A stretch of DNA of 64,000 nucleotides from Eledone cirrhosa. Taxonomy: Eukaryota. This document shows positions 1-64,000 of this stretch, piece by piece; position 1 is the first letter of the stretch; the number at the start of each line of letters is the position of its first letter. The DNA lies in assembly GCA_964016885.1 (NCBI GenBank), contig OZ024743.1:329220001-329284000 (forward strand), given 5' to 3'. A program made the translations under genes and the position numbers. The notes below the pieces were generated by a model. It saw only the letters and a program-made list of their open reading frames with translations. It made no database searches and was not told the origin of the DNA.

Positions 1-629
1 ACTCTAAAAACCGGTTTGTCTGTGTGTTTACATACAGAATAGCTGGACACTCACAGTAAAGTGACCAGTGAAAAACTCGGTACATCTACATATGTACACG
101 TGTGTGTATTCATATGCATACTAGTATTTCAGTATACATATGTGGATGTACATTCTTAACTTAATTGTTTAAGCGTCAGTCATACAAAAGTGAGTTACAA
201 ACGAAACAAAATTTAATTTCGTTTCGTTATTTGTTTTTATCGTCTCCGTTGAACCGGTACGTACTCACGCTCTATGCAAATTAGTCTGCCCACTACTAAT
301 TTTCATAGAAAAAGCATATAACGATATGTGCTTTTACGATTCTCTAGAAAGGCCGGAAGATGGGTAAATATTGCTGATGAGATGTAACAACATCGAAACT
401 AGTACAATATTCCTTGTCTGGCTTTCTGGAGAATAGAGGAAAGGTGTTTCCTCAAAAACCAGTATGACTCTAAAAACCGGTTTGTCTGTGTGTTTACATA
501 CAGAATAGCTGGACACTCACAGTAAAGTGACCAGTGAAAAACTCGGTACATCTACATATGTACACGTGTGTGTATTCATATGCATACTAGTATTTCAGTA
601 TACATATGTGGATGTACATTCTTAACTTA

Positions 630-634
<5 letters not shown>
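1..634 (+). mobile_element. Tandem hammerhead-carrying non-coding unit (retrozyme / PLE pLTR-like), subfamily A1, ~466-nt period
   Basis: 1-168 is repeated at 467-634; contains the hammerhead at 367-411; ends in (TA)n; a near-identical monomer lies inverted at 28446-28911. Confidence 0.75.
367..411 (+). ncRNA. Minimal type-I hammerhead ribozyme (family A)
   Basis: aatattg-CTGATGA-gatgt(aaca)acatc-GAAA-ctagta-caatatt: 7-bp stem I, 5-bp stem II, palindromic ACTAGT stem III, intact core. Confidence 0.9.
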
Positions 635-682
<48 letters not shown>

Positions 683-684
<2 letters not shown>

Positions 685-780
685 TTGTTTCTACTTTAGG
701 CACAAGGCCAGCAATTACCCAGTGTATTACTGGTACTTTATTTTATCGACCCCGTAAGGATGAAAGGCAAAGTCAACCTT
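683..780 (-). mobile_element. tRNA-derived SINE, 3' part only
   Basis: Reverse complement of the 3' half of the SINE at 2543-2729. Confidence 0.75.
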
Positions 781-1072
781 AATGATTAGTGCTCTGAAAT
801 ACCGATGTAAACATGAAAGTATGTATGGTATATTTGGCAATATACCGTAAGTTTAGTTAAAAACATTTAGAAAACCATACGCTATCGGTTTTAAAGTAGT
901 GACTATGTCACTTACTTCTTTTCGGCGAAAGAAGGGACAGAAGCTAACAGTCTGTTTCACGTTGGTTGGCGTTCATCAGAGCCATTTACTCCCCTGCTTT
1001 CGCCGAAAATTATAAAAGCTGGATTCTTATAGAATTCCAGTAATAATCCGGAGCTGATTATACAGAGCGATA
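781..1072 (-). mobile_element. Hammerhead-carrying repeat, family B
   Basis: Closely similar to 11050-11305, 11326-11427 and (inverted) 11428-11613; contains the hammerhead at 942-983. Confidence 0.7.
942..983 (-). ncRNA. Minimal type-I hammerhead ribozyme (family B)
   Basis: Minus strand: ggct-CTGATGA-acgccaaccaacgt-GAAA-cagactgtt-agct; near-palindromic stem III ACAGACTGT. Confidence 0.75.
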
Positions 1073-1153
1073 CGATATATAATATGCTTGTCAAATGATC
1101 AACTAAATCACGCTAAGAATTTTTAGAAAAGCGGTAAGAATTTTTGTTACAAC

Positions 1154-1199
<46 letters not shown>

Positions 1200-1364
1200 A
1201 TTATTACTCCAAGATAAACTTACATAGGAATGCAAGAAAACTCATAAACTCGCCACCTACGGAAACCTCTTGTTGAGTCAAACAACGCCGTACGCTAAAT
1301 CTATCCACAATACGAAGTATTCACAACCTCTAACTGGATTACCTATAACGATATTTTGTTATCC

Positions 1365-1405
<41 letters not shown>

Positions 1406-1816
1406 GAGTTAAACAAGATTCAGTGATTACATCCCCTTTATCTTTCCCTTTCATTAATTATCTATCAGTTGCATTCTCAAGCCAAATACGTCTTCTTCTA
1501 TAGTCCTACAGTAGTATTTCACACTTTAAAATTTCTGTAACTGTTACATTAAGGCGATGTTTTTCTTACTCACAACCTCTCTATTGATTCTATTACGCTT
1601 TCCCATGTTCTCAATATTAGGGTATAAATATTGAGATTTTCTCATAAATTAATCACTACCTTGATTAAATCTTAACCATCTAACATGTCAGGGTATGTCA
1701 TGTATCATTTTATTTTATCTTATGAGGACGTACTGTTGAACCTGATTCAAATACCTCTAAAATATATATAATAAAATTTAATTGATCACAAGAATATCAA
1801 TTTTGTTAATATTTGA

Positions 1817-1883
<67 letters not shown>

Positions 1884-2014
1884 CAAGAAAGTAAGTGTTG
1901 GTAAAATGCAGTACTTCAGTATGCGGATAGGGAGCACTCAGCGACGATATAAGTTCCGGAGTTATAATAGTGACGAAACATAAGTCAATTGCATGAACTC
2001 ATAATCCTTTATTT

Positions 2015-2070
2015 ACTGCTATATATATTTCGATGATAGCCATTGAATGGCTATGACCTCATCAGGCAGT
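2015..2070 (-). ncRNA. Type-I hammerhead ribozyme (family C)
   Basis: Minus strand: actgc-CTGATGA-ggtcatagcc(attcaat)ggctatcatc-GAAA-tatatata-gcagt; stem I actgc/gcagt, stem III ATATATAT. Confidence 0.85.
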
Positions 2071-2149
2071 TAGTCAGTTCTTAGATATGCCAGCTCTGTG
2101 TTTATAGTGTTGATGGTATCAGAGCCTTGGGACATATATATATATATAT

Positions 2150-2209
2150 ATAGGAACGAGTAGGACCCCGACGGCTGAGCTCAGCCGTCGAGGTCCTACT
2201 CGTTCCTAT
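2150..2209. repeat. 60-bp near-perfect palindrome next to (TA)n
   Basis: ataggaacgagtaggaccccgacggctgag|ctcagccgtcgaggtcctactcgttcctat, one mismatch. Confidence 0.85.
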
Positions 2210-2286
2210 TACCCACTCTACTACCCTAAGTATTGAGTACTTTGGTGCGTTATGGTCCACCTGGTTCCTTACCACATTTCCTTCGT

Positions 2287-2374
<88 letters not shown>

Positions 2375-2381
2375 AGGGAGT

Positions 2382-2454
2382 GCTCTTGTATTGGCATGTA
2401 AACATGTAGATACAAGATCAAGAATGTTGAATGTTTACATGCCAATACAAGAGC
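2382..2454. repeat. Fold-back with 24-bp arms next to (TA)n
   Basis: gctcttgtattggcatgtaaacat ... atgtttacatgccaatacaagagc. Confidence 0.8.
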
Positions 2455-2542
2455 CAGAATGACGAGGTCATTCTACTGACAGCTTTAAAAGAGGCTGTTT
2501 GCATTATTGCAAACGAATCGAATATTATTATTAATATTCGAA

Positions 2543-2729
2543 GGGCGGTGAATTGGCAGTATTGGTAGAGGGTCGGACGCCATGCTTTGACGCATAGAAT
2601 TACGGCCCTTGCCATTCTGAGTTCAAATCCCGCCGAGGTTAACTTTGCCTTTCATCCTTATGGGGTCGATAAAATAAAGTACCAGTAATAAACTGGATAA
2701 TTGCTGGCCTTGTGCTAAGAGTAGAAACA
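2543..2729 (+). mobile_element. Full-length tRNA-derived SINE with 16-bp target-site duplication
   Basis: Box A-like tggcagtattggtag, box B gagttcaaatccc, conserved core gcctttcatcctta..gggtcgataaaataaagtaccag; attattaatattcgaa duplicated at 2527-2542 and 2730-2745. Confidence 0.85.
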
Positions 2730-2914
2730 ATTATTAATATTCGAAAATCTCAGATTACATTTATTGTACTCAGCCATGTAGAGCTATAAACTATTTGTTA
2801 GTGTTATATATATATATATATATATTTGTGGTAAGGTTGCTTGGATGCTTCCATAGGCCGTATGCCGGTTGAGCATTCTGTGCTCCTTCAGAGGATTTGC
2901 TTCGAAGTCGCTAG

Positions 2915-3010
2915 ACGTATCTGAGTAACTCGCGAATCCAGAGTCAGGTTCGATCACAAATAGAACACCTTGACCTTGAGCTGTTCGCCGGAGAAACAAT
3001 TGTAATACGT
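2915..3010 (+). ncRNA. Hammerhead-like motif with greatly extended stem II (family D), core mutated
   Basis: acgtat-CTGAGTA-~65 nt-GAAA-caattgta-atacgt; perfect stem I and palindromic stem III ACAATTGT; homologous to 11820-11915. Confidence 0.6.
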
Positions 3011-3056
3011 TAATAAATTGTGTTTCGATGCATCACTGATTCTTCGTTTTCCATAT

Positions 3057-3157
<101 letters not shown>

Positions 3158-3471
3158 CGCTGAAGTAATCTAAACAAGATAGAAACGTCAGTTGCTTACG
3201 CGTATTGACAGTAACAGTATTATTAAAAAAATATATTTGGATTACCTATTATTATTAGAGTTATCTCTCTTGATTTGTCAACATTTACTGTTCGAATTGC
3301 AAGGATAATAGGCGTTTTTTTCCATTCACGATATTACATACGTGACAGTTTACCATCTACGTGTTTGTGTGTGTATGTGTGTGTATGTGATATTTATTAT
3401 TAATAGTGACAGTTTACGTCTACGTTATTTCAAAGTTGCTTTAATTTAGTAAATATTGAATTGAGTCTATA

Positions 3472-3571
<100 letters not shown>

Positions 3572-3656
3572 AAAAGGTAAACAGAAATAACAACACAATC
3601 GGTACAGTATATGGAAAGGATATATTAGGTTAACGCTTGATATAGCAGGAAGAGGA

Positions 3657-3690
3657 TGTTAATGTTTCGGACGCGAGTCCTTCATCAGAA
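3657..3690 (-). ncRNA. Minimal hammerhead core (family E, PLE-type)
   Basis: Minus strand: tt-CTGATGA-aggac(tcgc)gtcc-GAAAC-attaac; stems I and III weak. Confidence 0.55.
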
Positions 3691-3885
3691 GAAAGAATGT
3701 GAAATAAGATCGATTGAGGGGACGGGAGGGTTTGAATTGGAAAAATGTCTTTAGATAAAAATAACAGGTCCATTCATGTTGACATCTCTTGCAAAACTGT
3801 TGGTGCTGGGGTTTTGTGTATGATTTATTTTTATATATGCAATATATATGTTGGCTGCAACTCGATTTCGAGTAATGATTGACAC

Positions 3886-4550
3886 TTAAGCATGACCAGC
3901 ACGAACGTGATGTTTTAGTCCTGCTAGGGACTTGCACACTCTTGCACAGATGTTGTAACAATGGAGTCCTCTCGCAGTAGGTTTTTGTTGAACATTGAAA
4001 TGACATTTCAGTCCACCAACCGAGACACACTCTTTTCCACACCCCACATAAGCAGAAATGCCATACAATGCACAGTTGTCCGTGTTCCCGTGTGCGTGTG
4101 TACGTGACTGCTAAAGCGCGTCTTACTTAGACATAACCGGCCACATTTATTACAGGTTAAATCAACCTATATGCCAAGATATTTAGACAAGCCAAACGCA
4201 AGGTCCTTACGAGCACACAGCTTGAGCTGTTCATGCTCAACACGGTTTCTTTCAAATTCTCCCTTCCCATTATGCACTGCCTTCCTCGGGAAAGTCAATC
4301 CAGAGCGAGGTTCTCCCAGTCATTCTCCGATATTTTCATCTTCCTCAGTCTACTTTTAATACAATACCTTTACCCCAATTTGATTCGAGTGCCGATCGTT
4401 TCGCTTCTACCAGCTCACCATACAGGAACTGCCTAGGAATGCAAGCATCGTCCATTCTCAGTACATGGCCACTCTATCTTAATCGATGTTGAAATATGAG
4501 AGACTCTAGATTGGTAGACCAACTGCGTTCGAGGATTTCAGTGTCGCTCA
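3886..4550 (-). pseudogene. Degenerate 3' fragment of an RTE LINE with C2H2-type fingers
   Basis: Minus-strand peptides RMDDACIPRQFLYGELV, CGKECVSVGGLKCH and CARVCKSLAGLKHH parallel the C-terminus of 18168-19484. Confidence 0.7.
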
Positions 4551-5207
4551 CTTACACACACACACACACACGTGCACACACACACTCACACACATACACA
4601 CACACAACTATATATATATACTCTTTTACTAGTTCCAGCCGACAAGCTGAGGCCATGCTGGGGCACGGCCATTGAAGCTACACTTTCTATCGCCAGCCTA
4701 CATTAGTGTAAGAGGAAGTGTGTTGGTATCGACCTTATTTGGGATTCACCTCATGCTGTGGGGTTATCTAGAATCTTGATTCGCAGAATGTTTATATATA
4801 TAGATATATATGCTGTATATATGGTGTATATATGATGTATATATGATGTATATATGGTGTATATATGGTGTGTATATAGTGTATATATAAGGGTTACTTT
4901 CTGTAGCACTGTAATATGTGTGTTATTTGTAACGTGTGATTCCAAGTTTTCTGCTTATCACACACACACACAAACACACACACACACACATATATATATA
5001 TATGTATATATGGCGGCGAATATATATAGTGTGTATATAACAGCCTAGTTTCTGTAATACTGTAATGGTTTTGGTGTTGTGTAACGTGTGATTCTGTTCA
5101 TTGTTTATTACACCCCCCCCCTCATATATATATATATATATATTGTATATGTGTATATATATATATATATATTTATATATAAATATATATATGTATATAT
5201 ATATATT

Positions 5208-5291
<84 letters not shown>

Positions 5292-5313
5292 TATATATGT
5301 ATATATATATATT

Positions 5314-5357
<44 letters not shown>

Positions 5358-5399
5358 CAATATATATATATTTACGTACGACCTACCATACATCTTGCT

Positions 5400-5462
<63 letters not shown>

Positions 5463-5822
5463 TATAGTGCATATATAACGGCCTAGTTTCTTTAGTACTG
5501 TAATAGTTTTGTTGTTTAAAACGTGTGGTTTCATGACGTTTAAGCAGCTCACACCCTGGAGAAGTATTTCTGGTTACGCCTTTTCAAAATACTCCAAATT
5601 TCGCTCACAAAAACAGAGACAAACTGTACATCCTTAGACACACAGACACACACATGTACAGACACATATACAGAGACCCACTAACACGAACATATATACC
5701 TACACAAACGTATATATGTATATATATATATATATATATATACATATATATTCATACGTTTGTGTATATATATAGAGAGAGATATATATATGCATATGTG
5801 CATATATATATATATATATATT

Positions 5823-6476
5823 CAGTTGTCCCCTGGTATTCGCGGGGGTTACGTTCCTGGAGAACCCACAAAGAGGGGGAAACCACGAATACTGGACGTG
5901 GTCCTCCATAAATATGCCTATAAACGTCTTATGCGAAGAGCCGTCCAATAGGCCGGCAAATACGGTATATCGTTATTAATAATTTAGCGTGGATTGGCAG
6001 TATCGGTAGAGGGTCGGACGCCATACTTTGACGCATAGAGTTACGGCCCTTGCCATTCTGAGTTCAAATCCCGCCGAGGTTAACTTTGCCTTTCATCCTT
6101 ATGGGGTCGATAAAATAAAGTACCAGTAATACACTGGGTAATTGCTGGTCTTGTGCCAAATGTAGAAACAGTTATTAATATTTCGTTTCTGAATTTGTTT
6201 AGCAAGATTCTTTATCTGAAAACGTGTGTTGAAACCGATATTGTTATACTTTGGGAGGGTCATGTTGCCAATATGAGGGTCATGTTGGCAACATGAGCCT
6301 CCCAAAGTATAACAATAGTTATTAATAATTTAGCGTAAAACTAATATATATTGCCACGAAAAAAGCCATAAAATATCGCGGAAGATATTTCCGATTCCGT
6401 GAATATGGGGTGGTTTCCACGAAAAATTATTAGTTAGGTTCTAAGGAAATTTCCGCCAAATGCTGGATGTACACTG
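5823..6476. mobile_element. Tigger/pogo-like MITE interrupted by a SINE
   Basis: Starts cagttgtcccctggtattcgcggggg (MER2/Tigger-like terminus, recalled); ends with degenerate complement ...ggatgtacactg followed by TA. Confidence 0.5.
5989..6178 (+). mobile_element. tRNA-derived SINE, full length
   Basis: Same family as 2543-2729, with A and B boxes. Confidence 0.85.
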
Positions 6477-6543
6477 TATATACATATATACATAGATACA
6501 TACCTACATACACACACATATATATATATATATACATATATAC

Positions 6544-6586
<43 letters not shown>

Positions 6587-6618
6587 TATATAGATACATA
6601 TAAACATATATATATATA

Positions 6619-6706
<88 letters not shown>

Positions 6707-6762
6707 ATGTTTAAGTATCGAGAGAGAGAAAAAGGGAAGAGATGAGCGATACATATATTTAG

Positions 6763-6855
<93 letters not shown>

Positions 6856-7378
6856 AGAATAGAGGTGTAACACACAAGTTATTATATATTGGTAAACGGA
6901 ATAGAAAATGCTGACAAATTGTTCACAGTGAAAAATAGTTTAATTAGGAATAAGTGAGAATTAGTAATTGTATTGGTTAGTATTCAGTTTTGGTTTTAGG
7001 TTTTACCGGTTGCGCATTTCTAATGCTTTCCAAAAATAATTTTGAGATAGAACGTCCGTGTTCTTTGCTCTGATCTGATTAGTTTTGGGAATTCTACCTG
7101 TTTTTATGTTAAAAAAGTGGCTCCAGCGGTATTAAAATAAATTTTGCGCCAATTCGTGTTGCAAAAATTCTTGTGGTCAAAACAATTTTGATTGGTCGGT
7201 AGAGGTCATGTGAATGTAAAAAATTGATTTTGCGCCAAATGTAGGTTTGTGTCGGCTGACTGAGAAATGACTCTTTCACCACAAATATGTGTGTGTGTGT
7301 GTGTGTAGTAGTAGTAGTAGTAAAGTGTTCGTTGTTGTGATAATGGTCAGCAGGGTTGTGTGTGCGAACCGCAGCCTG

Positions 7379-9448
7379 GACAATGAGGATGAATCATTAG
7401 CCAGAAATAGAAGCAATTACACCCCATCAAAAGGTAAAAATAAAATCCTGGACGAATTCTGTGAACACATCACAAACTTCCCTTACCAACACTTGTACAG
7501 ACAAAAACACAAGCCAAACCTCCACAAGAAAGAATGGGAAGAATTAAATAGATTAAAAACCGACTGAAACATTACAATTAAAGAGGCTGATAAAGGGGGT
7601 ACAGTAGTCCTAATGGAGACAGAATTCTATATCAACTTAGCGCTCTCCACTTTGGAAAACGAAACATACTACGAAAAGGCTGAACACTACAATCAACAGA
7701 AAATTATGAGAAACCTAAAAACTCTGATGAACCAATACAAAGAAGGACTCACTAACAAGGAATTCAGCTTCATCACAGACTTCACAAGTAAATCCAGCCT
7801 TTTCTACGGTATCCCTAAAGTACATAAAAGCGAATTAATAAGTAAGGCATGCAAGGAAGCCACAGACATAGTCATCAATGTCCCCTCACCCAATGATCTC
7901 AAATTAAGACCTATAATAGCAGGCCCCGCTTGCGAAACCCACCGCCTTAGCAACTTCATTGATACCCTTCTCAAACCCTTTCTCAAACACATCAAAAGCT
8001 ATATAAGGGACGACCTAGATATTCTCAATCACCTCCCTAATATGCCACTTTCTGAACAAACCCTACTAGTGACGTTCGATGTAGTCAACCTATACTCCAA
8101 CATCCCCCACAACCTAGGAATAGAAGCTATCCAATTCTGGCTGGATAATTTCCACAATGAACTCCCACAACGCATCAAAAAAGAATTCGTGATAGAGGGA
8201 CTCAAATTTATCTTGGAGAACAATTACTTCGTTTTCAATAACAAACCCTACAGGCAGAAATCTGGGATCGCTATGGGAACGAAAACAGCCCCCACTTATG
8301 CCAACCTAGTCATGAGATACCTAGAAATCACCCTAAACAAATTTGGAAACACTCTCCACTTACACATAGAAAGGAACTGGAAGCGATATCTAGATGACTG
8401 CTTCATCCTTTGGCACGAAAACATCGAGAAACTTAAAGAATTTCACACCCTTATAAATGGGCTCAACACGAATATTAACTTCACGATGGAATACAGCCAT
8501 CAACAACTCCCCTTCCTCGACATCCTCATTAAGATCCATAACAAAAAAATAGAAACAGACATATACTACAAGCCCACAGACTCCAAGCAATATCTTCCTT
8601 TCAACTCTTGCCACCCTAGACACGTTAAAATTAATATTCCCTACAACTTAGCCAAGAGAATCTGTACTATAGTCTCCAATAAAAACACCTGCTACTTACG
8701 GCTACAAGAACTAAAGGACACACTCATAGGCAGGGACTACCTTGCATCACTAATTGACAATGGAATCCAACGTACCTTAAAACTCAGTACCCAGGACCTT
8801 AGACACCCTAAAGTAAATCAACCGAAACTAAAAGCTCTTCCATACATGTCCACACACAACCCCCTCAACAATGAGGCCTTTGACACCATCCTCCAGAACA
8901 TCCCTGTGTTGAAAAAGGACCATAGAATGAACCAAATCCTACAAACATACGATATCATAAAGAGCAAAAGACAATCTAAGTCAATGAAAAACATCCTGAC
9001 ACATGCCAAAGTACTGCCAACCACAACAACGAAACCCACAGTAAAAAAATGCGATAGACCCAACTGTGGCATATGCATTAACCTAATAGAGGGTTCGAAA
9101 TTCTATTTCAAAGAAGGACAACGTTTTATAGTAAAACACAATTTCACATGCGCATCAGAAAATCTAATATATGTATTAACTTGCTCAGGTTGTCGAGAAC
9201 AATACATAGGCCAGACCAAAAACAGCCTCCGCCAACGCATGACTGTCCATAGATCCCAAATTAAAATACGGGAATACAGGAAAATACCACTGAGTGAACA
9301 CATTGATACCTGTGTCGCCCAAAATCATCCCAACTTCAGAATCTTTCCCCTCTACAAATTTAAAGATAATTCCACCCACACCCAGCGCATCAGCAAGGAA
9401 TTTTACTTTATTAACAAATACGGACCCCGTCTAAACACTTCTCCCTAA
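7379..9448 (+). CDS. PLE polyprotein (RT, Cys linker, GIY-YIG endonuclease); one in-frame TGA at 7565-7567, open from 7568 to 9448
   Basis: ADKGG, LRPIIAG, FDVVNLYSNI, GIAMGT..APTYANL, RYLDD, LPFLD, CxxxxCxxC linker, NLIY..YIGQT, RQRMTVH, terminal LN. Confidence 0.9.
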
Positions 9449-9654
9449 GACGAACCCACAACATACACACGTCAACATACATACCTACATCAGCACACAT
9501 CTCTACCCACATATAAACACAATGACATACGTAAACACACATGTTCTATGGTGCAACACAAATATACACAAATTTGCATACCTTTTGATGTCTATAGATA
9601 TAAACGTGCCGACACACATACATAAACGCACATATGCATTGCACACTGATGGGC

Positions 9655-10010
9655 ACATACATTTTTGTGCACAGGTATTCCAATACAGCAAACCCTAATG
9701 AATTCCCCTTGCAGTACGTGCAATCTGGACACACTCTAGATACATATTTGTACACAGGTATACAATTTCTGGACACACTCCAGATACATGTGTACAATTT
9801 GTGCACAGGTGTACAGTTTGTGCACAGGTATACAATTTCTGGACACACTCCAGATACATATTTGTGCCCAGGTATTCCAATACGGCAAGGCCTTACAATC
9901 TGGACACACTCCAGATACATATTTGTGCACAGGTATACAATTTCTGGACACAGGTATTCCAATACGGCAGGGCCTAAGGGATCCCCTTTCAGTACGTACA
10001 ATCTGGACAC
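9655..10010. repeat. Degenerate ~45-70-bp repeats in the PLE 3' region
   Basis: caggtatacaatttctggacacactccagatacatatttgtgcac recurs about four times. Confidence 0.7.
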
Positions 10011-10388
10011 ACACACACACTCACACACACCTTGGTATTATGCCAATACTATATATCATTTCACACCTTTTATTATTAAGGTTTTTGATGTTCTATTGAG
10101 AGAATCGTTTTTACTGAAAATATCGAATAATGTACACCATTCTACCAGGAAAAAAATACTGGTCCAACCACACACACACACACACACACATTCTCACACA
10201 CACACACACACACATATATACACATACACATACACACGCGTACATTAACATACAAAGAGACATATACACACACACACACTTCTCCGTATAAGACAAGAGC
10301 TGAAAAATATCTTTTAACATGTTAAAATATCCCCCACTCACTTACAGACACATTCCTACTGACCATCCCTCTACCACGAATTACTCTG

Positions 10389-10449
<61 letters not shown>

Positions 10450-10964
10450 CACTTGTCTTAATAGGCATTTGAACTGTCAACAGGCTACGGTTCGCACACA
10501 CAACCCTGCTGACCATTATCACAACAACGAACACTTTACTACTACTACTACTACACACACACACACACATATTTGTGGTGAAAGAGTCATTTCTCAGTCA
10601 GCCGACACAAACCTACATTTGGCGCAAAATCAATTTTTTACATTCACATGACCTCTACCGACCAATCAAAATTGTTTTGACCACAAGAATTTTTGCAACA
10701 CGAATTGGCGCAAAATTTATTTTAATACCGCTGGAGCCACTTTTTTAACATAAAAACAGGTAGAATTCCCAAAACTAATCAGATCAGAGCAAACATCACG
10801 GACGCTCTATCTCAAAATTATTTTTGAAAAGCATTAGAAATGCGCAACCGGTAAAACTTAAAACCAAAACTGAATACTAACCAATACACTTACTAATTCT
10901 CACTTATTCCTAATTAAACTATTTTTCACTGTGAACAATTTGTCAGCATTTTCTATTCCGTTTA

Positions 10965-11049
<85 letters not shown>

Positions 11050-11052
<3 letters not shown>

Positions 11053-11613
11053 TATGTATAGTATATTTGACAATATACCGTATGTTCAATTAAAAACATT
11101 TAGAAGACCATACGCTGTCAGTTTTAAAGTAGTGACTATGTCACTTACTTCTTTTCGGCGAAATAAGGGAAAGAAGCTAACAGTCTGTTTCACTCTGGTT
11201 GGCGTTCATCAGAACCACGTACTCCCTGCTTTCGCCGAAAATTATAGAAGTTGAATTCTTATAGAATTCCAGTAATAATCAGGAGCTGATTATACAGAGC
11301 GATTGCCGGTCCAGCAAAAATTATGTATTAGGATTGGTGCTCTGAAATAGCGATGTATACATGAATGTATGTATAATATATTTGGCAATATACCGTTTGT
11401 TTAATTAAAATATTTTGAAGACCATACAGCGTGAAACAGACTGTTAGCTTCTCTCCCGTCTTTCGCCGAAAAGAAGTAAGTGACATAGTCACTACTTTAA
11501 AACTGATAGCGTCTGGTCTTCTAAATGTTTTTAATTAAACATACGGTATATTGTTAAATATACCATACATACATTCATGTATACATCGCTATTTCAGAGC
11601 ACCAATCCTAATA
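11050..11613. mobile_element. Family-B hammerhead repeat in tandem and inverted arrangement
   Basis: Minus copies at 11050-11305 and 11326-11427, plus copy at 11428-11613; flanked by (TA)n. Confidence 0.75.
11175..11216 (-). ncRNA. Minimal type-I hammerhead ribozyme (family B)
   Basis: Minus strand: ggtt-CTGATGA-acgccaaccagagt-GAAA-cagactgtt-agct. Confidence 0.7.
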
Positions 11614-11679
<66 letters not shown>

Positions 11680-11684
<5 letters not shown>

Positions 11685-11962
11685 AGAAAAAAGAGAATCA
11701 GTGTTGCGATGAAAGGAATTTATTGGACATATAAATGTTTCTCGGGCGACCATCTCGAGGCACAATCGATGTGGTGATCACACCTGACTGTGAAATCAAC
11801 AGATTCGAAGCAGAATCGAGACGTATCTGACGACCGTGTTGATTTCACAGTCAGGTTTGATCACCATATCGATCGTGCCTCGAGCTGGTCGCCCGAGAAA
11901 CATTTGTAATATGTCCAATAAATTCCTTTCGTCGCAACACTGATTCTCTTTTTTCTGTGATA
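11680..11962. mobile_element. Family-D repeat with 5' inversion
   Basis: 11680-11801 is the reverse complement of 11837-11962; (TA)n on the left and shortly downstream. Confidence 0.75.
11820..11915 (+). ncRNA. Hammerhead with ~63-nt stem II domain (family D)
   Basis: gacgtat-CTGACGA-...-GAAA-catttgta-atatgtc; intact core, stem I with one G-U pair. Confidence 0.7.
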
Positions 11963-12036
11963 TCATACTCTGCTCTACGAGGGCATTGAGTGCTCATACG
12001 GCCTACCGCATACGGACGCTTTAAGCATCCAACACC

Positions 12037-12089
<53 letters not shown>

Positions 12090-12206
12090 GTATATACCCA
12101 TACTCTACTAAGGTATGGAGTATCTTCTTTAATTGTGGTCACCTCTCGATGCACATCATATATATAAATTCATACATACATATATGTGTGTGTGTGTGTG
12201 TGCATG

Positions 12207-12238
<32 letters not shown>

Positions 12239-13145
12239 CATGTATATATATATACATATATACTGTATATAAGGTCTCTATTGATTATATACAGTTACGA
12301 CCGTATCACAGATGGGTGTCTCAGGATCCATGTAAATACTATAGACCCGATTCCAACCTGATCTGCATATCGGACTTGTTAATGAAGCAAAACAGAAATC
12401 TCATCAGGTACCTTCCTAAGTAAACTACGAATGTACTGAACCACGTATTATATATACATATATGAAAAATTCGGGACACCGATGACTGAGCTCCGGCCGT
12501 TTCAACAGCTATATCCGAACACACTACCCACTCTACTACCTCAAGTATTGAGTGCTTTCATAGTAATGATAATTGCTCTCCATTGAGATACTTTCACTTG
12601 TTACAAAGTAAACAGTCGTTTTTCTCTGACAAGCTGATTGGCCTCACAACGATGGTGCATTTCTATAATGTACAATTGTTGCATATGGATCAGCGAAACT
12701 GTGCAGTCGGGACTTTGAAGAAAAAATAGGTATATTTTTGTCTATTATTTCCTCTCATTTTATAATTTGATATATATATATATATATATTTTATGTGTGT
12801 GTGTGTGTGTGTGTGTGTGTACAAACGCATTGGCGCATTATGATGGTTGATAGTCAGGAAACTGTTAATATGTATTTCCTCGGTTAATTAAACACAGTCA
12901 AAAGATGAGAAATGAAAACAAGTTTTGCTCAACTTCGCTGTTGACCAGGTGACATTTCAGTTTCTATTTGAATATTCGCCTTAGTCATAATTTATGCTGG
13001 ATCAAATTATACTTAAAACATCATATAGATGATTCCATCGAGTCGTATTTCCTGAAAGCTATGGGACTGTCCTGCTCGACAAGTGAAATTCATGACGAAG
13101 CTATTTAGATATTTTGCGCTTGGAATGATGACAAGATTGCTTAAA

Positions 13146-13310
13146 TAATTGTTTCTACTTTTGGCACAAGGCAAGCAATTATCTTAGTGTATTACTGGTA
13201 CTTTATTTTATCGACACCGTAAGGATGAAAGGCAAAGTTAGCCTCGGCGGGATTTGAACTCACACCATAAAAGCATGGCGTCCGACCCTCTACCGATACT
13301 GCCAATCTAC
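13146..13310 (-). mobile_element. tRNA-derived SINE with an internal deletion
   Basis: Reverse complement of the SINE family. Confidence 0.8.
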
Positions 13311-13427
13311 CTGACAAATGATGTTACATTTTTTATTCAAAATGATCACCAAAGTAATTGTCTGTTTATCTTTCTCCCTCCCTCCCTATGTATGTATGTG
13401 TGTATGTATATGTGTATGTATGTATGT

Positions 13428-14048
13428 TCTTCTGGTTTTATAATTTCACAATTTTTTGCTAAAAGAGAGAGAGTCGGTTTCTAACATAGACACAAGACTC
13501 TCTCATTGGAATTTACACAACATCAACTAGGTAGATATGTATGCATGTCTGCATGCATGTGTAGATATGGATGTTATTGTATGTGTGGATGTGTATGTTT
13601 TGAGTTGTATGTGTGCATGTGTATATGCTTTGTATCTGTACATGTGTATATGCAGTTATTAGATGCAAACCTTTTGGAATGTTTTGCATATTTTTACTGT
13701 TCCATTAATGGATTGTACTTGTAATTTCCTAACTAGTTGTGTTCTTTCCGTTCCTGTGAAGCCTAGCTTCTCAAGATTTGTATTGAGGCAGTTACTAACA
13801 TATCCCAGTGCCCCAATAATCACAGGCATAAATCTGAAGGTGTAATCAGGGTGGAGTATCTGCAGATTTCTCATCAGTTCTGCATAAATATTCTCCTTTT
13901 CACTAATCTTTGATATTATATTGGCATCTGCTGGGCAGCTAATTTCCACTACTGTGCATGTTTTCTGTCCCATATAATATCTGGTCTGTTATGCCTGCAT
14001 TTTATTGGGGTTTTACTGGAACATTCCACCAGTACTCTTTCATATTAT
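13428..14048 (-). mobile_element. 3' fragment of an R4/Dong-type RLE non-LTR retrotransposon in (ATGT)n
   Basis: VVEISCP, KENIY..L and PVIIGALG match the RLE C-termini at 37156-38175 and 39843-40655. Confidence 0.75.
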
Positions 14049-14164
14049 GTATATGTATGTCTTGTATGTATACATGTATATATGCATGCATGCATACAAG
14101 CATGTATGTATATATGTATATATATATATATGTATGTATGTCTGTTTGTGCGCGTGTGTGTGCA

Positions 14165-14545
14165 TGAAGGTAAGTATTGTGTCAGCTCGCTATTCAGCGC
14201 TACTGGTAAAATGTAACCCTATACAACATGCGCGAGGTCGGGTCATCGGCGACAAAACCGGCAACCCCACCAAGCTTTGGACATCAAAGGGCAGAGGAAA
14301 TCAGGGAAGTCAACGGCCATTCAATAAAGCATTATTTTGTGGACTGAAAAATCCCTAGCCTTCATTGAGACATCTCTCTAGGAGAAGGTTACTCTGATGT
14401 AAAGCCTGCGACTTCGTTTGTATCCAATGATGTAGACCAGTTCTACTTTTTGGGCAAATGCATTCGATGTTCAGACTGTGCCATTGACTCCGTGAAAAGC
14501 CTTAGTTCACTTAAAAAAGCTTCAACCGCAAACATTGCTCGATGG
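14165..14545 (+). mobile_element. Diverged RTE 5'-UTR-type non-autonomous element
   Basis: Shares gctactggtaa, ggtcgggtc, ggcaaccccaccaag and ctaggagaagg blocks with 14631-15223. Confidence 0.6.
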
Positions 14546-14630
14546 GTTATGCATGTATGCATGTCTGTATGTATGTATGTATGTATGTATGTATGTATGT
14601 ATGTATGTATGTATGTATGTATGTATGTAT

Positions 14631-15223
14631 GTGCTACTGGTAACATGTATCCCAGTACAACCTGTCTCATGGTCGGGTCGTTGGCGACTAAACTGGCAAC
14701 CGCACCAAGGTTTCTTGGTGAGGAGGGTGACTTTGGACATCCTGCAGGACTAAAAACAAAACCTGTCAAAAGGGCAAAGGAGCTCTTAAGAGTCAATGGC
14801 CATCCAAAATCACCGGGAGAGATGACCCCTTAGCCTTTGTCAAGGCAGAATTCTAGGAGAAGGAAAACTCTGATATAACACCTGCAACTCTGATGGTATC
14901 CAATGATGTTAACTTGTTCTTCTTTTTGGTAAATATCATCTTGGTTAAGAGAGTGGGACTGGCTTTGTGCAGTGCCTTTGCTCACTATAAAAGCTTCACG
15001 GCACAGGCATTGCTTTATATCTGGAGATCTCTCTGCACTTGTCCTCACATGGTACCATGGGCCCAGCACTATGTGTCAATAATTGTCACAAGTGTAGTGT
15101 TTGTACCAGAGTTTTCAAATCGCTGGCTGGACTAAAAAGTCACACTCGTTTAGCGCATCGGTAGGGATTCTCCTACATGGATATAAAGTAGTGACCGTAC
15201 TCGAAAACGAGTTGGCAGCCACC
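14631..15223 (+). mobile_element. Non-autonomous RTE derivative (~600 bp) with (ATGT)n tail
   Basis: Near-identical to 19840-20446 and 23343-23931; 3' end matches the RTE tail at 19787-19819. Confidence 0.8.
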
Positions 15224-15581
15224 ATGTATGTATGTATGTATGTATGTATGTATGTATGTATGTATGTATGTATGTATGTATGTATGTTTCTCTTTCTCTT
15301 AATTTCGAGTATATTTTTGACCGGCCTCCTTCCCGGTGGCAAGGTTATAAAAGACAGGAAATTGTCATCCCTTGAACCTCAAGAATGTTTTGCAAATTTT
15401 GAAGGTGCCAGCTATCGCAGCCATTTGTTGTCTATGTATATATGTGTATATGTATGTATTATGTTACAGGTTTGTGCGACTGGCTGCAGCCTAAACGTAA
15501 CCCTCCAAGCAATTGCAGTACTCTTAGCACACTTTTCAGTCATCGTGTATGTATGTATGTATATATGTATGTATGTATATA

Positions 15582-18500
15582 TTGCGCGGGGACATAGAAA
15601 TAATCGGCTGGATGCCCGATCGCGCAGTTAAACCACTGGGAGTGAAGAACCCCTAGCCCTTGTCAGGGCATTCTTCTAGGAGAAGGCATCTCAGGAAACT
15701 GGGTTAACTCCGACATAAAACCTGCGGCTCAGAAGTTACCGATGATGTTGATCTTTTCTTCTTTTCGGGTTATAGCTACTGTCGCTCAGAGAGTGGGATT
15801 GGCTCAGTGCACAGTCTTTCCTCACTTTAAAAATATTCGTCACGCACAGGCATTGCACGAGTGCATTAATAATTATTAATAGTGTACTATTATTATTATT
15901 ATTATTATTATTACTATTATTATTACTTTTTTTTTTTTTTTTTTTTTTCAAATTCAATGATGTTCCAGAACAATATAAAAGAGATAATTGGCAATTTAGG
16001 TTCTGGAACAAAAAAGATAATTGGCAATAAGGGCAGGGGCCCCAGGTTATCACAGCCTGGGCCCGCTCGTCATCGTGTCATTGTAATAGAGCCAAACAAG
16101 GCTGGAACGTACGGACGCTGCTTGACAGGGATTCCTTGGGGCGTCCTGAACGAAGGACCGCTCTTGTTGGAAAGGAGCTTCGACGTTACGATCTTGACAT
16201 CGTGGCTTTATCTGAGACGAGGCTAGCTGGAGATGGTCATCTTACGGAATTTTGTGGAGAATATACATTCTTCTGGAAAGGAAGAGATGAAGGAACCAGA
16301 AGAGAGGCTGGGGTAGGATTTGCTGTTAAGACTGTGCTTGTGAACAAATTAGAAGAATTCCCAGTAGGGATTAGTGAGCGTCTTATGTCCATGAGAGTTC
16401 CGCTGGACAAGGGAAGATATGCTACCCTGGTGAGTGTGTATGCTCCAACTATGAGTTCTGTCGATGAGGAAAAGGTGTCCTTTTACCATGCCTTGAAAGG
16501 TGTTTTAAGAAATATCCCTCAGGCAGACAAAGTCATCGTGCTTGGTGACTTTAATGCTAGAGTGGGTAGAGATTTTAACACATGGAATGTAATCGGAAGG
16601 CATGGGGTGCGAAAGTGTAACAGCAATGGTATGCTCCTGCTGCAGATGTGTGAGGAGCTGGATCTGTGTGTTACCAACACCATGTTCCAACAAAAGAACA
16701 AATTCAAGACCGCATGGATGCATCCTGCGTCTAAGGAATGGCATCTTTTGGACTACGTCCTAGTCAGGATGCGTGACAGACAGGATGTGCAGTGTGTTCG
16801 TGTTCTTCGTGGAGCTGAGTGCTGGACGGACCACCGCCTGGTACGCGCAAAAATGAACTAATCACTAAACGTAAAATCCGGGCTCCTGGTGTTGCCCTGC
16901 CCAAAAGATTGAAGGCTGCTCGTCTTAAGGATAAAAATGTGAAGAGGACATTGGAAGAAGAGATGCAGGCTGCAGATCTTGGTGAGGATTGGCCGACCCT
17001 TAAAAAGTCGGTTTATGATGTAGGCAGGCGTGTTCTGGGATTGGCGCAGAGGAAACATCAGGACTGGTTTGATGAGAATGATGTACATATAGAAGACTTG
17101 TTGGCTGATAAGAGGCGTGCTCTGTCACGCTACTTGACGGCAAAACCACAGGAGAGGAATACGTTGCATGAGGAACTCAGGGATGTAAAATCACATGTTA
17201 GGCGGAGTCTTTCTCAGATGAAGGATCAGTGGTGGAGTGAGAAGGCTGGTGAGATACAAACTGCGTCTGATTCCAATAACACAAAGCTGTTGTACAGTCT
17301 CTTGCGTGAGGTTTATGGACCGTCTTCTTCTCTGGTGACACCGCTTCGCAGCAAGGATGGCAAAGAACTTCTTCGTGACTCACAAGGAATTCTACGAAGG
17401 TGGGGAGAGCACTTTGATGATCTTTTGAATCAGCCGTCTGTCGTCAGTGAAGATTTCCTCAATCTCATTCCAGAAAGTCCTGTGAAAGTAGCTCTCGCAG
17501 AACCTCCGACGCTTGTGGAGGTTGCAGTGGCTATTTCGAAGCTGAACAGTGGAAGATCTCCAGGTATGGATGGTATACATGCTGAGCTCCTACAATATGA
17601 TGGTGAGAGACTCCTGCAATATCTTCACTCTTTGTTTGGCAGGATATGGGCTAATGAATCCGTACCTGAGGACTGGAGAGATGCAGTAATGGTGGTCTTG
17701 TACAAGGGAAAGGGTAACAGGAACGATTGTGGGAACTACAGAGGTATATCATTGCTTTCTGTCGTAGGGAAAGTTTTATGTAGGGTGCTTCTGGACCGTC
17801 TGCTGACACACATTGCAGATTGTGTTCTTCCTGAAAGTCAATCTGGTTTTTGTGCTGGACGCGGCACTACTGATATGATCTTCTCGGCTAGACAGCTCCA
17901 GGAGAAGTGCATGGAACAAGGCTTGGATCTGTATCAGGTTTTTGTCGATCTGACAAAAGCTTTCGATACTGTTAACAGAGATGCATTATGGAAGGTTCTC
18001 CAGAAACTTGGTTGCCCTGATAAGTTCCTTGCTTTAGTTAGGTCTTTCCATGACGACATGAAGGCTTGGGTTAATGTCGGGGGTAACATGTCAGAGCCTA
18101 TCTCAGTAAGAAATGGAGTGAAGCAGGGGATATTCCAGCACCGACCCTGTTTGCCATATACTTTGCAATGGTTTTCTGTATTGCATTCAGGAATTGCGAG
18201 CATGGTGTTTACATCCGATATCGAACCTCAGGCAGCATATTTAACATCAGGCGCTTTGCTGCGAAGACAAAAGTATTTACATCAATCATAAGAGACCTCT
18301 TGTATGCAGATGATTGCGATCTTGTAGCGCACACAGAGAGTGATATGCAGCACATTTTGAATGCATTTTCTGACGCTTGCACTGCCCTAGGATTGACTGT
18401 CAGTCTCAAGAAAACCGTCGTCATGTACCAACCTGCCCCTGGTAAGCAGTACACTGAACCAACCATCTATGTGTATGGCAAACGACTTGGAGTGATTGAT

Positions 18501-19492
18501 CAGTTTGCCTACCTGGGAAGCTCTGTCAATAGATACAGCAACCTTGATAGTGAAATCTCACTTAGGATTAGGAAAGCAAGTGATGCTTTCGGAAAGCTGG
18601 AAAGGCGACTTTGGGGTCGGCGAGATATATGCAGGAGGACAAAGGTAAAGGTGTACAGGGCATGTGTGCTCTCTTGTCTTCTTTATGCCTGCGAGACCTG
18701 GGTCACATATCGACACCACCTTAAGCAATTGGAGCGTTTCCATCAGATGTGTCTCAGACGGATCCATGGCGTTCACTGGAGAGACCACATCAGTGATGTC
18801 GAGATTTTGGAAAGCTCTATGTGTGACAGTATAGAAGCTCTTGTGCTTAAGCAACGACTCCGTTGGAGTGGTCACCTTGCCAAGATGAAAGATTCTAGAA
18901 TACCAAAACAACTCTTTTATGGAGAGTTGGTTAAAGGAAAACGACCGCCACACAAACCAAAAAAGAGGTATAAGGATTCCTTGATAGCCTCTCTGAAAGA
19001 CGCTAACATCTCTGCTGATACATGGGAAAATATTGCTGCTGATCGTAATAAATGGAGAAAGACTGTATATGAGGGAAATGTTGCCTTTGAGGGATCTCGA
19101 ATCGCATACGAGAAAGTAAAGCGGGATGTGAGGAAGGGCATTGCTGTTGCACTTCCAGACGGCGAGGGTCCTCCTATGGCGCTGACATGCAGCGTATGTA
19201 CGAGACTCTGCCTAAGCAAAGCTGGACTCGAAAGTCATCTTCGCAGTCATAAAATAAGACCAGTGGTTGACTACCAGGCTGCTGTTGGAGATGCTACTCA
19301 TCATACTTGCCAAACATGTGGTAGAGAATGTAAATCAGCAGGAGGGCTCAAGCGACATGCAAAAGTACACGAACTCCAACCACAGCCGACTATTCCCAGT
19401 GAATGTTTTGGTTGCCGACTCTGTGCAAGACATTTTAGATCATTGGCTGGGCTAAAAATCCACATTCGATCGCAGCGCTGTTAGTTGCTATC

Positions 19493-19524
<32 letters not shown>

Positions 19525-19819
19525 GCTTATGTGTGTGCGTGTGTGTGTATATATATATGTATATGTATATTATTATTGTTGTTGTCGTTATTATTATTGT
19601 TGTTATGATTATTATTATTGTTATTAATGTATGTGTGCGCTTATATGTGTGTGTGAGTGTGTGTGTGTGGGTATATGTGTATGTATATGTATATATATAT
19701 ATATTTCTTTTTTTTTTTTAATTTTTATTTTCTTTTTATTTATTTATTTATTATTATTATTATTTTTTTTTCTTTCTCCTCGTGCAATGGCCATACTCGA
19801 TAACGAGAGGGCAGCCATC
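15582..19819 (+). mobile_element. RTE-clade LINE, near full length, (ATGT)n tail
   Basis: 5' region shares ctaggagaagg and gagagtggga.tggct blocks with the derivatives; APE-RT ORF; 3' stem-loop ctcg(ataa)cgag followed by atgtatgt. Confidence 0.85.
16100..19484 (+). pseudogene. RTE ORF (APE endonuclease, RT, three C2H2-type fingers); frameshifts near 16858 and 18130
   Basis: WNVRT, ALSETR, VYAPT, GDFNAR, DHRLV; NYRGISLL, QSGF, FVDLTKAFD, GVKQG, YADD, YLGS, LRWSGH; three CxxC-x12-H motifs. Confidence 0.92.
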
Positions 19820-19839
19820 ATGTATGTATGTATTTATGT

Positions 19840-20446
19840 CAGGTCACCAGTTGGTGCTACTGGTAACATGTATCCCAGTACAACCTGTCTCATGGTCGGG
19901 TCCTTGGCGACTAAACTGGCAACCCCACCAAGGTTTCTTGGTGAGGAGGGTGACTTTGGACATCCTGCAGGACTAAAAACAAAACCTGTCAAAGGGCAAA
20001 GGAGCTCTTAAGAGTCAATGGCCATCCAAAATCACCGGGAGAGATGACCCCCTTAGCCTTTGTCAAGGTAGAATTCTAGGAGAAGGAAAACTCTGATATA
20101 ACACCTGCAACCCTGATGGTATCCAATGATGTTAACTTGTTCTTCTTTTTGGTAAATATCATCTTGGTTAAGAGAGTGGGACTGGCTTTGTGCAGTGCCT
20201 TTGTTCACTATAAAAGCTTCACGACACAGGCATTGCTTTATATCTGGAGACCTCTCTGCACTTGTCGTCACATGGTACCATGGGCCCAGCACTATGTGTC
20301 AGTAATTGTCACAAGTCTAGTGTTTGTACCAGAGTTTTCAAGTCGCTGGCTGGACTGAAAAGTCACACTCGTTCAGCGCATCGGTAGGGATTCTCCTACA
20401 TGGATATAAAGTACTGGCCGTACTCGAAAACGAGATGGCAGCCACC
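19840..20446 (+). mobile_element. Non-autonomous RTE derivative, complete copy
   Basis: Starts inside the (ATGT)n tail of the RTE and ends in (ATGT)n. Confidence 0.8.
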
Positions 20447-20737
20447 ATGTATGTATGCATGCATTTGTATGTATGTATATTTTTTCTTCCTCTTCTCCAC
20501 TCAACTTCAACCCTACGTTCCTTCGCCATAGTTTGGTGCCTGAATATTTGCAGCCTCGTCCGCTTTGTAGTGGCTTCCTAATGCTTTAAGCAAAATACAA
20601 CACTCCGGTCTTGTGCTTCGGAGGTGAACTATCTAGGTACAAAACCATATATATATATATGCAGGAGACTCCAACCGTGAAGCTTACATTTTTCAGTGTA
20701 TCTCAATATTTATTTATAAAACTAATCTATATTATAT

Positions 20738-20797
20738 TCCATCTGATGAAAGCGCACCATAATCTGCCTTGGTGGCCCTTGAAATATGTATAATGAA
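20738..20797 (+). ncRNA. Type-I hammerhead (family C-like), degenerate stems
   Basis: ttccat-CTGATGA-aagcgcacca...tggtggccctt-GAAA-tatgtata-atgaa. Confidence 0.65.
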
Positions 20798-20977
20798 ATA
20801 AATATGGTTTTATAAATATAGTTTCCATTTGTTAATATATTGTATATATATATATATATATATATATAATTAGAGAGTGAACAACACAATATATATATTG
20901 TGTTGTTCACTATCTAATTAAATAGCTCTGTTCTATACATAGAGCACTCTTTTTTCGATTGCTTTTTCTTCGGAATT

Positions 20978-21031
<54 letters not shown>

Positions 21032-21389
21032 ACACATATATATATGTATATATACATATATATATATTTATATATATATATATACACATATATATAACTA
21101 TATACATATATATAAGTATATACATATATATAAGTATATACATATATTATTAGAAATAGAACATTTTCGCCGTTTTTTTACTAAAGATATTTTTAGCCTG
21201 ATAGTGGGGTTTAGAACCCCCTAAGAAATGGAAAAAGATGAGTATTGACGTACATACACACACATATATATATATACCCACATATATATATATACAAATA
21301 TATATACATATATATATATATATCTCCATATATATATACACTTATATATATACATATATATATAAATTTTGACTATATGTTGGTTGTAT

Positions 21390-22454
21390 ACCTACACCTC
21401 AGTATGCAGATTGGAGAACTCGACGAAGTGCGCAGGTTGGTTTGGTTACTCCGGAGTAATGTAAAATAAAATAAAATAAATAAGTCAAATGTTTAAAATT
21501 TGGCTTCGTTTATTACTGCTATATATATTTCGGTGACAGCCATCTTTGGCTGTGACCTCTTCAGGCAGTCCGAATTAGTGTGGTAGAGACGAGTACACAT
21601 GTTGTTGAGGTGTATAACTTTGTCAATACTCTGATATGCCCAGTTCCTGGTTGGGTTGTTATTTCACTGAGGAACTGGAATCATATAAATTCAAACAAAC
21701 GAATTTCAGCGTCAAAGGGCCTCTTCTCCTCTCATTGGTCAGTTGTTAGAACATTCCTCAGTCAAAAGTCTATAGAAATTCGTTCTGAGGCAAGCCAATC
21801 TGTAGTTGTTGCTCTTGTTATAGTTAGGTACATCTGACCTCTATTCTTGTGTTGGTAGTGGTGTTATTGTTGGAGTCACCTAAAAAAAAGTGTGATAAAG
21901 TGGTAGAAGGAATAAGATGGTAAAGGAACAAAATAAAATAAAATAATCGAATAAAATGTGTGTGTGTGTTATACCCATCTAAATGTTATAAAGATTTGTA
22001 AGGTCAAACTTCCCATTGGTCAGTTTTGAGAGCATTCCTCAGTCCAAAGTCTATAGAAATTCTTTCTGGGGTGAGGCTCCAGTGTTTGCTATTGTTAAGT
22101 ACATCAGACCTCTACCCTTATTTTGGTAGTGTTGTTGGTGTTGTGGTCAACTTATGTCTTGCTGCTGCTGACAATTTAGAAGTATCTGTGTGTGTGTTTC
22201 TTCACCCCTCCTGCCACCATCTCCCGTGAGGAATGTTCTAACAACTGACCAATGAGAGGAGAAGAGGCCCTCTGACGCTGAAATTCGTTTGTTTGAATTC
22301 ATATGATTCCAGTTCCTCAGTGACATAACAACCCAACCAGGAACTGGGCATATCAGAGTATTGACAAAGTTATACACATCAACATGTGTACTCGTCTCTA
22401 CCACACTAATTCGGACTGCCTGAAGAGGTCACAGACAAAGATGGCTGTCACCGA
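21390..22454 (-). mobile_element. PLE pLTR-like remnant with ~230-bp inverted repeat
   Basis: 21530-21760 is the reverse complement of 22227-22454; internal direct repeat at ~21733 and ~22014; contains the hammerhead at 21515-21569. Confidence 0.7.
21515..21569 (-). ncRNA. Type-I hammerhead ribozyme (family C)
   Basis: Minus strand: actgc-CTGAAGA-ggtcacagcca(aaga)tggctgtcacc-GAAA-tatatata-gcagt. Confidence 0.85.
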
Positions 22455-23342
22455 TGAGCTTGCCAGTTACGTAAGTCTGATATTTGATTTCGGATTCATA
22501 GAAACACTTTAAACGTATAACGTTTGATTTGTCCAGGTGTATTTTTTCTCAACCTGTTAGTTCCTTCGTTACTTTGGTATTGTGTGTTAGATTTTGCCTA
22601 CCACAATGTTCAATTTGTCAAGCTATTTAAACATATCTTATTACTCTAAGGACCTACCTTGTCGACTGCTTTGCTAACTCATTCATATAGTAGGTCGAAT
22701 TTGCTTGCACACCGCCAAAGATTCGATTTTATTAAGCATCTAATTATATATATATACGTATATATAATTCAAAATCTGTGCACACATGACAGTGTTTGAT
22801 AAAACACAGGCATATCCATTACTCGTCAGCTAACTACTGGAGGCCACTATGATTACATTGTTTAAAAGCTAGAATCATTCCTTCTAGTGCACCTAAAAAC
22901 ACGACAAGACAATAAAATATGTTAATATAAGACACAGTGTGTCATTTCGACTCAATACACAAATGGAAAGTGAAAGGTGTATGTACAACAAATGGTGCTT
23001 CTTACTGAATACGAAAAGCGATAAAAACGAGGTAAAATGTCCAGCAAATTAACCAGGGAAATATAGACAGAGAAAATAATATAATCTCGGACGTTAGTTC
23101 TTAGACGAAATATCAGCACGATGTTGAGAATAAGGATTCTAGAAGCTGGTCGAGAGAGTGCATCGTGGTGGTGGTGGTGGTGGATCAAGAATGTTCTAGA
23201 AAGATGATATCGATAAAATAAACAGCAGACTTGAAAATATATTAGTACCGGGGACGATTTTATTGACTAAAATCCTGAAGGTGATGTCCTAGCATGGCAC
23301 CAGTCTCCACTGTAACCAGTAAAAGAATATACATACATACAT

Positions 23343-23931
23343 GGTGGCTGCCAACTCGTTTTCGAGTACGGCCACTACCTTATATCCATGTAGGAGAACC
23401 CCTACCGATGCGCTGAACAAGTGAAACTTTCTAGTCCAGCCAGCGACTTGAAAACTCTGGTACAACTATTGACACATAGTGCTGGGCCCATGGTACCATG
23501 TGACGACAAGTGCAGAGAGGTCTCCAGATATAAAGCAATGCCTGTGTCGTGAAGCTTTTATAGTGAACAAAGGCACTGCACAAAGCCAGTCCCACTCTCT
23601 TAACCAAGATGATATTTACCAAAAAGAAGAACAAGTTAACATCATTGGATACCATCAGGGTTGCAGGTGTTATATCAGAGTTTTCCTTCTCCTAGAATTC
23701 TGCCTTGACAAAGGCTAAGGGGGTCATCTCTCCCGGTGATTTTGGATGGCCATTGACTCTTAAGAGCTCCTTTGCCCTTTGACAGGTTTTGTTTTTAGTC
23801 CTGCAGGATGTCCAAAGTCACCCTCCTCACCAAGAAACCTTGGTGGGGTTGCCAGTTTAGACGCCAACGACCCGACCATGAGACAGGTTGTACTGGGATA
23901 CATGTTACCAGTAGCACCAACTGGTGACCTG
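23343..23931 (-). mobile_element. Non-autonomous RTE derivative
   Basis: Reverse complement of 19840-20446; (ACAT)n on both sides. Confidence 0.8.
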
Positions 23932-24097
23932 ACATACATACATACATACATACATACATACATACATACATACATACATACATACATACATTTCAAATCC
24001 CGCCGAGTTTAGCTTTGCCTTTCATCCTTACGAGGTCGATTTTAATCGATTTTTCCCTCCCTCCAAATTGCTGCCCCTGTGCTTATAGTAGAAATCT

Positions 24098-24138
<41 letters not shown>

Positions 24139-24232
24139 ACACACACATATATATATATATGATGTGTGTACGTGTGAATAAAACATGCGATAGCACAAAC
24201 AAGTGCATATTTAAGTATGCCGACACACACGC

Positions 24233-24364
<132 letters not shown>

Positions 24365-25142
24365 TACTATATTACAGTAAACTAATGAACTAATCGATTG
24401 ACCTTTCAGGATCAAACGGTGTGAGTCATCAATAGGTGATTAGTTCCTATTTAAACTCACAGAGAATATAACATTAGGATGTTGAGTGAAAGCCGGAGAG
24501 AGGGCTGGGGTAGGGAGACATATATAGGGGGAGCGGGGGAGTGTGAGGGTGTGTGTCGGAGAGAGGGGATAGAGTGGGGAGAGAGGGGGGTGAGAGGAGA
24601 GAGAGGGAGAGAGAGGGAGAGAGAGAGGGACAGAAAGGGAGAGATGTGAGAGAAAGAGAGAGCGGGGTACATAGACGGAGAGTGGGGGGTGGCATAGACG
24701 GAGAGAGAGAGAGCTCGGGGATGTTAGGGTGTTGATGTATTGATGGAAACTACATAGCTACTTGAATGAACTAAAATAGTTAGAGCAACGAATGGAAGAC
24801 AAGTCACGGACTGGATTCTAAAGCAGCTTATCTCTTCCTTTTTGTAACATCACAACTATTTTTTTTACGGCTTAACAGATGAGGAGAGTACAGAACCTTT
24901 GACATACCTTGACCTGATCTGATCAGGCCTGACCTGACCTGACCTGTTTACAGTAGAAAGCATTACGTTATCGGATTCACCTCAAACCAGAGACTTAACA
25001 AATAAATACCATATTTAAAGTGTAATATCTTTATTTTTATATACATTTCCCGTGGCTCATCATTCTTACATAGACGTTTGAATTGATTAAATAAATAAAA
25101 AATACATTAATACAATATTTTAGCTGTTCTTTATAAATTTTA

Positions 25143-25308
25143 ATTATTTCTACTTTTGGCACAAGGCCAGCAATTACTCAGTGCATTACTGGTACTTTAT
25201 TTTATCGACCCCGTAAGGATGAAAGACAAAGTTGACCTCGGTAGGAATTGAACTCAGACTGTAAAGGGCCCTAACTCTATGCTGCAAAGCATGGCGCCCG
25301 ACCTTCTA
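25143..25308 (-). mobile_element. tRNA-derived SINE
   Basis: Reverse complement of the SINE family. Confidence 0.8.
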
Positions 25309-25454
25309 CACAGTCAGATCTGTCCTTCTTTATGGTTTCGATTTTAGCCTGTTTTCTTTTTCTTTTTCTTTCATATTTCAATCAATATATGCAATGTTAT
25401 GTAACACAATTGTAAATTGATTTATTGTATATAAATCTATTAAATTATAAAATA

Positions 25455-25740
25455 AATAAACGCAACTTGAAGACATGTTACTCTTCGCACCGGCTGCCGT
25501 CGAGACCTCAGGCATACTCGGACCTCGTACTGCCGAGCTCCTCCGCAAGATCGGAACGTCAGCAGCCCGCCTGAGGAAGGAGTCTCGTGAGGTGAGGTGG
25601 TTGTTGCAGCCGGAGTCACGGGCCGTTGTCCACGGAAATGCTTTTGCAGTTTTGTTTACGAGTCGCATCCCCAACACCACCCTAAGCCCCGAGCCCATCA
25701 CTCTCTCCCCTACCCCTCCTTTTCTTCTGTGGCCTTAGAG
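25455..25740 (+). pseudogene. 3' fragment of a CRE-like RLE retrotransposon
   Basis: FAPAAVETSG.LGP, EVRWLLQ and AVVHGNAFAVL resemble the CRE-type RLE C-terminus; similar to 50359-50600. Confidence 0.55.
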
Positions 25741-26289
25741 TCCTTGCTTTTCTCCTTCTTTTCCTCTCATTTATGACATCTATAGTCCTTTCCTCTACTT
25801 TCCCATATAGCCAGACCTGCCCTTCCTTAACCCTGCCCCATTTTCTTATTACTTAATTTTGCTTTTATCTTTCTTTTTCATATCTATGTAATTATCAATG
25901 GGTTTTAAGCCAACTTTGTGAATATTTGAAATGTTATTCATTCAACTGGGAATAAGTTTGCGGAGTATATCGTATGTTGTCCGTATATTTACCTAATTTA
26001 TTCTTTACTTTAGAGAATTCATTGTTGTTCTTGTTGCTGTAGTTGCTACCGTTATTTAGTCCCAGGCCATTACTGGTCGAGCAAAACAATAGTGAAAACC
26101 ATCGATGACCACCACACCTTTTTTAGACTGTGCATCTAGGCTTATAGTATTTCCAATGTGTCCTTTCGTTATTCAAGGCTCTAGGGCAGAGGTGGGGAAC
26201 ATTTTCATGTTGAAATGCCGCATTGTAATATAATAAGGCTGCATTTATGAAACAATAATTATGTAAAAAACTAGGTTTGATGCCGAGTG

Positions 26290-27035
26290 ATAAATGAGGG
26301 AAAATCAAGGCTGCGAAAACTGAGACACTTGTCCTCTCAAGGAATCCCGTGTAGTGCACTGTATATGTGAATGGAAATCTACTGAAGCAGGTAGAGAAGT
26401 TCAAGTATCTCGGGGCCGTGTTCATGAGTGATGGAAGGCAGGGAGCTGAATTAAGTGCAAGAATTGCAGGAGCTGGTGCAGTAATGTGCCAGCTTCAGCA
26501 TTCAGTAATCAGAAGAAGGGAGGTAGGTGTAAAAGCCAAACTTGCTATCTTCAATTCGGTATACACGCCAACCTTTACCTATGGTCATGAATCTTGGGTA
26601 ATGACTGAATGAATACGACCGCAAATACAAGCGGCCGAAATGGGGTTCCACCGAAGGGTCTTTGGAGTAACGTTACTCGATACAGTCCGTAGCTCGGAGA
26701 TCAGAGAGTCACTCCAGGTAGAGCCGCTACTTCTCCGAATTGAGAGATCACAGCTCCGATACTATGGACATGTGGTTAGAATGTCTCAGGAAAGAATCGC
26801 TGGACAGATTTTACGGGAAAAAAGTAACCGGCAGGAGACCCAGGGGTAGACCCTGATCAAGATAGTTGGATAACATCCATGAGCTTGGCTGGTCTCGCTT
26901 GGGGAACCAGTCGGATCAGTTGGAGACGGTTGTTTCTGACAGGACCCGCTGGAAGTAGTGTTTGATGAGTTTTCCCCCATGACCCTCCCAAGAAGAAGAA
27001 GAAGAAGAAGAAGAAGAAGAAGAAGAAGAAGAAGA
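26290..27035 (+). pseudogene. 3' fragment of an RTE (Rex3/Expander-like) LINE with (GAA)n tail
   Basis: LKQVEKFKYLG, TYGHESW, QLRYYGHVVRM; stop codons present; (GAA)n at 26990-27033. Confidence 0.8.
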
Positions 27036-27654
27036 TAATATAAAAAATTATATATCCCTGCCCTGTTTTAGGTTGCTCCTGCGTTACAACAGACAATAAT
27101 TAAAACGAATACGAATATACGGTCATGTTGTGCGACATTTAAAATGTTCTGCTTCAAATGGAAATCCACATACCCAATTGTCAAATTTTGATAACCACTG
27201 GCATACTAAATCTCACAGGTTCTGACCAACCAGCCTTGGCCGATAGTGGTTCCAGTCAAGTTGAAATTTAATGTACATTAATTGACCATTAATTCATATT
27301 AGTGATCCGCGTGATTTAAAATTATGAATTTAGTGGTCCGTGAGGTCCGAAATGTTGGCGACGGCTGACTTAAAGGATTTATTTAACTCTCGTTTCTTTA
27401 AAATTGATTTCATTTTACAACCACCTAAAATGTTTATTTCCTAATGAGTTAAGTTTCGTATTTGTTTATTTGCAGATTCCCCCGTGTCCCCGTGTCAACT
27501 CTGTCCTCTCTCGACAATCAAACTTTCATTAAAAATTCTCCTCATCATAACTTTCCCCCACCACCACTACTAGCTGACAATATTATGTTTCGGCTTTTGA
27601 AAATATGAATGTTTTACATAGACACAGGTTCCTCATCATATTGCAGTTTGAAGG

Positions 27655-27906
27655 AAACCCCAGGGGTAGACCCCGTGCAAGATGGTTAGATAACATCCAT
27701 GAGCTTGGCTGGTCTCGCTTAGGGATCCAGCCGGATCTGTTGGAGACGTTTACTTCTGACAGGAATCACTGGAAGGAGTGTTTGAAGACTCCGCCCCACG
27801 ACCCTCTCAAAAATAAGTGGGCGAAGAAGAAGAAGAAGAAGAAGAAGAAGAAGAAGAAGAAGAAGAAGAAGAAGAAGAAGAAGAAGAAGAAGAAGAAGAA
27901 GAAGAA
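27655..27906 (+). mobile_element. 3' end of the same RTE family with (GAA)n tail
   Basis: PRGRPRARWLD; matches 26838-26990. Confidence 0.75.
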
Positions 27907-28374
27907 GGCACAGGGCTTCACATCTGGGAGAATGAGAAACAGTCAATTATATCGACCAGTATATGACTGGTACTATATTTCATCGACCACGGAAGTATGA
28001 AAGGCAATGCTGACCTGGGAGAGAATTGAACTCAGAACGTATAGAGCTATTAAAAATATTAGCTACTTTCTCCATAGTTCTGATTATGTCATGTCTGGTG
28101 TCTTTCCACCCCATCCCCACGTCCTTCAAATCACACCTCGCCGCCTTAAAACAGAAGAATATACTAGACATTGTACAAAAACAACAACTGCAATTCTAAG
28201 TTTGCTCGATTAGAGCTTAGATAAAACTAAACACTAACAGCAACAACAACAACAAACACACGCTTATATGTATACAGATACACATACATAGATACATACA
28301 TACTCATGTATATATAAGGCCTCTTTGTCCACTTTAATCCGTCTCCAGGAGTACTTTACAATGTTTATTTAACG

Positions 28375-28445
<71 letters not shown>

Positions 28446-28448
<3 letters not shown>

Positions 28449-28911
28449 CAATTAAGTTAAAAATGTACATCCACATATGTATACTGAAATACTAGTATGC
28501 ATATGAATACACACACGTATACATATGTAGATGTACCGAGTTTTTCACTGGTCACTTTACTGTGAGTGTCCAGCTATTCTGTATGTAAACACACAGACAA
28601 ACCGGTTTTTAGAGTCATACTGGTTTTTGAGGAAACACCTTTCCTCTATTCTCCAGAAAGCCAGGCAAGGAATATTGAACTAGTTTCGATGTTGTTACAT
28701 CTCATCAGCAATATTTACCTATCTTCCGGCCTCTCTAGAGAATCGTAAAAGCACATATCGTTATATGCTTTTTCTATGAAAATTAGTAGTGGGCAGACTA
28801 ATTTGCATAGAGCGTGAGTACGTACCGGTTCAACGGAGACGATAAAAACAAATAACGAAACGAAATTAAATTTCGTTTCGTTTGTAACTCACTTTTGTAT
28901 GACTGACGCTT
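28446..28911 (-). mobile_element. Exact monomer (~466 nt) of the family-A1 hammerhead unit between (TA)n tracts
   Basis: Reverse complement of 169-634. Confidence 0.8.
28671..28715 (-). ncRNA. Minimal type-I hammerhead ribozyme (family A)
   Basis: Minus strand: aatattg-CTGATGA-gatgtaacaacatc-GAAA-ctagtt-caatatt. Confidence 0.88.
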
Positions 28912-29179
28912 ATATATATATATATAAGTATGTATGTATACGTACATACATATATGTATACAGACGTACAGTAGCATGCATATATATAGATATATATATA
29001 TACACATATATATACACATATGCATACAGGTACACATACATATATGCACGCATCAGTTTAGCCGACGTTTATTATAACGCCGCTTTGTTCGTTTGTTTGT
29101 CAACAAACCGAACAGCCTGAATTTATGCCATACGGTGTTAAGGCAACCACATAGCCTTTTTGTTCAACACTGACACAGG

Positions 29180-29224
29180 AACGATGTACTAGTTTCAAGC
29201 TTGTTAGCTATCATCAGCACCGTT
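29180..29224 (-). ncRNA. Minimal type-I hammerhead ribozyme (family A variant)
   Basis: Minus strand: aacggtg-CTGATGA-tagct(aaca)agctt-GAAA-ctagta-catcgtt. Confidence 0.82.
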
Positions 29225-29327
29225 TACCCATCTGCCAGATAGTTGAACGTTCGAAAGTATATACTTTCCTTATGAAAATTAACGGCTGAGCAGCCTAATT
29301 TGCATATTGAGTGAGTTAAATCGGTCA

Positions 29328-29495
29328 TATATACCACATAAAAAACGGAGAATCAGTGTTGAGACGAATAAAATTTATTAGACATATCACAATCGTTTCT
29401 CTGGCGACCAGATCGAGGTACGATCGATGCAATGGTCGAAACTGACTCTGATTCTCTTATTCATCGCACACTGATTCTCCGTTTTTTATGTGGTA

Positions 29496-29498
<3 letters not shown>
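29328..29498. mobile_element. Family-D remnant with ~30-bp inverted ends
   Basis: atataccacataaaaaacggagaatcagtgt and its reverse complement; similar to 11680-11800. Confidence 0.65.
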
Positions 29499-29557
<59 letters not shown>

Positions 29558-29712
29558 ACAGTTGGCCATTCAATCATAAACACTGATTACCAGCTAAATT
29601 ACTTATAGAAATATGAAATATACTGAAGCGAAAATCAACCCAAACAAAACAGTGAGTGTGTTTTATTATATATTTCTGGCAATATTATAACAACATGACC
29701 TTCCCCAATTAT

Positions 29713-29802
<90 letters not shown>

Positions 29803-29954
29803 GGAAAAAATGAAACGAAATTTCATTTCCCACTCTTAGTACGGCTGTTACTTAAATATAAGTATGTATACGTACATACATATATGTATACAGACATACA
29901 GTAGTATGTATATATATATACATACATGCACACATATATATATGTACATATACC

Positions 29955-30296
29955 CGCCTCTTAATGAGAGTGCAAAACCTATCCTGGAAACGACATCCCA
30001 CCTTGTCTAAAATCTATGGCAAGCTCCCTCGAGCCTCTGCCCTTCTAAAATCCCGGAGAGCTCAATTTGCTGGCCACTGTCACCGTGCCAGCAATGAAAT
30101 CATATCCGCTCTCTTGCTCTGGAACCCTGACTCCAGCCTGACTAGGAGTAGGAAGCTGTCATTCCCTGACGTTATCTCTAGGGATACGGGATTCAGTAGA
30201 CTGGACCTGGGGGCAGCGATGGGGGACAGGGAATTCTGGGGCATGAGAGTGAGATCCATCATCTCGACAGTAGTCGACGAATGATGATGATGATGA
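29955..30296 (+). pseudogene. 3' fragment of an RTE-group LINE with (GAT)n tail
   Basis: LMRVQNLSWKRHPT...RRAQFAGHCHR; ends gatgatgat. Confidence 0.7.
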
Positions 30297-30419
30297 TATG
30301 TACGTATGGATTCACCGAACATCTATTATAATGCTCGGTGTGTTTGTAAACAAACATCCCGTATTAAGCCGTAGTGTCCAGCAACCATCGTTGCTCGTTT
30401 GTTCAACACTGACAAAGGA

Positions 30420-30462
30420 ACGCTGTACTAGTTTCAAGCTTATTAGCTATCGTCAGCAACGT
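30420..30462 (-). ncRNA. Minimal type-I hammerhead ribozyme (family A2)
   Basis: Minus strand: acgttg-CTGACGA-tagctaataagctt-GAAA-ctagta-cagcgt. Confidence 0.82.
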
Positions 30463-30791
30463 ATACCTTCCTGCCAGATTGTTGAACGTATATACTTACC
30501 TTATGCATATTAACGGCTCAATTTGCATATATATATATGTGCATGTATGTATATATATATACATACTACTGTACGTCTGTATACATATATGTATGTACGT
30601 ATACATACTTATATTTAAGTAACAGCCGTACTAAGAGTGGGAAATCAAATTTCGTTTCATTTTTTCCGTTTATCGTTTTCGGTGCACCCGGCCGATTAAC
30701 CCACTCGATATGCAAATTAGGCTGCTCAGCCGTTAATATGCATAAGGAAAGTATATACTTTCAGACATTCAATCATCTGGCAGGAAGGTAT

Positions 30792-30834
30792 ACGTTGCTG
30801 ACGATAGCTAATAAGCTTGAAACTAGTACAGCGT
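30792..30834 (+). ncRNA. Minimal type-I hammerhead ribozyme (family A2)
   Basis: acgttg-CTGACGA-tagctaataagctt-GAAA-ctagta-cagcgt. Confidence 0.82.
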
Positions 30835-31035
30835 TCCTTTGTCAGTGTTGAACAAACCAGTAACGATGGTTGCTGGACACTACGGCTTAATACGGAATGT
30901 TTGTTTACAAACACACCGAGCATTATAATAGATGTTCGGTGAATTCATACGTACATATATATATGTGTGCATGTATGTATATATATATACATACTACTGC
31001 ACGTCTGTATACATATATGTATGTACGTGTACATA

Positions 31036-31088
<53 letters not shown>

Positions 31089-31547
31089 TAGCAGCCTCGC
31101 GGCACCAATTGGCGTCCGTACATTTTCCTTAGAATAAAATATGTTAAAAGATATTTAAATATTGCATAATATAATTTTAAAAAAATATTTAGAATATCTT
31201 ATTAAAGAAAGTAATAAAGAAAATAATAGAAAAATGTATTCTCTGAAAATTATAAAACATTTACACAACTTCAGTATATACAAATTAAGAAAATTAACAA
31301 AGAAAAGACAACGAGCAAAAACAAGGCAAAATGAAAAAAAGTTTTTTGAAAGAGGAGCCTTAAAAAACTAATTTTTGAAAATAAATATAGAAACGAAAGA
31401 CACAGAACTGGGAGGTCTTCAGCCGTCGAGATGGACTTTTGGAAGTTTCATACATTACCAACTTCCACCTACCCCAACAAATTACTGGTCTTGTACCTCA
31501 ATTAGAAATTATCATAGGTTTACAACTAACTCCACCATGTAATATAA

Positions 31548-31733
31548 TTATTACTACTTTTGGCACAAGGCCAGCAATTATCTCAGTGCATCACTGGTAC
31601 TTTATTTTATCGACTCTGTAAGGATGAAAGGTAAAGTTAACCTCGGCGGGATTTGAACTCAGGCCATAAAGGGCCGTAACTCTTTGCTGCAAAGCATGGC
31701 GTCCGACCCTCTACCGATACTGCCAATCCACCG
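31548..31733 (-). mobile_element. tRNA-derived SINE, full length
   Basis: Reverse complement of the SINE family. Confidence 0.85.
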
Positions 31734-32393
31734 TGTAATATAATCACTTAATGTTATGGGTTTGTAATTAACTGACATTACTTCTAGAGGTAAGTACAAG
31801 ATAAAAGTGATCCTATCGCTTTACCTGTAGCTAATAAGTGGAAAATATACTAATTATAGAAATGTCCTGGGAGGTGTTATCTCAGTTACACGTGACAGGA
31901 GTTGTGCTTAGGTTCTGCTTTAACGGTTATAAAATATGTTGTGTGTTAGATAATATGGTGGAACTGAGGCAAACTCATGCGAACTCATCCACACACTCAC
32001 ACTTATGGACATACATACATAACATAAATATATAGATAGCTTACTATACATACATAACATACTATACATACACACACACATACACATACATACACATACA
32101 TAACATACTATACATACATACACACATACATATACATACATAACATACTATACATACATACATACACACACACATATATACACATACATAGATTCATAAC
32201 ATACTGGACATACATACAAACATACATGCCATACCATACATACATTCAAAACATACATACATACATACTAGACATACATACAAACATACATGCCATACCA
32301 TACATACATTCAAAACATACATACATACATACTAGACATACATACAAACATACATGCCATACCATACATACATAACATACATACATACATACT

Positions 32394-32426
<33 letters not shown>

Positions 32427-33125
32427 CATACATGCGTAAACATACTTACTATACCATACATACATGCATACATATATACGTATGTGCATACATACGTATA
32501 TTCACACGCGCGCTCGGAATGGAAGGGACTTTCGTTGGTCTCGACGGTGAGTGATCCAATTGCTTGATCAACGGTACAGCTTGCTTATGAAATCAACGTG
32601 TAAGTGGCAGAGCATTCCACAGACACGTGTACCCTTAAATTAAGACTCGGGATAGACTTAGGTCTACCCATTCTTTTTAAGTGAAAATTGTTAGATGGGA
32701 GCTGTTTGAAGCGCTTCACATGAATTGCATCTGAAATTCAAAGTACCCGCCTTGTTACAAACACTGAAAAGAATAAACTACCTTCATGATTTCACTATCA
32801 ATTCAATCAACAACTATGAGAGGTTTAGTGAAATAACTAACTTTCAACTTAATAACGGTTTCTTATTTAGGGAAAAGGCCAGCAAAGTCAATCGACCCCA
32901 GTGCCTTACTGGTACTTAATTCTATCGACCCTGTAAAAATGAAAGATAAAACTAATCTCAGCAGGATTAAAGGGACGTAACTCTATGCCACAAAGCAGAC
33001 ACTCTACTGATACTGCCAATCCAGTCGCCATTAATGCAAAGTGTTTATAGCGAATGAAATCATTCTGATGCGGAATTTGAACTCAGAACGTAGAGGGATG
33101 AAAGTAAATAGCACCGTGAGTTGTT

Positions 33126-33193
<68 letters not shown>

Positions 33194-33196
<3 letters not shown>

Positions 33197-33270
33197 GGTG
33201 TCCCCAAAATTGTATACACACTTCAACAGCATTCTAATAAAAGTATGTATACAATATTTGGGACACCCTG
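33194..33270. mobile_element. 77-bp Tc1/mariner-type MITE
   Basis: TIRs cagggtgtccccaaaattgtataca / tgtatacaatatttgggacaccctg, in a TA context. Confidence 0.7.
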
Positions 33271-33937
33271 TATATACACGCGCGTGCGTATACAAACATA
33301 CATATATTAGTGCATAGATATACATACTTGTAAGTGTTTCGGGTGCTAGAGGAGCAATATCAAAACACTCGCCTGCGACCTATCACAGAATAAATAAATA
33401 AAAATAGATAATAGCTATCTCGTGAGGTCGTATCTATTACATAATTGATACCATCAAAATACGTATAACAGCAATGATATAATTAATAAAATAAACTGCC
33501 TTATTCTTTATTATCATACCAAAGCTCCGTCGTACATGAACCTTAGTGATTACACCACTGTGAGGAAACTATACTAGATAAAGTGCTAAATGCTACGTAC
33601 ACGAGTGTTTGTTGATCAAGAAACAATAACAGATTGGCACGAACTGACCAAATATATAAATATTCGGGAGAAGGTGGAGCAAAGCCTATTAAGGGGTTGT
33701 AGTCGCTGCAGGTAATAATAGATATTGCTTAATGTCATGTGACGACTGCAGTTTGAAAAGGTCTGTCTCCGCCATACTTGTATTTAGAGTGGGTTAGGGG
33801 CTGGTAAATATGGATTGATGGTTGGCTTTGTCTTTACGAAGATATTTTTTACGAATTTTGAATCCAATGGTCTTATCCACGTGATGTTTTGTTTATTGTT
33901 GGCTTTGTTTTCTGAGTATATTATTTACGTGTATGGC

Positions 33938-34124
33938 AGTGGATTGCCGGTATCGGTAGAAAGTCGGACGTCATGCTTTGACGCATAGAGTTACGGCCCT
34001 TTCCATTCTGAGTTCAAATCGCACCAAAGCTAACTTTGCCTTTCATACTTACGGGGTGGATAAAATAAAGTTCCAGTAATGCACTGGGCAATTGCTTGCC
34101 TTGAGCCAAAAGTAGAAACAATTA
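33938..34124 (+). mobile_element. tRNA-derived SINE
   Basis: A and B boxes plus conserved core. Confidence 0.8.
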
Positions 34125-34230
34125 TTTACGTGTAGGGTTTTCGCTGATTGCTTTGTGTTTGTTCTGGGTGTGTCGGTGATCGGATTTGTGTGTCTGACGG
34201 TCCTGTGTTCTTGTTTGCACCCACACACAT

Positions 34231-34284
<54 letters not shown>

Positions 34285-34356
34285 GTGTGTGTGTGTGTAA
34301 ATAAGACCGTTATATCACCAATCAGTCTACTCACCTTCAATAACTACCCTAAGTAT

Positions 34357-34464
<108 letters not shown>

Positions 34465-34474
34465 ATATAATATG

Positions 34475-34680
34475 CTTTCCTATAAAGGCACAAGGCCAGC
34501 ACTTTTAGGGAGGGGAAAGTCGATCAAATCGACCCCAGCACGTGACTGGTACTTTATTTTATTGACCCCGTAAGGATGAAAGGCAATGTTAACCTCGGTG
34601 AGATTTGAACTCAGATCATAAAGTGCTGTAACTCTATGCTCCAAAGCATGGCGACCGGCCCTCTACCGATACTGCTAAAC
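34475..34680 (-). mobile_element. tRNA-derived SINE (longer-tail subfamily)
   Basis: Same head and core with an extra 3' segment. Confidence 0.75.
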
Positions 34681-34954
34681 CCCTGTTCTTATATAATATA
34701 ATATAATATAATATAATATAATATAATATAATATAATATAATATAATATAATATAATATAATATATGTATGCAGATATCATATTATATAAAACACACGGC
34801 AAACTGGCATATACTCGGAGTTTCCTGAAGTAAACTGATGAAGAGGCTTCGGGAAACTTGAAGTATCTGAGAAGGTATATGTCAGTTTGTCATGTGTTTT
34901 ATATAATATAGTATATGTACATCTATATTTACTTATTGAGCGTATATACATATA

Positions 34955-35172
34955 TTCTTCTTCATTTTCGCCCACTTATTCCTGAGAGGGTCGTGGGGGA
35001 AGAGTCCTCAAACACTCCTTCCAGCAGGTCCCGTCAGAAGCAACTGTCTCCAACTGATCCGGTTGAATCCCCAAGCGAGACTAGCCAAGCTCATGGATGT
35101 TATCCAACCATCTTGCTCGGCATTTACCCCTGGGTCTCCTGCCGTTTGGCTTTGCCCGTAAAATCTGTCCAG
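34955..35172 (-). mobile_element. 3' end of the (GAA)n-tailed RTE family
   Basis: Reverse complement of ~26800-26990 and 27655-27825. Confidence 0.75.
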
Positions 35173-35182
35173 TGTTTCTTTC

Positions 35183-35209
<27 letters not shown>

Positions 35210-35216
<7 letters not shown>

Positions 35217-36187
35217 AAAATTAAGATAAATCAAATGAATTTAATCTAAATCAGAATTATGGGTGTCATGCCAGAAAAACATGCGCCATATCACCCGCAA
35301 AATAAGCTCTAAGATTCTAACGAGTAGGTCCGAGCATTTTATAATAACTGGAAATTGATTAACATATAAATAAACATGAATAATCACAGGAGATAATTTT
35401 TACAAGTGTGTAACCACACATAGCTAGGTAGGTAACTAAATAAAGTTGACCAGTACTTCAAAAATAGATACCATTTAATATGATTAATCTTCCCTGTATA
35501 TATTCCATTAAAGAAATATATTTCACCAATTAATGCTATATGTGGTTACACACTTGTAAAAATTATCTCCTGTGATTATTCATGTTTATTTATGTGTTAA
35601 TCAATTTCTAGTTATTATAAAATGCTCGGACCTACTCGTTAGAATCTTAGAGCTTATTTTGAGGGTGATATGGTGCATGTCTCTCTAGCATGACACCCAT
35701 AATTTTGATTTAGATTAAATTCATTTGATTTATCTTAATTTTGGATATAGATATATAAATACGGCTCCTTAATTGTAGAGATAACTCTGTTGAAATGACT
35801 CGACTGCTGTTTCTAGTTGTCGATAACCCTATTCACGCCACTGGGACGAAACTAGTATGATGTGTGTATTTCTAGTAGATATAGCACGTGTTGCTGGCCA
35901 GTCGCTGATTTGAACTTGAAGTGTAAACACTGATCGCTGGAACTTCTTCCTTGTTGAAAATCCAAGTATCCGCTTCCGTGGTTTACCATTCGATTAATTG
36001 GTGAAATATATTTCTTTAATGGAATATATACAGGGAAGATTAATCATATTATAAGGTATCTATTTTTGAAGTACTGGTCATCTTTATTTAGTTACCTACC
36101 TAGCTATGTGTGGTTACACACTTGTAAAAATTATCTCCTTTGATTATTCATGTTTATTTATATGTTAATCAATTTCTAGTTATTATA
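35210..36187. repeat. Complex inverted/tandem non-coding element between (TA)n tracts
   Basis: 35535-35748 is the reverse complement of 35210-35425; 35993-36187 is the reverse complement of 35340-35534. Confidence 0.8.
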
Positions 36188-36298
36188 TATATATATATAT
36201 ATATATAGTAATAATAATAAATTTGAAGACTAAAATCCAAAGAGGGCTCGATAAGGATAAATATATATCAAATATATAAGAACCGTAGAGCAAATATT

Positions 36299-36380
36299 TA
36301 TTAAAATAACAGATTAACGTTTAAGCAAAGAATCGCTGCTTTCACCCGATTCTTTGCTTAAGCTTTAATCTGTTATTTTA

Positions 36381-36383
<3 letters not shown>
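36299..36383. repeat. Fold-back with 37-bp arms next to (AAT)n
   Basis: tattaaaataacagattaacgtttaagcaaagaatcg ... cgattctttgcttaagctttaatctgttattttaata. Confidence 0.8.
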
Positions 36384-36446
<63 letters not shown>

Positions 36447-38250
36447 GGCATTTGACATGGTGCCTCATTCCTGGATCACCAAAAGCCTGGAGATCTTCAG
36501 GGTGGCAGATAACATCAGACAGTTGCTGGGCAGGAGTATGGGGTCCTGGGAGACAGAGTTGACATCAACTGGAGTATCCTTGGGAAGCGTGAAGATCAAG
36601 AGAGGTATCTTCCAGGGAGATAGCCTGTCCCCTCTGTTGTTTGTCCTTGCCCTGATGCCCTTGACCATTATGCTGCGAAAAGTGAGAGCAGGATACAAGT
36701 TGGGAAGGGGAGAGCTTACCATCAATCACCTCCTCTTCATGGACGATCTTAAGCTCTTCGGGAAAAGTGAGAAGGAGTTGGATGTGCTTGTTGACACTGT
36801 CCGTATTTTCAGCAGTGATATATGTATGCAGTTTGGTATTGGTAAATGTGGAGTCATTGTGATGAGGAGGGGTAGGTTGAGCAGAAGTAACGGGATCCAG
36901 ATACCAACAGGTGAGATGATAAAGGAAATTGACTCTGAGGAAGGATACAAGTATTTGGGCGTTCTGGAGGCTGATGGCATAAAGAACAAAAAAATGAAGG
37001 AATTGTTAAGAACTGAATACATTCGGAGAGTAAGGAGCGTATTGAAGTCACATCTGAACAGCAGAAATGCCATAAGCGCAGTAAATTCCCGAGCTGTGTC
37101 TATTATTAGGTACAGTGCGGGAATTCTGAGATGGAATGTTGCTGAACAAAAATAAATGGATAGGAAGACTAGGAAGCTATTGACTATCTACAACATGTTC
37201 CACAAGAGGAGTGATGTCGATAGACTCTACCTAAGGAGATCTGAGGGTGGAAGAGGTCTTATCAGCATAGAGGACTGTGTTCAGATGGAGAAAAACAACC
37301 TATACAAATACGTGACCTATAGTAAGGAGCCAATGCTCAGAGCTGTACTGAAGGAGGGGACAGTAGGCCAGGGGATGCCCAAGGAGGAAATAACATCAAG
37401 GAGGAAGAGCAGCCTTAAGGGAAAATCCCTTCATAGTACCTTCTTTGAGAAAACTGAATTTAGAGATCCACAGACATGGAACTGGTTGAGAAGAGGAGAC
37501 CTCAAAAAGGCTACAGAAGGAATGCTAATGGCTGCGCAGGAGCAGGCCCTCAAAACGAAGTGGTTGAAGCACCATATCTACAAGGAGGAGGCTAGCCCAC
37601 TGTGCAGGATCTGTGGAGAGAGAGAGGAGACTGTGGCTCACATTGTGTCCGAGTGTAAACACCTAGCCCAGACCCACTATAAGGGCTGGAGACACGATGT
37701 GATGGGCAGGGTGATCCACTGGCACCTGTGCAAAGTAAACAATCTACCACATTCTGAGAAATGGTATGAGCATAGGCCAGAGGCGGTGATGGAGAACAGT
37801 CAGGTGAAGGTGCTGTGGGATTTTAGGATACAGACGGACAAAAAACTGGAACACAATAGACCTGACCTGGTGGTTGTGGACAAAGAAAAAAGATCGTGCC
37901 TGATTGTGGATGTGGCCTGCCCGTTCGACACGAGAGTGCAAGAGAAGGAGAGGGAGAAAATTAACCGATACCAGGACCTAAAGTGGGAGGTGAAAAGGAT
38001 TTGGAACTGCCATGAAGTCAAAGTGATCCCGATTGTCATAGGCGCACTGGGGACTATCTCCAAAGGTTTCCAGGGATGGTTAAAGAAAATCGGCCCCTTC
38101 ACGCTTTTTGGAACGCTTCAAAAGGCATGCTTGCTTGGAACGGCAAGAACCCTCCGATACGTCCTGAATATCTGAGGCTGCAGGTAGTGGCTTGATATTC
38201 AATCCAACGGACTTTCCAGTTAACCAACATCAATGACTGAGATTCAAGGA
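36447..38250 (+). mobile_element. R4/Dong-type RLE retrotransposon family 1, 5'-truncated, in (AAT)n
   Basis: GIFQGDSLSP, FMDD, YKYLG, GGRGL, CRIC..ETVAHIVSEC, RHD, RPDL..D, PIVIGALG; single stop at 37153-37155. Confidence 0.92.
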
Positions 38251-38261
38251 ATAACAATAAC

Positions 38262-38313
<52 letters not shown>

Positions 38314-38319
38314 TACATG

Positions 38320-40798
38320 CCCCATGGATAGACAGACAAATGAAAGATACAGCTCACCTTGAGGAACAAATATGGGAAAATATAACAGTTGAACAGTTGC
38401 GTTTGGCTCTTAGAAAAACCAGCAAATGGAAATCCCCAGGAAAAGACAAAATAGAAATTTTTTTGATAAATGCCTTCACAGAGTCTCATGAGCTGTTAGC
38501 CCAACTTTACAATGAAATAGTTAAGGAGCCAGAAAAGATACCATCATGGCTAGTTAACAGCATTACATTCCTGCTTCCGAAGAATGATGAGACAAACAAT
38601 CCCAAAAATTACAGACCGATAACTTGCTTGACCACAATGTATAACATTTTAACATCAGTCCTAACTGAATATACATATGACCGCCTGATAACAAATGACC
38701 TATTTCTCATTGAGCAGAAAGGGTGTAAACGAGGCTCATATGGCTGTAAGGATCAGCTTTTGGTTAACAAAATGATACTGGATGATTGTCATAATAGACA
38801 CAAAAATCTATCAATTGCTTGGATAGATTATAAAAAAGCATTCGATAGTTTGCCACACAGTTGGATTGAAAAATGTTTAAAGATTTTCAAAATATCTCCC
38901 GTTGTCAGGAGGTTTTTGTCATTCAGTATGAAGACATGGAAAACGACACTCCTTTTGAATAGTGAAACAAAATCACTGGAAGCTGGAGAAGTTAATATTA
39001 ATTGTGGAATTTTTCAGGGTGACTCTTTATCACCGCTTTTATTCTGCATCGCACTTATACCATTAAGTAAAATGCTCAATGAAACAAAACATGGATATAA
39101 AGTCTATGACAAAACCATTAATCACATGTTCTACATGGATGACCTGAAACTATTTGCAAAAAATGATGAACAATTGAAAGGGCTATTATCCACTGTGGAG
39201 CAGTTCAGTGATGACATTAAAATGGAGTTTGGACTAGATAAATGCGTCAAAGCAACGTTCACCAGAGGAAAGCTGCTGAAAAGTTCAGACATTAATCTTG
39301 ATCGAGGGAATGTGATAAGAGAACTTGATCAAGAAGAAACTTACAAATATCTAGGTGTTTGTGAAGGAGACGGAATCAAGCACTCGACAATGAGGGAAAG
39401 GATAAGGAAGGAATGTTACCGCAGAGTAAGAGCAATCTTAAGAACGGAATTGAATGCAAGGAATAGGATCGATGCCATAAACACGCTTGCCATACCAGTA
39501 GTAACCTACAGTTACAATGTCATCAACTGGTCAAGCACAGAGATCCGTAGGCTCGATACAAAAATTCGAAAATTCTTAACCATGCACAGAATGCATCACC
39601 CTAAGGCAGATACAGATAGAATATATCTCCCTAGGAAAGAAGGAGGACGTGGGTTAATTCAGTTAGACATTGCGTTGAAAACTGCAACAATTGGATTATC
39701 TACATATCTAAGGGAATCACATGATTGGATGATCAAACTCGTTTTGAAACACGAAAGCATCAAAAGATCATATTCCATTACAAAAGATGCACAAAGATAG
39801 AGTAATGGACTACAAATTTCAGAAGTCCCATTTACTGCTGAAATGGAAAACACAGAAAAAGCAAAGCAGGTAAAAGTAACTGCAAAGAAAGAACTGCTAC
39901 AGAAACTGGCTAAGAAATGGCAAGAACGAGCTAACAATCCTGATGTTGACAAAACTTTAACCCATCAGTGGTTGGCATCCTCTGGACTGAAATCGGAGAC
40001 TGAAGGACTGATTATATCAGCACAAGATCAGTGTCTGCCAACAAAAAATTACCAAGCCAACATAATAAAAATTGGATGCAGCCTATTATGCCGTGTATGC
40101 AAAAAACAACCAGAGACCATTGACCATATCATTTCAATGTGCAGTCCTATAGCTCCAACCGAATACCTAAACAGGCATGGCAGAGCTGCACAATACATAC
40201 ATTGGATAATGTGTAAGCATTTTGACCTGCCCCATCAAAAGAATTGGTGGGAGCATCAACCACCTCCCATACTTGAAAAAGATCACATCTCAATCTTGTG
40301 GAACTTTAGCATCGAAACAGACCGAAAAATAGATGCAAATAGACCTGATATAATATTGAAGAACTTTAAAAAGAGGGTATGCCTGCTAATTGATATGTCC
40401 GTTCCAATAGACAAGAATGTATCTATAAAAACATTTGAAAAATTGAGCAAGTATAAGGACCTGGAGATAGAAATTGGAAAAATGTGGAAATTGAGAACTA
40501 AAACAATACCAGTGGTTGTAGGCGCTCTAGGAATGATACCTAAGGGGTCTAATGATTACTTATCGCAAATCCCAGGAAACCCACGTATAGGAGAAATACA
40601 AAAGATAGTGCTAATGGGAACTGCCCATATACTAAGGAAGATTCTGTCAATATAAGTACATCACAAGTCTAAACACTAAAGATGTATGTGTGAGTATGTA
40701 TGTTCTTTCTTGAACATGGCGGACCTTGTTGTCTCTTGAGGTCACTGGTTGTGACTTGGTGATAACTCGTATGAACATAAAGCAAGATAAATGCAGCT

Positions 40799-40800
<2 letters not shown>
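38320..40800 (+). mobile_element. R4/Dong-type RLE retrotransposon family 2, 5'-truncated, in (AAT)n
   Basis: NYRPITCL, DYKKAFD, GIFQGDSLSP, YMDD, CCHC knuckle, RPDII, PVVVGALG; stop at 39798-39800. Confidence 0.92.
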
Positions 40801-40842
<42 letters not shown>

Positions 40843-40843
<1 letters not shown>

Positions 40844-41700
40844 CTTTCTTTATTAACCACAAGGGTTTACATAAAGTAGACATTAAGGACAGTACAGGAC
40901 AATACAGGACGGTACAAATGGGCATTTCTGCGTGTAAAAAAAAACAGAGGATGTAATAAAAAATAACAATGAAAAATTCCCCAATAGGGGGGAGACTTCC
41001 GAGGGACATTTGTGGAGAAAGCCCATTAAAAAGCTACAGTGACCTTGACCACCAGGGCAAGTGCCCTCTCCCAGTTTACCACCTTTAATTTACAGACAGA
41101 TACTCAGAGTAGGCCCATTCACTCGGGCCATACTTGCTTCTCTCACCCATCTTTCAACAAAATGCTGGGAAGAGAGCTGATTTTCCTTTTCAAATGAAAT
41201 TTGAAACAGTTAATCAGGGCATCACCGAAGAGGTAAGTGCTCGTCTTCAGCCCTTTCAAACGTGTCCACCATACGATCTCTTTCGCCATGGCCACCAGAC
41301 AGATAAAAACTGCCTGCCCTTCCCGGTTAAAGGAAGAGGGCGGGGCAATCCTCACGATGGACTCAGCTGATAGCTGGATCCGTCCTACACGTGACAGCAG
41401 GTGTTCGACATAAATCTACAAGTCAGCAATGCTCGGACACTGGACGAGTGCGTGCAGGACGGTTTCGTCGCCCTGCGTGCATCTCGGACATGCCCGGCTG
41501 ACGGCACCTCCATACCGGTAGAGTTTATCCCGAACTGGCAAAGCTCCTCGGTAGCACTGCCAGGCCAGGGATTTCTGGAAGTTGTCCATAGGCCCCGGCC
41601 CGAAAGTCCTTCCGAAGAGATTGGCTAGTTGATTTTCGTTGACGCCTAGAGTTTCTCCAAGTACATCGTCGCTCTTCCCTTCCACTAATCCTCTATAGAA
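40843..41700 (-). mobile_element. Tx1/L1-type LINE 3' fragment
   Basis: CPRCTQGDETVLHALVQC knuckle; ends aataaagaaagc followed by (ATT)n on the minus strand. Confidence 0.8.
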
Positions 41701-41704
41701 CTAA

Positions 41705-44160
41705 TAATGCTTTCTTTATTAAGCACAAGGGTTTACATAAAGTAGACATTAAGGACAGTACAGGACAATACAGGACGGTACAAATGGGCATTTCTGCGTG
41801 TAAAAAACAAGAAACAGAGGATGTAATAATAGAACAATGAAAAAATTGCCCAATAGGGGGGGGGGGAGACTTCCGAGGGGCATTCGTGGAGAAAGCCCAT
41901 TAAAAAGCCACAGTGACCCTGACCACCAGGGCAAGTGCCCTCTCCCAGTTTTCCACCTTTAATTTACAGACACATACTCAGAGTAGGCCCATTCACTCGG
42001 GCCATTCTTGCTTCTCTCACCCATCTTTCAACAAAATGCTGGGAAGAGAGCACTTCCCTTTCTACCCTGATTTTCCTTTTCATATGAAATTTGAAAAAGT
42101 TAATCAGGGCATCACCGAAGAGGTAAGTGCTCGTCTTCAGCCCTTTCAAACGTGTCCACCATACTATCACTTTCGCCATGGCCACCAGACAGATAAAAAC
42201 TGCCTGCCCTTCCCGGCTAAAGGAAGAGGGCGGGGCAATCCTCACGATGGACTCAGCTGATAGCTGGATCCGTCCTACACGCGACAGCAGTAGTGTAGTG
42301 TGTATCGTTTTGGTTGTTTTGTTTTGTTTGCGTTTGTTGTGGGTTTGTTTCTGTTACGCTTTTTGGTGACTTTTGTGGTGTTGGTGATGGTGGTGTTGGG
42401 GTTAATGATGGTGATGGTGTTGGTGTTTGTGGTGATGGGGTTGGTGATGCTGGTGTGGATGGTGGAAAATCTGTTCTAACTTTTTTGTTTGATAATTTAT
42501 TTGTTTCCCTCTGTATTTTGTCTTTGGAGGGGGAAGGAAGAGATTTTTACTTTTTGGGTTTCTTTTTTTCTTTTTTCCTGATACCGTTTCCCACTCCTCG
42601 TCGTCACAATCTGTCTCCAGTTCCGATAAGCCGGGGAGTGTAAAATCCTCCACAGGCGTTGGTTTTGGTTGTGGCGTAGTGGATGGTGTAGGCGCTGGTG
42701 CTAGTTCTGAGGCGTTGGGTGGTGGTGGTGTTGGTTTTGCTACTGTTGCTGGGGTTGTTGCTGTTACAGTTGCTTCTGTTGTTGCTGCTACAGTTGTTGC
42801 TGTCATTTCTGCTGCTGGTGGTGTTGATGGTTGAGTCACTGGGGTGGGTAAGAGATGTGGCCTCAACCTTTTAGCCTGAGGGCAGAAAGCCCTTAGGTGG
42901 GTTCCTTCACCACAAACGACACACCTAGGCCTTCTGCTCTCGACAATTACGGGGAGGTGGCTGCCGTCAGTGAGGTATATTACCTCTGGGATCTCCTCAA
43001 TACTTTTATGGTCCGCTTGGATCAGGAGCTCCATCCCAGATCCGGACCAGTTCTCCTGCTTTTCTTTCGCTATTTCGATTATCTTGGTGTTGGCCTCGAT
43101 GCCGGCGAGGACGGCAGCCATTAGCCAGGTGATTTCGATGGCCGGTGGAACGTGGGTCACCATGATCTTCACAAGTCTCTGGTCACAATAGCTTGGGACG
43201 AGTGTGAAGTCGTCACTTCTTAATGGGGCCATGGAGTGTTCTCTGGCCTCCTGTGGTGTTTCAAAGAACACGTCCACGGTTCCATATTTCTGCCCACGTC
43301 TGATGTGGGTTTTTTTGCCCACACATGTCCCAAAGCTTTTTGGATTTGGGACTCGGATGCCCGTTCCACTCGGCGCGATTTTATGTTAATTGTCCGATAA
43401 GACACGGTGCATAGGCGACGATGCTCCATTTTATTAGGTGTGTGTGTGTGGGGGGGGGGGGGGGGGGCTGACTCTGAACGCATCTTTCTTTACTATTCCT
43501 TTGGCTTCTTCTAATTCCTCCTGAGTTACCTGGATCGCTTCGCACGTTTTTGCTACTCTGGCAAAACTCAGGGTAGTTTTCTTAATTTCATTGTTGCTGT
43601 TGTTGTTATCGTTATTTTTGTTATTGTTAATTTTAGTTTCAGTTGTGGCGGTGGTGGCGTCAGTGGTGTTCGGTGTGGAAGAGTTCATTTTGGTTGAATT
43701 CATTTCGATATCACGAGTTAATTTATTTTTTCTTTTGTTTCTGTTGTCGCTGTGGTGGTGGCGGGGGTGGCGGCTTTAACACCTGGAGTCATTGGTAATG
43801 GCGGGAAATGAATGTCTGCCTGAGACAAATTTAAAATATTGCTACTGCTTATATTTTTAGTGTTGGCAAACGTAGTAATATTTACAATGGTGGTGTCGGT
43901 GTGAGGTGTTAGTTTGTGAGGAAGGAGTGACTCTGAGTCATCCATGATTTTTCAAAGAAGAATTTTTGTTTGATAATTATAAAAAGTTTAAATTTTGGGC
44001 TCAAGGCCCCAATATTTTTGAGTGTCCTTTTCAGAAATCAATGTATGTGCACTTATATACAGTTAACAATAAAATTTTTCCATAAATGGCAATTTTAAAC
44101 AACTGAAAATAACAAACCTTTGCGGAGCTCACCATGATACGATTTACTACGTAGGCCGCC
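41705..44160 (-). mobile_element. Tx1/L1-type element with ORF1 joined directly to the ORF2 3' end
   Basis: 5' end abuts (ATT)n at 44161; ORF1 at 43945-42402; ORF2 C-terminus resumes at ~42290. Confidence 0.7.
42402..43945 (-). pseudogene. Gag-like ORF1 with CCHC zinc knuckle, frameshifted
   Basis: LSFARVAK, CVVCGEGTHLRAFCP, Pro/Thr-rich linker, WETVSGKKKKR. Confidence 0.75.
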
Positions 44161-44191
<31 letters not shown>

Positions 44192-45640
44192 GTTTTCAGC
44201 AATGATATATGTATGCATTTTGGTATTAGTAAGTGGGGAATCCTTGTGATGAAGAGGGGGTAAATTGAGCAGAAGCAACGGAATCCAGGTACCAACAGGT
44301 GAGATGATAGAGGAAATTGACACTGAAGAAGGATACAAGTATTTGGGTGTTCTGGAGGCTGATGACATCAAGAACAAAAAAATGAAGGAATTGTTAAGAT
44401 CTGAATACATTCGGAGAGTAAGGAGCGTATTAAAGTCACATCTGAACAGTAGGAATGCCATAAGTGCAGTAAATTCCCGAGCTGTGTCTATTATTAGGTA
44501 CAGTGCGGGAATTCTGAAATGGAATGTTGCTGAACAAAAAGAAATGGATAGGAAGACTAGGAAGCTATTGACTATCTACAACATGTTCCACAAGAGGAGT
44601 GATGTCGATAGACTCTACTTAAGGAGATTTGAAGGTGGAAGAGGTCTTATCAGCATAGAGGACAGTGTTCAGATGGAGAAAAACAACCTACACAAATACG
44701 TGACTGATAGTAAGGAGCCAATGCTCAGAATTGTACTGAAGGAGAGGACAATAGACCAGGGGATGTTCAAGGAGGAAATAACAACAAGGAGAAAGAGCAG
44801 CCTTCATGAAAAATCCCTTCATAGTCCCTTCTTTGAGAAAACTGAATTCAGAGATCCACAGACATGGAACTGGTTGAAAAGAGGAGACCTTAAAAGGGCT
44901 ACAGAAGGAATGTTAATGGCTGCGCAAGAGTAGGCCCTCAAAACGAAGTGGTTGAAACACCATATTTACAAGGAGGAGACTAGTCCATTGTGCAGGATCT
45001 GTGGAGAGAGAGAGGAGACTGTGGCTCACATTGTATCCGAGTGTAAACACCTAGCCCAGACTCACTATAAGGGCTGGAAACATGATGTGATGGGCAGGGT
45101 GATCCACTGGCATCTATGCAAAGTAAACAATTTACCACATTCTGAGAAGTGGTATGAGCATAAGCCAGAGTCGGTGATAGAAAACGATCAGGTGAAGGTG
45201 TTGTGGGACTTTAGGATACAGACGGACAAGAAACTAGAACACAATAGACCTGACCTGAGGGTTTTGGACAAGGAAAAAAGATCGTGCCTGATTGGGGATG
45301 TGGCCTGCCCATTCGACACGAGAGTGCAAGAGAAGGAGAGGGAGAAAATTAACCGATACCAGGACTTAAAGTGGGAGGTACAAAGGATTTGGAACTGCCA
45401 TGAAGTCAAAGTGGTCCCGATTGTCATAGGCGCACTAGGTACTATCTCAAAAGGTTTCGAGGGATGGTTAAAGAAAATTGGCCCCGCCACGCTTTTTGGA
45501 ACACTTCAAAAGGCATGCTTGCTGGGAACAACAAGAACCCTCCGATATGTCCTGAATATCTGAGGCTGCAGGTAGTGGCTTGATTTTCATTTCAACAAAC
45601 TTTCCAGTTAAATAACATAAATGACTGAGACTCAAAGAAC
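44192..45640 (+). mobile_element. R4/Dong-type family 1, second 5'-truncated copy, in (AAT)n
   Basis: Closely similar to 36805-38250; stop at 44931-44933. Confidence 0.92.
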
Positions 45641-45667
45641 AATAATAATAATAATAATAATAATAAT

Positions 45668-48228
45668 GCTTTCTTTATTGGCCACAAGGGCTAAGACGAA
45701 GAAAACATTAGAGACGGCACAGAACAGTACAGGACGATACAAAGTGGATTTTGGTCGTGTAAACAGGTTCTAACAAAATTGTGCTAGAAATAAAAAAAAT
45801 TCAAACAACAAAAATTCCCCAAAAAGGGGAAAACCTCCGAGGGTTACTCGTGTCGAAAACCACACAAAAATGTCACGGCCACCCTGACCACCAGGGCAAG
45901 CGCCCTCTCTCAATTTTCCCACTCCTCAGTCTACAGGCGCATACTCAGAGCGGGCCCGTTCACTCGGACCAGACTCGCCACTCTCACCCACCTTTCAACA
46001 AACTTACTAGAAGACAGTACTTGCCTCTCCAACCTGATTTTCCTCTTCAAGTGAAATTTGAAAAAGTTAACCAGGGATTGGCCGAAGAGGAAAGTGTCCG
46101 TCTTCAACCCTTTCAACCTTGTCCACCACACAATCTCTTTCGCTATGGCCACCAGCCAGATGAAAACTGCCTGCCCTTCCTCCTCTTTAAAGGAGGATGG
46201 CGAGGCTATCTGCACAATGAACTCAGTCAATAACCGGATCAGTCCTACACGCGACAGCAACTGTTCGACATAGCTCCACAAGTCAGCAATCCTCGGGCAT
46301 TGAACGAGTGCGTTCAGGACGGTTTCGTCGCCCTGCGCGCATATCGGACAGGTTCGGCTGAAAGCTTATCCCGAACGTGTAGAGCTTATCCCGAACCGAC
46401 AACGCTCCCCGGTAGCAGTGCCAGGCCAGGGATTTCTGGAAGATGTCCATAGGCCCCGGTCTGAAAGTTCTCTTGAAGAGAGCGAACAGCTGATCGTTTT
46501 TGACGCCTAGGGTCTTCCCTAGAACGTCGTCGCTCTTTCCCTCCACTAGCCCTCTATAGAACGCCGAGGTGGATGTTCCACCGAAACTAGTGCCCAGCTG
46601 GTAGAGGGCGATGAGCGCTTGGAAACATTCCAGCTTCCAAGCGCTATCCCTCGGTCTTTCCTGATCCAGGACTGCAGCTCCGTCAAGGAGACGAGCTGGG
46701 AAAAAGCGCGTCTGGCAAACGGTGACCACACCTGTTCACCGTCAAGGAAGCACCAGAGATGTCGCAGCCTCAGCGCATGTTTGCGCATCATCAGCCACGG
46801 CATGCCTAGTCCTCCACTCAACGGGTATTGACAGCAAATGGATCGTCTGACCATGGGAACACGTCTCTTCCACAAAAAGCGGAAGAGAAGGCGCTCCATT
46901 ATGGTCAGAGCTGGGCGGGGTAAGGTACGAGGTCAGGCGGTAGCAGATGACGGACGGTATGTACGCATTCGCCACATCCGCCCGACCTTTCAGAGACAGC
47001 TTCCTCTCAGTCCATTTCTGGGTGAGAGAGGCCACCCTGCTCGGCACCTTGCTCCAGTTTTTCTTCATCTGGAGGTCCAGACCGAATCAGACCCCGAGCA
47101 ATTTAACCGGTCCTTCCGTCCAGCGCCGCACGACGCTGTCGGACGGCATGGACTTGCCTCTCCAGGTGCCAAGTTGCAAGCCCACCGACTTTTCCTGGTT
47201 TATCTTTGCTCCTCTCACCGCTTCGTATTCCTTGAGAGCGGTGCCGAGCATCTGGACGTGTTTGGTGCTCGACACCACCACGGTGACGTCGTCGGCGTAA
47301 GCTGACACGGATCTTCCGCATCCCAGTTCGCGTGGGACCCCCCTTATCGTCTCCAATTTGTGCAGTAAGGCTCTAGGGCCAGTACGTACAAGAGGGACGA
47401 GAGGGGGAAACCCTGGCGGACCGAGCGCATGATGCTGAAAGGCTGCGACAGGTGACCATTCACCCTCACAATCGAGCAGATGTCGCTGTGCATCGCAGCG
47501 ATCCAGCCCCTAAAAAAGGGCCCGAAGCCAGCCGCCTCGAGGACCGCAGCCAGGTACCGATGGTCGACCCTATCAAATGCTTTAGATTGATCCAAGTTGA
47601 TCAGGGCCCCACCCGTGCCAGGTTCTTTAACCACCCTCTCTTTGATGTATCGCATGAGATGGAGATTGTCGAGGATGGATCTGTCCGGAATGGCGCACGC
47701 CTGCACCTCTCCCACCGGATCACCGACGACAAGCGCTATTCTCTTTGCTAATCTTGGCCAAAATTTTAAACTCTGCGTTTAGAGTTATGCGCCACCGCTC
47801 CCCGGCTCACAAAACTGGGAATGCTCCCGTTCTGCTGCCAGCTGCAGTAGACATCTGCCAAGAGGCCGCCGAACATGTCTGGCATATACGCATAAAGCTC
47901 GTAGGGCAGACTATCCAAACCTGGCGATTTACCCCTCGTGCAGTCAGACATGGCTTCCCGTATTTCACCTGTTGTTATCGGCTTTTCGCAGCACTGCGCT
48001 GCGGTCGTCGAGAGCCGCGGCAGTCCGTCGAGGTATGCACCGAAGTCTATACTCCGATCCGGCCCGCCGCCGCTCCCGAACAATTGAGCAAATTACTGTT
48101 GAAAAGCCGCACACACCTCAGGTTCGAGCAACATGCGCCCGCTTTGATCAGGCAAAGACCGAATTGTGGACTTGTTTCCACATCGCGCCGCCACCACCCG
48201 GGCCCATTGAACGGCTTTCGTCCCCTCG
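45668..48228 (-). pseudogene. Tx1/L1-type ORF2 (RT to C-terminus), multiple frameshifts, with 3' UTR
   Basis: KSPGLD, SILDNL, LDQSKAFDRV, SVRQG.PLS, AYADD, VKLLGV, LSLKGR, GGLGMP; 3' end abuts (AAT)n. Confidence 0.88.
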
Positions 48229-48418
48229 TGTAGCATTGTGTTACTCGTGTATATCATTGATTCTATGTTGTATGTGTGTGTGTGTTAGTATGTGAAGGGT
48301 GTCTGTGTGTTAGTATGTTATGGCCGAAGGATGCGTTAAGGCCACCTGTTATAAGCTAAATAAAGTCTGTTTCGCATGAAGAGATTTCCAGGTTAACCCT
48401 GAGTTGAAAATACTAACA
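48229..48418 (+). mobile_element. Possible solo LTR
   Basis: TGTAG...CTAACA ends and internal AATAAA; no target-site duplication seen. Confidence 0.3.
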
Positions 48419-48499
48419 ATACAAGAGCAATTTGTTGAATCATCTCCCCGCACACACGTATACACACAGACTCTCTCTCTCTCTCACACACACGCAGGT

Positions 48500-49012
48500 A
48501 TATATATAGGGAGAGAGGGAGAGAGAGGGGGAGGGAGGGAGATAGAGAGAAGAGGGACGAGTGAGAGAGAGAAAGAGAGAGAGAGAAGAGGGGAGAGTGA
48601 GAGATAGGAAGAGAGAGAGAGAAGAGGAGAGAGAAAGAGAGAGAGAAAGAGAGGGAGAGAAGTGTGAGGAGAGGAATGTCGTTGTGGTGGCAAATAGGAC
48701 GGAGTGTGTCGGCTTCCCGCATTTTCTGGTAATTTTGATGGTGGCTGTGGTGGTGTGGTGGTGTGGTGGTGTGGTGGTGGTGTAGTGGTGTGGTGGTGTT
48801 GTGGTGGTTGTGGTGGTGTTGGTGGTGGTTGTGGTGGTGTTGGTGTGGTGGTGGTGTGGTGGTTTGATAATGATGTTGTTATGTAGTGGTGGTGTGGTGG
48901 TGGTGTGGGGGTGTGGTAGTGTTTGTAGTGGTGTGGTGGTGTGGTGGTGTAGTGGTGTGGTGGTGTGGTGGTCTGGTGGTGTGTTAGTGATGATGGTGGT
49001 GGTGGTGGTGGT
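48500..49012. repeat. (GA)n and (GGT/GGTGT)n low-complexity tracts
   Basis: Direct inspection. Confidence 0.9.
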
Positions 49013-49389
49013 AAGAAGGGAATAAGAGGATGAGATAGAGAGCGTGATAAAGTTCGTATGGATAAGGGTGTTAGCGGTGTTTGTAACCACGATATTGGTG
49101 GCAACGAGGAGAGGGGGAGAAGGACGAGGAGAGGAGGAGAAGGGCGAGGAAGAAGATGATAAAGACGACGGTGATAATGGTCGTCTGAGTGTTTTTGTTT
49201 TTCCAAATGTTTAGTCAGGGAGAGAAAGAGAGTGTGGAAGAAGGGTAAGGTATTCTCACACTGGGGACCTGATTACAGCCATGGCGACACCACCACCAAA
49301 GATACCCGAGGGTAAGATGGGTGTTTTGAACTGGTTGATGGATTGATCATAGCTGAAGTCTAAGTCTGTCTTAAGCTAGAACACTAGAT

Positions 49390-49628
49390 AGGCCGGTGCT
49401 TATCCCGGTTTCATGGCATGAAGCATTGAGTGGACATGACACCACCCTGGACAGGACACCAGTGCATCGCAGGGTTAAACCCCCAGTTATTGCTGGTACT
49501 GATTTTCAGCTGAGTATACTGGAGCAGCGTGTAATGAAGTGTCTTGCTCAAGAACACAACACGCAACGCAGGAATCGAAACCACGAGATTATGATCGTAA
49601 GCCCAATACCCTTACCACTGGGCCACGC
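49390..49628 (-). mobile_element. Second tRNA-headed SINE family
   Basis: Minus strand: gcgtggcccagtggtaag, ggtttcgattcc, gttcttgagcaagacactt; related pieces at 58291-58410 (+) and 58765-58945 (-). Confidence 0.7.
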
Positions 49629-49821
49629 AACAACAACAACAGCAACAACAGCAACAACAACAACAGCAACAACAACAACAACAGCAACAGCAACAACAAC
49701 AGCAGCAGCAACAACGACAACAACAACATGAACCAGAACAAAAAAACAGCAACAACAACAATAACAACAACAACAGCAACAACAGCAACAACATCAATAA
49801 CAATAACAACAACAGCAGCAG

Positions 49822-49895
<74 letters not shown>

Positions 49896-50059
49896 GCAAT
49901 AACAACAGCAACAACAACAACAGCAATAACAACAACAACAACAACAGCAACAACAGCAACAATAATAACAACAACAACAGCAACAACAACAGCAATAACA
50001 ACAACAACAACAGCGAAAAACAACAACAACAGCAATAACAACAAAAACAACAACAACAA
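49629..50059. repeat. (CAA/CAG)n trinucleotide tract
   Basis: Direct inspection. Confidence 0.95.
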
Positions 50060-50358
50060 TCGACTTTGACGTTAATAAACCAAGTATTTATCATATATTT
50101 GAGTTCTTCAAACGAGTTTTTAGTTGTCCATTGATGTCAACAGATAAACATCACATAATAAGAGGATCACTCGCTGTGTTGAAGACTTGAAATACTAACC
50201 AATGATAAACACTGATAGCTATTTATTCATTATGCTATAATTATGACTAATTAATGAGTCACTCTAGCAGTACCACGTCACAGAATCACATTTAGCTATC
50301 CAGTGCAAGGCATTTCTTCACTTAACTTCTGCTACTGATAAAATGACAAGTCAGTCAA

Positions 50359-50600
50359 TCATATTGGTGGCCTCCCCACAGCCCTGGCGGACAGAACAGA
50401 GAAGGCGTTTCCCCGGAGGACGGCAAGGGAGACGCGCTGGAAAAGCCATTCCTGCTCGCGAGGCTCACATCTGTGGCTGGCCAGCTCAGCGCCTATGGTG
50501 GTGAGTAGGGAGGTAAGACCTAGGGCCGAGGACACCAGAAGTCTACACTGCCAAGGGTACAACCGCAAACCTGTCGGAGAGCGACCGGTATTTGAAGAGT
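50359..50600 (-). pseudogene. 3' fragment of a CRE-like RLE retrotransposon
   Basis: EQEWLFQRVSLAVLRGNAFSVL. Confidence 0.6.
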
Positions 50601-50840
50601 TTCGCCTCCTCAGCCCGATGTGCAGCAGAACCTGGGTTAGCTATCATTTAATTACTTTTTTTTTAAATGCCGTCGTTAGTAGGAAACTAGTTTTTATATT
50701 TAGATTCCCACCTTGGGACCACCTTACAGAGACTCCAGCATTTCACTTCGTCTCTTTTCTTTTTCTGTGTTTAGTTGACTAGAAAACCCGTTGTTTTATG
50801 TTACGTTAGGTTTAATTACCACACAGAGGAGTTGTAAAGA

Positions 50841-51101
50841 GACCTTAATTTACAGCACAGCGTGGCCGTCGGAGATCTTGATTTACAGCAACGAGGGGCC
50901 GTTAGTGGACCTTAATTTACAGCACAGAGTGGCCGTCGGAGATCTTGATTTATAGCAACGAGGGGCCGTTAGTGGACCTTAATTTACAGCACAGAGTGGC
51001 CGTTGGAGATCTTGATTTATAGCAACGAGAGGCCGTTAGTGGACCTTAATTTACAGCACAGAGTGGCCGTCCGAGATCTTGATTTACAGCAACGAGGGGC
51101 C
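50841..51101. repeat. 67-bp minisatellite, four copies, each two related ~33-bp halves
   Basis: Unit starts at 50841, 50908, 50975 and 51042. Confidence 0.9.
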
Positions 51102-51694
51102 TTTATTTGAGTGGGTGAGATAATGGCTCTCTTCCGCAATTGGTGATTGGGTGTGTGTGGATAACTTACATTAGATGGGTGGAAAATGTTCTTCAACTGT
51201 ATAAGACCCATTGTTCGAACGTAGTTTATACATATGTATATACCGTGTATAAGACGCAACGGTACAAAACCTACACCACTATTTACATATGTATATACCG
51301 TATATACTAGTGTATAAATCGAATCGCTAAAAAAACCATGCCTTTATATTAGATACAATTTTTTCAATTAAGGTTTTTGATAAGTCTCATGCTGGCATTT
51401 ATGTACTTTTGTAGAAAAAAATGTGAATTTTTAAAGAGTATTTATAATATTTAAAACTATATACACATTTCACAATTGAGGTTTTTTCTAGGAAATGATA
51501 TGAATTATAAACGTGTGTGTATTATATGTAAAAATAGAACTTGTGAAGATAATTGGAAAGGAAGCGATGATTGATGAGGTTATTAAATTTGAAAATTGAA
51601 ATTACTTCGATAAAGTAATGATGATTGTTCGCAACAATTGACTGAGGAAGGATATGAAATAAAACAACACAGAGTCAACCATAGAAACAATAAA

Positions 51695-52290
51695 ACTATA
51701 AAACTTAACTATTAGCAGAAATATAGGAAATGTGAAACTATATGAACCAGTAATCTTAACTATTAGTAAAAATATAGGAAATGTGAAACTATATGATCAA
51801 GAATCTTAACTATTAGCAGAAATATATGAGATGTGAAACTATATCAACCAGTAGTTTTAACTATTCGTAGAAATATATGAAATGTGAAACTATATGACCA
51901 AGAATCTTAACTATTAGGGGAAAAAAATGAAATTTGAAACTATATAATCAGGAATCCTAACTATTGGTAGATAAATATGGAATGTGAAATTAAATGAACC
52001 AGTAATCTTAACTATTATAAGAAATATATGAAATGTGAAAATATATGACCAGTAATCTTAACTATTAGTAGATAAATATGGAATGTGAAATTATATGAAC
52101 AGGAATCTTAACTATTAGCAGAAATATATGAAATGTGAAATTATATGAACCAGTAATCTTAAATATGAGTAAACTAATATGAAATGTGAAACTATACGAA
52201 CAGTAATCTTAACTATTAGCAGAAATATATGAAATGTGAAACTATATGAACAAGAATTTTAACTATTATTAGAAAAATATGAAATGTGAA
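51695..52290. repeat. ~50-bp AT-rich minisatellite, about 12 copies
   Basis: aatcttaactattagcagaaatatatgaaatgtgaaactatatgaaccagt. Confidence 0.9.
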
Positions 52291-52620
52291 AGACACAATA
52301 GAAACAGAGATAATCATTCCTTATCATGTGATAATTTACAATTTTAGTTCCTCTCACGAGTGTTAGTGAACTTTTAAATAATTCTAAGAAATATGACATG
52401 ACTAATATTTTACTGCTTTCAAGGAAAAGAAATTTAACAGAAAATATCAACTTGACTCTACTAAGTTATTGCTGTCAGTATTTCAAAAACACATGACCCT
52501 GAAATCGATACACACGCGCGCATACATACATATATATGTATATATATATATATATATGATAGATTATATATATATATATGTATGTGTGCGTTTGTGACTA
52601 TATATATATATATTTGTGAC

Positions 52621-52699
<79 letters not shown>

Positions 52700-52704
<5 letters not shown>

Positions 52705-53065
52705 TGTATTACGTATACATACTTATATTTAAGTAACAGCCGTACTAAGAGTGAGAAATGAAATTTTGTTTCATTTTTTCCGTTTATCGTTTTCGGTACC
52801 CCGGCCGATTAACTCACTATATATATGCTCAGTCGTTAATATGCATAAGGAAAGTTTATACTTTCAGACGTTCAACCATCTGGCAGGAAGGTATACGTTG
52901 CTGACGATAGCTAATAAGCTTGAAACTAGTACAGCGTTCCTTTGTCAGTGTTGAACAAATGAGCAACGATGGTTGCTAGACACTGTACGGCTTAATTCGG
53001 GATGTTTGTTTACAAACACACCGAGCATTATAATAAATGTTCGGTGAATCCATGCGTACATATAT
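52700..53065 (+). mobile_element. Family-A2 hammerhead unit, interrupted at 53065 and resuming at 56721-56805
   Basis: Matches 30585-30960; the continuation (30959-31040) is found after 56720. Confidence 0.8.
52895..52937 (+). ncRNA. Minimal type-I hammerhead ribozyme (family A2)
   Basis: Identical to 30792-30834. Confidence 0.82.
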
Positions 53066-53136
53066 ATAAAGTAGAGCCGCGCTGTACTGTCGTAAACAGA
53101 CGATGTTTACGACAGTACAGCGCGGCTCTACTTTAT
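53066..53136. repeat. Perfect hairpin with 33-bp arms and 5-nt loop
   Basis: ataaagtagagccgcgctgtactgtcgtaaaca-gacga-tgtttacgacagtacagcgcggctctactttat. Confidence 0.92.
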
Positions 53137-53851
53137 TTAACTGAGATAAAACTTATATGAGCATGAACAGTAGATCATTACGCATCTTTTGGCTTAAAAA
53201 TCTAGAAATTTGGTCCAGCGGGAAAAAGTTTATAAGCAAAGTTTGCTGATAAATCTTGTGTTCAAGTGAGTAGTAAGCGTGACGCTAGGGGAGGTAATCC
53301 AGAAATGACTAATTTTTTTCGGCGGAACTCTTGTGATTGTGATTACGTTAGTCAAATCGCCGAATCCCCTCCTCCTAATTGACTACGTCATTTCTGAACG
53401 GCCCTACTTGCGTCAGTGTGAAACGTTACTTCACTTTTCACTGCTAAAATGCTTTTTAAATACTTCGTTAAAAATTTATGTTTATTATCAAAGCTATTTT
53501 TTGTACCAATCTATCAATAGTTTGCGAAAATATAGGTAAACATGTGAGTTAAATTTTTTTTAATCGCATCGATCGCTTTGTCGCACCGACTGTGACACTG
53601 TCTGACTGTCTGTCTGACTGACACCTTTGTCGGACCGACACCTTTGTTCAAGCGGACAACTTTGTGTCACTGACACCTTTGTTCGTGCCGGCATCTCTGC
53701 GAAACACCGATGACAACAACCAGACCAAAATTTCACTTCATTCTTCATTCTTCTTCAAGACCGATCGCCGACCGATCGTATCGGTTGCTCTTCATATACC
53801 AGGTATTCAACAGATAGTTTGCACTTCTAGTATTATTAACAGTCGTGCGAT

Positions 53852-54016
53852 TTTTTGTACCGATAGGTGCGAATAGTGCGCTATATTTTTGTACCGATAG
53901 GTGCGAATAGTGCGCTATATTTTTGTACCGATAGGTGCGAATAGTGCGCTATATTTTTGTACCGATAGGTGCGAATAGTGCGATAGGTGCGAATAGTGCG
54001 ATAGGTGCGAATAGTG
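53852..54016. repeat. 34-bp tandem repeat, four copies, plus two 18-bp subunits
   Basis: tttttgtaccgataggtgcgaatagtgcgctata. Confidence 0.9.
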
Positions 54017-54063
54017 TACAATATTTTCTGAGATTTGCATCCACTAATTTCGCTTAATTAAAA

Positions 54064-54860
54064 ATGATGTTTCGCGGCTTTTTGATCGGCTTATTCATTT
54101 TTTCCATGGCACGGAAATGGAGTATTTCCATTTCGAATCAAAACTTTTCCCTAAAATCGGGCAATTGGACTGATCAAATTCACATTCATGCCAGTTTTTA
54201 CAAATCCATAATTAGAAATGTGGCGAAATCGAATGACCAGAAGGTATAAAAATATTAATTCAAATGTATTTACTTATCATACCAACAAAAATACTTAGAT
54301 ATGTTGTATACCTGGGGGCCCGTCAGGGCCAGGTAATGTTAATCGCCAACATTGTTATCTGTTGTCCTTTTGTGAAAGTATTGGTGGTTCATGTCGGCTC
54401 TAATGATCTGAATCCTCGTCGCACCGTTGGCACTACAAAGCTGTGCAAAGTAATACAATAATTTTTTCCCAAGTATTTTTTATTAATCATTTATTTGTAA
54501 ATTAAGGACAAAGTGCCCATTCGAGGCACAAAACCGGAAAAACAGGGGAAGAGTCTCTTTGCAAGGCTACAGAAAATAGCAGAAAAGCACCACTGTAAAC
54601 CCATTTTCTACAGTGGTGTCATTCCACGTCCACAAAGTGTAATTGAAAATAAAAATGACTTGGGCAAGAGAAATTCTCGTTTGGAAAAGTTTAATTACTG
54701 CATGAAAGAAATGATTCAAAAATTGAACTTTCCCAATCTTCACAACATTGAAAATGGGTCAAAATTTGACAAATCTGACTTCAAACCAGATATGATTCAT
54801 TTGAACAATGTTGGAAATCTTAAATTGACACAAATTTTTGCCAATGTTTTTGCCACCTGA
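54064..54860 (+). pseudogene. Three-exon SGNH/GDSL hydrolase-like gene (exons ~54064-54243, 54299-54449, 54507-54860) with an apparent +1 frameshift in the G run near 54314
   Basis: Block I-like xxSIIRNV, block II CCIPG(A), block III VVHVGSND, SGVIPR, block V DMIHLN..G; GT-AG introns of 55 and 57 nt, both phase 0; AATAAA at 54898. Confidence 0.72.
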
Positions 54861-55040
54861 TCCTTGTCCTATGGCTGACTGAATAATTTTGTGACTTAAT
54901 AAAATGTCATCATACTAGTAATGCACAATGATCATTTTTAAATTTAAATTTTATTAAATAGTTGTTGCTTGCATTGCCTTAAAATAGTAACAAGAATGTA
55001 AACATACTTTTTAAAAATACATCATTATCAGTCAAATCAG

Positions 55041-55401
55041 TCAAATGTCACTAAAAGCCAGGTGGTCTATAACAACTTCTATAAGATTAGTTACATGCTC
55101 ACACATTGGATCACCTCTCATCAATGGCATTGGATGTCTGAGATAATCGTGGAGATAACTGATGAAGTCACAAATGAAGTGATGGTCTTCCAGTGTGAAC
55201 AACTCCCTATAGCCATTGATATATGTGATGGCTTCCGATTCATAGGTGCATTTTATGAGGAATTCCATGCATCCGATTTTCAGTGATTCAATGGGCATTT
55301 TATCAGAGATGATAAGGTATTTGACCACGTTTTGCTTTGTAAGTAAATTGGAGAGAATCACTGCAGTCAAAGTCATTTCTTTGCATGGGTGTTTGTCCAT
55401 T
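55041..55401 (-). CDS. Probable terminal exon of a BTB C-terminal/BACK-like helical protein
   Basis: SNLLTKQNVVKYLIISDKMPIESLKIGCMEFL resembles the BTB-BACK junction pattern; preceded on minus by tttttag; AATAAA on minus at ~54950. Confidence 0.45.
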
Positions 55402-55673
55402 CTAAAAAGTTAAAATGATAAAGTATTACTACTATATAACTTACATCTATTGTTGTAAAATCATTGAAATGCACAAGTTTCACCAATTCACTATTATGCA
55501 CTAATCATCTCAAATGCATTCATGATTTACTAGCTTTGTCATTAAGCCAGTTGCCTCAACTAGATTGCAATTATACTCAAAAGAACTTTAAAATGTCAAT
55601 CACTTGTCAGTAATTCACTATGATCATTTAATTATTAGATAGTTGTTGCTTGCATTGCCTTAAAAAATAGTAG

Positions 55674-56720
55674 ACCAGATAGAAAAATGCGTACAACAAA
55701 AAAAAGTAATATTGGACAAGAAACTAAAATACAGGACAAGTAACTAAAATAAAACTTTAAAAGAATAGGACAAGAAACTAAGATAAACCTTTAAAAGAAT
55801 AGGATAAGAAACTAAGATAAAACTTTAAAGAATTGGACAAGAAATAAAAAATTTTACAATAATATTAGTGGCAAAATTTTTTTATTTTTTCCTGTGCTAT
55901 GTATGCCCCAGTATCTTCTTGATTAGTGCATAATAATTGTCATGCTCTCATTGTGCGTTGCCCCTGAGCGGTTGGTTCTGGTTGGGGTTGGTTGGCTGAG
56001 AGGTTCTGCTCCGTCAGAATGACCATTGCAAGAAGAATTTGCCGATGCAGCTGCAGGTCTCCTCCAAGAATGCACTTCTGGTCCCGCAACACCAGACGAA
56101 GATGGAGAAGACGACCGGGACAAGATGTCGACTCTGACCACCGACTACGGCACCTCCCTCAACCACCGGTCCTCCCTCCCTCTGTCCCGTCATCCCTCCA
56201 GTCCTCCTGCTCCCCCTTCCTGTACCAGAAAGCTGTGGCACGCATTCATCTGGACTGCCGGACTTGAACTCAAGGACAAGATGCAAGGAGAAGAAGGACG
56301 AGTTGGTCAAGATCAAGGATGAGCGGGACGACAAGACCGTCCGCTGCTGCTCAAGATCTGTGATCATGGGTCCATTCACATTATGCATGACACATGAGGC
56401 GTGTCGCCGAATGATGAAATAGGGGTATGGTTATGGCCCAATTGGTGTTCAAACCAGGATCAAATGATCCCCCGGTCTGACGACGACCTCTGAATATGGA
56501 ACCCAGAGCCTATGAATGTGGAACTCGATTTTTTACCAATAAAATTTTGCCACTAATATTATTGTAAAATTTTTTATTTCTTGTCCAATTCTTTAAAGTT
56601 TTATCTTAGTTTCTTGTCCTATTCTTTTAAAGTTTTATTTTAGTTTCTTGTCCTGTATTTTTAAAGGTTTATATTCCAACAATATTACTTTTTTTTGCTG
56701 TACGCATTTTTCTATCTGGT
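55674..56720. repeat. ~200-bp inverted repeats with internal subrepeats enclosing a GC-richer ~660-bp core
   Basis: 55674-55880 (accagatagaaaaatgcgtaca...ggcaaaatttt) against 56541-56720. Confidence 0.88.
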
Positions 56721-56801
56721 ATATATATGTGTGCATGTATGTATATATATATACATACTACTGTACGTCTGTATACATATATGTATGAACGTATACATAC
56801 T

Positions 56802-56915
<114 letters not shown>

Positions 56916-57132
56916 AGAGACTATATTTATATATATTATTTAGAAAGTGAGGTTTTTTTACAAAATGAAAAAAAAACGAGGTGTCCTACACGAGTGAAAA
57001 TATAAGGAAAGAAGATGAAATCGAAAATGCAGCTGGAGTCTTTTTTTTTTTAAATATATTTATTTGGCTCCTTTACCGGTTTCGCAGTTCTTGTGTTTTC
57101 AAAAGTAGAATTAAGATGGAGGGTTTGTGGTT

Positions 57133-57193
<61 letters not shown>

Positions 57194-57260
57194 TTTATAT
57201 ATATACATATTATATGTAAGTATGTATATATATATATATATATATACACGAGTGTGTTTA

Positions 57261-57377
<117 letters not shown>

Positions 57378-57813
57378 ATGTCTCTCTGTCTCTCTTTCTC
57401 TCTCTCTCTCTCTATATATACACATATATGGGTGTTGGTGTGTGTTTATATGTATATATATACACACGGCTAAACGAGACTACTTATTTTGAACAAATAA
57501 CCAATCTTATTTCACTGGATGTTCGGTAATTGCGGAGACCGCAGTTCTGTTATTCCCTTATTCTAAGTTATCAACGTTTAAACATAGAATATAGCGACAG
57601 TTTGTCGCGCTTTCATAACTAAAGATGTTTTCAATGCAACTCTATAGCTTACATGTATTAAAACTAGGTCCTTTAACATCTTTTTATAACATAAATTACA
57701 AAAAGACGCAAGAAATAAATGTAGAATAATTGTTTTACAGAGGCGTCCCTGTGACTTATGATATATAGTTATATAAATTTAAAATGTGTGCGTCCCAACG
57801 CAAATTACCATAA

Positions 57814-58198
57814 TAATTGTTTGTACTTTTGGCACAAGCCCAGTACATTACTGGTACTTTATCTTATCCACCCCGTAAGGATGAAATGCAAAGTTAACCT
57901 CGGTGGGATTTGAACTCAGAATGGCAAGGGCCGTAACTCTATGCGTCAAAGCATGGCTTCAGACCCTCTACCGTAACTGCCTATCCACCATGATAATAAT
58001 CTTTAATGAGTGGATTGGTAGTATCGGTAGAGCGTCAGACACCATACTTTGCAACATAGAGTTATGGTCCTTTAAGATCTGAGTTCAAATCCCGCCGAGG
58101 TTAGCTTTGCCTTTCAACATTACGGGGTCGATAAAATAAAGTACCAGTAATGCACTGGGGGAAAATTGCTGGCCTTGTACCAAAAGAAGAAACAATTA
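57814..58198. mobile_element. Head-to-head pair of tRNA-derived SINEs
   Basis: 57814-57989 (-) and 58009-58198 (+); ataatctttaa duplicated around the second copy. Confidence 0.85.
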
Positions 58199-59204
58199 TA
58201 ATAATCTTTAAGAAAATCTGATCAAGTAATCCTGGAGACAGAAATACAATAGATTAAGGTATCCCTGTGTTGTGTTTCAAGAATCGGTAGTGGAGGCGTG
58301 TTGCTGAGTGGTTACACAATTGGATTCGCAATCGTGAGGTTGTGAGTTTGATTCCCGGACCGGCCCATACGTTATGTCCTTGAGCAAGGCACTTTATTTC
58401 ACGTTGCTCCTTCTACCTAGAGTTGCGATAGTATTAGAAATTGGAAAGACCTACGGAAACATTGTTTCCTCGGTCCGATTTGACGAAAGTCGATCGTTCC
58501 TTAGATCTTTTAAAACTAGTTTCTCTTTTGAAAACTACTTCGTGAAATACTGAGACATAACTTAAGGGCGGAAGATTTCAATTTTAATAGATATTTTAAG
58601 AAGCAAGGGGCAAGTTTGAATCTTGTAAATTGTTCGTCTCCAGGAGTACTTTACCCAATTTTCTCAACTGTTATTTAAAGTTATCGGCTATTATTATGGA
58701 TATATACATTGTCTAGAAAGTCTAAAGTCTGTTTCCAGCACGGAGGTTCATCGGGAGGGTGCTAAATCCGGTTTCCGTGGCGATAAGCGACTGGGAGTAG
58801 AAGAATCCTCTCTAGACAGGATGCCAGTCCATCGCAGGATTAAATTCCCAGCTATTGCAGGTACTCATTTTCAGTTGAGTATACTGGAGCAACGTGAAAT
58901 GAAGTGTTTTACTCAAGAACACAAGACACAACCCAGTCCAGGAATCGTTTTCGTTACGTATATACAAATGTTTTATTTTAATTAAGTATAAAGTCGTACA
59001 GTTTGTATTCAACACTGTTGATATATTATATACACAGATAATATATATATACCGTTTCTCTGGGACTTACATCGGTTTCCACGAGGAGCGTTCCAGTTGT
59101 TTGATTAATGAAAACAAACTGCAACTGAATTTAGCGTGCAAGTGGCTGAGCATTCCACAAATATATGCTTGACAAGACCTCAATTTTGCTCAAGGACAAA
59201 ATGC

Positions 59205-62200
59205 GACTATTGAAAATAGTCCAGGTGTGGTAAGGTGGTAGAATTAATAAATATAGCCCAGGTGTGGTAGGTCTGAGAATTATTGAACATAGATCAGGTG
59301 TGGTAAAGTCTGAAAATTATTGAAGGTAGACCGGGTGTGGGAGAATTATTAATGACAGCCCAGGTATTTTTAATTGGGGAGAATTTTCAAAGAAATCCCG
59401 GATGTGGTAAAGTGGGAGAATCATTGAAGATAGTCCAGGTGTGGTAAGGTGGGAGAATTATTGAAGGTAGACCAGGTGTGGTAAGGTGGTAGAATTACTG
59501 AAGGTAGTCCAGGTGTGGTAAGGTGGGAGAATTACTGAAGGTAGACCAGGTGTGGTAAGGTGGGAGAATTACTGAAGGTGGACCAGGTGTGGTAAGGTGG
59601 GAGAATTATTGAAGGTAGACCAGGTGTGGTAAGGTGGGAGAATTACTGAAGGTAGACCAGGTGTGGTAAGGTGGGAGAATTACTGAAGGTGGACCAGGTG
59701 TGGTAAGGTGGGAGAATTATTGAAGGTAGACCAGGTGTGGTAAGGTGGGAGAAATACTGAAGGTAGTCCAGGTGTGGTAAGGTGGGAGAATTACTGAAGG
59801 TAGTCCAGGTGTGGTAAGGTGGGAGAATTACTGAAGATAGTCCAGGTGTGGTAAGGTGGGAGAATTACTGAAGGTAGTCCAGGTGTGGTAAGGTGGGAGA
59901 ATTACTGAAGGTAGTCCAGGTGTGGTAAGGTGGGAGAATTACTGAAGGTAGTCCAGGTGTGGTAAGGTGGGAGAATTACTGAAGGTAGTCCAGGTGTGGT
60001 AAGGTGGGAGAATTACTGAAGATAGTCCAGGTGTGGTAAGGTGGGAGAATTACTGAAGGTAGTCCAGGTGTGGTAAGGTGGGAGAATTACTGAAGGTAGT
60101 CCAGGTGTGGTAAGGTGGGAGAATTACTGAAGGTAGTCCAGGTGTGGTAACGTGGGAGAATTACTGAAGATAGTCCAGGTGTGGTAAGGTGGGAGAATTA
60201 CTGAAGGTAGTCCAGGTGTGGTTAAGTGGGAGAATTACTGAAGATAGTCCAGGTGTGGTAAGGTGGGAGAATTACTGAAGGTAGACCAGGTGTGGTAAGG
60301 TGGGAGAATTACTGAAGATAGTCCAGGTGTGGTAAGGTGGGAGAATTACTGAAGGTAGACCAGGTGTGGTAAGGTGGGAGAATTACTGAAGGTAGACCAG
60401 GTGTGGTAAGGTGGGAGAATTACTGAAGGTAGTCCAGGTGTGGTAAGGTGGGAGAATTACTGAAGGTAGACCAGGTGTGGTAAGGTGGGAGAATTACTGA
60501 AGGTGGACCAGGTGTGGTTAAGGGGGAGAATTACTGAAGGTAGTCCAGGTGTGGTTAAGTGGGAGAATTATTGAAGATAGTCCAGGTGTGGTAAGGTGGT
60601 AGAATTACTGAAGGTAGTCCAGGTGTGGTAAGGGGGGAGAATTACCGAAGGTAGTCCAGGTGTGGTAAGGTGGGAGAATTACTGAAGGTAGTCCAGGTGT
60701 GGTAAGGTGGGAGAATTATTGAAGATAGTCCAGGTGTGGTAAGGTGGGAGAATTACTGAAGGTAGACCAGGTGTGGTAAGGTGGGAGAATTACTGAAGGT
60801 AGACCAGGTGTGGTAAGGTGGGAGAATTACTGAAGGTAGTCCAGGTGTGGTAAGGTGGGAGAATTACTGAAGGTAGACCAGGTGTGGTAAGGTGGGAGAA
60901 TTACTGAAGGTAGTCCAGGTATGGTTAAGTGGGAGAATTACTGAAGGTAGACCAGGTGTGGTTAAGTGGGAGAATTATTGAAGATAGTCCAGGTGTGGTA
61001 AGGTGGGAGAATTACTGAAGGTAGACCAGGTGTGGTAAGGTGGGAGAATTACTGAAGGTAGTCCAGGTGTGGTAAGGTGGGAGAATTACTGAAGGTAGTC
61101 CAGGTGTGGTAAGGTGGGAGAATTACTGAAGGTAGACCAGGTGTGGTAAGGTGGGAGAATTACTGAAGGTAGTCCAGGTGTGGTTAAGTGGGAGAATTAC
61201 TGAAGGTAGACCAGGTGTGGTAAGGTGGGAGAATTACTGAAGGTAGTCCAGGTGTGGTTAAGTGGGAGAATTACTGAAGGTAGTCCAGGTGTGTTAAGGT
61301 GGGAGAATTACTGAAGGTAGACCAGGTGTGGTAAGGTGGGAGAATTATTGAAGGTAGTCCAGGTGTGGTAAGGTGGGAGAATTAGTGAAGGTAGACCAGG
61401 TGTGGTAAGGTGGGAGAATTGCTGAAGGTAGTCCAGGTGTGGTAAGGTGGGAGAATTACTGAAGGTAGTCCAGGTGTGGTAAGGTGGGAGAATTACTGAA
61501 GGTAGTCCAGGTGTGGTAAGGTGGGAGAATTACTGAAGGTGGACCAGGTGTGGTAAGGTGGGAGAATTACTGAAGGCAGACCAGATGTGGTAAGGTGGGA
61601 GAATTACTGAAGGTAGTCCAGGTGTGGTAAGGTGGGAGAATTACTGAAGGTAGTCCAGGTGTGGTAAGGTGGGAGAATTACTGAAGGTGGACCGGGTGTG
61701 GTAAGGTGGGAGAATTACTGAAGGTAGACCAGGTGTGGTAAGGTGGGAGAATTACTGAAGGTAGTCCAGGTGTGGTTAAGGGGGAGAATTACTGAAGATG
61801 GACCAGGTGTGGTAAGGTGGGAGAATTACTGAAGGTGGACCAGGTGTGGTAAGGTGGGAGAATTACTGAAGGTAGACCAGGTGTGGTAAGGTGGGAGAAT
61901 TACTGAAGGTGGACCAGGTGTGGTAAGGTGGGAGAATTACTGAAGGTAGACCAGGTGTGGTAAGGTGGGAGAATTACTGAAGGTAGTCCAGGTGTGGTTA
62001 AGGGGGAGAATTACTGAAGATGGACCAGGTGTGGTAAGGTGGGAGAATTACTGAAGGTAGTCCAGGTGTGGTAAGGTGGGAGAATTACTGAAGGTAGTCC
62101 AGGTGTGGTAAGGTGGGAGAATTACTGAAGGTGGACCAGGTGTAGTAAGGTGGGAGAATTACTGAAGGTAGTCCAGGTGTGGTAACGTGGGAGAATTACT

Positions 62201-63410
62201 GAAGATAGTCCAGGTGTGGTAAGGTGGGAGAATTACTGAAGGTGGACCAGGTGTGGTAAGGTGGGAGAATTACTGAAGGTAGACCAGGTGTGGTAAGGTG
62301 GGAGAATTACTGAAGGTAGTCCAGGTGTGGTAAGGTGGGAGAATTACTGAAGGTAGACCAGGTGTGGTAAGGTGGGAGAATTACTGAAGGTAGTCCAGGT
62401 GTGGTTAAGTGGGAGAATTACTGAAGGTAGACCAGGTGTGGTTAAGTGGGAGAATTATTGAAGATAGTCCAGGTGTGGTAAGGTGGGAGAATTACTGAAG
62501 GTAGACCAGGTGTGGTAAGGTGGGAGAATTACTGAAGTTAGTCCAGGTGTGGTAAGGTGGGAGAATTACTGAAGGTAGTCCAGGTGTGGTAAGGTGGGAG
62601 AATTACTGAAGGTAGACCAGGTGTGGTAAGGTGGGAGAATTACTGAAGGTAGTCCAGGTGTGGTTAAGTGGGAGAATTACTGAAGGTAGTCCAGGTGTGG
62701 TAAGGTGGGAGAATTACTGAAGGTGGACCAGGTGTGGTTAAGGGGGAGAATTACTGAAGGTGGACCAGGTGTGGTAAGGCGGGAGAATTACTGAAGGTAG
62801 ACCAGGTGTGGTAAGGTGGGAGAATTACTGAAGTTAGTCCAGGACTGGTTAAGGGGGAGAATTACTGAAGGTAGACCAGGTGTGGTTAAGGGGGAGAATT
62901 ACTGAAGGTGGACCAGGTGTGGTAAGGTGGTAGAATTACTGAAGGTAGTCCAGGTGTGGTTAAGGGGGAGAATTACTGAAGATGGAACAGGTGTGGTAAG
63001 GTGGGAGAATTACTGAAGGTAGTCCAGGTGTGGTTAAGGGGGAGAATTACTGAAGGTGGACCAGGTGTGGTTAAGGGGGAGAATTACTGAAGATGGACCA
63101 GGTGTGGTAAGGTGGGAGAATTACTGAAGGTGGACCAGGTGTGGTTAAGGGGGAGAATTACTGAAGGTGGACCAGGTGTGGTTAAGGGGGAGAATTACTG
63201 AAGGTGGACCAGGTGTGGTTAAGGGGGAGAATTACTGAAGATGGACCAGGTGTGGTAAGGTGGGAGAATTACTGAAGGTGGACCAGGTGTGGTTACGGGG
63301 GAGAATTACTGAAGATGGACCAGGTGTGGTTAAGGGGGAGAATTACTGAAGGTGGACCAGGTGTGGTTAAGGGGGAGAATTACTGAAGATGGACCAGGTG
63401 TGGTTAAGGG
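59205..63410. repeat. 37-bp G-rich satellite, about 113 copies
   Basis: aggtgtggtaaggtgggagaattactgaaggtagtcc; period checked at 59881 and 59918. Confidence 0.97.
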
Positions 63411-63611
63411 GGGGGGGGTACACGACTTCAGAAAGACAGTGAGAATAGATTAGAGACAAACAGAAATTCAAAGTGAAGTTTGTAAGACAAAATGAAGAAT
63501 ATTAGTTTCTAATTTGTGAGACAATTGACAATTTGTGGCATTAATAGGGAGAAGATTGGACATTTCTACTATTCTGATAATATCAACAACAAGAATAACA
63601 ACAATAATGCC

Positions 63612-63674
<63 letters not shown>

Positions 63675-63677
<3 letters not shown>

Positions 63678-63857
63678 TGTTTCTACTTTTGGCACAAGGC
63701 CAGCAAATACCCAGTGCATTACTGGTACTTTATTTTATCGACCCCGTAAGGATGAAAGGCAAAGTCAACCTCGGCGGGATTTGAACTCAGATCGTAAAGG
63801 GACGTAACTATGCTGGAAAGCATGGCGTCCGACCCTCTACCGATACTGCCAATCCAC
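63675..63857 (-). mobile_element. tRNA-derived SINE, full length, next to (AAT)n
   Basis: Reverse complement of the SINE family. Confidence 0.85.
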
Positions 63858-64000
63858 AATAATGATAATAAATAATAATAGTAATGTTAATAATAATAAT
63901 AATAATCACCATCATCACCATTACCACTACCATAATCCTTATTATCGTCATCATGAAACCAGCGTTTTAAACCTTCTCATCAACTATATATCTCACCACT

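Follow-up and report, generated by a model that had tools for sequence, protein, structure and literature searches.

Helitrons of the HLE2 group (Helitron2) are recognised by short (11-18 nt) asymmetric inverted repeats (ATIRs), a DUF6570 domain and, as a tendency, insertion between two T residues (PMC11417382, in its available text). According to the same source, a ubiquitin protease (UCH) occurs in HLE2 subgroups c and d, and the terminal stem-loop lies at the 3' end in typical HLE2 and at the 5' end in the HLE2-reverse layout. FoHeli3/4/5 of Fusarium oxysporum are HLE2-reverse elements (PMC5148889; named in PMC11417382). SGNH cargo on Helitrons has already been published, namely the texim genes of fish (PMC4021074), and rolling-circle strand transfer by Helitrons is established (PMC6431247, PMC5148889).

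We analysed a window of 64,000 nucleotides from Eledone cirrhosa (contig OZ024743.1), in which a high-copy host repeat is split at its (AT)n run by a 3.65-kb insert. The intact form of the repeat is present at ~30940-30990, in agreement with the original prediction that an insertion had entered the (AT)n run of a hammerhead unit. The predicted span holds as well, except that the right end of the insert is 56719 and T56720 is a target base. The name of the host unit fared worse: core letters of a hammerhead can be seen by eye, but Rfam gave no hammerhead at gathering score or E<=10 for this unit, the Rfam scan gave no match reaching gathering score, and the MFE fold was not better than that of shuffles. 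The hammerhead label is thus unconfirmed and has no bearing on the element. Features of the locus are as follows.

52719-53065, no strand: left portion of the host repeat up to and including the (AT)n target, outside the element (uninterrupted paralog at ~30620-30990)
53066-53136, no strand: copy-specific fold-back hairpin with 33-bp arms and 5-nt loop (among 28 copies that have the adjoining motif, only this one carries it)
53104-54063, plus strand: non-coding 5' region preceding the RepHel start (93-95% to positions 672-1576 of parent L111)
53852-54016, plus strand: 34-bp tandem array and 18-bp remnants, variable in copy number, before the RepHel start (repeat analysis, parent alignment)
54064-54207, plus strand: first 48 RepHel codons, earlier called exon 1 (L109 and L111 have the same start to their long RepHel frames)
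54196-54220, plus strand: junction of a 9.1-kb deletion (L111 position 1768 joined to 10848)
54208-54860, plus strand: 3' part of the predicted NADAR-SGNH gene (pieces 54208-54243, 54299-54449 and 54507-54860)
55041-55409, minus strand: convergent 122-codon open frame (open in 42 of 50 copies, pN/pS 0.84)
55675-55885, minus strand: inner arm, a second, inverted 3' end of the element that includes 34-bp repeats (arm comparison)
55886-56537, no strand: GC-rich module interior, non-homologous between families (cross-family comparison)
56538-56719, plus strand: terminal arm with 34-bp repeats, right ATIR and CTGG end, followed by the target T (end comparison)
56720-56800, no strand: right part of the host repeat (paralog comparison)

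The insert belongs to a dispersed family with hundreds of copies in the genome. A genome search returned 794 candidates, and all 36 that were scored matched the family, mostly near full length and at 94-97% identity. Exact motif counts amounted to 317 for the 5' end and 812 for the 3' arm (two per copy), with 0 for controls. Several subfamilies exist, each set sharing its own internal deletion. Family ends are precise: TC, a 10-bp hairpin and a 13-bp asymmetric inverted repeat stand at the 5' end and CTGG at the 3' end. The preceding base is A in 61/62 cases and the following base T in 68/70, counts that include some duplicate loci and sister-family copies. In 41 two-ended copies, flank overlap was not above that of shuffled pairs, pure (AT)n sites apart, and it was zero at 14 of 21 non-(AT)n sites. 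Copies with both ends in common were thus found at dispersed loci, as the original prediction had proposed to check; so were empty sites, since paralogous ones align straight across the junction at six loci (L009, L011, L021, L022, L050 and L087). From the flanking A and T, the lack of excess overlap and the empty sites we conclude that insertion takes place between A and T without target duplication. The end can be placed only to within one base, as a reading in which T closes the element fits equally well. Most family copies sit outside the hammerhead-like repeat.

Longer copies with a mobilising enzyme, the further check proposed, were found too: those with the same two ends code for a Helitron2 RepHel. 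Rep frames are bordered by family ends, and the sequence at one 5' end continued into a Helitron Rep frame with 24 genome matches at 95% or more, a pair at 85-86% and a further four loci at 64-69%. RepHel was examined in 19 family copies, in both sister copies and at these four more distant loci. An HUH Rep and a PIF1 helicase are carried by parents L099, L101, L105, L109 and L111. Parent frames score over the Pfam cut-off for Helitron_like_N (4e-23), PIF1 (4e-26), UCH (8e-13) and also UvrD_C_2, and the transposase does so for DUF6570 (E 1.5e-12 to 1.9e-14). UCH is read in frame with the C-terminal part of the helicase; a protein search with the UCH region, like others here a short or divergent query, retrieved no relatives. 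In L115 both ends are present 12,628 bp apart, in keeping with a parent of ~12.6 kb. None of the 19 family copies examined has an uninterrupted RepHel frame, which counts against an active source among them. Sister copy L131 retains RepHel frames of 1904 and 507 codons with one stop between, and dN/dS of RepHel between families is 0.14-0.29.

The window copy is colinear with L111 672-1768 and then from 10848 onward, and also with L099 10571-13130, at 93-98%. The deletion removed RepHel, UCH and the predicted NADAR exons and cut SGNH block I within its GDS motif. Since a single 9.1-kb deletion accounts for the parent alignment, the supposed exon 1 represents the first 48 RepHel codons, in frame with the esterase GDS motif. 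Of the three-exon SGNH gene originally described, the SGNH-like exons with GT-AG introns are therefore real, whereas the first exon is the RepHel N-terminus. The tandem repeats noticed upstream of this gene are likewise present (array proper at 53852-53982). The deletion junction has 96 exact matches in the genome, and the same joint occurs in contigs of all four public runs (one study). As had been noted, no mobilising enzyme lies inside the insert; RepHel was lost from the window copy by the deletion. Two of the earlier proposals on its nature proved right, as it is both a multi-copy non-autonomous cargo element (the 3.6-kb deletion form, with its junction found 96 times) and a fragment of a large DNA transposon (a deletion derivative of the ~12.6-kb parent). 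The view that it fits no known class can be abandoned, as the parents encode Helitron2 RepHel.

We are thus highly confident that the insert is an internally deleted, non-autonomous Helitron2 (HLE2) copy, likely spread by the family RepHel in trans. The parent is arranged in the order TC, 10-bp hairpin, 13-bp ATIR, RepHel-UCH frame, predicted spliced NADAR-SGNH gene, convergent frame, inverted 3'-end copy, ~0.65 kb and terminal CTGG. From it a single 9.1-kb deletion gave rise to a 3.6-kb subfamily with both ends kept, which, as the sequences show, was multiplied about a hundred times or more between A and T without target duplication. Its mobilisation in trans by RepHel via rolling-circle strand transfer is suggested by the HUH Rep, PIF1 and established Helitron biology.

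Penelope-like elements (PLEs) keep introns. The original prediction had considered that PLE machinery moved the insert as a non-autonomous cargo element, for which intron retention, the hammerhead-like core letters of the host repeat, the terminal inversion and the occurrence of GDSL esterases in Terminons (PMC6431247, in its available text) could be cited. Against this, the ends are precise and shared, insertion occurs between A and T without duplication, most copies lie outside the hammerhead-like repeat and the inversion is confined to 1 of 28 copies. Neither an RT/GIY-YIG partner nor pseudo-LTRs nor variable truncation of Penelope type matches the family, and Pfam detected an RT or GIY-YIG domain in 0 of 14 parent frames. 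The RepHel-bearing parents refute this explanation, and we assign it next to no probability.

The traits of Helitrons, an HUH Rep with PIF1 in the parents and absence of target duplication, are both present, as are DUF6570, 12-13-bp ATIRs and a 5' terminal stem-loop, the traits of HLE2. Judged from protein markers (DUF6570, UCH) and ATIRs, the family belongs to Helitron2, and its 5' 10-bp stem, together with no short 3' hairpin seen by eye, indicates the HLE2-reverse layout. The usual T-T target of HLE2 is not matched, A-T being used instead; this target and the HLE1-like terminal dinucleotides are the reason why we place the family as a Helitron2 variant. Canonical Helitron1 (HLE1) has a short hairpin 10-12 nt before its 3' end, no ATIR and no DUF6570. 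With HLE1 the family shares 5' TC, 3' CTRR and insertion between A and T without target duplication, but it lacks the short 3' hairpin and possesses ATIRs, a 5' hairpin and DUF6570. It is not HLE1, for lack of that 3' hairpin, and not a Helentron, as Pfam found no endonuclease (Exo_endo_phos) in 14 parent frames, where UCH follows the helicase.

The family is close in layout to FoHeli3/4/5, with which it has in common the 5' hairpin, a 3' ATIR copy 20-40 bp from the end (30 in the family), absence of a short 3' hairpin, RepHel with DUF6570, absence of an endonuclease and internally deleted forms. It differs from them in animal host, TC...CTRG ends, strict A-T target, fused UCH, predicted NADAR-SGNH cargo and a long second copy of the 3' end in inverted orientation, a feature that does not appear in the available description of FoHeli3/4/5 (PMC5148889). 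Compared by markers, HELIANO HLE2 subgroups c/d are similar in having DUF6570 and UCH downstream of RepHel; in the available text of PMC11417382, however, T-T targets with a 3' stem-loop are usual for HLE2 and UCH is listed among domains in separate frames, whereas UCH of the family is in the helicase frame. The Phytophthora Proto-Helentron shares an HLE2-type transposase, CTAG 3' end and 5' stem-loop, but begins with 5' TT and has a 3.6-kb gap between stem-loop and left repeat, as far as described there (PMC11417382); the family begins with 5' TC and its repeat adjoins the hairpin. What is unusual is the family's combination of an HLE2 transposase with HLE1-like TC...CTRG ends, an inverted 3' terminus and putative NADAR cargo. 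Neither NADAR nor an inverted 3' terminus that is conserved was reported for any Helitron in the literature searched, although Repbase, Dfam, the original Helitron2 paper and HELIANO Table S11 may hold one. Since HLE1-like ends and target are associated with an HLE2 transposase in an animal, end-based rules (T-T, 3' stem-loop) would miss or misclassify such elements. The significance rests on the 3' module, ends and cargo of the family, not on the window copy.

The window copy itself is an ordinary damaged family member. The predicted perfect hairpin with 33-bp arms does exist at 53066-53136 (z -14.2; 0/200 shuffles fold as well), but it is not the end of the family. It consists of inverted family nt ~58-96 placed before family nt ~64 onward, and the copy is without family nt 1-57, i.e. 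the 5' hairpin and left ATIR. All other copies begin to match at 53104. Among 29 other loci, 27 copies have the adjoining motif and all 27 display normal family sequence at the left end, mostly A, then TC and the 10-bp hairpin with GGTA loop, and in none is the 33-bp hairpin present. The outer ends were rightly reported as unmatched in the window copy, which lost its left ATIR, but intact copies share the 13-bp asymmetric inverted repeat. A fold-back at or after insertion would have removed the first 57 nt, a loss after which the copy is probably no longer mobilisable. At the fold-back junction alone an assembly artefact is possible, as none of the contigs listed from four public runs bridges it. 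Two rearrangements of a Helitron2 account for the hairpin, for the three-exon gene and for the lack of matching ends, and for most of what looked strange in the insert.

Two related families help to define the constant parts of the element. The 5' hairpin recurs in the sister family, altered by one compensatory pair, and the 3' end there is CTAG followed by T. In the third family, with RepHel ~50-55% identical, a different 10-bp stem encloses the same loop and the 3' end is again CTAG before T. ATIR pairs measure 13, 13 and 12 bp in the three families, each family having its own matching pair; they start at nt 25-26 and stop 30 nt short of the 3' end. All three families also carry their 3' terminus a second time, inverted, ~1.05-1.15 kb inside and behind a conserved flank, and the module interiors are unrelated between them.

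The ~200-bp inverted-repeat module predicted at the end of the insert spans 55675-56719 (1.05 kb), with the 13-bp right ATIR at 56677-56689 and terminal CTGG at 56716-56719. Its ~200-bp inverted arms with internal 34-bp repeats, one flipped module among 66 in the family, and L099, which starts with a 29-bp inverted 3' end, might suggest an independent TIR transposon (MITE or foldback) at the end of an unrelated insert. We consider this very improbable. All 16 apparent stand-alone arm pairs run on into the element body, 382 exact inner-arm/body junctions were counted against 812 arm motifs, and in three families the arm contains an ATIR matching the element's own 5' end. The solo-MITE interpretation was accordingly rejected, and the module is treated here as part of the Helitron2 element.

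The computed fold of the module as single-stranded DNA is a long stem, and on a single-stranded intermediate it would form a stem of ~200 bp. In the outer 45 nt, arms of the sister family are identical to each other and 94.7% identical to those of the insert's family; within the latter, arms of the same copy and arms of different copies are equally similar (98.3% each). Family-specific changes occur in both arms. As same-copy arms are no more alike than different-copy arms, homogenisation is to be placed in the source lineage and does not proceed copy by copy. Pairing of the arms is likely to have led to their homogenisation and to occasional flipping. A reading frame in the module interior gives no sign of selection (pN/pS 1.0, 16/76 frameshifted).

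Alternatively, the module may have no function and be left over from a single ancient insertion of the element into itself in reverse orientation, its arms having stayed alike through passive gene conversion. Composite Helitron2s have been described as arising by inverted self-insertion (PMC5148889, legend of Fig. 8), and the base before the inner arm is that expected of a target site. On the other hand, the same position, ~1.05-1.15-kb span and conserved upstream flank recur in three families down to ~50% RepHel identity with unrelated interiors, and most deletion subfamilies keep the module, though a few copies are without part of it. We regard a relic as a serious possibility, somewhat on the improbable side, and lean slightly towards a functional inner arm. 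A long inverted terminus with homogenised arms and a flipped copy offers a testable handle on 3'-end definition and termination in Helitron2.

Predicted SGNH exons of the cargo gene are joined by GT-AG introns; they match Pfam Lipase_GDSL_3 below cut-off (E 0.0044) and Atlas GDSL clusters at 0.90-0.92, in support of the SGNH identity assigned initially. In L111, five predicted exons lie downstream of RepHel, with GT-AG introns of 54-57 and ~215 nt, and the predicted spliced frame runs through 335 codons without stops; L099 and L115 are frameshifted. All SGNH blocks, I (GDS), II (G), III (GxND) and V (DxxH), are present in this frame, with N in place of D in block V. The window copy has a one-base frameshift near 54314 and lacks GD of block I. 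A protein search with the last SGNH exon, a short or divergent query, gave 0 relatives at E<=0.001. By eye, the third cargo exon presumably fits the NADAR motif. Two successive exons fall weakly on the NADAR profile (PF08719) at 4-67 (E 0.0022) and 82-115 (E 0.067). The best PF08719 matches genome-wide, the only ones at E<=0.01, both lie in the family (E 5.7e-4 and 1.9e-3) and, at 30.7 bits, fall short of the 35.1 cut-off. This search of the genome, which exon-split genes can escape, revealed neither a diverged nor a host NADAR gene. NADAR exon A has only five near-complete copies in the genome and, as a short or divergent query, no relatives in a protein search; PDB sequence searches with insert-family proteins gave no match. 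The five-exon NADAR-SGNH structure is thus a prediction; cargo contigs from the four public runs were unspliced only. Cargo frames within the family have pN/pS 0.84-1.3, neutral drift as expected for dead copies. Neither the sister family nor the third one carries the gene, so the lineage does not need it to transpose.

By description, texim resembles this gene in being an intron-containing SGNH hydrolase gene associated with a Helitron, but it precedes the Helitron frame on the 5' side and can comprise as many as 15 exons (PMC4021074, in its available text), whereas the family's gene follows RepHel on the 3' side, with five predicted coding exons and a putative N-terminal NADAR domain. Transposon-borne NADAR of YbiA type is described for Ectocarpus Gypsy Pol and oyster Tx1 ORF1 (PMC12477816, in its available text). 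Those are retroelements, while the present family is a rolling-circle DNA element in which NADAR would be spliced and SGNH-fused. The putative NADAR cargo, of a kind that the literature found reports for retroelements alone, is a hint that ADP-ribosylation may be of importance for DNA transposons as well.

Taken to its furthest, the evidence could describe a hitherto undescribed Helitron2 lineage with TC...CTRG ends between A and T, whose required ~1.1-kb fold-back 3' module would pair on a single-stranded intermediate, like parvovirus flip-flop ends, and terminate or re-prime replication, while NADAR-SGNH would serve counter-defence by stripping ADP-ribose from element DNA or proteins. As a whole, we think this scheme unlikely.

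The convergent exon noted beside the cargo gene is confirmed as a 122-codon frame on the minus strand (55041-55409). Its BTB/BACK identity is not: a weak likeness to BACK is visible by eye only, Pfam and PDB gave no BTB/BACK match (best Atlas value 0.82), and a protein search with this short or divergent query found no relatives.

One further candidate for the parent, L031, was rejected. It is a single chimera (1 of 40 scored candidates) that combines a canonical Helitron1 RepHel with the family's 3' half, and that abundant HLE1 family of the genome has no end sequence in common with the insert's family.

In the RepHel (Rep and PIF1 helicase) transposase of both the focal and the sister family, a hydrophobic leader precedes a 2A-like stretch, located near the protein start, which is leucine-rich and continues into GCVELNPGP:

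L111 (RepHel-bearing focal copy), ~1820-1850, 2A-like stretch in RepHel N-terminal region
L131 (sister family), ~2720-2750, 2A-like stretch in RepHel N-terminal region

GCVELNPGP differs from class A 2A peptides, which carry aspartate at the position of its cysteine, according to PMC12338488. This putative 2A-like stretch could separate the leader from the transposase. It was not found in the third family, which is degraded. In the window copy, the RepHel region containing it has been removed by deletion.

At its left end (2804-2832), RepHel-bearing L099 carries 29 bp of the focal 3' terminus in inverted orientation, in place of the 5' end. A single chimera, L031 766-4400 (G000:C1:15.77 Mb), joins canonical Helitron1 RepHel to the focal 3' half; the Helitron1 family supplying this RepHel is separate from the focal family and very abundant (2268 candidates). 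Self-nesting, with non-autonomous copies inside autonomous-type copies of the same family, was observed at L076, L095, L097, L105 and L121. In the third family, L147 carries a pair of 5' termini about 1.1 kb from each other. At L149/L150 (G000:C12:9.075-9.085 Mb), open frames in series adjoin a broken RepHel, apparently in tandem; by motif, they may correspond to capsid and NS genes of parvovirus/densovirus type.

Within the interior of the sister 3' module lies a frame of ~200 codons (L131 11471-12085, joined L131/L132), whose Cys/His pattern is reminiscent of a degenerate PHD finger. In the window, the convergent 122-codon frame lies between two copies of a ~90-bp direct repeat (54900-54989 and 55589-55672, 76% identical); the right-hand one forms the inner arm's conserved flank.

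Other window repeats include a long array:

59217-63413, 37-bp satellite, 113.6 copies, 92% matches

The host repeat at 52719-53065 and 30620-30990 is of very high copy number, with hammerhead-like core letters; Rfam did not recognise it. Several focal-family copies, L022, L036 and L037, are inserted in this repeat.
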